Assembly: GCA_030324005.1 (NCBI GenBank) | Contig: JARDVH010000110.1 | Span: 56,637,807 to 56,701,806, forward strand | Direction of reading: 5' to 3' | Source: Negaprion brevirostris | Lineage: Eukaryota | DNA length: 64,000 nucleotides | Part shown: in pieces, positions 1 through 64,000 of the stretch | Position numbering within the stretch: position 1 is the first letter of the stretch | Layout of the letters: each line of letters opens with the position of its first letter | Position numbers and translations under genes: made by a program | Notes under the pieces: generated by a model | Seen by the model: only the letters and a program-made list of their open reading frames with translations | Databases searched by the model: none | What the model was told of the DNA's origin: nothing

Positions 1-460
1 GACACTCGCCCACTCACTTAGGCTATCTATATCCCTTTTCAGACTTTCAGCGTCCTCTGAAAATTTTTTTCTGCCAAACATCTTAGTGTCACCTGCGAAT
101 TTTGACACATTACACTTGGTCCCCAACTCCAAATCATCTATGCAAATCGTAAACAATTGCAATCCCAACACTGATCCCTGAGGCACACCACTAGTCACCG
201 ATTGCCAACCAGAAAAACATCCATTTACTCCCACTATTTGCTTTCTGTTAGTTAACCAATCCTCGATCCATGCTAATATATTATTTGTAACACTGTGCAC
301 CTTTATCTTATGTTGCAGTCTTTGGTGCAACACCTTGTCAAATGCCTTCTGGAAATCCAGATACACCACATCCACAGGTTCCCCATTATCCACTGCACAT
401 GTAAAGTTCTCAAAGAATTCCACAAGATTAGTCAAACATGGCCTTCCCTTCCCTTCCCTT
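1..460 (-). mobile_element. CR1 LINE fragment (reverse transcriptase region), degenerate
   Basis: Minus strand reads VTSGVPQGSVLGLQLFTICIDDLELGTKCNVSKFAGDT, the CR1 RT motifs PQGSVLG and FADD (degenerate). Confidence 0.9.
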
Positions 461-499
461 ATGGTTTCAGGATGAGCGCAACCATAAAATCCTGCTCTG

Positions 500-635
500 T
501 GTAATCCCCACATTATGGGGATTGCAGCATTTCAAGAAGGCAGCTCACCATCACCTTTTCGAGGGCAACTAGGGATGGGCAATAAATGCTGGCCAGCCAG
601 CAAAGCCCATGTCCCATGCATGAATGAAAAAAAAA
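500..635 (+). mobile_element. 3' tail of a second CR1-group LINE family (LINE-F2)
   Basis: ttcaagaaggcagctcaccatcacc...gggatgggcaataaatgctggcc...atgaatgaaaaaaaa matches the 3' end of the element at 35636-36490. Confidence 0.75.
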
Positions 636-1179
636 GTTCCTGGTGGCAGAATCCTTGTCCCTAAGACAGCAGGAATGCCGTAAGATGGCTAAGTGCCTGA
701 TTGGGAATTAATCCCACTGAAGCTTCCAGAAATGCCTTTGGTGAGGTTGCCATTGGCTCTGTAGTTGGTGGATAGGGGCACCGCTCTGATCATGAGATTC
801 AAGTATAACTGTGTGTTGGTGAAGCAATAATATTTCTTTTAAAACTGATCTATGCATCAAGTTTCATGCTGTTTTCACAAGTTTAGAATCAAATGAATGT
901 AAGTGTAAGAATAGCAAGTAAGAGAGGGCAAACTAAGTAAACAGTCGCATTTCATATAATTGAATCTCTAGAATTACAGTTTGTTGTAAGTGAGTAACAA
1001 GACTGCAATTTATTCAATAAAAGGGAAACTACGCTGATGATAGTTATAAGCCATCATCCTGACTGAAGATGATAAAAGAGTATTTTGATAGCATGATTGC
1101 TGAATGATAATATCCACTGATACACAGGGGAATGTAATAAAGTGATAATAGATATTTGAAATGAGGTAATATTATGACA

Positions 1180-1345
1180 GAAAATGCTGGAAATATGCAG
1201 CAGATTTGGCAGCGTCTGTGGAGAGAGAAATAGAGCTAACATTTCATGTGCATGAAGTTTCAACAGAACCTGGAAAAGTTAGAGATGTAACAGGTTCTAA
1301 GCAAGTATGAAGGTAGAGAAAAGGCGAATAGAAGGCAAAACAGAG
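1180..1345 (-). mobile_element. Penelope-like element terminal-repeat remnant with decayed hammerhead
   Basis: Minus strand: ctgttgaaacttcatgcacatgaaatgttagctctatttctctctccacagacgctgcc...tttccagcatttt; the same motif recurs at 43025 and 57858. Confidence 0.65.
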
Positions 1346-1649
1346 GCCTGACTTGAGTTAGGGAAAGAATAGTATATAATGTTACAGTTTTTGGAAGGTA
1401 GAAGATATCCTTGAGAAAAATACAGATTTAAAATAATGTGACTCCTCACTATCCATTGCCTTCAGATCAACAATATTAGTGATCACCATGCCAGCTTATG
1501 AACCCAACTGTCACTTAGGACAGCAGTATTCCCAGCTAAAACCATAAGGAACATAGAGAAAATGGTCAGGGAAAATACCACTTCCAGACTATCCTCAAAC
1601 TTCATATACAGAATACCAAGTTTGCTCAAATATATTGCCAATCTTTCTC

Positions 1650-1680
1650 AATTCTGATGAAAGGTCATCAACCTGAAATA
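1650..1680 (+). ncRNA. Hammerhead ribozyme core remnant (Penelope-associated), 3' side truncated
   Basis: CTGATGA(1654-1660)-A-AGGT-catca-ACCT-GAAA(1675-1678): both conserved boxes flank a 4-bp stem II. Stem III and the cleavage triplet are missing. Confidence 0.65.
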
Positions 1681-1682
1681 CT

Positions 1683-2980
1683 GGGCTGGATTTTTGTGGA
1701 ATTGGGGAGAATCTGTGGACCTTTTAAAAATAGCAGTTGGAACCAGATCCTGGGATTCTCAATCCCATTGTTGGAGTTTTGAATTTTTAACAGTGCCTTT
1801 TGAGGATGCAACTTGGTTTGGGTATACTCCCAATGTTGCTGGCTCCATTGCAGGGTAGGCATGTCTTAGTCCTCTGCAATTTTCATGAAGTCGTGCCAGA
1901 TTTTCAAAAACCCATGGTTCACGCACCTCAAGAGATGTGAGCCACAGTCTGCAGAAGGGAAACATTTGAAAGATAAGTTCAAAAGCTCTTCCACATGCCT
2001 CCCCTCATGCCATGGCATATGTTGTCCAATGATCCCCTATGGACACTCATGGCCCCATGGCAAATTATGCCTCCATCTATTCTCTATGATTCATCATGCA
2101 CTATGTCAAGATGTGTCCCCACCCAGCCACTATGGCATCTCATATCCACACGTGACATTATTCTACCCACTCACCCCCAAGGCCCCTCATACATTTCATA
2201 CTTTGTGTGTCACTTCCTTGGCCATTCACTGCACAAAATCAATGGCCCCCACATTGACAATAGGATGTTAAAAAGCCTTAAAATAAAAGCAACCATTCAT
2301 TAATATCTCTCTTTCTTCATAAAGGAAAATTCATTTTTTATTCCTGCCAATAAAATTGTCAATAATGCAATTGACAGCATTGACCAAAGGCCAGAGCTGT
2401 CAATCAAGTAATGTTTTCCCTAGGGTTCAGGTGTTTTAGTACTCAAATGGTTTTCTGAGTTCACATGGAAACTTTACTATGAATTCTTGGCCGAGAGCTT
2501 AGATGCCCATTAGTACTGATTCACCTGGGCCCAAGGAAAAACATTGCTTTATTGGCGGCTCTGGCTCTTTGATGTATGCTGACAATTTCACAATGTTTAT
2601 TTACACAAGGTAAAAAGAGTTCAAGTGTTTGCCATTTATGCTATTGTTACTTTAAGTGGTCTAAATGATTTATATTTTCGATGGTTGAAGTGAAACAAAG
2701 GTTATCTTTTAACAAAGTTGGAAGTTATCAATTAATGTATTTTAAAGTTTTTTTTAACATGTCCTGTGCTAACTGTAGTATTCATTGGTTCTAAGAGGGT
2801 GAATGGGCATGTAAGTGCCATAGCTTGTTGTGAGGAGCCAAGTGGGGGCATACATTGGCATGGAGACTATTATATCTCAACCAACAGGAACCACAAAGAA
2901 GAAGAGTAATGAGGTGTCACACTACAAGATGCAGGTTTATTAAGGTGTTACTTATTTCAGGTCTAAGCTGGAAAAGCCCA
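1683..2980. mobile_element. Probable non-autonomous PIF/Harbinger-type DNA transposon, old
   Basis: Starts with gggctggatttt, like the other MITE termini in this window. The interior is non-coding and the right end is poorly defined. Confidence 0.35.
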
Positions 2981-3006
2981 CAAATCCCTCTGCTTATATC
3001 ACTACA

Positions 3007-3411
3007 TACTTATCCTGCTAATCCCCTGACACTACGGTCAGTTTAGCATGGCCAATCAACCTGACCCACACATCTTTGGACTGTGGGAGGAAACCAGAGC
3101 ACCCGGAGGAAACCTGTGCAAACACAGGGAGANNNNNNNNNNNNNNNNNNNNNNNNNNNNNNNNNNNNNNNNNNNNNNNNNNNNNNNNNNNNNNNNNNNN
3201 NNNNNNNNNNNNNNNNNNNNNNNNNNNNNNNNTCAACCTGACCCACACATCTTTGGACTGTGGGAGGAAACCAGAGCACCCGGAGGAAACCTGTGCAAAC
3301 ACAGGGAGAATGTGTAAACTCCACATAGACAGTGACCGGAGGCCAGAATTGAACGTAGGTCCCTGGCACTGTGAGGCAGCATTGCTAACCACAGTGCCAC
3401 TGTGCCACCCA
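3007..3411 (-). mobile_element. HE1/V-SINE-like tRNA-derived SINE (spans a gap)
   Basis: Minus strand has the A-box tggcacagtggttagc, B-box acgttcaattc and body gggtgctctggtttcctcccacagtccaaagatgtg. Confidence 0.9.
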
Positions 3412-4174
3412 AGCATCTATACTTGAATCAAAACATGTTTTATTTTGTTTCAGTTAGACTGTTGATACTTCGATATAATTAGCTGGAGGGTTGGTACATC
3501 TGTTCACTCAAACTACCCAAAGATGTTGTGAGAGTCAGCGAGAAAGTGAAATATTTTTAAACATCTACTTATGTTCTTGGATTTGGAACACTTGTTTTGT
3601 TCTTTCTTTATTAATTCTGCCAACTATTAATGATTTTTTTTCATTCACGAACCATTTTCTCCCAATTTACCTCCTCCTGCTTCAGGACTCCTTCCACTTT
3701 AGTGTTGCATCTGTTCAGAAAAGGGAATTTACGTGGTTCCGGGCAGAGGTTGAGGACTCAATTTCTTGGCAGGCCCTGGGAGTGCATCAGGGTGACAGGC
3801 TGCACATGTTCCATTCTCCTTTTGTTTCATTTAGTTAAAGGACTCAGCAATCTGGGATGTCGGCCGTGGTTCCACACAGAACAAATAAAAACAATCATGA
3901 AACCCAGTTTGGCACGATAACAAGAAGAGTCCCGAGATTGAGAGAGAAAGAGAGCCCAGGGTAATGTCCCCGATAGAAAGGAGCCGGGGGGAAAGGAGCC
4001 AATAGGAAGAACTACTGGTAGGAACAACCGGCAAAGGAAGAGCCAAATATGCTGCTCTTGACAGCCTCCAGGGCTGAAAAGGCAACAGAAGATCAGTGAC
4101 TCCATCCTGTAGACCAATGAGGCAAAGATAGCCCTTTGGAGCAGAGGTGTTTTGCTCAGCCAGCCTAAAGGGCA

Positions 4175-4430
4175 GGAGTCTAGTGGTAGGGGATGGGGAA
4201 ATGGCTGAGGTCTTAAATAACTTTTTTGTTTCGGTCTTCACGGAGGAGGACGTGAANNNNNNNNNNNNNNNNNNNNNNNNNNNNNNNNNNNNNNNNNNNN
4301 NNNNNNNNNNNNNNNNNNNNNNNNNNNNNNNNNNNNNNNNNNNNNNNNNNNNNNNNATCTTATTGAATGGCGGGGCAGGCTCGAAGGGCTGGATGGCCTA
4401 CTCCTGCTCCTATTTCTTATGTTCTTATGA
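4175..4430 (+). mobile_element. CR1 LINE (interior lost in gap)
   Basis: GDGEMAEVLNNFFVSVFTEED before the gap; the CR1 3' UTR hairpin and (ttcttatg)n tail follow it. Confidence 0.85.
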
Positions 4431-4516
4431 GTTGTCGCTGTGAGTCGATGTTGGCATTTAGCCTCAGCGATTCAGGGGAACATAGTCTCAGGAGAAGAGA
4501 TTAAAGCATCAGAAGG

Positions 4517-4566
4517 TGAACAAAGAACAATACAGCACAGGAAACAGGCCCTTCGGCCCTCCAAGA
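4517..4566 (-). mobile_element. CR1 3' tail stub
   Basis: gaacaaagaacaatacagcacaggaaacaggcccttcggccctccaag is the reverse complement of the CR1 terminal hairpin and tail. Confidence 0.75.
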
Positions 4567-5412
4567 ATGATGATCAGTCTTTGAGGCAGTTCAAGTTGGA
4601 GCGATGTTTAGAGGGAATTCAGGGGTTGAGTCTTTGAAAGTGAAGACTTGAAACCTCTCGTGAAGGAGTCAGAGATTCAACAAGTGGGTTGCTGAGAAAT
4701 CTGGGGGCGCGGTCTCCTTGGTCGTATCTGCCGTGTAGCACCCAGTATAGTATGTTCATCCACAGCTTTCTCATTACTTCCCATGTACCTCATGCTAATT
4801 CTGAATGTTAGAGCATAAGATAAATATTCTCAATAGTTTCATACTTCTGGCTTTGTATAGCAAATTGTTTTGTTTATTTAAATCAATGCAAGATTATGGC
4901 TTCATTCTCTTAGTTCATACCTTGAATTCCAAATTTTGTCTTGTTAAAGGAATAAGTTACTGGTGATCCCTACCTGGCTTGTAATAAAAAATTGGGGACT
5001 CTTGGTAGAATTTTGAATGCAGGGACAAAAGAATGCTGGGTCCTCCAGAGGTTCAGGCTGATAAGATTTTCACAGTGAATTATATTTATTGAAAATCAGA
5101 ATAGTTTTTTTATGACTTTTCTGGAGAGGGAAGATTTATCCCTGAATGGTTTGGAACAATTAACCAACATTAGGTACATGTATTAGGTTTGTCACATTAA
5201 CAGGAGGGCTGAAGTTAGATTTAAAAGTCGAGGCTAAAAATACAGGCATAGTCGAGCTCACTGCATAGCATTCGGTATTAGAAGAAGAAAAGCCAGTCAA
5301 ACGTATAACATCACTTGAGTTGGCTACAATTCAGTGGCAGATAAAGCTGCTTGGGATAGAAAAATAAATGAAGAAGCTTGCAACAGAAAGAGATAAGGAA
5401 AAGTAAAAAGTT

Positions 5413-5549
5413 GGGCCGGAATTCTGTGTTCATTCACATCCTGCTGCCATCTCCAGTGAGAATAGAGAATTTGGCGCTATGCCAAAGCTCCATTTACTGC
5501 AGCAGGACAGAAGACTCCCAGCCATGAGTGAGGTTGGAGAATCCAACCC
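5413..5549. mobile_element. MITE (Harbinger-type termini)
   Basis: Imperfect TIRs gggccggaattct / agaatccaaccc, ~137 bp, interrupting the gag-like sequence; similar to 63183-63318. Confidence 0.7.
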
Positions 5550-5637
5550 TTGAACTTGAAAAAGATAAAGAAATGGAAAAAAAACTTGAACTTGAAAAAG
5601 GAGAATGCAAATATTTGAGCTTCAGAGAGAAGATGAG

Positions 5638-6526
5638 AGTGTACAAGGCATAAGCTGTAAGTTCGCAGATGGCACTAAAATAGGTGGTATTGTAGACAAT
5701 GAGGAAGGTTATCAAAAATTGATGCACAATCTTGATCAGCTGGGGAAATGGCAAATGGAGTTCAATACAGATAAGCATGAGGTGTTGCATTTTGGAAAGT
5801 CAAGGTAGGACTTTCACGGTGAATGATAGGAGAGTATCGTGGAACAGAGGGCCTTTGGAATTCAGGTGCATGGTTTTCTAAAGGTGGAGTCACAGGTAAA
5901 TAGAGCAGTGAAGAAGGCTTCACTAGTCAGGACACTGAGTATAGAACTTATGTTGCAGTTGTGCAGGACATTAGTGAAACCGCACCTGGAGTATTGTGTT
6001 CAGTTTGGTCACCTTGCTAAGGGAAAGATATCATTAAACTGGAGAGAGTGCAGAAGATATTTACAAGGGTGTTGCCAGGACTCAAGGGACTGAGTTATAG
6101 GGAGAGACAGGACAGGCTAGGACTACTTTCTTTGGAGCACAGGAGACTGAGGGGTGATCTTATAGAGGTATATAAAATCATGAGAGGCATGCATAGGGTG
6201 AATGTACTCAGCCTTTTCCCCAGAGTTGAGGAATCAAGAACTAGAGGGCATAGGTTTAAGTTAAGAGGGGAAAGAATTAATGTGAACCCGAGGAGCAACT
6301 TTTCTACGTAGAGGCTGGTACTTAAGTGGAGTGAGGAGGAAGTGGTTGAGGCATGATCATTGACTACATTTAAAAGACATTTGGACAGATACATGGGTAA
6401 GAAAGGTTTAGGGAGATATGGGCCAACTGCAGTTAAATAAGGTTAGCTTAGATGCACATTTTTGCCAGCATGGACCAATTTGGGCTGAAGAGCCTGTGAC
6501 CGTGCAGAATATTCTATGATTCTATG
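5638..6526 (+). mobile_element. CR1 (HER1-like) LINE, 5'-truncated, ORF2 C-terminus plus 3' UTR
   Basis: KFADGTKIGG...WQMEFNTDKHEVLHFG, LVKPHLEYCVQF and RRLRGDLIEVYKIMRG, ending in (attctatg)2. Confidence 0.95.
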
Positions 6527-6559
6527 CTCAGAAATAAATTGAACAGTGCGAACTGGTTT

Positions 6560-7212
6560 AAAAAAAAAGCTTAGGTTTAAGTGCGGCTGTCCCAATCAAA
6601 AGAAATGATTGGAGGGAATAAAAGTGACACAAAGAAACTAACAGATCTTCATTACCATACAACAGGGCATATAAAAGCAAATTGTTAGAAGTGGAACAGT
6701 ATGCCAATGGCAGTGATAGGGATGCTTAAGGAATCTTTGGAAAAGACAGCCGAATCCTCTGCCCTCTCCCACAGCTGAGATTCTGAGCCTTCATTTCTGG
6801 CTGGGGTTTTATTTGAAGATAGATGTCTGCAAGCTGCTCCGAAACTCAAAGTCTCTCTCTGAAAGCTTCAAGACTGACTACACCCCTTCAGTAAGTATAT
6901 GCATAGTTGCTACCTGCATTTTAACATGGAATTTTAAGTCAGTAAGATAATGTTGTTTATTTGGAACTGAAAGAGTGATTGTTTCCTTTCTTTTTTTTAA
7001 CTGTTATTCAACTGTTAAGACTTAACTGGTTCATTTTGTTAGAATTATACTTAATGTGTGTTATTAAATAAAGTTCGTTTTTACTCCAAAAGATTCATGA
7101 TTTCTCAGTGGAATTACTCCTGGAATGAAGTTATGCCAAAATAGAATAAAATATGTTGGGGTCTACTCTGGCTTCCTAATGTAATTTAGAATTCTGGTCC
7201 AGGGCCCTAACA
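6560..7212 (+). mobile_element. Probable LTR (solo or nested)
   Basis: AATAAA near 7067 is followed by a U5-like stretch ending in ctaaca; the 5' boundary is uncertain. Confidence 0.35.
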
Positions 7213-7271
7213 GTGTGTGTGTGATGATGTTGGCCAAACAAGGGCGCAGTATTCTGCTACTGAGAATACTC

Positions 7272-7525
7272 AGGCCCTATCCCTGTTTAGTTACACTGCT
7301 ATTCCTTCTAATCTATCACATTCTGGGACACTAAGGGTTAATTTAACATGTCCAATCAACCTAACCTGCACATCTTTGGAGGAAACCAGATCATCCAGAG
7401 GAAACCCACACAAACACAGGGAGAACGTGCAGACTCCTCACAACAGTGACCCAAGCCGGGAACCAAACCCAGGTCCCTGGAGCTGTGAGGCAGCAGTGCT
7501 AACCCCTGTGCCACCATACTGCCCC
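7272..7525 (-). mobile_element. HE1-like SINE (CR1-type tail)
   Basis: Same head and body as the other copies (ctgtgaggcagcagtgctaac...gtgccacc on the plus strand). Confidence 0.9.
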
Positions 7526-7544
7526 TTCTGGTCTGATCTTCTGG

Positions 7545-7715
7545 TCATGTTGACAATGTACTCCTGCCATAGGTTTCCCTGCCATGTGGGGTGCAGTCGA
7601 TGGGAAATCCCATTGATAATGGTGAGTCAAGAAGATCCCATTGCCAGTGAATTGCGTGCTACCTCCCATTGTGAGAAACATGCCAGGTGAGGCCAGAGAG
7701 GCTCCCCCCCCCCCC
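7545..7715. mobile_element. MITE remnant
   Basis: gtcgatgggaaatcccattgat internal palindrome, also seen at 24475 and 62035. Confidence 0.5.
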
Positions 7716-7719
7716 TCTC

Positions 7720-7877
7720 CCAATTGTAAATTATTTTACTTTTCTGACTTTGACTAGTAAGCTTGCTTGTTTAAATACCATGCAACCTTACGGCTTTATT
7801 CTCTCAGTAAGTACGTGGAATGTCAAACTTTGCCTGCTTTAAACAAAATGTTACTGGTCCCCAACCTGATGGTAACA
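7720..7877 (+). mobile_element. LTR 3' end homologous to 4850-4986
   Basis: ggctttattctctcagt...gttactggtccccaacctgatggtaaca; ends in TAACA. Confidence 0.45.
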
Positions 7878-8789
7878 TATCTCAAAGATGTGTCTACACT
7901 CCTATTCTAGGTTTCTGCCAGAGTCAGTCTGTAAGTTCACCATTTGAAAGGTAATGAGAAGAGACAAGAATGAATTAATCATTTTCCCCATTAAATTTGA
8001 GATTTTCCTTTAAACTCTCCTCGTATTCTCAAGTGAGACACTGATTCTTAACCTTGGCAAAATCTCTTTGAACACTCAGTCTTAGCTACAAAATCTGAAT
8101 AAGAATGCAAACAGTTGGCCTGTTAGTGAATCATCAGTTCATTGATAATGCAAAACTGCTAGGAATTGACAAGGCCACTCACTGACTTTAAATTCTTACC
8201 TCCAAGCTAAAAAAACATACAAACAGGGGGAGAGTTTTTGTCAGATTGTGTGACTCACCCAGCCTTAAATATTGAGGTGCCTCAAGTTCAAGTTACATTC
8301 AGTGCAAATTGCGTTTCCACAATCTTAGACTTCCTGAAAGCCACTCCTGCCCCCAAAACTGAACTTGCCTCCAAAATGAATTAATAAGTATAGCTAGATT
8401 GCAACCTTCTGAATGAGCCTTTTCAAATTTAAATTCTTTTACTTGAGCGCAAAGACAGCTCTTTCAAAAATTACATATATTAAAAAGTACTTAAATTCAT
8501 AACTTAATTAGCAACTTGACTGGTGCATATCGACTGCACTAATAAAGAGTTCTGTATTTTTTTAAAGTGATTTTCAGTTATTTAAGATCAGATTAGTTGC
8601 TGACGATGGAATCAAAACTGATTAAAAATGCTTATTTTATGTGGATTAACCTAATTTTAACTATATTAATAAAAATGCAAAGGAGGAAAGATTTTTTTTA
8701 AAAACTACATTCTATTCTGCTTCTCAATTGCACTGGTTCATAGAAGATTTTACCTTTGTGATTAGGAAAATGAGTTTGAACCATAACTT

Positions 8790-9172
8790 CACTTCCTTAG
8801 AGATTAGAAGAATGAGAGGTGATTATAAAATTTTGAAGGGACATGATGGACACGAGGAGGACATTTCTTCTGACTAAAGATTCCAGAGCTAAGAGTTCCC
8901 ATCTCAGAATAATAAGTTAACTAGGTAAGATGTAGAAGAGAAGGGATTTCTACATTCAAACGGGGAGGACCTTTGGAATTTTGTTCCCCAGAAGGATGCA
9001 GATATGTTGAGTAAATTCAACACCGAGATTGTTAGATCTTTGGGGACTGAGGGAATCAAAGGATATGATAGGTAGAAAACTGCAGCTGAGGTAGGCGATT
9101 AGATTTGGTTTTACTGAATGGTTCCGCAGGCTTGAAGGGAAGAATGGCCGACGCTGACTCTTACTTATGATG
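8790..9172 (+). mobile_element. Old CR1 3' fragment
   Basis: ttccttagagattagaagaatgagaggtgat...gggaatcaaaggatatg...aggcttgaagggaagaatggccgac. Confidence 0.8.
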
Positions 9173-9446
9173 CTTTTTTTTAAAATTTAAGAACTATGGC
9201 CAGTTAATTGATTGCCCCCAAAGCGGAGACTGTCCAACCTGAAGTTCATTTAATCATTTTGAGTGCATTGTATCACATCAAAACATTTGATTTTTCTATA
9301 TAATCAAAAATATTTCAAAGTGCTTCACATACAATGAATGCTGCTCTCATGCCACAAAATTCCGTGGCTATCCTGTGCACAGCAAGATCCCATGATCAAC
9401 CAATCCCATACGAGATGAATGGGTCCCGTCCGTTTGGCCTTTTTGT

Positions 9447-9770
9447 CAGAATAGAACCCCAACAATGCAGAAAAAGGCCATTTGGCCCATTGAGTCTGTA
9501 TCAACACCAATCCTATCTAGGCCCTATCCCTATAAACCCACATATTTACCCTGCTAATCCCCTTGACACTAAGGAAAAATTTAGCATGGCCGATCCACCT
9601 AACCTGCAGGTGTTTGGACTGTGGGAGCAAACCAGAGCACTCAAGGAAATCCATGCAGACATGGCAAGAGTATGCAAACTCCACACAGACAATGACCCAA
9701 GGCTGGAATTGAACCTGGATCTCTGGCGCTATGAGGCAGCAGTGCTAATAACTGTGCCACTGTGACGTCC
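9447..9770 (-). mobile_element. HE1-like SINE, near full length, CR1-type tail
   Basis: The head, body and CR1-like terminal hairpin (ggccatttggcccattgagtctg) are all present. Confidence 0.9.
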
Positions 9771-9932
9771 ACAAGATAGAATTATTGGCCCAGAACCGGG
9801 ATGTTTTTTTCTTTAATATATATTTATTGCTGGGATGCAAGTGCCCTACTGCACATCCCTAATAGTCCTCAACCAAACTCTTGCTCTTTGGTTAGTATGA
9901 TGTCTACTGGAGCTGATAGCAAAAATTCTCAG

Positions 9933-10070
9933 TTTTACACCTCATCCAAATGATAGCATCTCAATGATGCAACACTCCTCAGGGAAGCACTGAAGTGTGT
10001 TTCAATGAGAGAGGGGAGCTTGAACATGCAACTCTCTGGCTCTGAACTTAAAATGTTATCAACTGAGCTA
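9933..10070 (-). mobile_element. Deu-domain SINE (SacSINE1/AmnSINE1-like) 5' part
   Basis: Minus strand: tagctcagttgataaca...gttcaagctccc...ctgaggagtgttgcatcattgagatgctatcatttggatgaggtgtaaa, resembling the Deu-domain start ctgagggagtgctgcactgtcggaggtgccgtctttcggatgagacgttaaa. Confidence 0.65.
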
Positions 10071-10615
10071 AAACGATAGATGGATGAAGATAGAGATTTT
10101 ATGATGAAACTGTCACAGTGGAACAGCCACCTAGACGACTTCCCCTGCTTCAGTGGACATTGGCACAAGAAGCCCACATATACTGTTCTAATCGACACAC
10201 GAATGCTAGACATCTAGCTTTGCGATATACCACAGGCGAATTCAGCAATGGCAGTCAGCAATGAGGACTAAAATAGTGTACTATGTCCAGACTTTCAAAT
10301 AATACAACATCCACTTGGAATTTATTCTCATTGTTTGGTCAAAATAACCTCGAAGATCTCACTGAAATGTTTCTGAGTCATTAATCGCATAGCAATTACT
10401 TTGTGTCCCAGAACCAAAGGCCCAGATGTGTTCAGAAGGTGTGCATCTGCAAACACAGATATTACACTTTATTACTGATGCTAATAATTTTAAATTGCTG
10501 TTTGTTTTTTTTTCAGCTGAAGCCTGGAACTGACTCACACATCCTAATTTGCAATATCTTTTGATCAAACAAGAATTAAACACTGATTTGTTTGATGATA
10601 GTTTACTGTGGACTT

Positions 10616-10795
10616 AGGGTGAAGTGCTGGAGGGTAGGGGGAGGGTGATGGTAGTTGCATAGAGTGTGGTGTTGCTGTTGCATGGGGTGGGGGGAGCTTG
10701 TGTGGGGGGGGTTGCGGGGGGGGGGGGTTGGGGTTGCATGGTGTAGGTTTGTGTGTGTGTGTGTGTGTGTGTTGCTGGGGGGGGGCGGGAGGTTG
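10616..10795 (+). repeat. G-rich low-complexity tract with (GT)n microsatellite
   Basis: Multiple G-runs of 3-12 nt, a recurring gttgcat, and (gt)n at ~10750-10772. Confidence 0.85.
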
Positions 10796-11774
10796 TTCTG
10801 TTTTTACTTTTTTGAATCATGGTGGTCTAGAAAATAGGTGCCTTCAAATTTTTAAAATCAAAAGTTGCTGGTGAGATGGACTCCATCAAAGCACAACATT
10901 GTGGAACCCCTTAGATTTCTTTTCAGATTTCCTCATGATACATGCATGGCACTTTTCCTGCCCAATGCAGCATTTTGCATTAAAAATGGAAAATTCCACC
11001 ATAGCTTTTGCAGAGTCCTGCAATCTCGATTTTTTGCAATTTTGGATATTTTTCATTTTGTTTCTGCGTTGCTCTTAATTTAAAGCCTTATTGAATAATG
11101 AAAGTTACTTTGTAGACCTTGATTTAAAACTAAGTATGATTGCACTTTGATTAAGCCAAATAATCAATCAATAGTAATCAGAAGCGATATTGATAACTAT
11201 TTTCTCAGAACCTTGTTGTTCCTACTGGCCTTTCCCAGCTGGTGTTTGGTTTACAACTTTGACTGTACCTACACTACTAAAATAAAAGTTGTCTTTTGTT
11301 TATCAGAGGTGCTTTTCCTTATTGCAATAAATGACCTTTGAACTGGAAGCCAGACAATGAAGAGTCTTGCACTTGGGATAGTCAACTATGGTGTGGAATC
11401 AGGAGATGGGGTTTGATTGATGGACTTACCTGATAAATGGTATGAGGGAGACAATATCAGATGATGCGTAAATTTGATTATGGCAAAGCCTATGAATCCT
11501 TGCATTGATAAGGATTCATGTTTTTTGGACTATTTTTTCAAAATGTCCCAATAGGCTTGAATGGAGCCAGAAGTTTGGCTTCAGAAACTGCTTCCAGAAT
11601 TCGTTGCTGTAGTTGGAGTGCCACTTGAGACTACAGGATGACGGCTGTGAATAGAATGACTGATTGAAGCACCCACCCATGTCAGTTTATTCATAGACTT
11701 AGTGACATATGAACTGAGGAATAATTTACCACCCTGGGGAGCTGTGCTAAACAGACCAATTTGGGGTCAACACA

Positions 11775-11986
11775 TAACGAGATTCTCTGGCCTCCCCTCA
11801 TTCTTTTTCTCAGCAATGGGAGGCAACATGCCATTCGCTGGCTGAGGGACCTTCTCATCCTGCCACCGACAATGAGAATTCTCATTGAAGTCTCTCTGTG
11901 CCACTGAAAAACCTGTGGCAGAGAAGTGCAGCGCTGATGGAACCAGAGAATTCCACCAGCCTGAACACCTGGAGAATTCCTGCCAT
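11775..11986. mobile_element. MITE (Harbinger-type termini)
   Basis: Imperfect TIRs acgagattctctgg / ctggagaattcctgcc. Confidence 0.55.
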
Positions 11987-12149
11987 AATAATAGTTGTAT
12001 GTATCTGTAATATAGTGTGTCTAGTATTGTAAAGTTGTTTCTCTTCCTTTCTTCATATATAAAAATATATGAAGTGTTTTTTCCTCCTATCCTTTTAATG
12101 AAATTATCTATCTTTCATTTCTTTAAATCGTTAATTATTGTTCCATTTT

Positions 12150-12570
12150 TGTTAAATGGAGTGTTGCTTTCATGCATTGCTTGGTATTGAGCTACTCATT
12201 CTTTTTCGTCCAGAGCACAGTTCCAAACTGAGGTGAGTTTCCTCAAGGGGCTCTCGACCCCTTACACATAATATGTGCTTCTCTCATCGACCGTCCTTGT
12301 TACTTCCTCAAATGGTTCAATCATTCATGATCTTCCCTTAATGGGGGTTCACACTGAATATCCTTCATTAATTGGTGCCTTTTTAAATGATGTTATACAT
12401 TATCTCTTTGCACTTTTTCCAATAATTTGCCCATGACTGAGGTTAACTTGATTTGTCTGTAACTACTTGGACTATGCATGTGATATATGTTGGGGCATAC
12501 CCTTTTAAGAGAACAGAAGAGGTGACCCAGGACTCATGCTCCACCCTGGGAGTTCGAGTCTTGGGTGGAA
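12150..12570 (-). mobile_element. Very old CR1 fragment
   Basis: aataatttgcccatgactgaggttaacttgatt is the reverse complement of the CR1 RPVSLTSVVGK region. Confidence 0.5.
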
Positions 12571-14061
12571 CTTGCCCAGTCAGTCTTGTGTTGACGATGC
12601 TAGGAAATAGACATGTTAAACAGTTCCAGTTAGTTTATTTCCACTGATCTGTGGTCTTTTATTAATCTCTATATTAGGCCTCAAACATAATAATCCCTTC
12701 CAGCCTTTTTTTAAAATTCATTCATGGGACATGAATGTTACTGACTGGCCAGTATTTATTGTGTGGGTATGCCGGCGTTGGACTGGGGTNNNNNNNNNNN
12801 NNNNNNNNNNNNNNNNNNNNNNNNNNNNNNNNNNNNNNNNNNNNNNNNNNNNNNNNNNNNNNNNNNNNNNNNNNNNNNNNNNNNNNNNNNNNNNNNNNNN
12901 NNNNNNNNNNNNNNNNNNNNNNNNNNNNNNNNNNNNNNNNNNNNNNNNNNNNNNNNNNNNNNNNNNNNNNNNNNNNNNNNNNNNNNNNNNNNNNNNNNNN
13001 NNNNNNNNNNNNNNNNNNNNNNNNNNNNNNNNNNNNNNNNNNNNNNNNNNNNNNNNNNNNNNNNNNNNNNNNNNNNNNNNNNNNNNNNNNNNNNNNNNNN
13101 NNNNNNNNNNNNNNNNNNNNNNNNNNNNNNNNNNNNNNNNNNNNNNNNNNNNNNNNNNNNNNNNNNNNNNNNNNNNNNNNNNNNNNNNNNNNNNNNNNNN
13201 NNNNNNNNNNNNNNNNNNNNNNNNNNNNNNNNNNNNNNNNNNNNNNNNNNNNNNNNNNNNNNNNNNNNNNNNNNNNNNNNNNNNNNNNNNNNNNNNNNNN
13301 NNNNNNNNNNNNNNNNNNNNNNNNNNGGGGTGGGTGGGGAAAGTGGGTGTACTCTTATCATGAATGTATCCATTACATCTTTCAGGCTTTATTTCAATAT
13401 TTCACCTATGCTCTGCAGCTACAAAAAAAACTCTAGTAAAGCATTCCCAATCATTAAAACCAAAGTATGCCTTTACAAGCACAATAGCTGTTAATATGTG
13501 TTGCTTAGGGGTCAGGCAAAAACCCTCATTACTGTCACAGTTAAATAAACTGCCAACAAAATGGTTATGTTTCAATGGCAGAAAAATAATAGATGATGAG
13601 ACCTATGAGTTAACCTATAAGCTACAAAGTAGACTTATTAAAATTCGAGGTTAAACAGCAACATAAGTCAGTCCCACAGGCTCCTTTTGGTTACAGAATT
13701 TCAAACAGATCTCAACTACAAAAAATATCAAACAGTGCAAACCTCTGCTGACTAATGGAATTAGTGGCCATCCTCACAAAATTATACATGAGAGGGTCCT
13801 GAGAGATTATCCAAAATGGAGTCATGCTGCTGTCGCTCCTTTTAAAGAAAAAATATATCTATTAATGGCCTGCAGAGGGCAGTACAGTAAGTTTCCAGGG
13901 TGTGCTCAATTGTATCCCTACTCAATTGGGCAATATCTAAAAACCTGCTCAAAATGGTATGAGGATGTGAATTATCTGAAAAGCCTGACCATGATTTAAA
14001 AATATAGCTCAGCTTAGACTCTTCAGTAGCACACTGGGCGATGACAACAGTACAACAGTAA

Positions 14062-14388
14062 CAGGCCAGCATTTAGTGCCCACCCCTAGTTGCCCATTGA
14101 GTGCAATTAAGAGTCAACCACATTGCTGTGGCTCTGGAGTCACATGTAGGCCAGACCATGTAAGGACAACAGATGTCCTTCCCTGTAGGATATTAGTGAA
14201 CTAGATGGGTTTTTCCGACAATCGGCAATGAGTTCATTGTCATTTGTAGATTCTTAGTTCCAAATATAGTTTATTCAATTCTAATTCCAACACCTACCGT
14301 GGCGGGATTTGAACCTAGGTCCCCAGAACATTAGCTGAGTTTCTGGATTAGTAGTCCAGTGATAATATCACTAGGTTATCTCTTCCCC
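14062..14388 (-). mobile_element. tRNA-derived SINE family 2 (tail shared with LINE-F2)
   Basis: Minus head ctagtgatattatcactggactactaatccagaaactcagctaatgttctggggacctaggttcaaatcc; body ggcctacatgtgactccagagccacagcaatgtggttgactc. Confidence 0.85.
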
Positions 14389-14959
14389 CTTCACTACCTG
14401 TTGGAGTGACAATTTTATCTTCAAGAATCTTGCCTAAGGACAGATCCCGACCTCATTTCTCCATGTTTTGCAGTCTTGTACTTTTCTCTACAGTTGCTTG
14501 TAGGAGCTTCCCATTTTCAATTTGATTGAGCAATACCATTTGGGAAAAGAATACATGGGGCAGTTTTTCATTGTCTTCCTCACATGTGCTTAAGATAGAC
14601 ATATGTCCTCTTCCCCACAGTGTGCAGCTGTATTTGTACCCTTGAGGTTCTAGCTCTTCCACTATCACCACTGCAAATTTACTCGCTCTGCCCTGGACCA
14701 TGGCTTATAACATTGAGCAGAGTCATCCGGGAATGGTCATCCTGCCCTTTTCTGAGTTGTACCAGACCGAGGTAAGGGTTCCATGATCAGGGTTATGAAA
14801 TATGGCCAATGGCAGAACTTTGCGACAGCCGTTTAGAATTATTACATTGCATAGAAATCAGCTGGATCCAGGCAGCAGCAGGTCCTGGCACGAGTCAAGT
14901 GAAATGGCAGTTCCATTGGAAACTCAGTTAATGTTCCATTAAAAGTAAAAAAGCTAAAT

Positions 14960-15262
14960 TTTCTTTATTAGTCACAAGAAGGCTTACATTCACAGTGCAA
15001 TGAAGTTACTGTGAAAATTCTCTAGTCGCCACATTCCAGAGCCTGTTCAGATACACTGAGAGAAAATTTAGCATGGCCAATTCACCTAACCTGCACATCT
15101 TTGGACTGTGGGAGGAAACCAGAACACCCAGAGGAAACCCATGCAGAGACAGGGAGAACGTGCAAACTCCACACAGACAATGACCCAAGCCAGGAATTGA
15201 ACCCAGATCCCTCAGCAGTGCTAACCACTGTGCCACCTTGCCACCACACTGTGCCACATTGC
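14960..15262 (-). mobile_element. HE1-like SINE, alternative (type B) tail
   Basis: Same head and body as HE1-like copies, but the tail is ...ttcacagtaacttcattgcactgtgaatgtaagccttcttgtgactaataaag. Confidence 0.9.
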
Positions 15263-16435
15263 CTGTGAGAGGTCACTTCCATGGCAACAGTGTCCACAGC
15301 TCTGGAAACTATGGGACCAGATGGAGCTCAGCATTCATTGTGGCTTCCAGTAAACTTATTTGACGGCCTTCAGAATCCACTTGACTAGCCAACCCGCTGA
15401 TTGGGTGAGCCACAGATTCAGGGTTTAAGTGGAAAGGCACTGTCTGGAGTCTACCTGCCTGATACTGAAATACATCACCAACCTGTCAGGTGTTATACAG
15501 TCTTCCAAGCTTAACACTGAGTTCAACAATTTCAGATTGTAACTACTGCTCGCATTTTTTCATTCAGTAGCTTTTTTTATGGCCAATAAAAAAGGGCCTG
15601 TTTCCGTGCTGTAAACCTCTATGACTCTACTGTTCAGGTAATGAGATCCTGCTGATGTTATGTGTGAGAATGTTCCAACCTGAAACACTGGTTCCGTGTG
15701 ATGTATTGTTTTTATTTGGATATTAGTGAGCAATGTTTGCAGGAACAGTGAGAACTCAGATCCCTCTTTCATTAAACAAACAATAAGAGTATTTATTAAA
15801 GTGGAAGAAAGATAATAAAACAGTGCAAAGAACAATCTCATATTCCAGCAAATTAACAGTAAATACTTAGTCCCTGAAAGACTGAAAACCCAAATGTATC
15901 CGTTTTCCCTGTACATAAACTCTGCTAAGAGCCCGGTTTCTCAAACAACAACCATCAACCTATTGGTAAAATATAGCCAATGATTACCATATCATACAGC
16001 GTAAGTGACTGAGATTTCAGAATGGTCTTCGGTTCAGCGAAGGAAACAATTTTTTGCACAAACTGGCTTGCCTTTAGCACTTCATCTCTAGCTGAGCTGT
16101 TTCCTGAAGATGGCTGCTCAGCTCTCTTTTTCTTGCTGCTGCTTCTTCGACACCTCAGATATGTCTAAACTGCTTCCTAGCTCACAGTGCTCTGACTACT
16201 AATGGTATCAAATGCAAAGAACAGCCTGTTCTTTTCTTTCTCTTAGGTGCTGCCCAGATATGGATTGTAAAATACAGGGAAGTTTGATTTTAATTCTGCA
16301 AAAAAAATTATTTCAGTAGCATCCTCCCATTTTGTGCCATTCATTCAAAGGGTCTGGACATCACCAGTGAGGGATACATTTATTACCAGTTTTAATTCCT
16401 CTTGATAAAGTGGTAGTGAGCCCTGATTATGATGC

Positions 16436-16680
16436 AGCCCCATCTTTTGTTTCTTTACCTGTCTCATTATCATCCCCATTTGCCTTACACCATGATCCCT
16501 TTTGTTACTTGAACTGTTTCTGTCTCCCATCTTATCTAAGACCTTCCACTTTGTTCTTTATTCACCTCACCTCTGTCCCTGCATTTGTGCTTCTTTCTTT
16601 TCCCACGTATGCTCCCTGACTTGTTGAGAATTTCAAGGATTTTCTGTATATATATATCAGATTTCCAGCAATATTTTGCC
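16436..16680 (+). mobile_element. Penelope-like terminal-repeat remnant
   Basis: Pyrimidine-rich segment ending in ttcccacgtatgctccctgacttgttgagaatttc...cagatttccagca. Confidence 0.5.
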
Positions 16681-17087
16681 ACGTGCCTGAGACTATGATT
16701 ACACAGAGCCTGGCCTTCCCCCTTTCCGGAACCCTATTAGTGAAATGTGAGCATTAAGACCAAACTGCCCAGAGACCAGCTTCAAAGATACAATCAGCAG
16801 TGCCAGGGACAAGTCGTTAAGTGACATTGGCCAATTCACTCTCATGAATTTTCTTTAATCAGTCGATTAACTTCTGCAATCCAGACCTCAAAGAACCATC
16901 TTAAAGAACTGAATAAATCTAAACAAGAAGGCACCTAGAGCAAGCATGGATAGGAAGCAACAGATTGTGTGCACTTTAGAATACTGTATGGTAAAATCGA
17001 ATGTGCATGGACATAGTACTTTTGTTCTTCTTATTCAAAGTAGAAGTCAGGAAAGAATGCACTTAATTAACGCTGATATTTTCACTT

Positions 17088-17440
17088 AGGGAAGTCTTGT
17101 GGTGCAGTAGGTAATATTCCTGCCTCTGAGCCAGGTTTGAACCGCACTCAATAGCCCAGCAAGGTGAGTGTATATTGTGGCAAAACAGCTTGATTATCGA
17201 CTTACAAATCCATGCAATATGTCCACGGCAGGTGGTAAGAGTGAGAGAGATGGAGACACCTGGTCAGCTATGCTTGCTGTGGAATGCCATCCATCAGACT
17301 AGTGATCTGTTCCAGGAAAAGATACCCCTCCCTCATCACGTCAGCAGGGTTTACAACAGGTTTTGAAGGAAGGACGCCCGAATCTGTCAGAAGCTGAGGT
17401 TGGTGGGAGGGCAGCCCGTATGATCTCTGGGGACTCACCT
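17088..17440 (+). mobile_element. tRNA-derived SINE family 3
   Basis: Head gggaagtcttgtggtgcagtagg (A-box) ...ggtttgaacc (B-box-like); the body is unlike the other SINE families. Confidence 0.55.
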
Positions 17441-17599
17441 CTTCACTTTTCATTTTCAAAGTGCTTAAAATATGTCAGGAAAACCCATCAATGCAGTTTG
17501 CCCTCTGTCTTTCTGCTGGGGACAACACTTCAAAAAAAAATGTACCCAAGATCTCAGTACAGAAATGTGTTCCAATATCGATACCAGAAATATATATTT

Positions 17600-17940
17600 T
17601 TTAATGCATTCACAGAATGTGGGCATTGCTCTCAGGCTGGGCCAACATTAACTGCCCAACCTGTGAGCAATTAAGAGTCAACTGCATTGCTGTGGCTTTG
17701 GATTCACACGTAGACCAGAACAGGTAAGGATGACAGATTTCCCTAAAGGACTTTATGGAACCAGATGGGTTTTTATAACAATTGACAACACTTTCACGGT
17801 CATCATTAGGTTTTTAATTCCAGATTTTTGTTGAATTCAAATTTTGCTGACTGCCATGGTGAGATTCGAACCTGAATCCCAAATCATGACTCTGGGTCTC
17901 TGGATTGTCCAGCAGCAATATTACTGTGCCACCGCCTCCC
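17600..17940 (-). mobile_element. SINE family 2
   Basis: Homologous to 14062-14388 and 58550-58982. Confidence 0.8.
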
Positions 17941-18335
17941 TGAAATCTCCTTTCCTCCATGTTTTAAAATTTCCCCATCATGATAATGGTATACAAAAGC
18001 CAGAGAAGCCCAGAGTAAATGTCAACCCTGCTTTTGGGAATCTGAATGTAGATTAAGGATTCCAAAAGTCTGCTGGTGGCCTCAACTCAAAAGCAGCAGA
18101 GAACAAGCTGTTGGCAGAACAACGAAAAAAGATTTAGCAAGCTTCAGAATCCTATATTCAAAATCTCCAAACTCCTCTGTGTGAGGAACTCTGCCTGTTT
18201 CAGTGTAATAAGTCCTTGGTGGCAGAAGTCCCTTCACAAAAATCCTTTTATTTACAAGTCTGATAACATGTTCAGATATGTAAATCAGTAGAGTGGAGGT
18301 TCATGGAATGGATTGTGCCAAGGCTTTTGTGGAAA

Positions 18336-18938
18336 TGGGCGGCACGGTAGCATTGTGATTAGCGCTGTTGCTTCACAGCTCCAGAGACCGCGGTTCGATT
18401 CCCGGCTCGGATCACTGTCTGTGCGAAGTTTGCACATTCTCCCTATGTNNNNNNNNNNNNNNNNNNNNNNNNNNNNNNNNNNNNNNNNNNNNNNNNNNNN
18501 NNNNNNNNNNNNNNNNNNNNNNNNNNNNNNNNNNNNNNNNNNNNNNNNNNNNNNNNNNNNNNNNNNNNNNNNNNNNNNNNNNNNNNNNNNNNNNNNNNNN
18601 NNNNNNNNNNNNNNNNNNNNNNNNNNNNNNNNNNNNNNNNNNNNNNNNNNNNNNNNNNNNNNNNNNNNNNNNNNNNNNNNNCTCGGATCACTGTCTGTGC
18701 GAAGTTTGCACATTCTCCCTATGTCTGAGTGGGTTTCTTCCAGGTGCTCCGGTTTCCTCCCACAGTCCAAAGACGTGTGAGTTAGGTGGATTGACAAGCT
18801 AAATTGCCCCTTAGTGTCCTGGGATGCGTAGGTTAGAGGGATTAGCGTGTAAAATGTGGGGATAGGGCCTGGGTGGGATTGTGGCAAGGCAGACTCGATA
18901 GACTGAATGGCCTCTTTCTGCACTGTAGGGTTTCTATG
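18336..18938 (+). mobile_element. HE1-like SINE, CR1-type tail (spans a gap)
   Basis: gggcggcacggtagcattgtg...cggttcgattcccggc (B-box)...ctgcactgtagggtttctatg. Confidence 0.92.
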
Positions 18939-19444
18939 GAAATTCAGGGTGAGGAGAATACTGTAAAGGATTCAAAGTGTTGGAAACAATTTCCAACCTG
19001 TAATATTTTGCTTCTACCATTTATACACTGCTCAATGCACTCGGAACAGCAAGGATATTTACCCTAGTTGGTTTTATCTCATCACCACAGACTTGACATG
19101 CCACAGGTTGCAGTGTAATAATCAGGGGAAAGGTCAGTGAGTAGTGACTCCCTTGTGAGGTCACATAGGAATTAACAGATAACCATCATTACACTGGTAG
19201 CTCAGCAAGAGGTTATCCTGAAACACTTTGGCCAAGCAGCTAAACCAACAGTTGCATTAAAGTAAATTAAAAATGACCACCCATTTCTCACAGATAAACA
19301 CCAAACATCGATCCAATGAACATACAGCATCAAAATCAGGTCATTCAGAAAGATCACTGACCCAAAACAGATGTTTCAACAGATCTAATGTTTCTTTTTT
19401 CCACAGATGTTACCTGATCTGCTCAGTGTTTACAGTTTTTCCTG

Positions 19445-19812
19445 ATGGCATGGTGGCACAGAGATTCTCCCTGTTGCCTCAGAGCAAGAAGTCTCACAAC
19501 ACCAGGTTAAAGTCCAACAGGTTTATTTTCGCCAGGGACTCGGATTCAATTCCAGCCTCGGGTCGCTGTCTGTGTGGAGTCTGCACATTTCTACCCATGT
19601 TTGTGTGGGTTTGCTCCAGGTACTCCGGTTTTCTCCCACACTCCAAAGACATGCAGGTTAGGTTGATTGGCCATGCTAAATTGACCATAGTGTCAAGGGG
19701 ATTAAAAGGGTAAATATTTGGGGTTATGGAAGTAGGGCCTGGGTGGGATTGTGGTCGGTGCAGACTCAATGAGACAAACGGTCTCCTTCTGCACTGTAAG
19801 GATTTGGTGATT
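19445..19812 (+). mobile_element. HE1-like SINE with a 44-bp Penelope-type insert in its head
   Basis: The head is split at gcctcagagc | cgccagggac; the CR1-type tail is intact. Confidence 0.9.
19486..19529 (-). mobile_element. Penelope-type fragment
   Basis: aagaagtctcacaacaccaggttaaagtccaacaggtttatttt is the reverse complement of the segment downstream of the hammerhead at ~51900-51940. Confidence 0.8.
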
Positions 19813-20124
19813 CCACTGACTGTTGGTTTAGGTAGGTTTTGCAGCTGAAGACATTTGCACTTGGCTGAATTAAACTAAGGGAGATGGGATTTTATGATTT
19901 CATTCTTCATTTTTAGTTGAGGGTTCCAGCAACTACAGAATTATTNNNNNNNNNNNNNNNNNNNNNNNNNNNNNATATGAAGCTCCTTATTCATCACATG
20001 TATATCACATTACTCTGTGTTTTGAATGGAAAAGCCAAAATGAATTGCCAACACCCGAACAGTAGGTGGGGACATGTTATATTTGAGAGAAAATTAAAGA
20101 TAGAATGGAATTGATGAATGTAAC

Positions 20125-20405
20125 TGTAATAAATCCTCGGAGGCGGAAGTCCCTCCGCCAAAATTCCTTTATTTGCAAGATCCAACAATACTATACAGAA
20201 CGTTCTCAGTCTGCAGAATGCATCTGGAGTGCCAGAGGAACTGACACTCCTATTAAAGGACAGAACATGGGCTCCCTGATTGGAACATCGATTTAGCTCT
20301 TAATCAGGGACAGCTTTTAGTGTCCAACCAAATAAACAAAATCAAATTAACTTAGGGTTCATATTCAAGCAGGCCAACATCAATCGCCTGATTAAAATCA
20401 TTACA
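20125..20405 (-). mobile_element. Solo LTR
   Basis: TGTAAT...ATTACA termini, near-perfect 5-bp TSD gtaac/gtgac, and AATAAA on the minus strand at ~20170. Confidence 0.8.
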
Positions 20406-20409
20406 GTGA

Positions 20410-20553
20410 CATAGTAACATAGAAATAGAAGCAGGAGTAGGCCATTCAGCCCTTTGAGCTTGTTGTTCCATTCATTTTGATCATGGCTGAACATTAAATT
20501 CAGTATCCTGATCCTGCCTTCCATCCATATCCCTTGACCCCTTTAGCCCCAAG
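20410..20553 (-). mobile_element. CR1 3' tail
   Basis: catagaaatagaagcaggagtaggccattcagccctttgag...ccatatcccttgacccc. Confidence 0.85.
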
Positions 20554-22399
20554 TGAAGCTCAAAAGTTGTAAGGATTGAAGGAGAGTCTGGGGTTCTGGA
20601 AACTAGGCTGTTTATTGAGTTTAGAACTCAATATAGTTGGAATCCAAGAAGCCTTTATACTGCGCTGGTGCCCCAACACACTGTGCCATTTGTATCATTA
20701 CTTTTTTTAAAACTGAACAATCCCACTTTACTGCATACCAACGCTGTTAAATTTCACATTTATAAAATTGACTGACAAAGAGATTTGAAACGAGAATATC
20801 CGCTGCTTTCAGTTAATAGCTCCACAGCCCGTTAACTATCTCTTGACATCACATACTCACTTGTAATGCTTAATATTAGGATTGATTTCTGTGTGTTTTT
20901 TTATCTTGTACGAACATTAAATCCATACGTTGACAAGTAACCCCATTAGATACTTGCCTTGTAAAATGGTCTGTTACCTCACTGCTCAATGCCCAGTGCA
21001 ATTCTTTACCCAACAGTCAGCATGATTAGTGTAGAATATAGAAAATTCAAAACAGTATTTTGCTATCCCCAAATGGGCTCCATCAAGCCATCAATATGGG
21101 CAAACTATTTGCATCGATGTGACACATGCTGACCCCACACAGACTTGGAACAGCAGCACATACATGTAAATTAGAGACAGATAAATTGCACACTTTCTAT
21201 TAACCTCCTGTTTTTTAGTTACATTCGGCCCTGTAGATGTAGGATCTCACACCCAATCAGGTTTCAATCAAGTGATCACCTCCCTCCCAAACCCCCTTCC
21301 CACTCACTGCTGGCTGGAATTTCCCACCCGTCAATGGTGGAAGTTGGGTTCCGGTCAAAAAGAAATGAGGGTGGAAACTTGTGGGTGAGGGAGGGGAGGT
21401 GGAGAGGGAGGGGTAGGAGGTGGTGGTGGTGTGCACAGGCAACAATATGAGTTGCAACAAAAGAATACCAGGAGACCTTCACCAGATGCAAAGATTATTA
21501 TATTTCAGGTCCAACAACTATTTACAATGGTTCTGCACCCCTGCGTCCACAGCCTACTTAATATCTCTTGATTTTCCTTACCCTATCAATATTTCCAGGT
21601 GCTTCTGTGACACCTGCAGCAGAGCTGGAGGCTGCCTGCTGACCCTTACGCTCTCTTATCTCTGCCGATTTTAATGGTCAAATTCTGGAGGCCCAAAACC
21701 TGCAAGAGCCTCGACCTACTTTAGGTCTCCTACTCTGGGGCAGATGCACCCTCTGTAGTTTTAAAGGCTGGAGCTAATGAGGCCACAGGCAGAGACAACT
21801 TGGAACACATGGACATCCTTGGAGAGTCCTGGGTGGAAGGCTCAGGGTGTTTGCCTGGGCACTCCTATTCCCTGACTGTCCCACCTGTCCCTTTCTTGTA
21901 CTGGGAGATCACACCCATGGCTACAACAATGGAGTGCAACTCTGAGTGTATCTCTGGTTGAAACTGAATGTTCTGATGGACCAGGCTTTCTAAGGCACCC
22001 TCTATCCCCTCTGTGTGAATATCTCCATGCATTCACACATCAGTGCCACCACATCAGAGGGCATGTGGACCGGCTCCTCAGCTCGAGTGCACTCTGTTGA
22101 GAGTCTCCACCTGATGTTTCCCTGACAGAAGAAGGATTAAGACACTGCACAGGCCTTATCCTCAGGTTCCAATTGGCAGAGATGAAGCATGCTTCTCCTC
22201 TGGATGCTTGGGGGAGGATAACTTTGCTGTTGGCACAGATACAGACATGGTTCTCGCGTGTCAGCTCAACAGCTGGCTTCATGTTTGTATTGTGTGAGTG
22301 GGACACATATCGGGCATGTCCGTCCCGCCTTCTCCCCCTCATGTTTGTTCCATGTTGTCTTCTACTGTGTACAGATAGATGACGGTTTATGAGTACTTT

Positions 22400-24005
22400 T
22401 GGTGCATTGGCAGGTTACATGCTGCTAACTCTGTGTCTAATAAGTGAGCTGGTTACTCCCCAAAGCCTGTCTACCATGCACAAGGCAGAAGTGAAGAATT
22501 TGAGGGCAAACTACTCTAGCCTGGATAAGCGTAGCCCCAGCAGTGTTGAGGAAGCTGGACACCATACAGAAATCTGTTCGTAATATATATAAATGATTTG
22601 GAAGAAAACGTAACTGGTTTGATTCATAAGTTTGTGGATGACACAAAGGTTGGAAGATTTGTGGATTGCAATGAGGACCATCAGAAGATACAGCAAGACA
22701 TAGATTGGTTGAAAACTTGGGCAGAGAGATGGCAGATGGAGTTTAATCCAGACAAATGTGAGGCAATGCATTTTGGAAGGTCGAACACAGATGGGAAATA
22801 TACAGTAAATGGCAGAACCCTTAAGAATACTGATAGGTAGAGGGATCTGGGTGTACAAGTATACAGATGACTGAAAGTGGCAACACAGGTAGAGAAGGTA
22901 GTCAAGAAGGCATACGGCATGCTTGCCTTCATTGGCAGGGGCATTGAGTTTAAAAATTGGCAAATCATGTTGCAGCTTTATAGAACTTTCGTTAGGCCAC
23001 ACTTGGAATATAGTGTTGAGTTCTGGTTGCCACAGTACCAGAAGGGTGTGGAAGCTTTTGGAGAGGGTACAGAAAATATTTACCAGGATGTTGCCTGGAA
23101 TGGGGGGATATTAGCTATGAGAAGAGGTTGGAGAAACTTGGTTTGTTCTTACTGGAACTACAGCGGTTGAGGGACAATCTGACAGAAGTCTACAAGATGA
23201 TGAGGAGCATGGACAGAATGGTTAGCCAGAAGCTTTTTTCCAGGATGAAAGAGTCAATTACGTGGGGGCATAGGTTTAAGGTGTGAACGGTAAGGTTTAA
23301 AGGGGATGTACGAGGCAAGTTTTTTTCCCCCCCAAAGGGTGGTGGGTGCCTGGAACTTGCTGCCAGGGAGTGGTAGTNNNNNNNNNNNNNNNNNNNNNNN
23401 NNNNNNNNNNNNNNNNNNNNNNNNNNNNNNNNNNNNNNNNNNNNNNNNNNNNNNNNNNNNNNNNNNNNNNNNNNNNNGACTTTTAAGTGGTGTCTTGACA
23501 AGTACATGAATAGGATGGGAATGAAGGGATATGATCTCTCGAAGGGTAGGGGGTTTTAGTTCAGTTGGGCAACATGGTCAGTGCACACTTGGAGGCCAAA
23601 GGGCCTGTTTCTGTGCTGTAATTTTCTTTGTACTCTTTATTCTTTGACAATACAAGACACTTGATTGACATCCCATCCAGCATCCTCAATCCTGAGTCCT
23701 TCCATCACTAACCTATGTGTCACGTGAAAGATGCACTGTTGTCGGTCTCCAAGGATACTTTAGCAGCACCACACAGGCCCATGTGCTCTAGCAGCTATAT
23801 GCACGGCTTAAGTAGCATTTGCAGGTTATTTTCCATTACAAATGCCACAATAGCTGTGCCTTCAGCATGACAGAGTCAGCAAACCAAAATTATTTACCTA
23901 CTCGTGGACTACACAAACTGCAGTGGGGTAATGAGACAGCACTCTGGCACCTTGTGATGGGTTCTTTAGGGTGGACAGTTGCTGGCCTTGTCATTGATCC
24001 CATGA
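22400..24005 (+). mobile_element. Old LINE-F2 3' fragment interrupted by a CR1
   Basis: gaagctggacaccatacag | gacaatacaagacacttgattg rejoins to the LINE-F2 sequence seen at 36000-36070. Confidence 0.65.
22570..23646 (+). mobile_element. CR1 LINE, 5'-truncated
   Basis: KFVDDTKVG, WAERWQMEFNPDKCEAMHFG and VRPHLEYSVEFW, with a (ttctttg)-type tail. Confidence 0.95.
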
Positions 24006-24829
24006 GACCTTCAGGTACTGGGGGTTGAGTACGGAGGATAAAGGGTTCACTTACCTAGTGGCACAGATGAGGTGGTTCATTCATTTCCTGCACTGCAAGA
24101 TGGTCCTCCTATGCTGAGATGTGGCATACAGCATCCTAGTGACCTTCTCCCAGGCAGGTGAGGTGAGCTGGGTGGGCCTTGTGCTCCCACCCCTGAGAAA
24201 AGGGATGTCCCTCCTGTTCTCCACGGCCTGGAGAGGCCACGAAGAACCGTGAAGCTGCTGTCTTTTGCTCCCTGGTGGACATGTTGGCATTTCAGAGACC
24301 TGACGTGATGAATGACTGTCCAGGTGCCTTTTAAATATGTTGCTTGGACATGACAGTGGGTCAAATGACTTTCTGCCCGCCCTGCCACGCAATTTGGCGT
24401 CAAGCCCCTGACTGCATAATTAATGAGGTGAGCAGCGCACGATTTGATGTACTCACCCAACCCCTTTCTCCAATGGGAATCCATCAGGGTTTCCACTCCT
24501 GCCACTGCACTTTGGGATAGGAGGAGAAAATCCCAGCCATCATTTCCACTCCCATTGATCATTCTGCTTTTGTTTTGTTGATTTAGTAAAAGGTTATACA
24601 GCTCCTGTTGTGCCTTACATGATAGCTCTCCCAATTTTATTAGAATGCACTTTTGATGAAACATACCTGCAACTACTTTCCATCGAAATGATGATAGTAC
24701 CGAATTCGCTTTGGGAATATTAATTATTGTAAAGCTTACTTTTTAAAACAAACTTCACACAAAGGTTACAAGATTGGTTGCAACTGCAACTGAGAAAACA
24801 GTCTCATTTCTGACCTTATGACGTACGGT

Positions 24830-25650
24830 CACTGTTGAAGCAGCTGAAGATGACTGGGCCTAGGACATTGCCCTGAGGAACTGCTGCAGTGATGTCCTTG
24901 GACTGAAATGATTCGGGGGGATCCTAAACGTGAAGATGGGGCATTTTTCTCGACAAGGACTGTGTTGGTCACTCCTAACAATAATTCCCTGAACAGATGC
25001 ACTCACAACAGGCAGATTGTTGAGGATAGAACACAGAAAAACTACAGCACAAACAGGCCCTTCGGCCCACAAGTTGTGCGTCAATTTGGCGTCAAACCCC
25101 TGGCTGTATAATTAATGAGGTGATTAATTAATTAATAATTATTAATAATTAATTAATAATATTGCAGGTATGTTTCATCAAAAGTGCATTCTAATAAAAT
25201 TGGGAGAGCTATCATGAAAGGCACAACAGTAGCTGTACTAAATCTACAATCCTACTAAATCTACAATTCCACAAGGGCAAGGTCCAGATTTTCCCTCTTG
25301 TTAGTTTCTCACGTGCTGCACATCCATTCTAACAACTATGTGCTTTAGGACTTAACTTGGTCAATAGTGGTGGTACCAAATCTCTCCTGGTGATGGTCAT
25401 TAAGTTCCCCCACCCAGAGTGCATTTGGTGTCCCAGCCAAATTCAATACTGAGTGATGTTCAACATGGAACAGCATTGATTTATCAGTTGAGGGATAACT
25501 GTAGGTGGCCATCAGCAGCAGGTTCCCTTGCCCATGTTTGACCTGATACAATGAGATTTCATTGGGTTCAGAGTCAATGTAGAGAGCTCCAAGGACAACG
25601 CCCTCTTGACAGTGTACCACTGTGCTGCCAGCTCTGGTGGATCTGTTACT
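24830..25650 (-). mobile_element. LINE-F2 apurinic-endonuclease region, interrupted at ~25026-25270
   Basis: Minus ORF EISLYQVKHGQGNLLLMATYSYPS...LWVGELNDHHQE resembles the APE YRPP and GDFN motifs. Confidence 0.75.
25026..25270 (-). mobile_element. CR1 3' stub with complex locally templated 5' junction
   Basis: CR1 tail at 25026-25079, then a direct copy of 24390-24431, AT filler, an inverted copy of 24597-24672 and a 17-bp tandem duplication. Confidence 0.85.
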
Positions 25651-26730
25651 GTAGTTAAATTTGTACCACATTAAAAAGGAACAGCGACTGCCATGTTACC
25701 GCCATTCATTCTGATGGGATTTTCCCATCCCGCTGCAGTGAGTGGAGATTTGGCTTGGTGCCAGTTTCTCCGAGCCCGCTGCAGCAGACATGTGGCGTGA
25801 ACGGCAGGTAAGATCGCACCCAACATGTTTTAAACGATCAAGTAGATTGTTTTTCTGGCTAATTAGGCTAAGACAGATTCATTGATAGAAATGTTGAAAC
25901 ATTGTCGGAGTGGGAATGGAAGTGGGATGGAAAACCAAAAATCAAATGGTCACAATAACATGACATATGGTTTGTGAATACAGCTGCTACTGCAATCATG
26001 AGCCCTTGCTCCCTCAATTACCGCATTCATTACAAGTTTCATGTTGTCAGGAAATGTCAATTCTCACTGTCTTGTTTTGAGTCCTGCATTGTAAACCACT
26101 GCTTAACATTGTGCAGATAATCAAGAGTCAAAAAGTGACAGCTGGCAAACAGAGGGCCAGATGCCCGCTATTTAATGATGCCCTGTAGCATTGCCAACAT
26201 TGAGAAAGGGAAAGATTGGGCTTGTTGATAGCCATTTTAAACAAGGCAGGGATCATCATATTAGACAGACATGTGCTGCAAAAAATATTTGATTACAATA
26301 GCATAAATTTCATACTGCAAGTAGAATACAGTTAGATACACAGGATACCAGAGAAGGAAAAATTGCAAAAGCGTTTTTTTCTCTATTCTTTTTCTTTTAC
26401 GGTTTGTAATTTTTGTGTTTTGTGCTCAGGACTACCTATGGTGTACGGAAGCATGATAAGGATGTTTTGGAGAGGTTGTTGGGCAGGAAATGATTTCCAC
26501 TGTGTCGAGGTTGGAGTTGTGTATGAACAGTAGGTGCTGCATGACAATCAATCAATGTGTGTACATTGGGCTCATCATTCTGTGCTGAGTTCCTAAAGTT
26601 CACAAGGATTGTATAATACGTTGCTTATGGACAAATTGCTAAGTTTGCACTGGAAAAATGCAAATAGGGTGCCAGGAAGGAAATTCTGACCAATTATGAC
26701 ACAGCAATTTTGACTAATTATGACACACCA

Positions 26731-26847
26731 AGGGGACATGATGGTCCAGTGATACTATCGCTGGACTATTAACCCAGAAACTCAGCGAATGTTCTGGGGA
26801 CCTGGGTTCGAATCCTGCCATGACAGATGGTGGAATTTGAATTCTTC
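26731..26847 (+). mobile_element. SINE family 2 head (runs into a gap)
   Basis: gatggtccagtgatactatcgctggactattaacccag...gggttcgaatcc. Confidence 0.85.
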
Positions 26848-26947
26848 NNNNNNNNNNNNNNNNNNNNNNNNNNNNNNNNNNNNNNNNNNNNNNNNNNNNN
26901 NNNNNNNNNNNNNNNNNNNNNNNNNNNNNNNNNNNNNNNNNNNNNNN

Positions 26948-27085
26948 TAAGTAATAGTCCTTCCTACCATTATTCCTACCAAAGTGGACCACCTCGCACT
27001 TGCCAACATGAAATTCCATTTGCCAGTTCCTGGCCCATTCGCCCAGCCTATCTAGATCCTTCTGCAGACTTTCCACACCCACATA
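26948..27085 (-). mobile_element. CR1 RT fragment
   Basis: LQKDLDRLGEWARNWQMEFHVGKCEVVHFGRNN. Confidence 0.9.
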
Positions 27086-28169
27086 ATTTACATGAACTTG
27101 TATCCACATTCCCACAGTGCAATGGGGCTGTACTTTTGTTGCAACTGGCATTGTTCATAGTGCTTCACTAGACTCTTAATGTTGGCATCAATGCCAGGCT
27201 ATCAAATATAACTCCTAGTGGACATTTTCATCACTGATATACCTGAGTAGGCGCTATGCAGTTCAGCCAATTGCAACACCTTTCCTGGTGCAGGGACAAC
27301 TACACTTGCTCTTAAAGTATGATGCCGTCTATGCAACTTAATTCATCCTTTCATATATAATATGGCTTAATCTCTCTTCAGAGTGGCTCCGAATTCACAG
27401 CGCTCTGTGATCTGTCTCAGCTTGGTAATATAGGTTGCAATGATCTCCCCTGTGGCTCTGCCCATTGAATTAAACTTAAACTATTGCAGGATGACTAAGG
27501 GCTTTGGATGATAATGTGCCTTCACCAACTATACAATATAACTACAATAATGAGATTTTGCAGCCTTCTGCTAGTCAGCTTCCAGGTTACCACGCCATGT
27601 GACCCTCTCTGCAGTTTGACCCTTAAAGGGGACAAACAGAATGGTCATGACGACTAATTATATTCTTTTCTGAAATGAGATCTATAGAAATTTGGATCTT
27701 AAAAAGTGCCAGAAATCCAAACTATTGGCGGTAAGTTGGTGTCTCACAATCATGGAAACACACCACATGTTTAAGAATCCTCAAACTAAGCTGCTGAGTA
27801 ATCCAGACAGGTAGAGTTTCTGGTTGCTTAATGTGAACCATTAAACTCTCCACGTTTAGGGGCACACCCCATGCTCCCAAGTATTGAGTGTTCAGATGAA
27901 GTTTAACCAAAAAAATAAAGTTTAGGGACCCCAAGTGTGGAAAGGATTAAGGCTGGAATATCATCCACTCACTAGCACGAGCCTAAGCCTCCTGTCCATA
28001 GACAGAACCATCCTATCCATTAAGGCATTGGCTGGCATGATTATCGAAGTAGGAAAAATCGCAGCCTCATTGACAAGTCTAACCCACCATGTGCCATGAA
28101 CTGAGATCACTGGGGTTTTATGGTGGCCCCTGCCTTGCTTGGGTAGCAGGTTATCATGTCTTTAAAAAA

Positions 28170-28457
28170 AGTTTATTTATTAGTCACAAGTAAGCTTACA
28201 TTAACACTGCAATGAAATTACTATGAAAATCCCCTATTCTTCACACTCCGGCGCGTGTTCAGGTACACTGAGGGAGAATTTAGCATGGACCATGCACCGA
28301 ACCAGCACATCTTTTGGACTGTGGGAGGAAACCGAAACACCCGGAGGAAACCCACGCAGACTTGAGGAGAAGGTGCAGACTCTGCACAGACAAAGACCCA
28401 AGCTGGGAATCGAACCCGGGTCCCTGGCACTGTGAGGCTAACCACTGTACCACCCCA
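28170..28457 (-). mobile_element. HE1-like SINE, type B tail
   Basis: gtttatttattagtcacaagtaagcttacattaacactgcaatgaa on the plus strand, joined to the HE1-like body and head. Confidence 0.9.
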
Positions 28458-28976
28458 GTACAGACACTCATCTTTCATTCAGCTTCTGCTTTGAGGAAGT
28501 CACACAGTGCTGGTGTTGCGAAACATTGTGATGACACTCTTGTGGAATAAGAGTGCATGACATAGGGGTATCATGCAATAAAGGGAGAGAAAATAACAAC
28601 ATCATCTCATGCATGTTCACACCATGGATTGAATTAACTATGCATTTCTGCTCATGTTCTGGGAAAACAAAACACAGGGGCAAGCATATACGAATACATT
28701 ATTTAAACTTCATCTATTTTTTATGTATCAAACATTCAACAGAAAACATTCAGGAATACACCCTCTGACGTTGTGCAACATGGCGGTCAGAGTCTACTCA
28801 GTTTGTATCCAACAGGAAATAAGATAGGACAGCCCAAAGCACAGAGGTTTTACTGTTGATATACTGGATAATGCAATGCCTAACATTTCTTCACATACCA
28901 CATTAATAGCAACGTACAACAAATTAAAATACATGCCCTAACTTATCGATTAAAATAGTGTTCAAGGTACTCAGCT

Positions 28977-29278
28977 AGCACGGTGGCACAGTGACTAGCG
29001 CTGCTGCTTCATAGTGCCAGGGACCCGGGTCCAATTCCTGGCTTGGGTCACTGTCTGTTTGAAGTTTGCACGTTCTCCCCATGTCAATGTGGGTTTCCTC
29101 CGGGTGCTCCGGTTTCCTCACACACTCCAAAGATGTGCAGGTTAGGTGGATTGACCATGCTAAATCCTCTCTCAGTTTACCTGAGCAGGTGTCGGAGTAT
29201 GGCGACTGGGAAATTTTCACAGTAATTTCATTGCAGTGTTGATGTAAGCCTACTTGTGACAATAACAAATAAACTTAG
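28977..29278 (+). mobile_element. HE1-like SINE, type B tail
   Basis: gcacggtggcacagtg...ttcattgcagtgttgatgtaagcctacttgtgacaataacaaataaactt. Confidence 0.92.
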
Positions 29279-31889
29279 AACTTCACCTAAGCAAATTAAC
29301 TACTTGGCTGCAAGAGAGACTGAAGCTTTTTAGTCCAAAAAAAAGAAATATGAGCATTATTTCCATGCCTAAGACTTACAATATAACTCAAGCTCAACAA
29401 GAAAGCTGCATTCATCTTTACAGGTTGAAAGAAGAACAAATTATTTTACTCAAATTCAGTTTTTTTTTAGATAAATGTCAGCTACTAAACAATTCCATCC
29501 CACCTTCAGGTAGAAGTGTTTAGCCCAGCTGTCAGCCCACGGAGTTCCATAGTTCCAAAACTGACCTCGTGGGGATGAGAATCTTGAGTGAACAAATTGT
29601 GGCTTTCTGAAATAGATTTGAATTTCTCCTATTTTAAAGTCATATATTACGAGGCACTAAGAATGGTAATCCTCAGATTAGGGACATAATGGAGTCTATT
29701 GGGATTCAGTAAACAAGACACGAGCTTTTCAATTAGTAACAATCTGTTGGTGTACACACCAGTTGGTGTATTAGGAGAGCATTTCAGCATTTATCTCGGT
29801 GTAGCTGCCTGTTAACGGACTTTGTGCCTGTGCTATTTAATAGCCTACAGCCAGCAGCACTCCCAAAGGAAGGAAAATGGAAGCCTGCACAGAAAATCCT
29901 CCTGCCTTCAAAAGAAATGAAAACCTTGGACGTAAAAAAACAATCCTTGCGATTGTAATCTTGAGAAAACTATATGAAACAATTTGACTCACAGTACATG
30001 CCTTGTTGTTATTTAGTAATTAGAATACGTTTGCTTTTGCACGTTATTGCAAACACAGAACTTTTCAATATGGCTGACAAAATAAGAAACGCGTTCAAAC
30101 AGTGTCATCTTTAATATTTTGTTCCCGTATCTGTTATAAACGTAATATGTCCCATAAACTGTTCCCTTCCGGCCCAGTGGCTTAGTGATTAAAAGTAGTA
30201 CAGAGAGCAATACAGACAAAGTGGAATCTGAGATTCTATCAGCACTATGTGTCCAGGCCCAGTCTGTACATATTATGGTTCCTGCATTCCTCAGCATCAA
30301 TTACATGTACATGGTACAAATTAATTCAGAACTGTGAGGCTTTTGCTTATCTTAATGTCAGCTTCCTTATCTGAAGTGCACACAGCAGGGAAAATGAAAC
30401 CATTCACTCAAATGTTATATAGGTGCCTTGAGCACATCTGTTTCAATTCCTGCATATACACCTGCAGAAGCACAATTGCTTACTCACATCCTCTACTGGG
30501 AAGCTTGTGTTTAATTGTTACCTGCGCAAGCACGCCGTCAACTGGATAATCAGTCGATCCAGAATAATTTGTCTGCTGATTCTTCAGAGCAGGGCCAATC
30601 CGTAAAAGATGTTTAGCATCATGGATGGATTAATCATCCATCGGCTTACGATGCACATTCCTGTTTAAATACTGGATCTTTCCTTGCTCAAACAGCACAC
30701 AACACAAGAACACTTAGAACCAAGAAGATTTACCAACAGGAGGGAGAAGTCATTTTGTCCATTTTGTGCACTGGCATTGAATAAAATTTGCTCCCATTGT
30801 CAGCTTTATACTGCATGTGGGTGTCTGACTGTAGTTATCACAACAACCTTTACTCCAAAGAAGTATTTCAGTCTCAGACTTGTCCAAATTGATGTTCATC
30901 CATAAGCTCTGGTCAAATGACCACAGTTGTGAGTATCTTTTATTCCCTTAATCCCACAGTATAATATTAACCCACAATGAATCTCAAAGAAGAATTGACA
31001 TGCACGCACCCAGCATATGGCCATCAACTTGGAATGCCAGTCTTTGCCAAGACTCAAACTGTGACTATGGAGGTGTAAGACAAGCACCCTACTGCAACAC
31101 TGCCAGCTTGCCATCACTTTCACAACCTTGTTTTGAAATCAGATGATGGAATTAAGTAAGTCTTACTTGCTGCAGCACTTTTGATAATATATAATTTAGC
31201 TTCAATTATGAGATATCTTAATGTAACTTTTATTTTAATGATTAGACTCATTAGGAGAAGAGTCAAGTGGTTCAAATGAGATGCTTTTAAAAGCAAACTG
31301 TTAAGTAATGGAGGGAATTTACTAATAGCGTGAGCACAGCTGGTATAGGCTGGGCAGTTAATCAGATAATCTCTCTTTTCCTGAGGCTTTTTATAAAGCT
31401 CAATTTAAATCTATACAAAATTAAAAGTACATTGCNNNNNNNNNNGTGCTTCTCTTGCTTTTTTTTTGTGACTGTCTTTTTTTTTCTCCCTTCTGTGATA
31501 CACTAGACAACACACATATTGACAAAATGACTCAATGGTCTAAGCCTGAAAGGGATCAGTGAAATTCAGAACGAAACAGGTGGACTGGAAAATGGTACAC
31601 GTTGTCAGGAATCAAATTTACTGCAGCCTCTTAAAAAGAAACTGAACAGCTGTTTTGCCTAAAAGCTGTTTAGATATTTACTGCAGTTACAGAATGTGGC
31701 AGAACAGCATGTAAGATTCTAGCCGGAACAGGAAAGTGTTGCAGATGACTCTGGGTGAAATTAGAAAAGATGATAGTCGTAAGCCCGGCATGAGAGGTCA
31801 ACTCATTCTGTGTCCGTGGAAATATTTACGGGATACAAGTTTTCTCATACATGGTCATGCATGATACAANNNNNNNNNNNNNNNGGAAA

Positions 31890-32355
31890 GGTGAGAAGAG
31901 AGTGAGGGAAAACTGAGGTGTGAGTGAAGTCAGCTCAAAGCATGCTTGCAAAGATTTGAGGCAACCTTTCACAGTTGGAAAAGACATGGCAAGAAGGTGG
32001 CGCACTCTGGAGGACATTCAGGAGTCTGGTTTAGCAATCATTGTGAGCTGCACCATCACATTGTACAGCAAAAAAGAATAGATTTAAATGAACTGAAGTT
32101 GCGAGCTTTGACATAGAGCTGAAGAAGGTTGCACAGGTAGGTGGAGCAAGAATTTNNNNNNNNNNCCTGGGGAATGGGAATCAATGGAGGCTGTCTGAGG
32201 ACTAGGTTCATATTACTTCAGGCTAATGCTGCTCATTTGTGCTAGCTGTGGAAGGGACTGCCATTCGTGAATCAATCAACAGATGATATTCAACACAGAA
32301 GTGAAATATACCCTGGGCGCTGTCCATCATCTCCTGAGATGGACCGATGTCTATA
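31890..32355 (+). mobile_element. Old RTE-clade LINE 3' end
   Basis: LICASCGRDCHS*I at ~32232 matches the RTE C-terminal CxxC...SRIGLxSH motif; upstream QLKACL...SW...WR-like remnants. Confidence 0.6.
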
Positions 32356-32519
32356 TATCACTGGGATATGAAGTTGGTATCAGAGCTCTGTAGGAGTTGT
32401 ACCGAGGGATAATTGGGGTTTGACAGGTTGATTAGTAGGTGATTGTTGAACTNNNNNNNNNNNNNNNNNNNNNNNNNNNNNNNNNNNNNNNNNNNNNNNN
32501 NNNNNNNNNNNNNNNNNNN

Positions 32520-32602
32520 CCATGATCTTATTGAATGGTGGGGCAGGCTCGAAGGGCTAGATGGCCTACTCCTGCTCCGATTTCTTATGTTCTTATGTTC
32601 TT
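32520..32602 (+). mobile_element. CR1 3' tail
   Basis: attgaatggtggggcaggctcgaagggctagatggcctactcctgctcc followed by (ttcttatg)n. Confidence 0.85.
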
Positions 32603-33259
32603 CAATGCAAAATTGCTTCCCACTTATAACTAAGTATGTGCTAATGCCCATCAAGGTAAAGTTGGATGGGTAGTTTTGTATTATCATGGGCACTTGGAAA
32701 CTGCTATCATGACCAAGAACCAGCACGCAAATGAAGAATTTTGGGGTTGATCGGAGCTAACTGTGGGATTAGGAGGAGGAACCACATCAGAAAATGTTTT
32801 AGGGACATTTGCAGAGATCTATTGAAGAAGAAGATGGAGGGGATTAAATAATTGACTATGCCAGATCAGGGGGAAGTTAATGAATAAGGAAGGCTTGCAC
32901 AACAAAATGAAAATCACACAGGGAGTTGGGGCCAACAAAATAAGATTAGTTTTGGAGATAAATCTCAGTGCACTTTGAGAATTAGAGAAAAGGTAAAGCC
33001 AGGAGTTTTGTGCATCTAAATTTACCCTCTACAATAATCTTCGATAACTGTATGGAACTAGATTTTTAGCAACTAAAGGGAAAGTTGAAACGGTTTGAGT
33101 TGGCAATAATTCATGTTTTGAGCTCATGCTTGTGAATCTTGGACTTTAGATCATAAAAGTTGATGTGGACCAGGGGAGCAGCAGACAAGGGAAATTATGA
33201 AGTACTCGTAAGGATTAAGTGCATAGCATTTAACAACTGTGCTGATGTTGTTGTGGGCA

Positions 33260-34550
33260 GACATAAGAACATTTGAAATGGGAGCCAGAGAAGGCTATTT
33301 GGTCCCTTCGGATTGCTTTCCTATTTCCATAAAATCATGGCTGATGTGAACTCAATTCCACTTTCCTGCCTATTCCCCATAACCTTTGACTCCTTATTTG
33401 ATCAAAACTCAAACAGCTTTGAATCTAATCACTGACCCAGCCTTATTGGCTCCCTGGGGTAGAGAATTCCAAAGATTAACAACCCTCTGAGAGAAGAAAT
33501 TCCTTCTCATCTCTGCCTTAAATGGGATACCTCTTAATTTGAAACAATATACCCTGGTTCTGAATTCCTCTATGAGGGGAAACATCTTTCCAGCATTGAC
33601 GCTATCAAGCCTTCTCAGAATCTTCCATGATTTAATGAGATCACCTTCCATTGGGAATGGGCCCAGCTTGCTCAGCATTGCCTTATNNNNNNNNNNNNNN
33701 NNNNNNNNNNNNNNNNNNNNNNNNNNNNNNNNNNNNNNNNNNNNNNNNNNNNNNNNNNNNNNNNNNNNNNNNNNNNNNNNNNNNNNCTCAGCATTGCCAT
33801 ATAACATAATCCCTTCATCCCAGGAATTAACCCAGTGAATGAACTACCTCCAAAGCAATATATCGTCCTTAAATAAGGAGACCAAGACTATTCTAGTTGT
33901 AGTCTCACCAATGCTATATACAGTTGTAACAAGGCTTACCTATCTTTATATAAATAGCCTTTTATGTAGCAACTTACTGAATGCCTTTTGGAAATCCAGA
34001 TGCACTACATCTACTGCTTCCCCTTTGTTCACCCTGCTTGTTACATCCTCAAATAATGCTAACAAATTAATTAAGCACAACTTTGCTTTCATAAAATGTT
34101 GACTCCGTCTGCTTGTATTATGACTTTCTGATTGCCCTGTACTGTCTCCTCAATAATGAATTCTTATTTCATTCAACTGATAAACATTAGGTTAACTGGT
34201 TTTCTGTCGAATGGTGGTATTATATATTCACTGAACCTTCAAAATCAAGAGAATTTGTTAGATTACAGTCAATGGATCATTATCTTTGCTATCGTCTCTT
34301 AAAATTTTATGATGCCGGGCATCAGGTTGAAGGGGTTTGGCAGCCTTTAGTCACACTGGTTTTCCCAGCACATTTTCCTTTCATAATAATGAGTATTCAA
34401 GGATTTGCCCCCTTGGTTTAAGTATCTTCAACTTGAAGGCTAGTTCTTCAATACTCTGTTGCTCCTTTGTTTATTATTATTATCCCAGTCTCATTCTCTT
34501 TCGGAACCAATGTTTGCTTTAGCTACTCTCCTCTTTCTGGTATACTTGTC
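33260..34550 (-). mobile_element. CR1 LINE fragment with internal deletions
   Basis: GDLIKSWKILRRLDSV...RRNFFSQRVVNLWNSLPQ; the VDVVHLDFQKAF region lies at ~33980-34015. Confidence 0.9.
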
Positions 34551-35451
34551 TGGCTTCTATAAATCCTCACCTCAAGACTGCAGATTAAATTTAATCAAGT
34601 GTTAAATCAATAGGAAGATAAATGTTGATTTATCATCACCTTCTGTCCTGCCCTCATTAAATTTTGAGAGGGCCATTTATAGCCTGCGTTACAGAACAAA
34701 GATGTAAAATCACCAGATTTGTAGCAGTGAACATGTAATTACATAAATTACATGCAATAATGCAATTGACTCTTCAAATCAATATGACATAGTTCGTTGC
34801 ACGCCCAACCATGTTTTGCATATAACAGAAATGTACCGTATATTAATTCTCACCTTTTCCCTGTCTTTGTATCATTTTGCCTTTCTTTGGTATGTTGTCC
34901 TTTTGTGCTCATTACTGTGAAGAATGTCAATACTGAAGAGTGGATTACTGTTCTATTTCTTGCACCAAGTAGCAATTACTCCCACACTGAAGTTGTGCCA
35001 ACACATACCGTGGTGGGAAACGAGACCCGACACTAACGGGTGGAGCAGACGATCACAAACTGGTTTCATGATGAGCTAAAACTTCTCACGACATTTTTTC
35101 TGCTTCCACTCGCATGACCTCACTGCAAACGGGAATGCGAAATCTCGGCCCATGTCTGAAATAGCCTGTTGACCCCTGATAGATTCCAGAGTATGTTATT
35201 AAGAATCTCTCCTGCAGTCTGGAATTTTGCTTGGAGGTGACAGAGTTTCAGTGAGATTGGTAGACTTAGTGTTTGCTGATGGGTGAGTGAGAAATCTGTG
35301 GGATCTGTTTTGGTTGCATCTGCTATTTATTGTGCTGTGTGGTGTGTTTGACCACAGTTAGCTTGTTAATTCACATTGATTTTGTGTTAATGTCAGTGTA
35401 TGAGATAGATATTGTCAATTGTTTTATTTTTCTGACCTTGCATAATAACAT

Positions 35452-36635
35452 TTATCACAGAATCCCTACACTGCAGAAGGTGGACATTTGGCCCATTGGG
35501 TCTGCACCAACTTTCCAACAGAGCATCCCACACAGGACCTATTCCCGTAAACGCACATGTTAGGCTGCTAATCCCCTCAATCCATACATCATGGAACACT
35601 AAGGGGCAATTTAGCATGGCCAATTCACCTAAGCAGTTCATGTTTAAATGCCACAAGATCTGGACAATATCCAGGCTTGGGCTGACAAGTGGCAAGCAGC
35701 ATTTGCGCCACACAAATGCCTAGCAATGACCATCACCCATAAGAGACATTCTAACCACCGCCCCTTGACATTCAATGGTGTAACCATCACTGAATCCCCC
35801 ACTGTTAACATTCTTGGGGTTACCATTGACCAGAAACTCAACTGGAATTACCACATAAACACAGAGGCTACAAGAGCAGGTCAGAGGCCAGGAATACTGC
35901 AGTGAGTAGCTCAACTCCTGACTCCCCAAAGACTGTCCACCAGCTACAAGGCACAACTCATGGACCCCTTGCTTGGATGAGTGCAGCTCCAACAACACTC
36001 AAGAAGCTTGACACCATCCAGGACNNNNNNNNNNNNNNNNNNNNNNNNNNNNNNNNNNNCTTGATTGGCACCATATCTACAAACATTCAATCCCTCCATC
36101 ACCGATGCTCAGTAGCAGCAGTCTGCACTATCTACAAGATGCACTGCAGCCATTCACCAAAGATCCTTAAATAGAACCTTCCAAACCCATGACCACTTCC
36201 ATTTAGAACGACAAGGACAACAGATACATGGGAACACCACCATCTACAAACTCCCCTCCAAGCCACTTACCATCCTGACTTGGAAATACATTGCCGTTCC
36301 TTTGCAGTTACTGGGTCAAAATCTTGGAATTCCCTCCCTAATAGCATTGTGGGTCAACCCAACCCACAGCACATGGACTGCAGTGATTCAAAAAAGCAGC
36401 TCACCACCACTTTCTCAAAGACAACCAGGGATGCGCAATAAATACTGGCCAGTCAGTGACACCCTTGTCTCAAGAATTAATTTTTAAAAAGCTGCACATC
36501 TTTGGACTGTGGAAGAAAACTGGAGCACACAGGAAGAATGTGCAAACTCCACACAGATGGTGACCTGAAGCCAGAATTGAACTTGTGTCTCAGGCACTGT
36601 GAGGCAGCAGTGCTAACCACTGTGCCACTGCATCA
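35452..36635 (-). mobile_element. HE1-like SINE split by a LINE-F2 insertion
   Basis: ggccaattcacctaagc (35635) rejoins tgcacatctttggactgtgg (36493). Confidence 0.88.
35636..36490 (+). mobile_element. LINE-F2 (CR1-group, distinct from the HER1-like CR1), 5'-truncated
   Basis: QDLDNIQAWADKWQAAFAPHKCLAMTI...NILGVTIDQKLNW...RAGQRPGIL, then 3' UTR with aataaatactggcc; candidate TSD aagc. Confidence 0.88.
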
Positions 36636-37307
36636 CCTATATTTACATAAGGACATTTGGTTTGTTCAAAAACTATGGGTTTCTTCATAAATATCTAGGA
36701 TCTCAAACCTTGTCTGCTTAAAACAAGATATTACTGATCCCTAACCAAACTGTACCCAAAGCCTAAGAGTCTGGTCAGAAGAACATCACATGGTTTAACT
36801 GTTTATGTTATAAATTTAATCCAATACTTTTATCTCCCAAGTACCTAGTTAGTAATGAAAACATTCAAGTCACCAACCCACCACCTAACTGCTCACCTAA
36901 TTAATGCTCCTGGGAGCACAGCACTCTGGTCTCTGGCTCTCTTTCTCAGCCTACTGCTTATGTGTAAAGGTCTGAGCACCACCTCCTCCCTCACTGAATT
37001 CCCTCTCCAGCAATGCGTTTCTTTATCCTGACCAAGAGTGAAAGAAACTTAACTTGATCAATAAATTGTAGCTGCGTGCCAAATGCAGACTGGACAAGAT
37101 TACAGCAAGAGATGAACACTTAAAATTGATCCTTAAAATTCCCCTTATCCCTGAATTCACAAGCTCAGGTTTTGTCTCAAGCTACACTCAGTGATTATCT
37201 TTGTGCTTGTTTACTTACAGATTGTGTTTTATAATGCTCATTCATGCAATGTGGATGTTGCTGGCTAAACCAGAATTTATTGCTCACCCACAATTGCCCT
37301 TTACTTT

Positions 37308-37492
37308 TATAGAAATCATAGAAATCCTACAGTGCAGAAGGAGGCCACTCTGCCCATTGAGTTTTCACTGACCACAATCCCACCCAGGCCCTATCACCGT
37401 AACTCCAAGTATTTACCCCGCTCATCCTTCTAACCTATGCATCTCAGGACACCAAGGGGCAAGTTAGCCTGGTCAATGCATCTAACCCGCTC
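37308..37492 (-). mobile_element. HE1-like SINE, 3' half
   Basis: catagaaatcctacagtgcagaaggaggcc...cacaatcccacccaggccctatc. Confidence 0.85.
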
Positions 37493-38610
37493 ATTTTGCT
37501 TGAGCTCTTGGGCGGGGAGGGACGGGATTGGGGGTGGGGAGGTGGATGGGGAAACCATGGAAGGAGGCACGTGGAGCGGTGTATAGGGAAAGAGTGCTAT
37601 GATCAAGGGTGGCAGTTAGTCCACATGCATAGTTTGCTTTAAGATGGTTGGTTACATGTGTGTATACTTGCCTGTACTAGTTCTGGTTTCCAAGTTAGAC
37701 TGGCAGAGGAAAAGAGACACCTGCTGGAAATACAGCTGCTGTTTTCATTGTACCTTTGAACTGGTGGTAATCAAGTCACTGTTCATCACTCAGAACAAAA
37801 GCTTGCTCTTTCTCGGAATATCTCTTCATCTGAAACAACATTCTCTTATCTAGGTAATAAAGTTGGATGATCTATGACACTTCACACAGTAGGTGATCCA
37901 CTTCAGCTGTGAAATCAATGGGACCATTTCACCCAATCCCTATTTCCTCACCTTATTCGAACTGTGAGCCACAGAAAAACTCTTATTGCTTTGATTCTTG
38001 CGCCAAAAATGCTCTGTAATGAAGAAGATTTAAAAATGGCTTTCTTTTGTGAGGTAAAATGACAACTGCATCAATTTGAAAACAAATGAATAAAACCGCT
38101 TGAAATTACCATTGGATTGAGATTATGGTGATGGATATCACAATACCAGACATGCTAAATTTAGAAGGTGCCTCTTTTCATATTCTCAGTTGTGAGACAC
38201 AACACAGATTCCTCCAGACCTCAGTCCTGTCCTGCTACCATGACTTTGATATGTTATCACACAACAAAGCCATAAGCAGATTTGATCCACAAGGTTATGA
38301 CCCATGAGATTATGATCGCACTTTCCTCAATCCCCGCAGAGCAATGAAAATCATTGTTTCAGACATAAATCATACTTCCACAATGAGTAATGATTTTTTA
38401 GGCAACTGAGATTTACTTGATTAATTTTATTTAATTAAAATGACACAAATTGACTGGTATCAATGTATCATTGCATTATTTTATCAGCAAAGGTAATAAA
38501 TAATTTCTGATTAGATGTGGTGCTGAGTTTGAAATAACCGGTATTTTGAAATGACCAGTATCCTTCTTGCCATAAATCCTTTGATTGAACTAATAATGGC
38601 TTCCTCCCGT

Positions 38611-38757
38611 CAAAGAAGAAAGAACAGTACAGGCCCTTCAGCCCACCAAGCTTGCACCAGCACATGATGCCTTTCTAAACTAAAGCCCTTTAGTGGTCCA
38701 TATCCCTCTATTCCCTGCCTATTCATATATCTGTCAAGATGCCAGTTAAATGTTGCT
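38611..38757 (-). mobile_element. CR1 3' tail
   Basis: Minus strand ATFNWHLDRYMNRQGIEGYG plus the terminal hairpin. Confidence 0.85.
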
Positions 38758-40467
38758 TTTATATCCTGCCAGTTTGTTTCATTGCCCCAATTCCATGATG
38801 GAAGCAGCCCACTGATAAATCTGGCATCTGCTTGCCAGGCATGACTGCAGGTATACAGAATGAACACTGGCAGACTTTCTGCCCGTGGGTGCCATCACAC
38901 CTGAGTGCGATCTTGCCCTCACTGAATATCATCAAAGTGAACGCCTTGTGGAGGGTAACCACCAGCAAGGGGAATCTTACCAATTTCTCCAGCCAGAGGG
39001 CTTGAAAGGTTATAATCCAATTGTTTTTGTGTGAGACCATTTAACTCAACCAGACCTCTTGGTCTATCTGACTCAGTTCCAAATCGGACAGTACGCTNNN
39101 NNNNNNNNNNNNNNNNNNNNNNNNNNNNNNNNNNNNNNNNNNNNNNNNNNNNNNNNNNNNNNNNNNNNNNNNNNNNNNNNNNNNNNNNNNNNNNNNNNNN
39201 NNNNNNNNNNNNNNNNNNNNNNNNNNNNNNNNNNNNNNNNNNNNNNNNNNNNNNNNNNNNNNNNNNNGGCCTTTATGTTCTTTCTTCAGGAAATCTCACA
39301 CATCCGTCCAGAGTTTGTCCAGAAATAAGGGTGCTTGTTGCTGGCCCCAAAGCATGTAGTGATCTCAGGTGAGAATTTCAACTCTATCACCATACCGCGA
39401 TTCTCCAAATGGTTGCAGCATTCCACACTGGACATCATCAGCAGGGATGATGGCATTCCACTGCTCAAAACGTGAATCACATCAAAGGATTTTCACAGAC
39501 ACCCAACAAGAAAGCAAACAGCAGTAAAATAAGATCGCCTCAACAAAAATGTCCCACATAATTGGGAATAAAAATCTACTAAGAGCAGTTTGTGATTATA
39601 GAATTATTTTTGCTGTCGTTCATCCAATTTTACGAATCACATCACCATTAATAATCTAATTACTAATAGAACAAGGTGTAACTTAAAATGGGATTTCTAG
39701 TAAGCGAGCAGGAAAATTGAAATTCCCCTTGTTTTTAGCGATTGCCGGCACTGGTTGTTGTTCTACAGAGCAGCCTGTACATGTCAGAGCCCTGAGTAAC
39801 AGATGCCAACTTTCAGATTTCTGTGCTAAACTGCTTCAGTCTGACATTCAGGAGTTGCGTTCAGTTTAAGAAGGGTAATGATGGTAAATGCTGACAAATT
39901 ATCTTCAGCTCCCCTGCCCCCACTTCCACCTTTGCAAAATCTGGATCATTGTGATCTTATTCATTGGTTTCCTTCCCATTTCCCTTAATCCTCAACACTT
40001 TCCAAATCAGGTGTGGGCAGACAACTGTAAATATCCCCTCAAAGGTAGCAATTTCTTCTTATTTTCCAAGTCCATCTCCTTTCCTTTCATGCCAGAAGAC
40101 ATGCTCTGTCTATCTTTAGCTGTCCTTCATGTGAAGGAATAAAGGTCAAATAATATGGAATTAATTTCGGAATGTTAGGTTAGATGTTACATTGGGTAAA
40201 CTAACAGTGAAATATATTTTAACAGGTGTCAAAACTAGTGTGCAATACCAGCAAGGTTAACTTCCTTCACAGTGATGTGAACTTACTGATAAGAATTACA
40301 TACACGTAAAAAAGCAGCATCTTGGAGATTCTTGCTATGACTCTAGCACATGAGCTACAATATTAGCTCTGACAAGTAAAACCACAAGACATGCAGAAAA
40401 AATTGCTAAGCCATAAGTTTTATGAACTAACTGGACACAGGACTTTAACAAAATAACATTGCCCAAC

Positions 40468-40746
40468 AGGGCAGCATGGTGGCACAGTGGTTAGCAAAGT
40501 GGCACAGTGGTGAGGACTGCTGCCTCACAGCACCAGGGATCGCATTCAATTCCGGCCTCTGGTCACAATCTGTGTGGAGCATGCACATTCTCCCTTTATA
40601 TGCATGGGTTTCCTCTGGGTGTTCCAGTTTCCTCCTACAGCCCAAAGATGTGTGGATTAGGTTGATTGGTCATTCTAAATTGACTTAGTATCAGGGGGTT
40701 AGCAGGGTAAATATGTGGGATTATGGGAATAAGACCTGGGTAGGAT
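40468..40746 (+). mobile_element. HE1-like SINE with duplicated A-box segment
   Basis: ggtggcacagtggttagcaaagtggcacagtggtgaggactgc... Confidence 0.9.
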
Positions 40747-41699
40747 TTTCCAAAACTGAACAGGCACCTCATTGTAATAGGTGGTCCTTTCATCAAAAGT
40801 AGGATACCAATTAGGTTATTGATCAAATGAACATCTTACATGTTACCATTAATTACATAACTTCAACATTTATTGTATCTCAACTCAAACTTAAATCCTC
40901 AGATTCATTAGATTCCTGTAGATTAACTTCAGACTTGTTGTGAACCTGGTGAATCTCAGATATGCAGCGATTAAGGTCATACCATGGTACTATTTCATGG
41001 ATATGCTTATTTTGTTTTCTACTTGTTACAGATGCAAAGGTTAAAAGTTACGGATTTTGGATCCTCTTATAGAAATAAAAACTAGTTATCTTTTCTTTGT
41101 GGAATATATTTAGTTTTGCAAGTTACACTCTTTGCATAACTACCATATTGCATGCTTCCTTCACTATACTAAATTTGTGTGTATATTTAAGACTTAAATT
41201 GTCCCACCTAATCTATAGCAGTCAACGAACCCAACTCCTATTCTCTTGTTGGTAGGGAAATACTTTGAGAAGTTTTGACCAACATAAATAATATTCAGGA
41301 AAATTATGATATGGACTAAATTTCAGTTATGTTTTAGCGATTGGGAAGAGGATAAAACTTGACTGGTTTTCTTTCTTTTCGGAAGAGTGGGGGAAGGGGG
41401 AAGGAAAGAGGCAAACTGGATTCAGCGTGCCCAATTACGTGTCCTTGAGTCTAGCTCCCTCTGGCTGAAGTTGAGAGAAATTAATTGAGGTACTCATGAT
41501 CTCAATCACTCCAGGTACAGAGTTAGGATTGTAAAACATTGAGGTGCCAGAATTCTCTTCAGCTGCTTCCTTTTTTGTTGTGATCAAGCTTCTTTGCTTT
41601 CCAACAAGCTACTGAATTATGTGGGTTGTAGGGGGCGATGTGGCCAGTTTGAACCCCCTCCAACCATTCCCAACGATAAATGAGAAACTTGTCGTTTGA

Positions 41700-41999
41700 A
41701 ATTTATTTATTAGCGTCACTAGTAGGCTTACATTAACACTGCAATGAAGTTAATGTGAAAATTTCCTAATCGCCACAGTCCAGCACCTGTTGGGGTACAC
41801 TGAGAGAAAATTTAGCATGACAAATTAACCTAACCAGCACGTCTTTGGACTGTAGGAGGAAACCGGAGCACCCGGAGGAAACCCAGGCAGACACAGAGAG
41901 AACATGCAGACTTTGCATAGATAGTGACCCAAGCTGGGAATCAAACCCGCATCCCTGGCGCTATGAGGGAGCAGTGCTAATCACTATGCCACCGTGCCA
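41700..41999 (-). mobile_element. HE1-like SINE, type B tail
   Basis: tttatttattagcgtcactagtaggcttacattaacactgcaatgaag joined to the body and head. Confidence 0.9.
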
Positions 42000-42011
42000 T
42001 TGTTAATCAAT

Positions 42012-42245
42012 TCATAGAATCATATAATCCCTACAGTATAGGCGGAGGCTATTCAACCCATTGAACCTTCACTGACAGCAATCCCACCTAGACGCTTTCT
42101 CTGTAACCCCAAGTATTTACCCAGCCAATTCCCCCTGACATTAATGGATGATTTAGCATTGCTAATCAACCTAACTGTGGGAGGAAACCAGAGCACACTG
42201 GAGGAAACCCACGCAGACATGAGGAGAATGTGCAAACTCCACGCA
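42012..42245 (-). mobile_element. HE1-like SINE, 5'-truncated, CR1-type tail
   Basis: catagaatcatataatccctacagt...ggaggaaacccacgcagacatgaggagaatgtgcaaactcc. Confidence 0.85.
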
Positions 42246-43024
42246 ACTCCACAATTCCCAAAGGTTTACCTGATGTTCATCTGCAAAATGGGTCAATTAG
42301 CAACTTGTAATCAAATGTATCATTTGCTTGCATTGTTTGTTTCCACTTGCCTGCAATGTATCTGACAGACTGCACTGTACATCACAATTGCTGAGATGAC
42401 GCTAGTTCCCCATTGGTTTTGGACAGCGAGTTAGGTAATGGGCTTTTCTTTGGCATTCTGTGAGCTTTTTTGTTTGAAAGAATGGATTGTTAACTAACAT
42501 ACCCCCTTGTATCCCCAACAAATGATTGAACTGGCTAACTTATTGATTGATTATGCATCACGTAACGTATTTGAAAGGTTCTGCTTGTTTTTCTTTTCTC
42601 CTTTTACCAGGTTTGAATGTTACTTTCAAGCTTGTTTATGTGTTTCTTTTTGTCTTGTTGGTTTAGCCGTGCACAAACTCACTAAATTAACACATTAAAA
42701 AATAAAATCAGCAGGTAGTTGATACAAATCGGGTAATTTCTAATGGAAAACTGTTGAGTCTTCATTTCCTAACATCCGTCCACAAGAGATAGGTTCATTA
42801 TGTTTCCAGGGTGCCTCTCACACAACACTGCGGTTGCACTGTTTGTGGCCTAGCATGGTCTTCCAGAGCCTCTGCCAGAGTTGGTCACATTCAATAGTAT
42901 AAAAGTGACAGGTAGCAAGTTAAATGCCGCAGAGGATACTTCAGCAGAGAAAATGAATAAGGGAGTAAGGGTTCAGAGAAAGGTCAGGAAAGGAAACCCA
43001 TGACATATTTATTGAGGTAAGCAC

Positions 43025-43583
43025 AGGAAAAGCTGGAAAAATATTGGCCAATCTGGCAGCATCTGTGAAGAGAGAAAAAGAGTTAACATTTTGAGTCAGG
43101 GATAGGTTAGAGGGTGGGAGAGATCAAATGACAAGGTTGCCGTGAAACTAAAGGCGAAGAAAATTATAAAGTTTGAAGAAAGAAAGCATTGGTCCAGAGT
43201 AAGTGTTGAGAGCAGAATGTGAAAACAAAAATATGAAAACAAAGTACAGACTGGCACTTGGCAAAAGAAAAATCAAAATGGAGGACAGAGTGTATTGTCT
43301 GAACAGTTTTTTTGCCAAGTGTCAGTCTGTATCTTGTTTTTATGTGTTTGCTTTCACATATAGCTGTCCTCTAAATTGCCATTAACACTTAGTCTAAACT
43401 AATGCTTTGCTTCTTTATTACAACTCCCTTTGACTTCTGTTCCATGCGTCTTCATCATTTAATCCCTCCTGCCTTCTAATCTTTCTCTGACCTTCCTTTT
43501 TATTCTGCCTGCCCCTGCCCCCTTTTCCAACAATATAAAACCCGGCATATTTCCACTTCCCTTCAAATCCAAAACAGGGTCAT
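43025..43583. mobile_element. Two Penelope-like terminal-repeat segments in inverted, back-to-back arrangement
   Basis: 43217-43266 and 43310-43359 are reverse complements at 43/50 positions and weaker similarity extends outward. The left arm carries the gcagcatctgtgaagagaga motif. Confidence 0.7.
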
Positions 43584-43657
43584 AGAACATAGAACATAGA
43601 ACATAGAACATTACAGCGTAGAACAGGCCCTTCGGCCCACGATGTTGCGCCGACCAG
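43581..43657 (-). mobile_element. Young CR1 3' end with (CATAGAA)4 tail, running into a gap
   Basis: Perfect heptamer repeats followed by acaggcccttcggcccacgatgttgcgccgacc with CpGs intact. Confidence 0.9.
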
Positions 43658-45449
43658 NNNNNNNNNNNNNNNNNNNNNNNNNNNNNNNNNNNNNNNNNNN
43701 NNNNNNNNNNNNNNNNNNNNNNNNNNNNNNNNNNNNNNNNNNNNNNNNNNNNNNNNNNNNNNNNNNNNNNNNNNNNNNNNNNNCCAGGCTACAGCCACAA
43801 CGGCTAAAGATTCAGCCACTAATTGTGACACAATTCACAGTGGGGAGGGGGAGCTCACTTTAAGCCAGGATGGGTGGCACAGACTGAGATTGAGGTCTAC
43901 CTTCAGGATTGTCGCTTTGAACTTATTGTGGTTCTTGGAATTGTAGGTCAAGTACATCACTGATATCTCTATGACAACCGTGTCTTGGCGTTTGCTGTGG
44001 AAATTCTATTGGACTTCAAAACGATACAGGTAATTGACTTCCTACTGTCTGTAGCACACTGATACTTCCCAATTTTCTGGAGGCAGGTAGCATTACTGCC
44101 TTGCTCAGAGTTTAAGGAAGAATTCTAGCTCAATTGAAGATAATTACATATTCACTTTGATTTCTCAAGCTTCACATATGTATTATATGGTTGTCCTTTA
44201 TGAATTATTAAACATATTGAAGTTGACTTTTGGCTGTGCTCCAGTAATGCACTGGAGTGCTTGGGAACATTCTTCAATTTAGTCCTCCACCTCACACTGC
44301 ACTTGGGAAGCAAAGTCCTACATCTACCATGCATGTCTGCCATTGCATGTGCATATTCATTATCCTCCACTTTTCATCTGTGAATGATGTCCATCCATTT
44401 CTCCATTCCAAACACTCAATCCCTTAGGTAAAAGTGATTGCTTGAAATGTTAATTTGCTCAAGACTTCACGTGGTGCAAACTCCATGATTTGGCTTGGTC
44501 CGAAGTATCCATATTACACCAAACATGAATAAGCCTCCATGGTTCTCCTTGACTTTGCCCTTGATAAGATGACTTTTGGATTTTAGAATCTTATGACCGA
44601 TTGACTTCATCTTGCCTAAGGGTTGTTGCTCAGGATTAAGCTTAACATTGTTCACTGTTTGTGCTTGTATTATTCTACCTTGCATATAACTATTCAAAAA
44701 TACACTTCCTTGTTCTAATGTGACGCGCTGGGCCTGTTTAAAGCAGAGATGCACCTCTCAAAGTGAGGTTGTATCCTATACTTCCATCTCTCATTCATGT
44801 TCTCTTCAAGGCGTTGAATCTGCTGTAAAGTGAAGACTATCTCTTCTGCTGGTGATTGGTACCTCCCTGGAGGTCTCAGTGAATGAAGTCAAGGCAAAAA
44901 AGTCAGCAATGGGTCTCTGGGAGCTGTAGGAAAATTCTCAGGGCCACTATCAAGAAGGCTGACATGACCAGGGTCACCAGCAGAACCTGAGTTGAACACA
45001 GAAAGAAGTTCAATCATTTCACAGGAGCAAAAAGAGGAAATGCAGCTGTTCATCTCTCCAATACTCGGGACAGCACTCTTTTCATCCTCAGTCCTGTCCC
45101 TCCCAGCTGTCATATCCTTCAGCAGAATGTCACAAGGATATACTGCAATGTCTCTCTTTATCATTCCATACACAATGACACCAAAAAAAATCACCTCTTC
45201 TATCCTCTCTTCACTTCACTAAAATGATTGTCTTCTCACATACTATTCACTTGTGCACCGCGCACTTATCTTCACCTCACCGTCATCATATTCTCATTCC
45301 ACCTTGTTTCATTTCCACTTTTTACGATTTATATATGACCCGACATGGGCAAAGCTGTCAATAGCAAGGAAGGCAAGGTTGGCAGCTTGTCACAATTCTT
45401 CACATTGCCTATTATTGTGGAAAATATCAAGTAGTATTCTGCAAGTGCC

Positions 45450-45730
45450 CAACTTGTAGCTGTCATCCTAACCTCTGCCCTGCTCCCCCCCATTAGTTCC
45501 TTCTTGACAGAAAGAGAATCCTGTGTAAGAAAACACATCAAAAAAGGGCAATCCTCTTCTGAGACAGCTGCGGTCTTCTGGTGGTCCCAATTGCTCTGAC
45601 CTTGGTTGCTGGGGTTATTACTTTTCTTCTACAAAATTAGCAATAATTATGCATCAAATCTTCTGAAGGTGATGGGATGGAAGCTATAAACTCTCTTGGA
45701 GTATGAGAGAGTGTCACCAGTGTGCCAGCA
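45450..45730 (-). pseudogene. Decayed Harbinger-type Myb/SANT DNA-binding ORF remnant
   Basis: Minus readings ATKVRAIGTTRRPQLSQKRI and KKELMGGSRAEVRM resemble the RTxxQCRKR and TGGG motifs of Harbinger Myb-like proteins. Confidence 0.35.
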
Positions 45731-45855
45731 GGTTAGAAGCCACTAGCATCTCAAAAGATTCAACAGGATGGGAATCCCAATAATCAGATTAGCAATGCTG
45801 ACAGACCAAAACAAATACATCGTCCTGCTAGTAGGATCTACTCTGGGGGAGACAA

Positions 45856-46756
45856 TGTTACTGCTATGAAGGGTAAGGTGATCTCCTCTCTGAAAAATAA
45901 CACTCAACCACTCGAAGAGAAATACCTCCCNNNNNNNNNNNNNNNNNNNNNNNNNNNNNNNNNNNNNNNNNNNNNNNNNNNNNNNNNNNNNNNNNNNNNN
46001 NNNNNNNNNNNNNNNNNNNNNNNNNNNNNNAACAGGTAACACTTTATTTATCTATCAGTAAACAGTTTAACTAAACTATTAACACACCGAATAAAACACA
46101 ATTCTAATGTAATGCTGTTTAGGTAGATACAATTCACGCTTATTAACAAAAAGAATAGAATTTTTAGTCACACTCAAAATGCAATCAACTTTGTCACCTT
46201 CTGGAATCTTTTGTCTTTTTTGTTGACTTCTTCTGTTCTTCTAGTGGTACCTTTACAATTGAGATGAGGCTTTCTTTTAAGACATAAATCTGGCTGTTAC
46301 ACTGGCAGAGATCAGTTACTGTCTGTGTGTGTGTGACTCTCTCTAGCTGTGATCTGTGGCAGTTGCTGCCAGGCGATCTTTCCGGCAGTTTGGAGCTGGG
46401 AGCTGTGGCCTTTAGATCCCTGATGGCAGACTAAAACCCTCCACAATAGGATTAGTTTACAAGTTTGCAAAACATCAAATTCAAATCTGATCGGCTGCTG
46501 ATATTCAAATGCCTATTATAAATTGATTGGGCAAACTTCAACAACAGCCTGTTGTTGTGGCAACACTACTGCCTAGCCTCTCAGAACAATGTTTCATTTT
46601 GGGTCCCTCTGTGTACTTGCTTTTGCACTTGCATTTCCATTCAGTCCCTTAGCATAGCAAAACAGAACTACCTTTTGTTTTGAAAGGTGATGTTATTTTA
46701 CAACTCTTAGTTTTTTTTACAATTTTAAAAATAATTTTACAAATACTAACTTCACA
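45856..46756 (-). mobile_element. Solo LTR
   Basis: TGTTA...TCACA termini, candidate 4-bp TSD acaa/acag, and AATAAA on the minus strand at ~46045. Confidence 0.6.
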
Positions 46757-48058
46757 ACAGCACCATTCAGGGAAGCCACACATATGCCAATGTTAGAACT
46801 AAGAGGAGCTGAGGAGACAGACAGCTATACAGAGAGTATCTTCAAAGATACAGAAGCAGAGAGACAGTATCCACCTAGCAGCCTGAGGCAAAGAGTCCAG
46901 CTAGCAGCCTGTAAGCCAGTATTGGTCAGCAGACCAGAAGCAAGCATGCACAGTACCATTCATGGAAGAAGTTGAAAGCCATACCTTCGTTGAACCAAGA
47001 AGATTCGTGTTCCAGAATAACTACTCAATCGTTTATAGCGTGGTTACCAATAAGCTGGCCGTTACTTATAGATCTATTTGATTGGATGTCGTTTGGGAAG
47101 AGAGAAGTCCTTGAAGAGTTCAGATCTTTTAAATGTATTTTGGATCTACTTAAGCTGTGGAGGTGTGCTTAGTGGTCTTGTATGTAACTGCCTTAGACCA
47201 TCGTAGTCATAAATAAATCACTGCATGTGAAGCTCCCCCTACGGCGCATCCCTGACACACCTTGGCACATGTCAACTTGTGCCGGGGGCAATGCCAGAGC
47301 ACTGCCTGGCCATGTCCCTCTCCCATGGGTGTTATACTGATCTTTATGCCATCGGGTGGGGGGTGGAATCCTTGTGACAGGTTCACATCATGGTGAACCT
47401 GTTATAAACCTTGCTGACATGATGTCACATTGCGAGGTATGAAAATCGAGTGAGGTGGGGGGAGAAGAACTGCTGATGGCGCTGTTTAATTCTATGCTAA
47501 AACGAATGTAACACAGGTTCTTGCCTATTATGGGCTTGATCTTGAGCTCCTGCCAATGGTCTCATGAATGGAGAGTGCGGGCTCAAGATACCACCTCCTA
47601 ACTTACAAACAAAGTGCTGTATATTTCTTACCATGTTTGTTGATGACCTTTGTGCGTCACATCTAGTTATTGTGGCCCAGATTTTATGGTAGAAACAATC
47701 GTTACATAATCAGTATTCTACATCATTGAAGAGTTATGGCAGTTACTTCCTGCACCTACAAATGTGGAGCTAAGTGCCGACAGCAGGACTTTTTTGTCCA
47801 TTTTGTATAATAAGCTTCATTACACCAATACCTCGCCCAGAGATAGAGCATTTAAACACATGACGGGTGTTGCAGTACTGACACAGAAGTTACCAAGTGA
47901 AGCATGTCNNNNNNNNNNNNNNNNNNNNNNNNTGTGTGGCTGTGCAAAAATCTGAAAACTACTGTACACTGCAACAAGTGGGACAACAAAAATAGGGGGA
48001 ACATTGGCTGGTCAATTCAAGTGTAAATGTGACAAATCCTAATTACAAACAAATAATC

Positions 48059-48385
48059 TGGGCGGCACAATGCCATTGTGGTCTGCACTGCTGCCTCACA
48101 ATGCCAGGGACCCACGTTCAATTCCAACCTCAGGTCACTGTCTGTGTGGACTTTGCACATCATCCGCGTGTCTGCATGGGTTTCCTGCCGGGTGCTCCGG
48201 TTTCCTCCCACAGTCCTAAGATGTGTGGATTAGGCTGATTGGCCATGCTAAATTCATGCTAGTGTCAAGGGGGTTAGCAGAGTAAATATGTGGTGTTACA
48301 GGAATAGGGCCTGGGTGGGATTGTGGTCGCTGCAGACTCAATGCACTGAATGGCCTCCTTCTGAACTGTAGAGATTCTATGATCT
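48059..48385 (+). mobile_element. HE1-like SINE, full length, CR1-type tail
   Basis: gggcggcacaatg...gaatggcctccttctgaactgtagagattctatga. Confidence 0.92.
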
Positions 48386-48388
48386 CTC

Positions 48389-49170
48389 TGATTTGATTTG
48401 ATTTATTATTATCACATGTATTAACATACAGTGAAAAGTATTGCTTCTTGCGTGAGAGGCAGACAAAGCATACCGTTCGTAGAGAAGGAAACGGGAGAGT
48501 GCAGAACCTAGTGTTACAGTCATAAACAGTGTGTAGAGAAAGATCAACTTAATGCAAGGTAAGGCCATCCAAAAGTCTGACAGCAACAGAGAAGAAGTTG
48601 TTCTTGAGTTGGTTAATATATGAACACAAGGGACTTCAAAAGGTCATAAATGTAGCCCAATCCATCAGGCCAATCAGCCTCCCATCCATTGACTCTGTCT
48701 ACACTTCCTGCTGCCCTGCCAAAGCAGCCAGCAGAATTAAGGACCCCGCACACCCCAGACATTCTCTCTTCCATCTTCTTCCATAAAGAAAAAGGTATAA
48801 AAGTCTGAGGTCACGTACCAACCGATTTAAGAACAGCTTCTTCCCTGCTGCAGTCAGACTTTCAAATGGACTTACTTTGCATTAAAGTGATCTTTCCCTA
48901 CACTCGAGCTATGACTGTAACACTACACTCTGCACTCTCTCATTTCCTTCTCCTATGAACGGTATGTTTTGTCTGTATAGCATTCAAGAAACAATACTTT
49001 TCATTGTATGTCAATACATGGAACAATAATAAATCAAAATTAAATCAATGACCTCAGACTTTTGTATCTTTTTCCCAATGGTAGAAGGTGGAAGACAGAA
49101 TGTTCCAGGGTCCATGGGGTCCTTAATCATGCTGGCTGATTTGCCCGGGCAAGGGGAAGGGTAGACACTG
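48389..49170 (-). mobile_element. Rex1/Babar LINE 3' end (host copy, split: 48389-48619 and 49048-49170)
   Basis: (atttg)n tail; the two halves rejoin as gttcttgagttggttaatat | atgacctcagacttttg, the reverse complement of 48800-48840. Confidence 0.85.
48624..49047 (+). mobile_element. Rex1/Babar LINE 3' end nested antisense in a same-family copy
   Basis: LQKVINVAQSI...LPSIDSVYTSCC...AASRIKDPAHPRHSLFHLLP is the Rex1 RT C-terminus; candidate TSD atga. Confidence 0.88.
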
Positions 49171-49470
49171 CCACTTTAGTGGAGAGTCTCATTGATTCAC
49201 ATTTTAATCATAACTAGAGAGTTTTTGTTCCTTTTCTCTGTTACCTCTTATACTATCTTTCTTTCCCTCGTTTTCTTCTCTGTAAATGCGTTTGCATTGA
49301 AATAACTGCGCTACCTTATACTCCCTTGTTGACAGTCTACATGCATGAGTTGAAGAGGGACACTTTTGCATGCTATGTTCATGCAGGCCCTCGGTCCCCT
49401 GCTAAATAATGGTGACTTGAAATTTCTACTTAAGAGCCCATGAGAATTTTGTGACCAGCTGTGGATTTAG

Positions 49471-49527
49471 AGTTTATTTATTAGTGTCACAACTCTGCTT
49501 ACATTCACTGCAATGAAGTTACTGTGC
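49471..49527 (-). mobile_element. Isolated type B tail
   Basis: agtttatttattagtgtcacaactctgcttacattcactgcaatgaagttactgtg. Confidence 0.75.
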
Positions 49528-50409
49528 AAACAAGTGTTCGTTATTTGCCACAGACTGTAGAATGGGGATGAATATTTTGCATAAACAGTTGGTAACAGTG
49601 CCTGTGTGTAAAGATTTGCAATTAATTTGGTCCAATATCTATTTTTTTACATTTCTTAACCCTGATCATTTCTGGGAGTGACTTTTTTGATTCCACCTCT
49701 GCATCAGTTTATCTAAACCTAGCAAATAATGTTGTAAATTAATTGGAAGTGTAGAGAGGCATTGGCACTGAATCATTAATTCATTAATACATATTCCACA
49801 TATTGGAGTAAGGCAGGAGTAAATTACGATCAAAATAAGTGTCAAGTTGCATTGAAGAATTTGTGCAATTTATACAAATCGTCCATTCATTCATTCTCCT
49901 CAATCACAAGCTCAATTTGCTTTCCTACTCTACTGGAATAGTGAAATTCTCATTTGCATGACATTCTCCCTTGGAACAACTCCAATTTCAGTTCCAGTCC
50001 TTGTTGTAATGCATTGAAAAAACAGTGCAAAGTAGCTCATTTCCATTCCTTATGAATTGAAAACACATCTGCTTGAAATTATTATACCTTGGAATCAATC
50101 TCAATGTGTTTGAGCTTTGACCAGACGCACATGGAATTCTTCCAAGGCCAACTGAAAAGAAACACATTGTTAACCACCACGTACTGTGCTTGAGCACATG
50201 TATCCAAAATGGAAACTACTGTTATTGCTCAATGTTACCAGAGGAAATGGGTAGTCAGTCAGAACATGTCTTGCTCTGTTTACAAGTTCAGATGCAGATA
50301 AGGCCAGATAAGGCAGATAAAGATAAAACCACCACTCTCAACTGGTTGTTACAACTCAACCCTTTCTGTGGGTAGTACTGGTGGCACAGTAGTTGGCAGT
50401 ACTGCCTCA

Positions 50410-50536
50410 TAGCTGATGCACTCACCTGAGGGAGGAGCAGCACTCCGAAAGCCCGTGATTCATTGGATTTTAACATGGTATTGTGAGATTTCTTCCAGTG
50501 CCCACCCCAGCCCAATGCCGGCATCTCCACATCATG
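50410..50536 (+). mobile_element. Short Penelope-type insert containing a hammerhead fold
   Basis: TSD gcctca; tcac-CTGAGGG-A-GGAG-cagca-CTCC-GAAA-gccc-gtga. Confidence 0.8.
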
Positions 50537-51260
50537 GCCTCACAGCGCCAGGGATAGAGAACAAAGAAGAAAAATACAGCACAGGAACAGGCTCATTGAC
50601 CCTCCAGGTCCGTGGTGGTCATGATGTTTGAAGAGAACTACAAAAAAACCCCTTCTGTCCTTACTTGGTCCATATCCCTCTATTCCCTCCCTATTCGTGA
50701 ACTCATCCAGATGCCTCTTAAATGTTGCTAATGTACCTGCTTCCACCACCTCCTCTGGCTGTGTGTTCCAGGCACCTGCCCCTCTCTGCATGAAAAGCTT
50801 CCCCTGCACACCCCCCTTAAACTTTTCCCCTCTCACCTTGTACCTTGTAATTACTTTTTTAATTGACATTTCCACCCTGGGAAAAAAGCCTCTGACTATC
50901 CACCCTGTCTGTGCCTCTCAGGTCTCCTCTCAGCCTCTGTCTTTCCAGTGAAAACAATCCTAGTTCATTCAACCTCTCCTCATGGTAACACTCTCGAGGC
51001 CAGGCAACATCCTGGTGAACCTGCTTTGCACTCTCTCCAAAGCTTCCACATCTTTCTGGTAAGTGTGGTGGCCAGAATTGCAAGTCATATTCCAAATGCG
51101 GCCTTACCAAGGTTTTATATAACTGCACATGATTTCCCAATTCTTTTACTCAATGCCCCAGCTGATGAAGGCACGTGTCTTCTTAATCACCTTGTCACCT
51201 ACATTGACACTTTTCGGGAACTGTGGACCTGCACACTTAGATCCCTCTGTATATTAATAT

Positions 51261-51540
51261 GAAAAGAACAAAGAAAAGTACAACACAGGAACAGTCCCTT
51301 CAACCTCCAAGCCTGTGCCAATCATGATGTCCGAATTAAACTAAAAAAACCCATCTGCCCTTACGCAATCTGTATCTCTCTATTCCCTCCCTATTTATAT
51401 ACCCATCCAGATGCCACTTAAATGGTGTAAATGTGCCTGCTTCCACCACCTCCTCTGGCAGCATTCCAGGCACCCATCACTCTGTGTGAAAAACTTCCCC
51501 CACACATCTCCCTTAAGCTTTTCCCCTCTCACCTTGAAAG
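51261..51540 (-). mobile_element. Second CR1 3' end nested in the CR1
   Basis: Repeats the 3' UTR seen at 50556-50840; the host sequence atccctctgtatattaatat | tcctaagggttctgcc resumes after it. Confidence 0.85.
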
Positions 51541-51813
51541 ATTTTCCTAAGGGTTCTGCCATTTACAGTAAAATTCACACCTAAATTTGATTTTCCAAAA
51601 TGCATCAGCTCACATTTGTCTGGATTAAACTCCATCTGCCAACTCTATGCCCAAGTCTCTAATCTATCTGTGAAACTGTCCTGTTGTATCCTAAGACACT
51701 ATCAGCAACTCCACCAATCTTCATGTCAGACCTCCCACATTTTCCTCCAGATCATTTAAATATACTGCAAACAACAGAGGTCCCAGCACTGATCCCTGTG
51801 GAACACCACAAGC

Positions 51814-51978
51814 CTTTATATGCCCTGTTTCTGAACAGAACTCTCCATTCACCTGACAAAGGAACAGCGTGTTCCGAAAGCTTGTGGCATTTACTATCAA
51901 ATGAACCTGGACTTTAACCTGGCATTGTGAGACTTCTTACTGTGTTTACCCCAGTCTAAGGCGGCATCTCCACATCAT
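51814..51978 (+). mobile_element. Short Penelope-type insert with 13-bp TSD
   Basis: TSD gaacaccacaagc at 51801-51813 and 51979-51991; ends in ggcatctccacatcat, like 50410-50536. Confidence 0.85.
51849..51887 (+). ncRNA. Minimal type I hammerhead ribozyme fold (G8 to A substitution)
   Basis: tcac-CTGACAA-A-GGAACA-gcg-TGTTCC-GAAA-GCTT-gtgg: stem I, a 6-bp stem II, GAAA and a palindromic AAGCTT stem III. Confidence 0.72.
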
Positions 51979-52160
51979 GAACACCACAAGCTACAGATCT
52001 CCATTCTGAAAAAACACACTTACACCACTATCCTCTGTCTTCTATGACTAAGCCAGTTCTGTATGCATCTAGCCAGTCCACCCCGAATCCCATGTGATTT
52101 TAGTTTTTGTACCAGCTTGCCATGTGGGATCCAGTTTCAATTCCAGCCTTGGGTAACTGT

Positions 52161-52197
52161 ACAACAGCCTAGTTGTGATTCTAATAAATAAACTTTA
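52161..52197 (+). mobile_element. 37-bp type B tail insertion
   Basis: agcctagttgtgattctaataaataaacttta flanked by TSD aactgt. Confidence 0.75.
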
Positions 52198-52786
52198 AAC
52201 TGTCAGTGTGGAGTTTATGCGTTCTCCCCATGTCTGCGTGGGTTTCCTCTGGGTGCTCCGGTTTCCTTGCACAGTCCAAAGATGTGTGGGATATGTTAAT
52301 TGGCCATTCTAAATTGCCCCTTGGTGTCAGGGAGATGAGTAGGGTAAATATGTGGGGTTATGGGGATAGGGCCTGAGTGGGATTGTTGTCGATGCAGGTT
52401 CAATAGGCTGAATGGCCCCTTTCTGCACTGCCAAAATTTTATGATTTATTCTTTAGTTGGTGTAAGATCTCAGCACGAATTGGCTATTTACTGTATGGCA
52501 AGGAACTACATGGTGGCTAGCATGAAAGTGTCCTCTTTATTGAATTGAATTCTAACTTTAAGTGTTAAAGCACAATTTGGTGCTGGATTGAGAATTTCCA
52601 GACCCATTTCTCTCAGAACACTTAGTACTGTCACAATGCAGCTCTCCATTTCCTTGACGGTCTAATTAGCTTAAATGAGAGTTCAGTGCTACTGTATAAA
52701 AAAAATAATATTTAGATGTCAATTCCTTTTGTGCCGCTCCTTGACAGTCAATAGGAATGCTTATTCAAGGAACACACCTCAGGATT

Positions 52787-53078
52787 ATCATAGAATCCTG
52801 ACAGTGCAGAAGAAGGCCATTTGGCCCATCGAGTCTGCACTGACCACAATCCCAGTTAGGCCCTATTCCCACAACCTCATGTATTTACCCTGCTAATCCC
52901 CCCAACACGAGGATCAATTTACCATGGCCAATCAATTTAACAAACAGCTGCCTGAGGAAACCCACGCAAAACGCAAGGAGAATGTGTATACTCCGCACAG
53001 ACTGTGACCCAAGGCCAGAATTGAACCCAGGTCCCTGATGCTGCGAGGCAGCAGTGCTAACCACTGTGCCACCGTACC
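52787..53078 (-). mobile_element. HE1-like SINE with internal deletion, CR1-type tail
   Basis: catagaatcctgacagtgcagaagaaggcc...gcagtgctaaccactgtgccaccg. Confidence 0.9.
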
Positions 53079-54044
53079 TATAGCTTTATTGGGTGTAACA
53101 GTTAAGCTTTTAGACAAAGATGGGCATCCACCTTGACTGGAAAGACCCCTTTGAGAGTGAGAAATCCAGGAGGAAATTCCTGACAGTCCATTCTCATATT
53201 TGAAACAACCAAAAGTGACATTATCACCATCAGACTCAAGAACAAAAGAGGAGACAGGACGAGTGTTTGATGGCTGCAATAACAATTATGAGATCCTATT
53301 TTTATGCTGAGACATTTTGCAATGGGAACCGATACCTCTCTTTTCCCCACGTTCCCACTGCATCATTTTGACCTCCACCAACAGCTTGTCATATTTCTCT
53401 TCATTGTTAAAGAGTGGATAAGTGTGGCCTTTTCTTTAGCTAAAAACACATCTCACTTGCCATTAAATTGTACTTAGGTTTTGTATTGAACATTTGTAGC
53501 TGTCACTGTCTTGGATAATTTCCTATATATCATGAATTCTCACAATTGACTGGTCACATTTATAAGCTGCAGATTCTGTTACTTGTTCCCAGGGACCACA
53601 GCGATATGTCAAGTGCATTCTGACTGTTCTTTTGTAGATCAGATATGTCAAAAATTTTCAGATATGTATCCTTTTACATATAAACCATTTCAACTTCTCA
53701 TATATGGATTCTAAACAGCTCTAAGGTATTTGATACAGAAAGCATGCAAGATCTCAACAGGATTGCACCTTCCAAGTGCCAATATATGATGTTTCCCATC
53801 TTTACTATAGTCTAGTATTCAACTATTGATTATCATTTGATAAACCAAAGGGATTTATGCTAATTGCATTAACTTATCTCTGAGAAGGTCAGCATCCATC
53901 ATCTGTATTAAAATGCTCTGACACTTGGCACTGGCCCCTTGCCCTTTTTTATGTGTTACAGCAGATATCCAAAACTCTCGTGGGAGTGTAGGACAGCTGA
54001 GAGTCAGGACAAGGCCAATTCCTATTTTATGACTCTTGCAGAGT

Positions 54045-54452
54045 TACATAGAAACTGTAAGCAGGAGGAGGCCATTTGGCCCTTCANNNNNNNNNNNNNN
54101 NNNNNNNNNNNNNNNNNNNNNNNNNNNNNNNNNNNNNNNNNNNNNNNNNNNNNNNNNNNNNNNNNNNNNNNNNNNNNNNNNNNNNNCCTTCAAGCCTGCT
54201 CCATCATTCATCTTGATCATGGCTGATATTGAATTCAATATCCTGATCCCCCTTCCTCCCATATCTCTTGATCCTTTTATACCAAAGAGCTATATCCAAT
54301 TTCTTCTTGAAATCAGACAGCGTTTTGGCCTCAACTATATTCTGTGGTAGTGAATTCCACACATTCACTACCCTCTGGGTGAAGAAATTTCTCCTCACCT
54401 CAGTTCTAAAAGATATACCCTCAAATTATGACCCCTAGTTCTGGATTCCCTT
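54045..54452 (-). mobile_element. CR1 3' end (spans a gap)
   Basis: RRNFFTQRVVNVWNSLPQNIVEAKTLSDFKKKLD. Confidence 0.92.
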
Positions 54453-56574
54453 AGTTCTCCAGTTGTTGCTGTTGGAACTCTTGGATGCAGGCGCATTTCA
54501 CAAAGCTGTCGTTAGACTTGTGCCAGAAGCCCCAACAAGGTAGCTGGCCAGAAAGATAACAAAAAATCTGAACGGTCAGTCGTTTGGACTTTCAAATCAG
54601 ATCTCCAAGTCTTGGGGTATTCCACTGTGTGTGGTCTCCAACTCTTTTGCTGATGCTTGCCGCTACTTTACACCACTAAGCCCAGCACTGGGTATGACAT
54701 GGCCCCTGATGATGGCTGGGATGCCACAGCAAACTTTGGTTGCCATGTTCCAGCTGCATGACAAAGCAGATGGGGAAAAGAGGAGAATTTACTCCACGTC
54801 CAAAAGAGGTAAAAGTGACTCTTAAATCCCAAATATCTGTCCACATAAATCAAGGGAGTGCATCTAGTGTGTGCTTGACATACTTCAACCTGAAAAGAAA
54901 GAGAAATCCTGTTATTATTTGGTGTTTTTTTCGATAACCTAATCTCTTCTCAGAGGCTGTGAATTTCAAGCATCGTCCAACCTACTGAAATTTCTCTTGA
55001 GAAATTGGCTCTAACTGATTTCAAGACGTGAGCATTTATACCTCTGTCACACAAGTGTATCTACAGAGTGCCCTTAAAGGAACAGGTTAAATGTAAACAC
55101 AACTTCATGTTTCCAGCTAAATAACACAATTACTCTCCAGGCAGCACATGAGCAAGACCACTGGAGATCAACAAGCAGATTTTATAATACTTGGAAGAGA
55201 ACCATTTCCTGACTGGAATGTCATCTTCACATGACAATTGTGACTTGCTTAAACCTCACCCTTTGCATTCAGGATGGTGGGTGATCGCTCCCAGTTTTTA
55301 AAATGCATCATCTTACTCTCTTTAGAGTTTCAGTTTTATAAGAACACACAGTTATTTATTACTTTCAATACGCTGAACTTTATGCCTCTGTTGCTTCCTA
55401 CGTAAACATTACCCATGCAATTCAAACATGTCCCAGGTTGTGACACAGAGCGACATAGCACGGAGTATGAATCCATCCTAAATTAACATTTTTGCAACAA
55501 GTAAATGTAATGTTTAACTAACTCACCAAAGAACAGTAGCTCCCTGAAAGCTGAAACTAAACTGTTCTGCTGATGACTAGCCCCTAAGTGAATTCTCATT
55601 AACTGCAAGTGGATTTTATCTCTTCCCCGTGATGTCAGGTTGCTGTTTGTCTTTCAGTTTCACTGATATTGCTCCCAGCTGTCTATATAACCCTAGTTAG
55701 AGATATACAGCCTTTTACAACCTTTTTCCACTGCCTGAACACCCACAATTTAACACTGATGATGTGTTAACCATCCTATATTTACTCTGAATGGTACATA
55801 TTTATTTCATTCATCATATAATGACAGATAATCAGAAAGTCATTACTTGGCCTGCACTGTGCAGTAGCTCGATTGGGGCGTGATTGAGCAATGCAGAATC
55901 CGTGGCTTGTATGTATTAACCACACTCCACATAGGACACATAATGAATACATAATGCCTAAAGAATGGTTCAATGAGGCAAGGAGGGAATATAAATAGGA
56001 AGAATCTCAGGGCTACAACTGGAATGTACATTAGACTGATTTATCGACATAGAATTTGTATGATTAGGTGATCAATGGGGAGTGTCGCACTCTCTCTGAG
56101 GCAGAAGATTCCACGTCAATGGGAGCACCATCAACAGCTATACACTTCACGGCTGGAAAGCAACATTAACATAAATTAGTCTACCAGGTGCTATTGCTCA
56201 ATTAAAAGTAAGCCGAATTCTTTGATGTGTAGGAGGGGACAAGTGCAGGGAAAACACACCTCGACTACCTGTGCCACTGGTGTTGAGAAGAGTGTGCAAT
56301 GTGCAGTCTGAGAAAATCTGGCCACAGGTCACACCTGTACGTAATATCATGTACAGATGATACTATTTCACNNNNNNNNNNNNNNNNNNNNNNNNNNNNN
56401 NNNNNNNNNNNNNNNNNNNNNNNNNNNNNNNNNNNNNNNNNNNNNNNNNNNNNNNNNNNNNNNNNNNNNNNTGATACTATTTCCCTGTTGATTTTTGCCC
56501 TTCAAGGTCGATGTTCAGAAGCATCAGCAAAACATGAGGCCTTAGTCTTTGATATTCAGCATGACAAGCATTTT

Positions 56575-57146
56575 TATTAAGCAGTCTGCCCAAGGACAGG
56601 TTCCTACTCACTTCTCCATGAGTCACGGTCTCTTGCTTCTTCTCCAGTTGCACATAGGAGCCTCCCATTTTCAAATTCAAGTTGCCTAACATTATAACTT
56701 CCTTCCTCCCTCTTGGTCCACATCCCTCGAATCTTCCTTCCATCACCTCCTTCAGCAAATTATCATACCTCAGAATATGTCGAGTCCAAACATGTTGCCT
56801 TTCCTTGATGATATCCATTGACAATCCTTCCTCCTCCACAATCCTGAAAACTCTTTCATGGCTCTTGTGTTTTCCCCAGCTGACTCACCTCATCCTTCTT
56901 CAGAATCACTTGATCATAACTTTCTAGACTTTGGGTATCCACTCTTCTGAAGGTCCTCATTTCACCCCTGTTCAACGATTCACGTCAAATCATAGTTTTG
57001 ATAATTATTTCTTTAAGATCAATATCAATTTATATGCTTGACAAATCTTCATGCTTGAAGAATGCATGTTTTGCTATTGGTATTCTAGCTCTGATTTCTT
57101 TATGGGAGTAACGATCTCCTGACAAGATACTTTCCAGATACTGAAA
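56575..57146 (-). mobile_element. RTE-clade LINE 3' part
   Basis: FQYLESILSGDRYSHKEIRARIPIAKHAF...IKERQHVWTRHILRYDNLLKEVMEGRFEGCGPRGR, with 3' end gaacctgtccttgggcagactgc. Confidence 0.85.
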
Positions 57147-57372
57147 AAAGAAGCTCTATGTGAAGTACAGAAAGATGCCAAGTGGTTGGGGGGGGGGAGG
57201 TTGGATGTTGAGAGTGGGTCAACTGGTGAAGACAGTGAGATTTGTAGAACTTCTACACTAATGAATGAAGTGGTGAAAGCTTATGGAATGAAAACTAGTG
57301 CAAAAGAAAACAAAAGTTAAAGAAAATTGGGAGAAATAATGGCAAAAAAGCAGAGGCCAAGATCAAAGACCA
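57147..57372 (+). mobile_element. Inverted upstream segment of the same RTE (RT core)
   Basis: KEALCEVQ...RVGQLVKTVRFVE...MNEVVKAYGMKTSAK/KTKV/KIGR corresponds to the RT RFADD and GMKINxKKTKVM motifs. Confidence 0.7.
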
Positions 57373-57857
57373 GCAGCCAACATCAAAAAGCCAAGTTCCT
57401 TCACAGATTTTGAGTCTGTGCTATTCTCTTGTGGGGGTAACTTTGATGGGGTTGGAAAATAAATGGTAGCTAGAACACACCGAAGCCAATTTTTTGTTGG
57501 AAAAAAAACAGATCAAACAGCTAAAAAAAATTGTAAGTGTGGCATAAAAGTGTGATAGTGTTAAACTGGCAAAGTTCATTCTCGAACCAATGACTTCCAA
57601 TGTAATACCAGCATATGTCCTGAGATAGAGTTCACACTGAGTCAGAGGATGTGCTGTTTAATGCNNNNNNNNNNAGGAGGAGAGGCCATTGGTCCTCAAG
57701 GCTGGGTGTAATGAGTAGGAGATTCTGAGGCCTCTCAGGACAGTCAGGGGGATACCACATGCTGGGAACACCAATAGTGGATGGCAGAGTCTGGGAGCAT
57801 TTTGAATGGCAGTAAGGAACAGTGGGACTAATGCAAGGAGTGCGTTGTAGTCTGGTA

Positions 57858-57985
57858 CCATGACAGGTCATTGACATAAAATCTCAAATCTTGTTCCTCT
57901 CTCCACAGATGCTGCGTTACTTTCTGTTTATTTCTAGCATTTCCCACTTTTATGCAGATTTCCACCCCCTGCAGGATTTTGCTTT
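57858..57985 (+). mobile_element. Penelope-like terminal-repeat remnant
   Basis: gacaggtcattgacataaaa...ctctctccacagatgctgc...tttctagcatt...cagatttcca. Confidence 0.65.
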
Positions 57986-58549
57986 TGTCTATCATCAAAG
58001 TTCTTTTTTGCACCACATGTCTTCAATTTAGCATCCACACTCCCCACCCGCACCCCGCCATATTGTGCTGACTTGAAAAGAAGTCGAGGAGACGGTAACC
58101 TGCCCCCTGTGCATGTGGAAGCAGTAGCTCCTTCTCTCTGCCGTGCCTTATGTTGCTTCTTTCTACAGGTGCCCTTTGAGTGCAGCTACAAAGAACATAT
58201 TGTTCCCAACACAATAGAAACATTTGAATGATTGTCCTTTTCTAAAAGGGTATCAAACAACAGTGCTGTTGTAATCCAGCATAAAGGAAATGTTTCAGCC
58301 TTTAGAATGTCCTGAAACACAACCGTCTGATAGCTTTTCCAAAATCAATAAAGTAGTATTGTGCCACACAAACAAGGCACAGAATTATTTACTGCAAGTC
58401 TAACAGTTGAAAACAGTAGATGGATCCTATAGTATATTTTCATTATTTTGTCTTTTATCAGTTTTCTGTTCAGCTTTTCTTTCGGGGAGGAATGTGAACA
58501 GCTGAAGTAGACATTAGCAGAAAGTCAAATCCATGTTCAGGTAGATTTT

Positions 58550-58982
58550 CTTTCTGTACTCACTCGTTGGACACGGGTGTCGCAGGCTGGTCAGCATTTA
58601 TCGCCCATCCCCAGTTGCCCTTGAAAGTGTGGTGGTGAGTGCCTTCCTGAGTGATTCACAAAACTGAGTGGCTTGCTAGGTCATTTCAGAGGGCAGTTGA
58701 GAGTCAACCACATTTCTGCGGCTCTGGAGTCACATGTAGGCCAGACCAGGTAAAGACGGCAGATTCCCTTCCCTTCCCTGAAAGACGTTAGTGTACCAGG
58801 TATTTTTTTTTCCTACAATTGACAACAGTTCCTTGGTCATCAGAAGATCTTCATTCCAGATTTTTCTATTGCATTCAAATTCCACGACTGCCATCGCAGG
58901 ATTTGAACCCGTATATGACCCCGGGTCACCAGAACATTAGCTGAGTTTCTGGATTAATAGTCCAGCGATAATACCACTAAGA
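58550..58982 (-). mobile_element. SINE family 2, near full length
   Basis: The head, body and LINE-F2-type tail (ggggatgggcgataaatgctg on the minus strand) are present. Confidence 0.88.
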
Positions 58983-58994
58983 GATCCATCACGT

Positions 58995-59385
58995 GGAGAA
59001 ATGCTTGAAGCTGAGGCAGTTGACCTTAGAGCAGAGAAGGTTATGGGAAGATCTAACAGGTTTTTAAAATCATGAACAGTTTTGTGGGTATATAAGGAAT
59101 AATTGTTTCCAACTGGTAAAATGTTGCTAAGCAAAGATCAGAGGTTCACAATAATTGGAAAACAAACCAGATGATGAGGAGAATTACTTTAAGCTGCTAA
59201 ATGTGGTACCCTGCAATCCATGGCCTGAAAGGCTCGTAGAAGCATAACATTCAAATGGGTATTGGATAAATAGCTGAACGATGATGGGGAGAAGACAGGA
59301 GCATGGAGGTAAATCTTCAAAGAACTGGCAAGGAATAATGGGCCAAATGGCTCCAGTTTTGGCTGCATCATTCTTTTCTACATTT
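58995..59385 (+). mobile_element. Old CR1 3' fragment
   Basis: ccttagagcagagaaggttatgggaagatctaac...gggccaaatggctcc. Confidence 0.7.
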
Positions 59386-60087
59386 GACTCTAGCATAATT
59401 ATCAAGCATCCCTAAATCAGAGAATATGCTACACAGCAAACACTTTATCTAACTTTCCCTAATGGTGTGCATTAATCTCAGCCTCAGGTCTGTACTGGCT
59501 TTTTTTCCCCCTAGTTCATCTGTATGCGGCATTGTGCTGCGACCTTGCAGTTACTAGGTACCGAGCACAAACTATCCAAAACTCAATTTGCATAGGATTC
59601 ATGAAGTAGATAAAAGGCAGGCAACAATAGGCCAGNNNNNNNNNNNNNNNNNNNNNNNNNNNNNNNNNNNNNNNNNNNNNNNNNNNNNNNNNNNNNNNNN
59701 NNNNNNNNNNNNNNNNNNNNNNNNNNNNNNNNNNNNNNNNNNNNNNNNNNNNNNNNNNNNNNNNNNNNNNNNNNNNNNNNNNNNNNNNNNNNNNNNNNNN
59801 NNNNNNNNNNNNNNNNNNNNNNNNNNNNNNNNNNNNNNNNNNNNNNNNNNNNNNNNNNNNNNNNNNNNNNNNNNNNNNNNNNNNNNNNNNNNNNNNNNNN
59901 NNNNNNNNNNNNNNNNNNNNNNNNNNNNNNNNNNNNNNNNNNNNNNNNNNNNNNNNNNNNNNNNNNNNNNNNNNNNNNNNNNNNNNNNNNNNNNNNNNNN
60001 NNNNNNNNNNNNNNNNNNNNNNNNNNNNNNNNNNNNNNNNNNNNNNNNNNNNNNNNNNNNNNNNNNNNNNNNNNNNNNNNNNNNNNN

Positions 60088-60240
60088 CTCCGGTTTCCTC
60101 CTACAGTCTGGAAGACGTGTTGGTTAGGTGCATTGACCTGAACAGGTGCCGGAATGTGGCGACTAGGGAAATTTCACAGTAACTTCATTGCAGTGTTAAT
60201 GTAAGACTACTTGTGACTAATAAATAAACTTTAAACTTTT
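60088..60240 (+). mobile_element. HE1-like SINE, type B, 3' part
   Basis: ctccggtttcctcctacagtc...cttgtgactaataaataaactttaaacttt. Confidence 0.88.
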
Positions 60241-60244
60241 AAAA

Positions 60245-60715
60245 GTCAGCCTCCAGAGGTGACAGTCTGACTTACTATCAAATGTCAATGTTCTATCCCA
60301 ATATGCACCTTTGGGATGAAATGATTAAAAGTGGTCAACTTGCATGAACATTAAAAAAAACTCTTCATTATTCAAAGAATTCTTCTGGCCCACTAGTCAA
60401 CATTCATGCCCTACGGTGATCATTTAACTAATAGGCTGTTTGTTGGCTCTTGCTGTGCACACATTGGCTGCCTTATTTGAATATTTACACTTTTAAATAA
60501 TTTACCTGGCAGGATTTTCCAGCTGCATTCGCTCCAAGGCTGGAAATAACCACCTGCAGTCAATGGACTTTGCGTGGTCGGCCCCCGCTCGCTACGATTC
60601 CCATGGCAGGTGGAACAGGAAAACTCCGCCCAGCGTGCGTGAGCCAATTTGAGATGTTTCTAAAGCACAGAATAAAGTGACACTGCCCCCAAATAAAGGC
60701 AAGCCTCTTTTACTT
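60245..60715 (+). mobile_element. Old Deu-domain SINE interrupted by a MITE
   Basis: gctgtttgttggctcttgctgtgcacacattggctgcc (60435-60472) matches the Deu core gctgtttgtgggagcttgctgtgcgcaaattggctgcc. Confidence 0.65.
60507..60632. mobile_element. MITE (Harbinger-type termini)
   Basis: TIRs tggcaggattttcc / ggaaaactccgccca. Confidence 0.7.
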
Positions 60716-61744
60716 TCATCTTGCCCGTTAGATAAAAAATTCTGTTAGGTAGGGTCACATCACGTCCTCCACACCTGGATGATTTTCTCAACCCCTCCAT
60801 TCAATCCTTTCATCTCAACTTGACTCCACTGGCCACTGTGCGTGCCAAACAGCCAGACCAAAATCATCATACAAGGCAAAATATGCAACACACACTTCAA
60901 CGTAAGGGTATAAAATCAAACTACTTGAACTTTAATACATTCATATATTTATGAATAAAATATTTAAAAGCATGAGTAACTGGCTAAAAAAAAATTGTCT
61001 GTGCTCTTTCAGGAACAAAATCTATTTCATATGACAGAATTATTAGCAACCAATTCAGAATTCAAGACTCCTAATAAAATATTAATATTTACTAATGAAA
61101 ATNNNNNNNNNNNNNNNNNNNNNNNNNNNNNNNNNNNNGAACTGTGAATTGTGACTTGTTTTTTTTCTCTCTCTCATGAAGTTACTAAAGCTGTTTCCTT
61201 TCTGCTAACAGATTGCAAACCCCCTTAGAAATCTGATTTACCACAGAACTGGCATCAGTCAGAGGCAGATAGGAAATCTAACAAAAATATATTTCAAATG
61301 TTCCTTGATGTACGTTAATGGAATAAACGGACAGGCTGAACAGTCTTTAAACAATCTTATCTTGGCCCTCACTTATTGATGCACAAAACATTCCAGCAAT
61401 GATTTACCAGGTGCTTCTTTCTCCTCTTACCATGGGCCACCGTAAAGATTTGAAAAAAGTCTCATTCCACTATCCACTCTCCTCCCCCATTCTCCCGATC
61501 ACCTCTTCTCTCTTCTTAATCAACTATTTAATTCCTTTCTAAAACAGATTATGGACTCTGCTTCCATTTTGATTTGTGTCGAAGAAGTCCGCATTCTACT
61601 CATTGTGCGAATAATATTTTGTGATTATCCTTAATGTGTGCCTGATTATTATTGCCTTGTCAATGACCAAAATGTAAATCTGGTGAAGAACTGTGCACAT
61701 AAAACGTTTAGTGGCTTGCAAATTGTTTCATTTAGAAACTGTTC

Positions 61745-63180
61745 TTCAATTTCTTCCTGGAACATGGGCATTACTGGCAAAGGCAACTTTTATTGCCAAA
61801 GATTATAGTGATGGATGGGGTGTCAGCCAATCGCACTGGTTGCTTTAGCTTGGATGGTGTTGAGCTTCCCAAGTGTTGGTGAGCTGCACTCGTCCAGGTA
61901 AGTGGAGAGTATCCCAACACTCTCCCAATTTGTGCCTTGTAGTTGGCAGAAAGGATTTGTGAGTCTGGAAGTGAGTTACTCTAAATTTCCAGACGGCGAT
62001 TTTCTGTTCCCATTTTCAGAGGTGGTGGGAGCAGGAAATCCCATAGGAAACCCAAAACAGAGGTTATGGGGAAAAGGCAAGAGAATGGGGATGAGAAAAA
62101 TATCAGCCATGATTGAATGGCGGAGCAGACTTGATGGGCCGAGTGGCCTAATTCTGCNNNNNNNNNNNNNNNNNNNNNNNNNNNNNNNNNNNNNNNNNNN
62201 NNNNNNNNNNNNNNNNNNNNNNNNNNNNNNNNNNNNNNNNNNNNNNNNNNNNNNNNNNNNNNNNNNNNNNNNNNNNNNNNNNNNNNNNNNNNNNNNNNNN
62301 NNNNNNNNNNNNNNNNNNNNNNNNNNNNNNNNNNNNNNNNNNNNNNNNNNNNNNNNNNNNNNNNNNNNNNNNNNNNNNNNNNNNNNNNNNNNNNNNNNNN
62401 NNNNNNNNNNNNNNNNNNNNNNNNNNNNNNNNNNNNNNNNNNNNNNNNNNNNNNNNNNNNNNNNNNNNNNNNNNNNNNNNNNNNNNNNNNNNNNNNNNNN
62501 NNNNNNNNNNNNNNNNNNNNNNNNNNNNNNNNNNNNNNNNNNNNNNNNNNNNNNNNNNNNNNNNNNNNNNNNNNNNNNNNNNNNNNNNNNNNNNNNNNNN
62601 NNNNNNNNNNNNNNNNNNNNNNNNNNNNNNNNNNNNNNNNNNNNNNNNNNNNNNNNNNNNNNNNNNNNNNNNNNNNNNNNNNNNNNNNNNNNNNNNNNNN
62701 NNNNNNNNNNNNNNNNNNNNNNNNNNNNNNNNNNNNNNNNNNNNNNNNNNNNNNNNNNNNNNNNGCATGAGGACACATCATTGCGAATCACAACACCTGG
62801 CAAGCAGAACCTGCCAGAGGCACACGATTGAGGACATCCCCCAGAGGTTGGCAGTCATACTGGGGCAGTATCCTTTGGTAAGCTGCAGGAGATTTCCTTG
62901 ACCATGATTGACCTGCTGGAATGACGCTTCATGGGCTTGGTGTCAATGTTCCTTCCAGGGTCATTCCCTCCTCACTGTACACCATTGTGCCACTACTTTG
63001 TCCCAATCTCCTGTCAAACAGAAAGTACAAACCCAGGCATGATGATGTGAGAGTCTGGGATATGTGTATGATCCAAAAGTATGAGGATGTCATGTTGTTG
63101 CTTGCAAGTCTGTGGACCAACTCTCCCAAGTTGGGCACATTTCCCCAGGCGTTAATGAGAAGAATTTTGCAAAATTGACT
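61745..63180 (-). mobile_element. LINE-F2 fragments around a gap, with a MITE piece and a plus-strand CR1 tail (62056-62157) inside
   Basis: LINE-F2 3' and RT-tail sequence at 61745-61980; APE-like ORF (MPNLGELVHRL...SSGTMVYSEEG) at 62929-63138. Confidence 0.65.
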
Positions 63181-63182
63181 AA

Positions 63183-63318
63183 GGGCTCAATTTTACCGTC
63201 CCTTCATGCCACGCTCCCACTGCAGCGAAGTCGGAGAATGTGGTGGCAAGGGAATTCTCAGTTCATTGCAGCAGGATAGGAAAATCCCACTGGTGGAAAT
63301 GGTTGGAAAATTCTGGCT
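63183..63318. mobile_element. MITE (Harbinger-type termini)
   Basis: TIRs gggctcaattttacc / ggaaaattctggc; the interior resembles 5413-5549. Confidence 0.7.
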
Positions 63319-63339
63319 GAGGTCTTTACAATGTTCAAT

Positions 63340-63640
63340 TCTTATGAGACTTCTTTGTAATGGTTTGATACATTTGAGTGACTTGCTAGATCATTGCTAA
63401 GTGAACCACATAGCAATGAGTCTGGAATCATCTAGGCAGATTTCCTTTCCAAAAATGTGTACTGATGACAATCCAGTATTTTCATGGTCACCTTAACTGA
63501 TACCACTTTTTGTTTCTAAATTTATATAATTAATTTTATTCACTGAATTTAAGTTACCCAGCTACTGAGGTGAGGTTCTCCAGATCAGAAGTCCAGGCCT
63601 CTGGATTACAAGCTCAATAATATAACCACAATGCTCACTT
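63340..63640 (-). mobile_element. Old SINE family 2 copy
   Basis: ctgagtg(a)cttgctag...ggcagatttcctt...ggcctctggatta. Confidence 0.55.
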
Positions 63641-64000
63641 TATTTTGCAAAACAATAATAGCTTGCTAAAGGTTTGTGATTTCATTTTGGATATTCTTTG
63701 ATGGGGGCAAACTTTGTCCCGGCTAGAAATGGAATGGTTTCAGATGTCATGGGAATGCATCCTCAGGTCGGGTGCAGAGTAAAGCTCCCTCTGGTCTGCA
63801 TCAAAAGCACTGTTTTAACCCCAATCTCGGTACAGCATCCTCTCACCGTCCCACCACAACATTTACATTTCCCAAACCATCCTCCTGTCTCTGAATCAGA
63901 CCGGAAATTTAACACCAATTAGTGTCAGATTACAGTCAGTGCTGCGGACACATTCCCACCAGGGGACTGGTTTGAGAATATCTGGGAGTCGTTTCACTTT

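Follow-up and report, generated by a model that had tools for sequence, protein, structure and literature searches.

A truncated Neptune-type Penelope-like element end with a probably inactive hammerhead in a preferred palindromic CTG-N17-CAG site of Negaprion brevirostris

The insert and its surroundings

The window analysed here is a stretch of 64,000 nucleotides of Negaprion brevirostris DNA (GenBank assembly GCA_030324005.1, contig JARDVH010000110.1, forward-strand positions 56,637,807 to 56,701,806). It contains a 165-bp insert on the plus strand (51814-51978) between perfect 13-bp direct repeats at 51801-51813 and 51979-51991, exactly as an earlier note on this DNA had described; the chance of a perfect 13-mer at both element boundaries is about 6e-6, with 20x20 offsets allowed for. 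The repeats, which have no strand of their own, are the two copies of a target-site duplication. The insert ends in the AT of an ORF start codon, and the first G of the right duplication copy is also the G of that ATG. Outside the duplication, on the plus strand, lie the left half of a target motif, C-N-CTG-NN (51794-51800, CTG at 51796-51798), and its right half, NN-CAG (51992-51996, CAG at 51994-51996); the empty site is CTG-N17-CAG, with a full left half and the CAG on the right. The host is a decayed LINE fragment on the minus strand (approximate bounds 51540-52130), which we take to be of CR1 type from its reverse transcriptase (RT) motifs. It translates as an RT that is interrupted in the GVPQGSVLGP codons, and its Pfam RVT_1 match is weak (E 0.077 over 25 aa).

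The last part of the insert (51939-51978, plus strand) is an optional "tail" of about 36-40 nt between the two 3' ends used by the family, one at about -36 and one at the ATG. Two further copies share one site in a tRNA-type SINE: a plus-strand copy of the same element class with its own hammerhead (50404-50546), flanked by a 10-bp duplication with one mismatch, and an inverted, minus-strand fragment that begins at the -36 end (19476-19528). The hosts named previously, CR1 and SINE, are thus confirmed by the RT translation and by the SINE around these two copies. Upstream of the CR1 host fragment, at 50550-51540, lie two adjacent, related copies of a repeat resembling a LINE 3' end (about 50550-50900 and 51260-51540). 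In a look for RNA evidence, no RNA data set was listed for the stretch; contigs from four runs cover it, although contigs of this kind do not reveal starts, ends or an intron, and no GT-AG joint was found among the rows listed.

The hammerhead motif

The insert carries a minimal type I hammerhead at 51849-51887 (plus strand), each part of which was found where it had been placed before. Stem I pairs 51849-51852 with 51884-51887; the core CTGACAA occupies 51853-51859, with a G8A change of the CUGANGA box at 51858; an extra A follows at 51860; the 6-bp stem II pairs 51861-51866 with 51870-51875; and GAAA (51876-51879) overlaps the palindromic AAGCTT (51878-51883; AAGCUU in RNA). From standard hammerhead numbering, we take the predicted cut to fall between 51883 and 51884. 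An Rfam search returned no hammerhead model at E<=10. When folded in isolation, the 55-nt motif forms stems I and II, with stem II pair probabilities of 0.65-1.0, and its folding energy is no better than that of shuffled sequences (z -0.24). Given the Rfam result and the shuffle-like energy, the case for the hammerhead is a comparative one.

The comparison used 87 aligned copies, in which the core columns are 90-99% conserved, CpG positions excepted, and the CUGANGA and GAAA boxes are kept apart from CpG sites, the window copy carrying G8A. Position 8 is G in 69 of these copies and A in 15, which bears out the proposal that the change arose by CpG deamination. At stem II pairs 3-5, 0.743 of the cells are Watson-Crick, compared with 0.552±0.023 after shuffling (83 of 104 copies parsable), and 14 hand-picked subfamily representatives show two-sided changes in four of the five stem II pairs, both tests being inflated by relatedness. 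The subfamily forms include GGAAC/GTTCC, GGAGC/GCTCC, GGGTC/GGCCC and GAGGG/CCCTC. A covarying stem II with G10.1-C11.1, an extra base after A9 and a palindromic helix III are all present, and with the conserved boxes they agree with the earlier assignment to the Penelope-type minimal hammerheads. The AAGCUU duplex is predicted at -6.5 kcal/mol; the lowest-energy predicted dimer pairs the stem II arms instead.

As described by Cervera and de la Pena (2014, PMC4209133), the minimal hammerheads in the pseudo-LTRs (pLTRs) of metazoan Penelope-like elements (PLEs), known among fishes from Xena, Poseidon and Neptune, are likewise of type I with a short helix I, an extra nucleotide between A9 and 10.1, G10.1-C11.1 and a palindromic 15.2-16.2; they too form many subfamilies with compensatory changes and occur mostly as single motifs from truncated elements. 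The shark family differs in its stem II of 5-6 bp, against 7-8 bp in the S. mansoni families, and the window copy differs from the motifs presented there by its G8A; in its available text that account makes no mention of sharks (PMC4209133). The ribozyme is a known cargo of such elements, and both a hammerhead and a stump are known kinds. The hammerhead of the insert, standing alone with G8A, is likely dead and would not cut.

The parent element and its copies

The insert is the 5'-truncated pLTR end (the last 165 nt) of an abundant Neptune-type PLE encoding an RT and a GIY-YIG endonuclease. At eight loci the same 165-nt segment directly precedes ATG-ACT-ACC (MTTIDTAN...), and this N-terminus aligns with that of an 881-aa full-length relative, which indicates a pLTR end that stops at the start codon; the segment is also found after the stop codon in many copies, giving a pLTR from partial tandems. 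Two copies, L098 and L116, run contiguously from the RT through a CX4CxxC linker, a VYLIRC..YIGET endonuclease, a stop codon and a 3' UTR to the hammerhead and the element end. In L098 the RT, which matches RVT_1 at E 3e-8 and has a YIDD motif, belongs to one ORF that precedes the repeat and is continuous with the hammerhead end. A link of the copies to a GIY-YIG/RT ORF, raised beforehand as a possibility, is therefore real, since copies run into that ORF.

The endonuclease assignment draws on several comparisons. Pfam GIY-YIG (PF01541) is matched by 33 of 65 aligned endonuclease relatives and not by the L116 endonuclease alone; the endonuclease profile matches T4 endonuclease II at E 6.7e-5, and the CCHH residues C49, C53, H73 and H89 are conserved in at least 90% of relatives. 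The endonuclease model reaches a pLDDT of 93 and its best fold matches are GIY-YIG structures, at E values of only 0.1-0.4, and the fold from a single sequence has a pLDDT of 37. A Pfam search of four short fragments and PDB sequence searches with single queries gave no match. The linker CHSNLCKTC is CX4CxxC in copies and relatives, fitting the CX2-5CxxC of Neptune and Nematis; the two clades are not separated here, and the label Neptune is preferred because a vertebrate survey in a preprint found, in its available text, only Neptune and Poseidon elements among PLEs. The closest named proteins are from sharks (72-82% identity), in keeping with the shark host suggested earlier. Among the copies read no intact ORF was seen, the longest open stretch being 402 aa. 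Endonuclease-region pieces also stand inside NCBI shark gene models (P0006, P0013, P0015 and P0020, in NOXP20-like, septin 5a, XRCC5 and IQCK models), as exonised copies or annotation errors.

This organization resembles that of the endonuclease-bearing (EN+) Neptune and Nematis elements (Craig et al. 2021, PMC8557442; Arkhipova et al. 2013, PMC3846280), for which those sources describe a single ORF that encodes an RT, a CX2-5CxxC linker and, at its C-terminus, GIY-YIG with CCHH, together with strong 5' truncation, partial tandems and an adjacent inverted pLTR, a one-sided tail of 30-40 bp, duplications of 8-10 bp and palindromic junctions. The optional tail, inverted 5' copies and a short target duplication are all present in the shark family.

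A genome search gave 5097 candidates, and 1.14 Mb of evenly spaced DNA held 107 fragments, about one per 11 kb, in keeping with the high copy number suggested earlier. The 30 best copies share a sharp right end and extend leftward by 0-800 nt, and across the family the 5' ends form a continuum that reaches beyond 2 kb. The 3' ends (n=101) lie at the ATG in 49 cases and near -36 in 33. Head-to-head pairs (n=24) comprise 11 ATG/-36, 7 ATG/other, 3 ATG/ATG and 3 of other kinds including one -36/-36; the ATG/-36 asymmetry is a tendency. The arms of such pairs often end at near-equal 5' positions (-205/-208, -89/-90, -155/-148 and -131/-132; L243, L196, L188, L289, L279 and others), which suggests fold-back synthesis or hairpin trimming rather than two independent truncations. 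N-run assembly gaps adjoin a large share of the copies (at loci L004-L030 and at many more), and 141 insertions were dropped for an adjacent gap or a locus edge; inverted arms that disrupt short-read assembly would have this effect, so that long inverted copies would be under-sampled. The window copy lies 6% from its subfamily consensus, within the 3.5-7.6% of its 30 nearest copies, and is therefore not recent; the best other copy is 91% identical among the 40 of 5097 candidates scored, and with these values the suggestion that the family is still inserting finds no support.

In a random sample (L180-L319), 24 of the 81 5' ends that could be mapped cluster at the front edge of the hammerhead, between -137 and -127. 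Of the ends between -140 and -124, 20 of 28 are in head-to-head pairs, so most are true junctions; transcripts that begin just ahead of the ribozyme could give the cluster by run-off, as could joining at the near-palindrome TCACCTGA. The family consensus has a conserved AATAAA 13 nt past the predicted cut, which in the window has decayed to AATGAA (51900-51905, plus strand) and may be a poly(A) signal; together with a 5'-end cluster at about -135 it would give a unit transcript a single complete hammerhead at either end. A cleavage footprint is absent: no more than 2 of the 81 5' ends come within 2 nt of the predicted cut, and 72 of the 107 copies run across it; tandem and circular templates are not told apart by these data.

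Target preference and the proposed route of insertion

Insertion sites of the family fit (C-N-)CTG-NN-[~13-bp duplication]-NN-CAG(-N-G) as a loose preference; neither this motif nor the hot spots figured in the earlier note. Among 84 testable insertions outside the hot-spot searches, a duplication was found in 19, the window copy being one of them, against 0 of 80 in a shifted control; 18 of the 19 measure 12-15 bp. With the window copy excluded, both half-sites flank 9 of 18 background duplications (2.0% of random sites) and at least one half-site flanks 16 of 18 (26% of random sites), and in five of the nine with both halves the CTG-CAG spacing is 17. Counted from the element ends irrespective of duplications, CAG begins most often at +14 to +16 for ATG ends (46 cases where 12.1 are expected, n=85) and at +15/+16 for -36 ends (32 where 10.5 are expected, n=50). 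Taken by itself, the evenly spaced sample has 19 for an expected 5.4 and 21 for an expected 6.5; all these windows were chosen after the profile had been seen. A G stands two bases beyond the CAG in 42 of 74 cases (p 2e-10). Only 74 of 150 junctions have CAG at the expected place and about half lack it, so that the motif is a preference and not a strict site; of 89 junctions taken without selection, only 2 belong to the two hot spots described below, which hence do not drive the signal. Loci L031-L059 belong to another repeat and served only as extra background DNA. Two trivial sources of the motif were rejected: residual element sequence, because the element's own CAG lies at +13 followed by TC and the peak at +15/+16 followed by NG, and a general mimicry of the tail border CACAG by targets, seen in 1 of 89 junctions without enrichment. 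A search of the open literature, covering article listings and the available text of PMC8557442, PMC3846280, PMC9977147 and PMC12031113, found no spaced palindromic target for any PLE.

Two sites are hit again and again. The nearest relative of the window copy, L002, is an independent insertion into a different CR1 copy: it occupies the same base, is flanked by a 13-bp duplication of its own and has an inverted arm. The exact junction pattern occurs at 19 places, 18 of which continue into CR1-like sequence as judged by eye; 12 of the 19 have a mappable duplication, and their inserts measure 26-267 nt, lie in several CR1 variants and show both direct and inverted layouts. As a control, element ends were collected 0-30 nt upstream of a downstream CR1 anchor: 13 of the 14 matches are at this base (one with a 1-nt deletion), where about 0.03 junctions per position are expected in the 31-position window, a rough figure from sample densities and an anchor density based on a single occurrence. 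The CR1 GVPQG site is thus hit repeatedly by this element. At the SINE, by hand count, 27 of 30 ATG-end junctions are within about 2 nt of one position and 61 of 69 -36-end junctions break right after CACAG(C/T), the latter after 30 of 99 matches had been set aside as probably a variant of the element itself. Both half-sites are complete at the SINE, with a spacing of 14 and a 10-bp duplication, against 17 and 13 at the CR1 site, and at both hot spots CTG lies two bases before the duplication and CAG two bases after it. Four of the 30 SINE junctions (C31, C59, C128 and C157) carry 10-15 nt of the ORF start, so that reverse transcription could start slightly inside the ORF while the DNA break stays fixed.

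It is proposed that the window holds a truncated Neptune-type end with a likely dead hammerhead in a palindromic CTG-N17-CAG that the family preferentially hits, likely by means of two endonuclease subunits nicking beside the CAG half-sites, and we regard this reading as well founded. A dimeric endonuclease is the likely cause of the target choice. In the parent element, two terminal hammerheads are predicted to pair via AGCU/AAGCUU and cut as a dimer, releasing unit-length RNA, a scheme proposed by Cervera and de la Pena (PMC4209133). The GIY-YIG domains of the endonuclease dimer would nick each strand 2 nt 5' of CAG(NG), cutting both strands symmetrically about 13 nt apart and leaving 3' overhangs of about 13 nt. 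The bottom-strand end would then act as primer for reverse transcription at the AUG of element RNA that is still unprocessed (tandem or circular), aided by 1-4 nt of pairing; in cases where the top-strand end primes as well, usually at -36, the common head-to-head form would result. At the window site synthesis would have halted after 165 nt, early termination leaving a stump and repair creating the duplication. This route fits the Poseidon protein of Anolis carolinensis (PAc), which in vitro cuts and extends both strands, has two RT start sites bounding the tail, is a predicted dimer and inserts uncut RNA without need of the hammerhead (Frangieh et al. 2024, PMC11167929). The same source also sets PAc apart: its RT starts 111-118 nt into the ORF and not at the AUG and about -36, it prefers ATT and primes without homology where the shark family prefers (CN)CTG-N17-CAG(NG) with short microhomology, and the hammerhead of the shark family, unlike that of PAc, lies wholly upstream of the ATG (PMC11167929). 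For other EN+ PLEs, the described biases are toward microsatellites such as (TA)n, AT-rich DNA or rDNA, with duplications of variable length, in contrast to the spaced palindrome, the narrow 12-15 bp and the CR1 and SINE hot spots found here (PMC8557442, PMC3846280).

The hot spots could instead arise from RNA-DNA microhomology at the priming sites (GA..ACCA with the ORF start, CAC.AGT with the -36 site) without protein recognition of a palindrome. Microhomology of at least 2 nt is indeed present in 7 of 13 ATG ends (0.16 under a simple null, p 0.002, the common ATGGCT variant allowed), there is enrichment at both kinds of end, and the SINE site ends in CACAGC, five bases of which are identical to the complement of the -36 site. 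However, CTG and CAG(NG) lie outside the duplicated, primer-forming stretch and yet are enriched at background sites, and both SINE junction types keep the DNA break fixed while the RNA start point moves; pairing as the whole explanation is therefore unlikely, and microhomology probably adds to the motif rather than replacing it. The repeated CR1 junction might also go back to a single ancestral insertion that CR1 amplification, segmental duplication or gene conversion has multiplied, as the common site and about 150 nt of right flank shared with L002 would allow. That reading is largely refuted and scarcely credible, because the inserts vary in length and layout, the hosts are different CR1 variants, both duplication copies carry host-specific changes and the insertion disrupts the CR1 RT.

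The nature of the moving unit and of its ribozyme invites two further readings. The earlier note had left the choice between a Penelope-type and a retrozyme-like short family, and a discrete non-autonomous mini-element mobilised in trans, with an amplifying unit of about 165 nt, would resemble the non-LTR retrozymes, which are also short, non-coding, hammerhead-bearing and related to pLTRs (PMC7229834; 10.64898/2026.07.22.740005). Most copies are short, only 12 of 107 reaching 300 nt upstream of the ATG, the 5' ends cluster in front of the hammerhead, and a preprint that traces retrozymes back to pLTRs reports some from one chondrichthyan (10.64898/2026.07.22.740005). Against this, the 5' end of the window copy at -166 lies off the cluster and 5' ends form a continuum; no tandem array of a fixed, hammerhead-bearing non-coding unit was found in the local region or the 1.14 Mb sample, and the five same-strand neighbours within 600 nt are not unit repeats. 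Retrozymes are described as tandem units of fixed monomer length with usually canonical hammerheads, unlike this dispersed, variably truncated end of a coding element with its minimal PLE-type motif (PMC7229834; 10.64898/2026.07.22.740005). The mini-element is thus improbable: the Penelope-type attribution stands, and the discrete, retrozyme-like one gives way to a shared 3' end with variable 5' extension into the RT and GIY-YIG ORF. Continued activity of the hammerhead in the insert, or its co-option by the host, is very improbable even with stems I and II intact and formed in the predicted fold, since G8A breaks the C3-G8 pair, a G8C change abolishes cleavage in the Anolis element (PMC11167929), minimal hammerheads gave no monomer cleavage in the experiments described (PMC4209133) and the copy has decayed much as its neighbours have.

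The target motif matters more than the ribozyme, which is of a known kind and in the window likely dead. It bears on how PLEs choose and cut their targets and on why they leave inverted ends with a one-sided tail; the only PLE reconstituted in vitro so far preferred AT-rich DNA. The side result on target specificity is solid and testable: a symmetric motif of fixed spacing lets the proposed dimer and the two-ended priming be tested directly and at low cost, and it names the substrate for doing so; moreover, a sequence-preferring RT-endonuclease is of interest for targeted gene insertion. In a bolder form, to which we give about equal chances of being right or wrong, the dimeric GIY-YIG endonuclease of shark Neptune elements would read the 27-bp palindrome C-N-CTG-N17-CAG-N-G in the manner of a restriction enzyme, make a double cut with a 13-nt stagger and prime both ends on two fixed RNA sites, the AUG and -36; with one such site in the GVPQG codons of the CR1 RT, the family would repeatedly disrupt its main competitor LINE.
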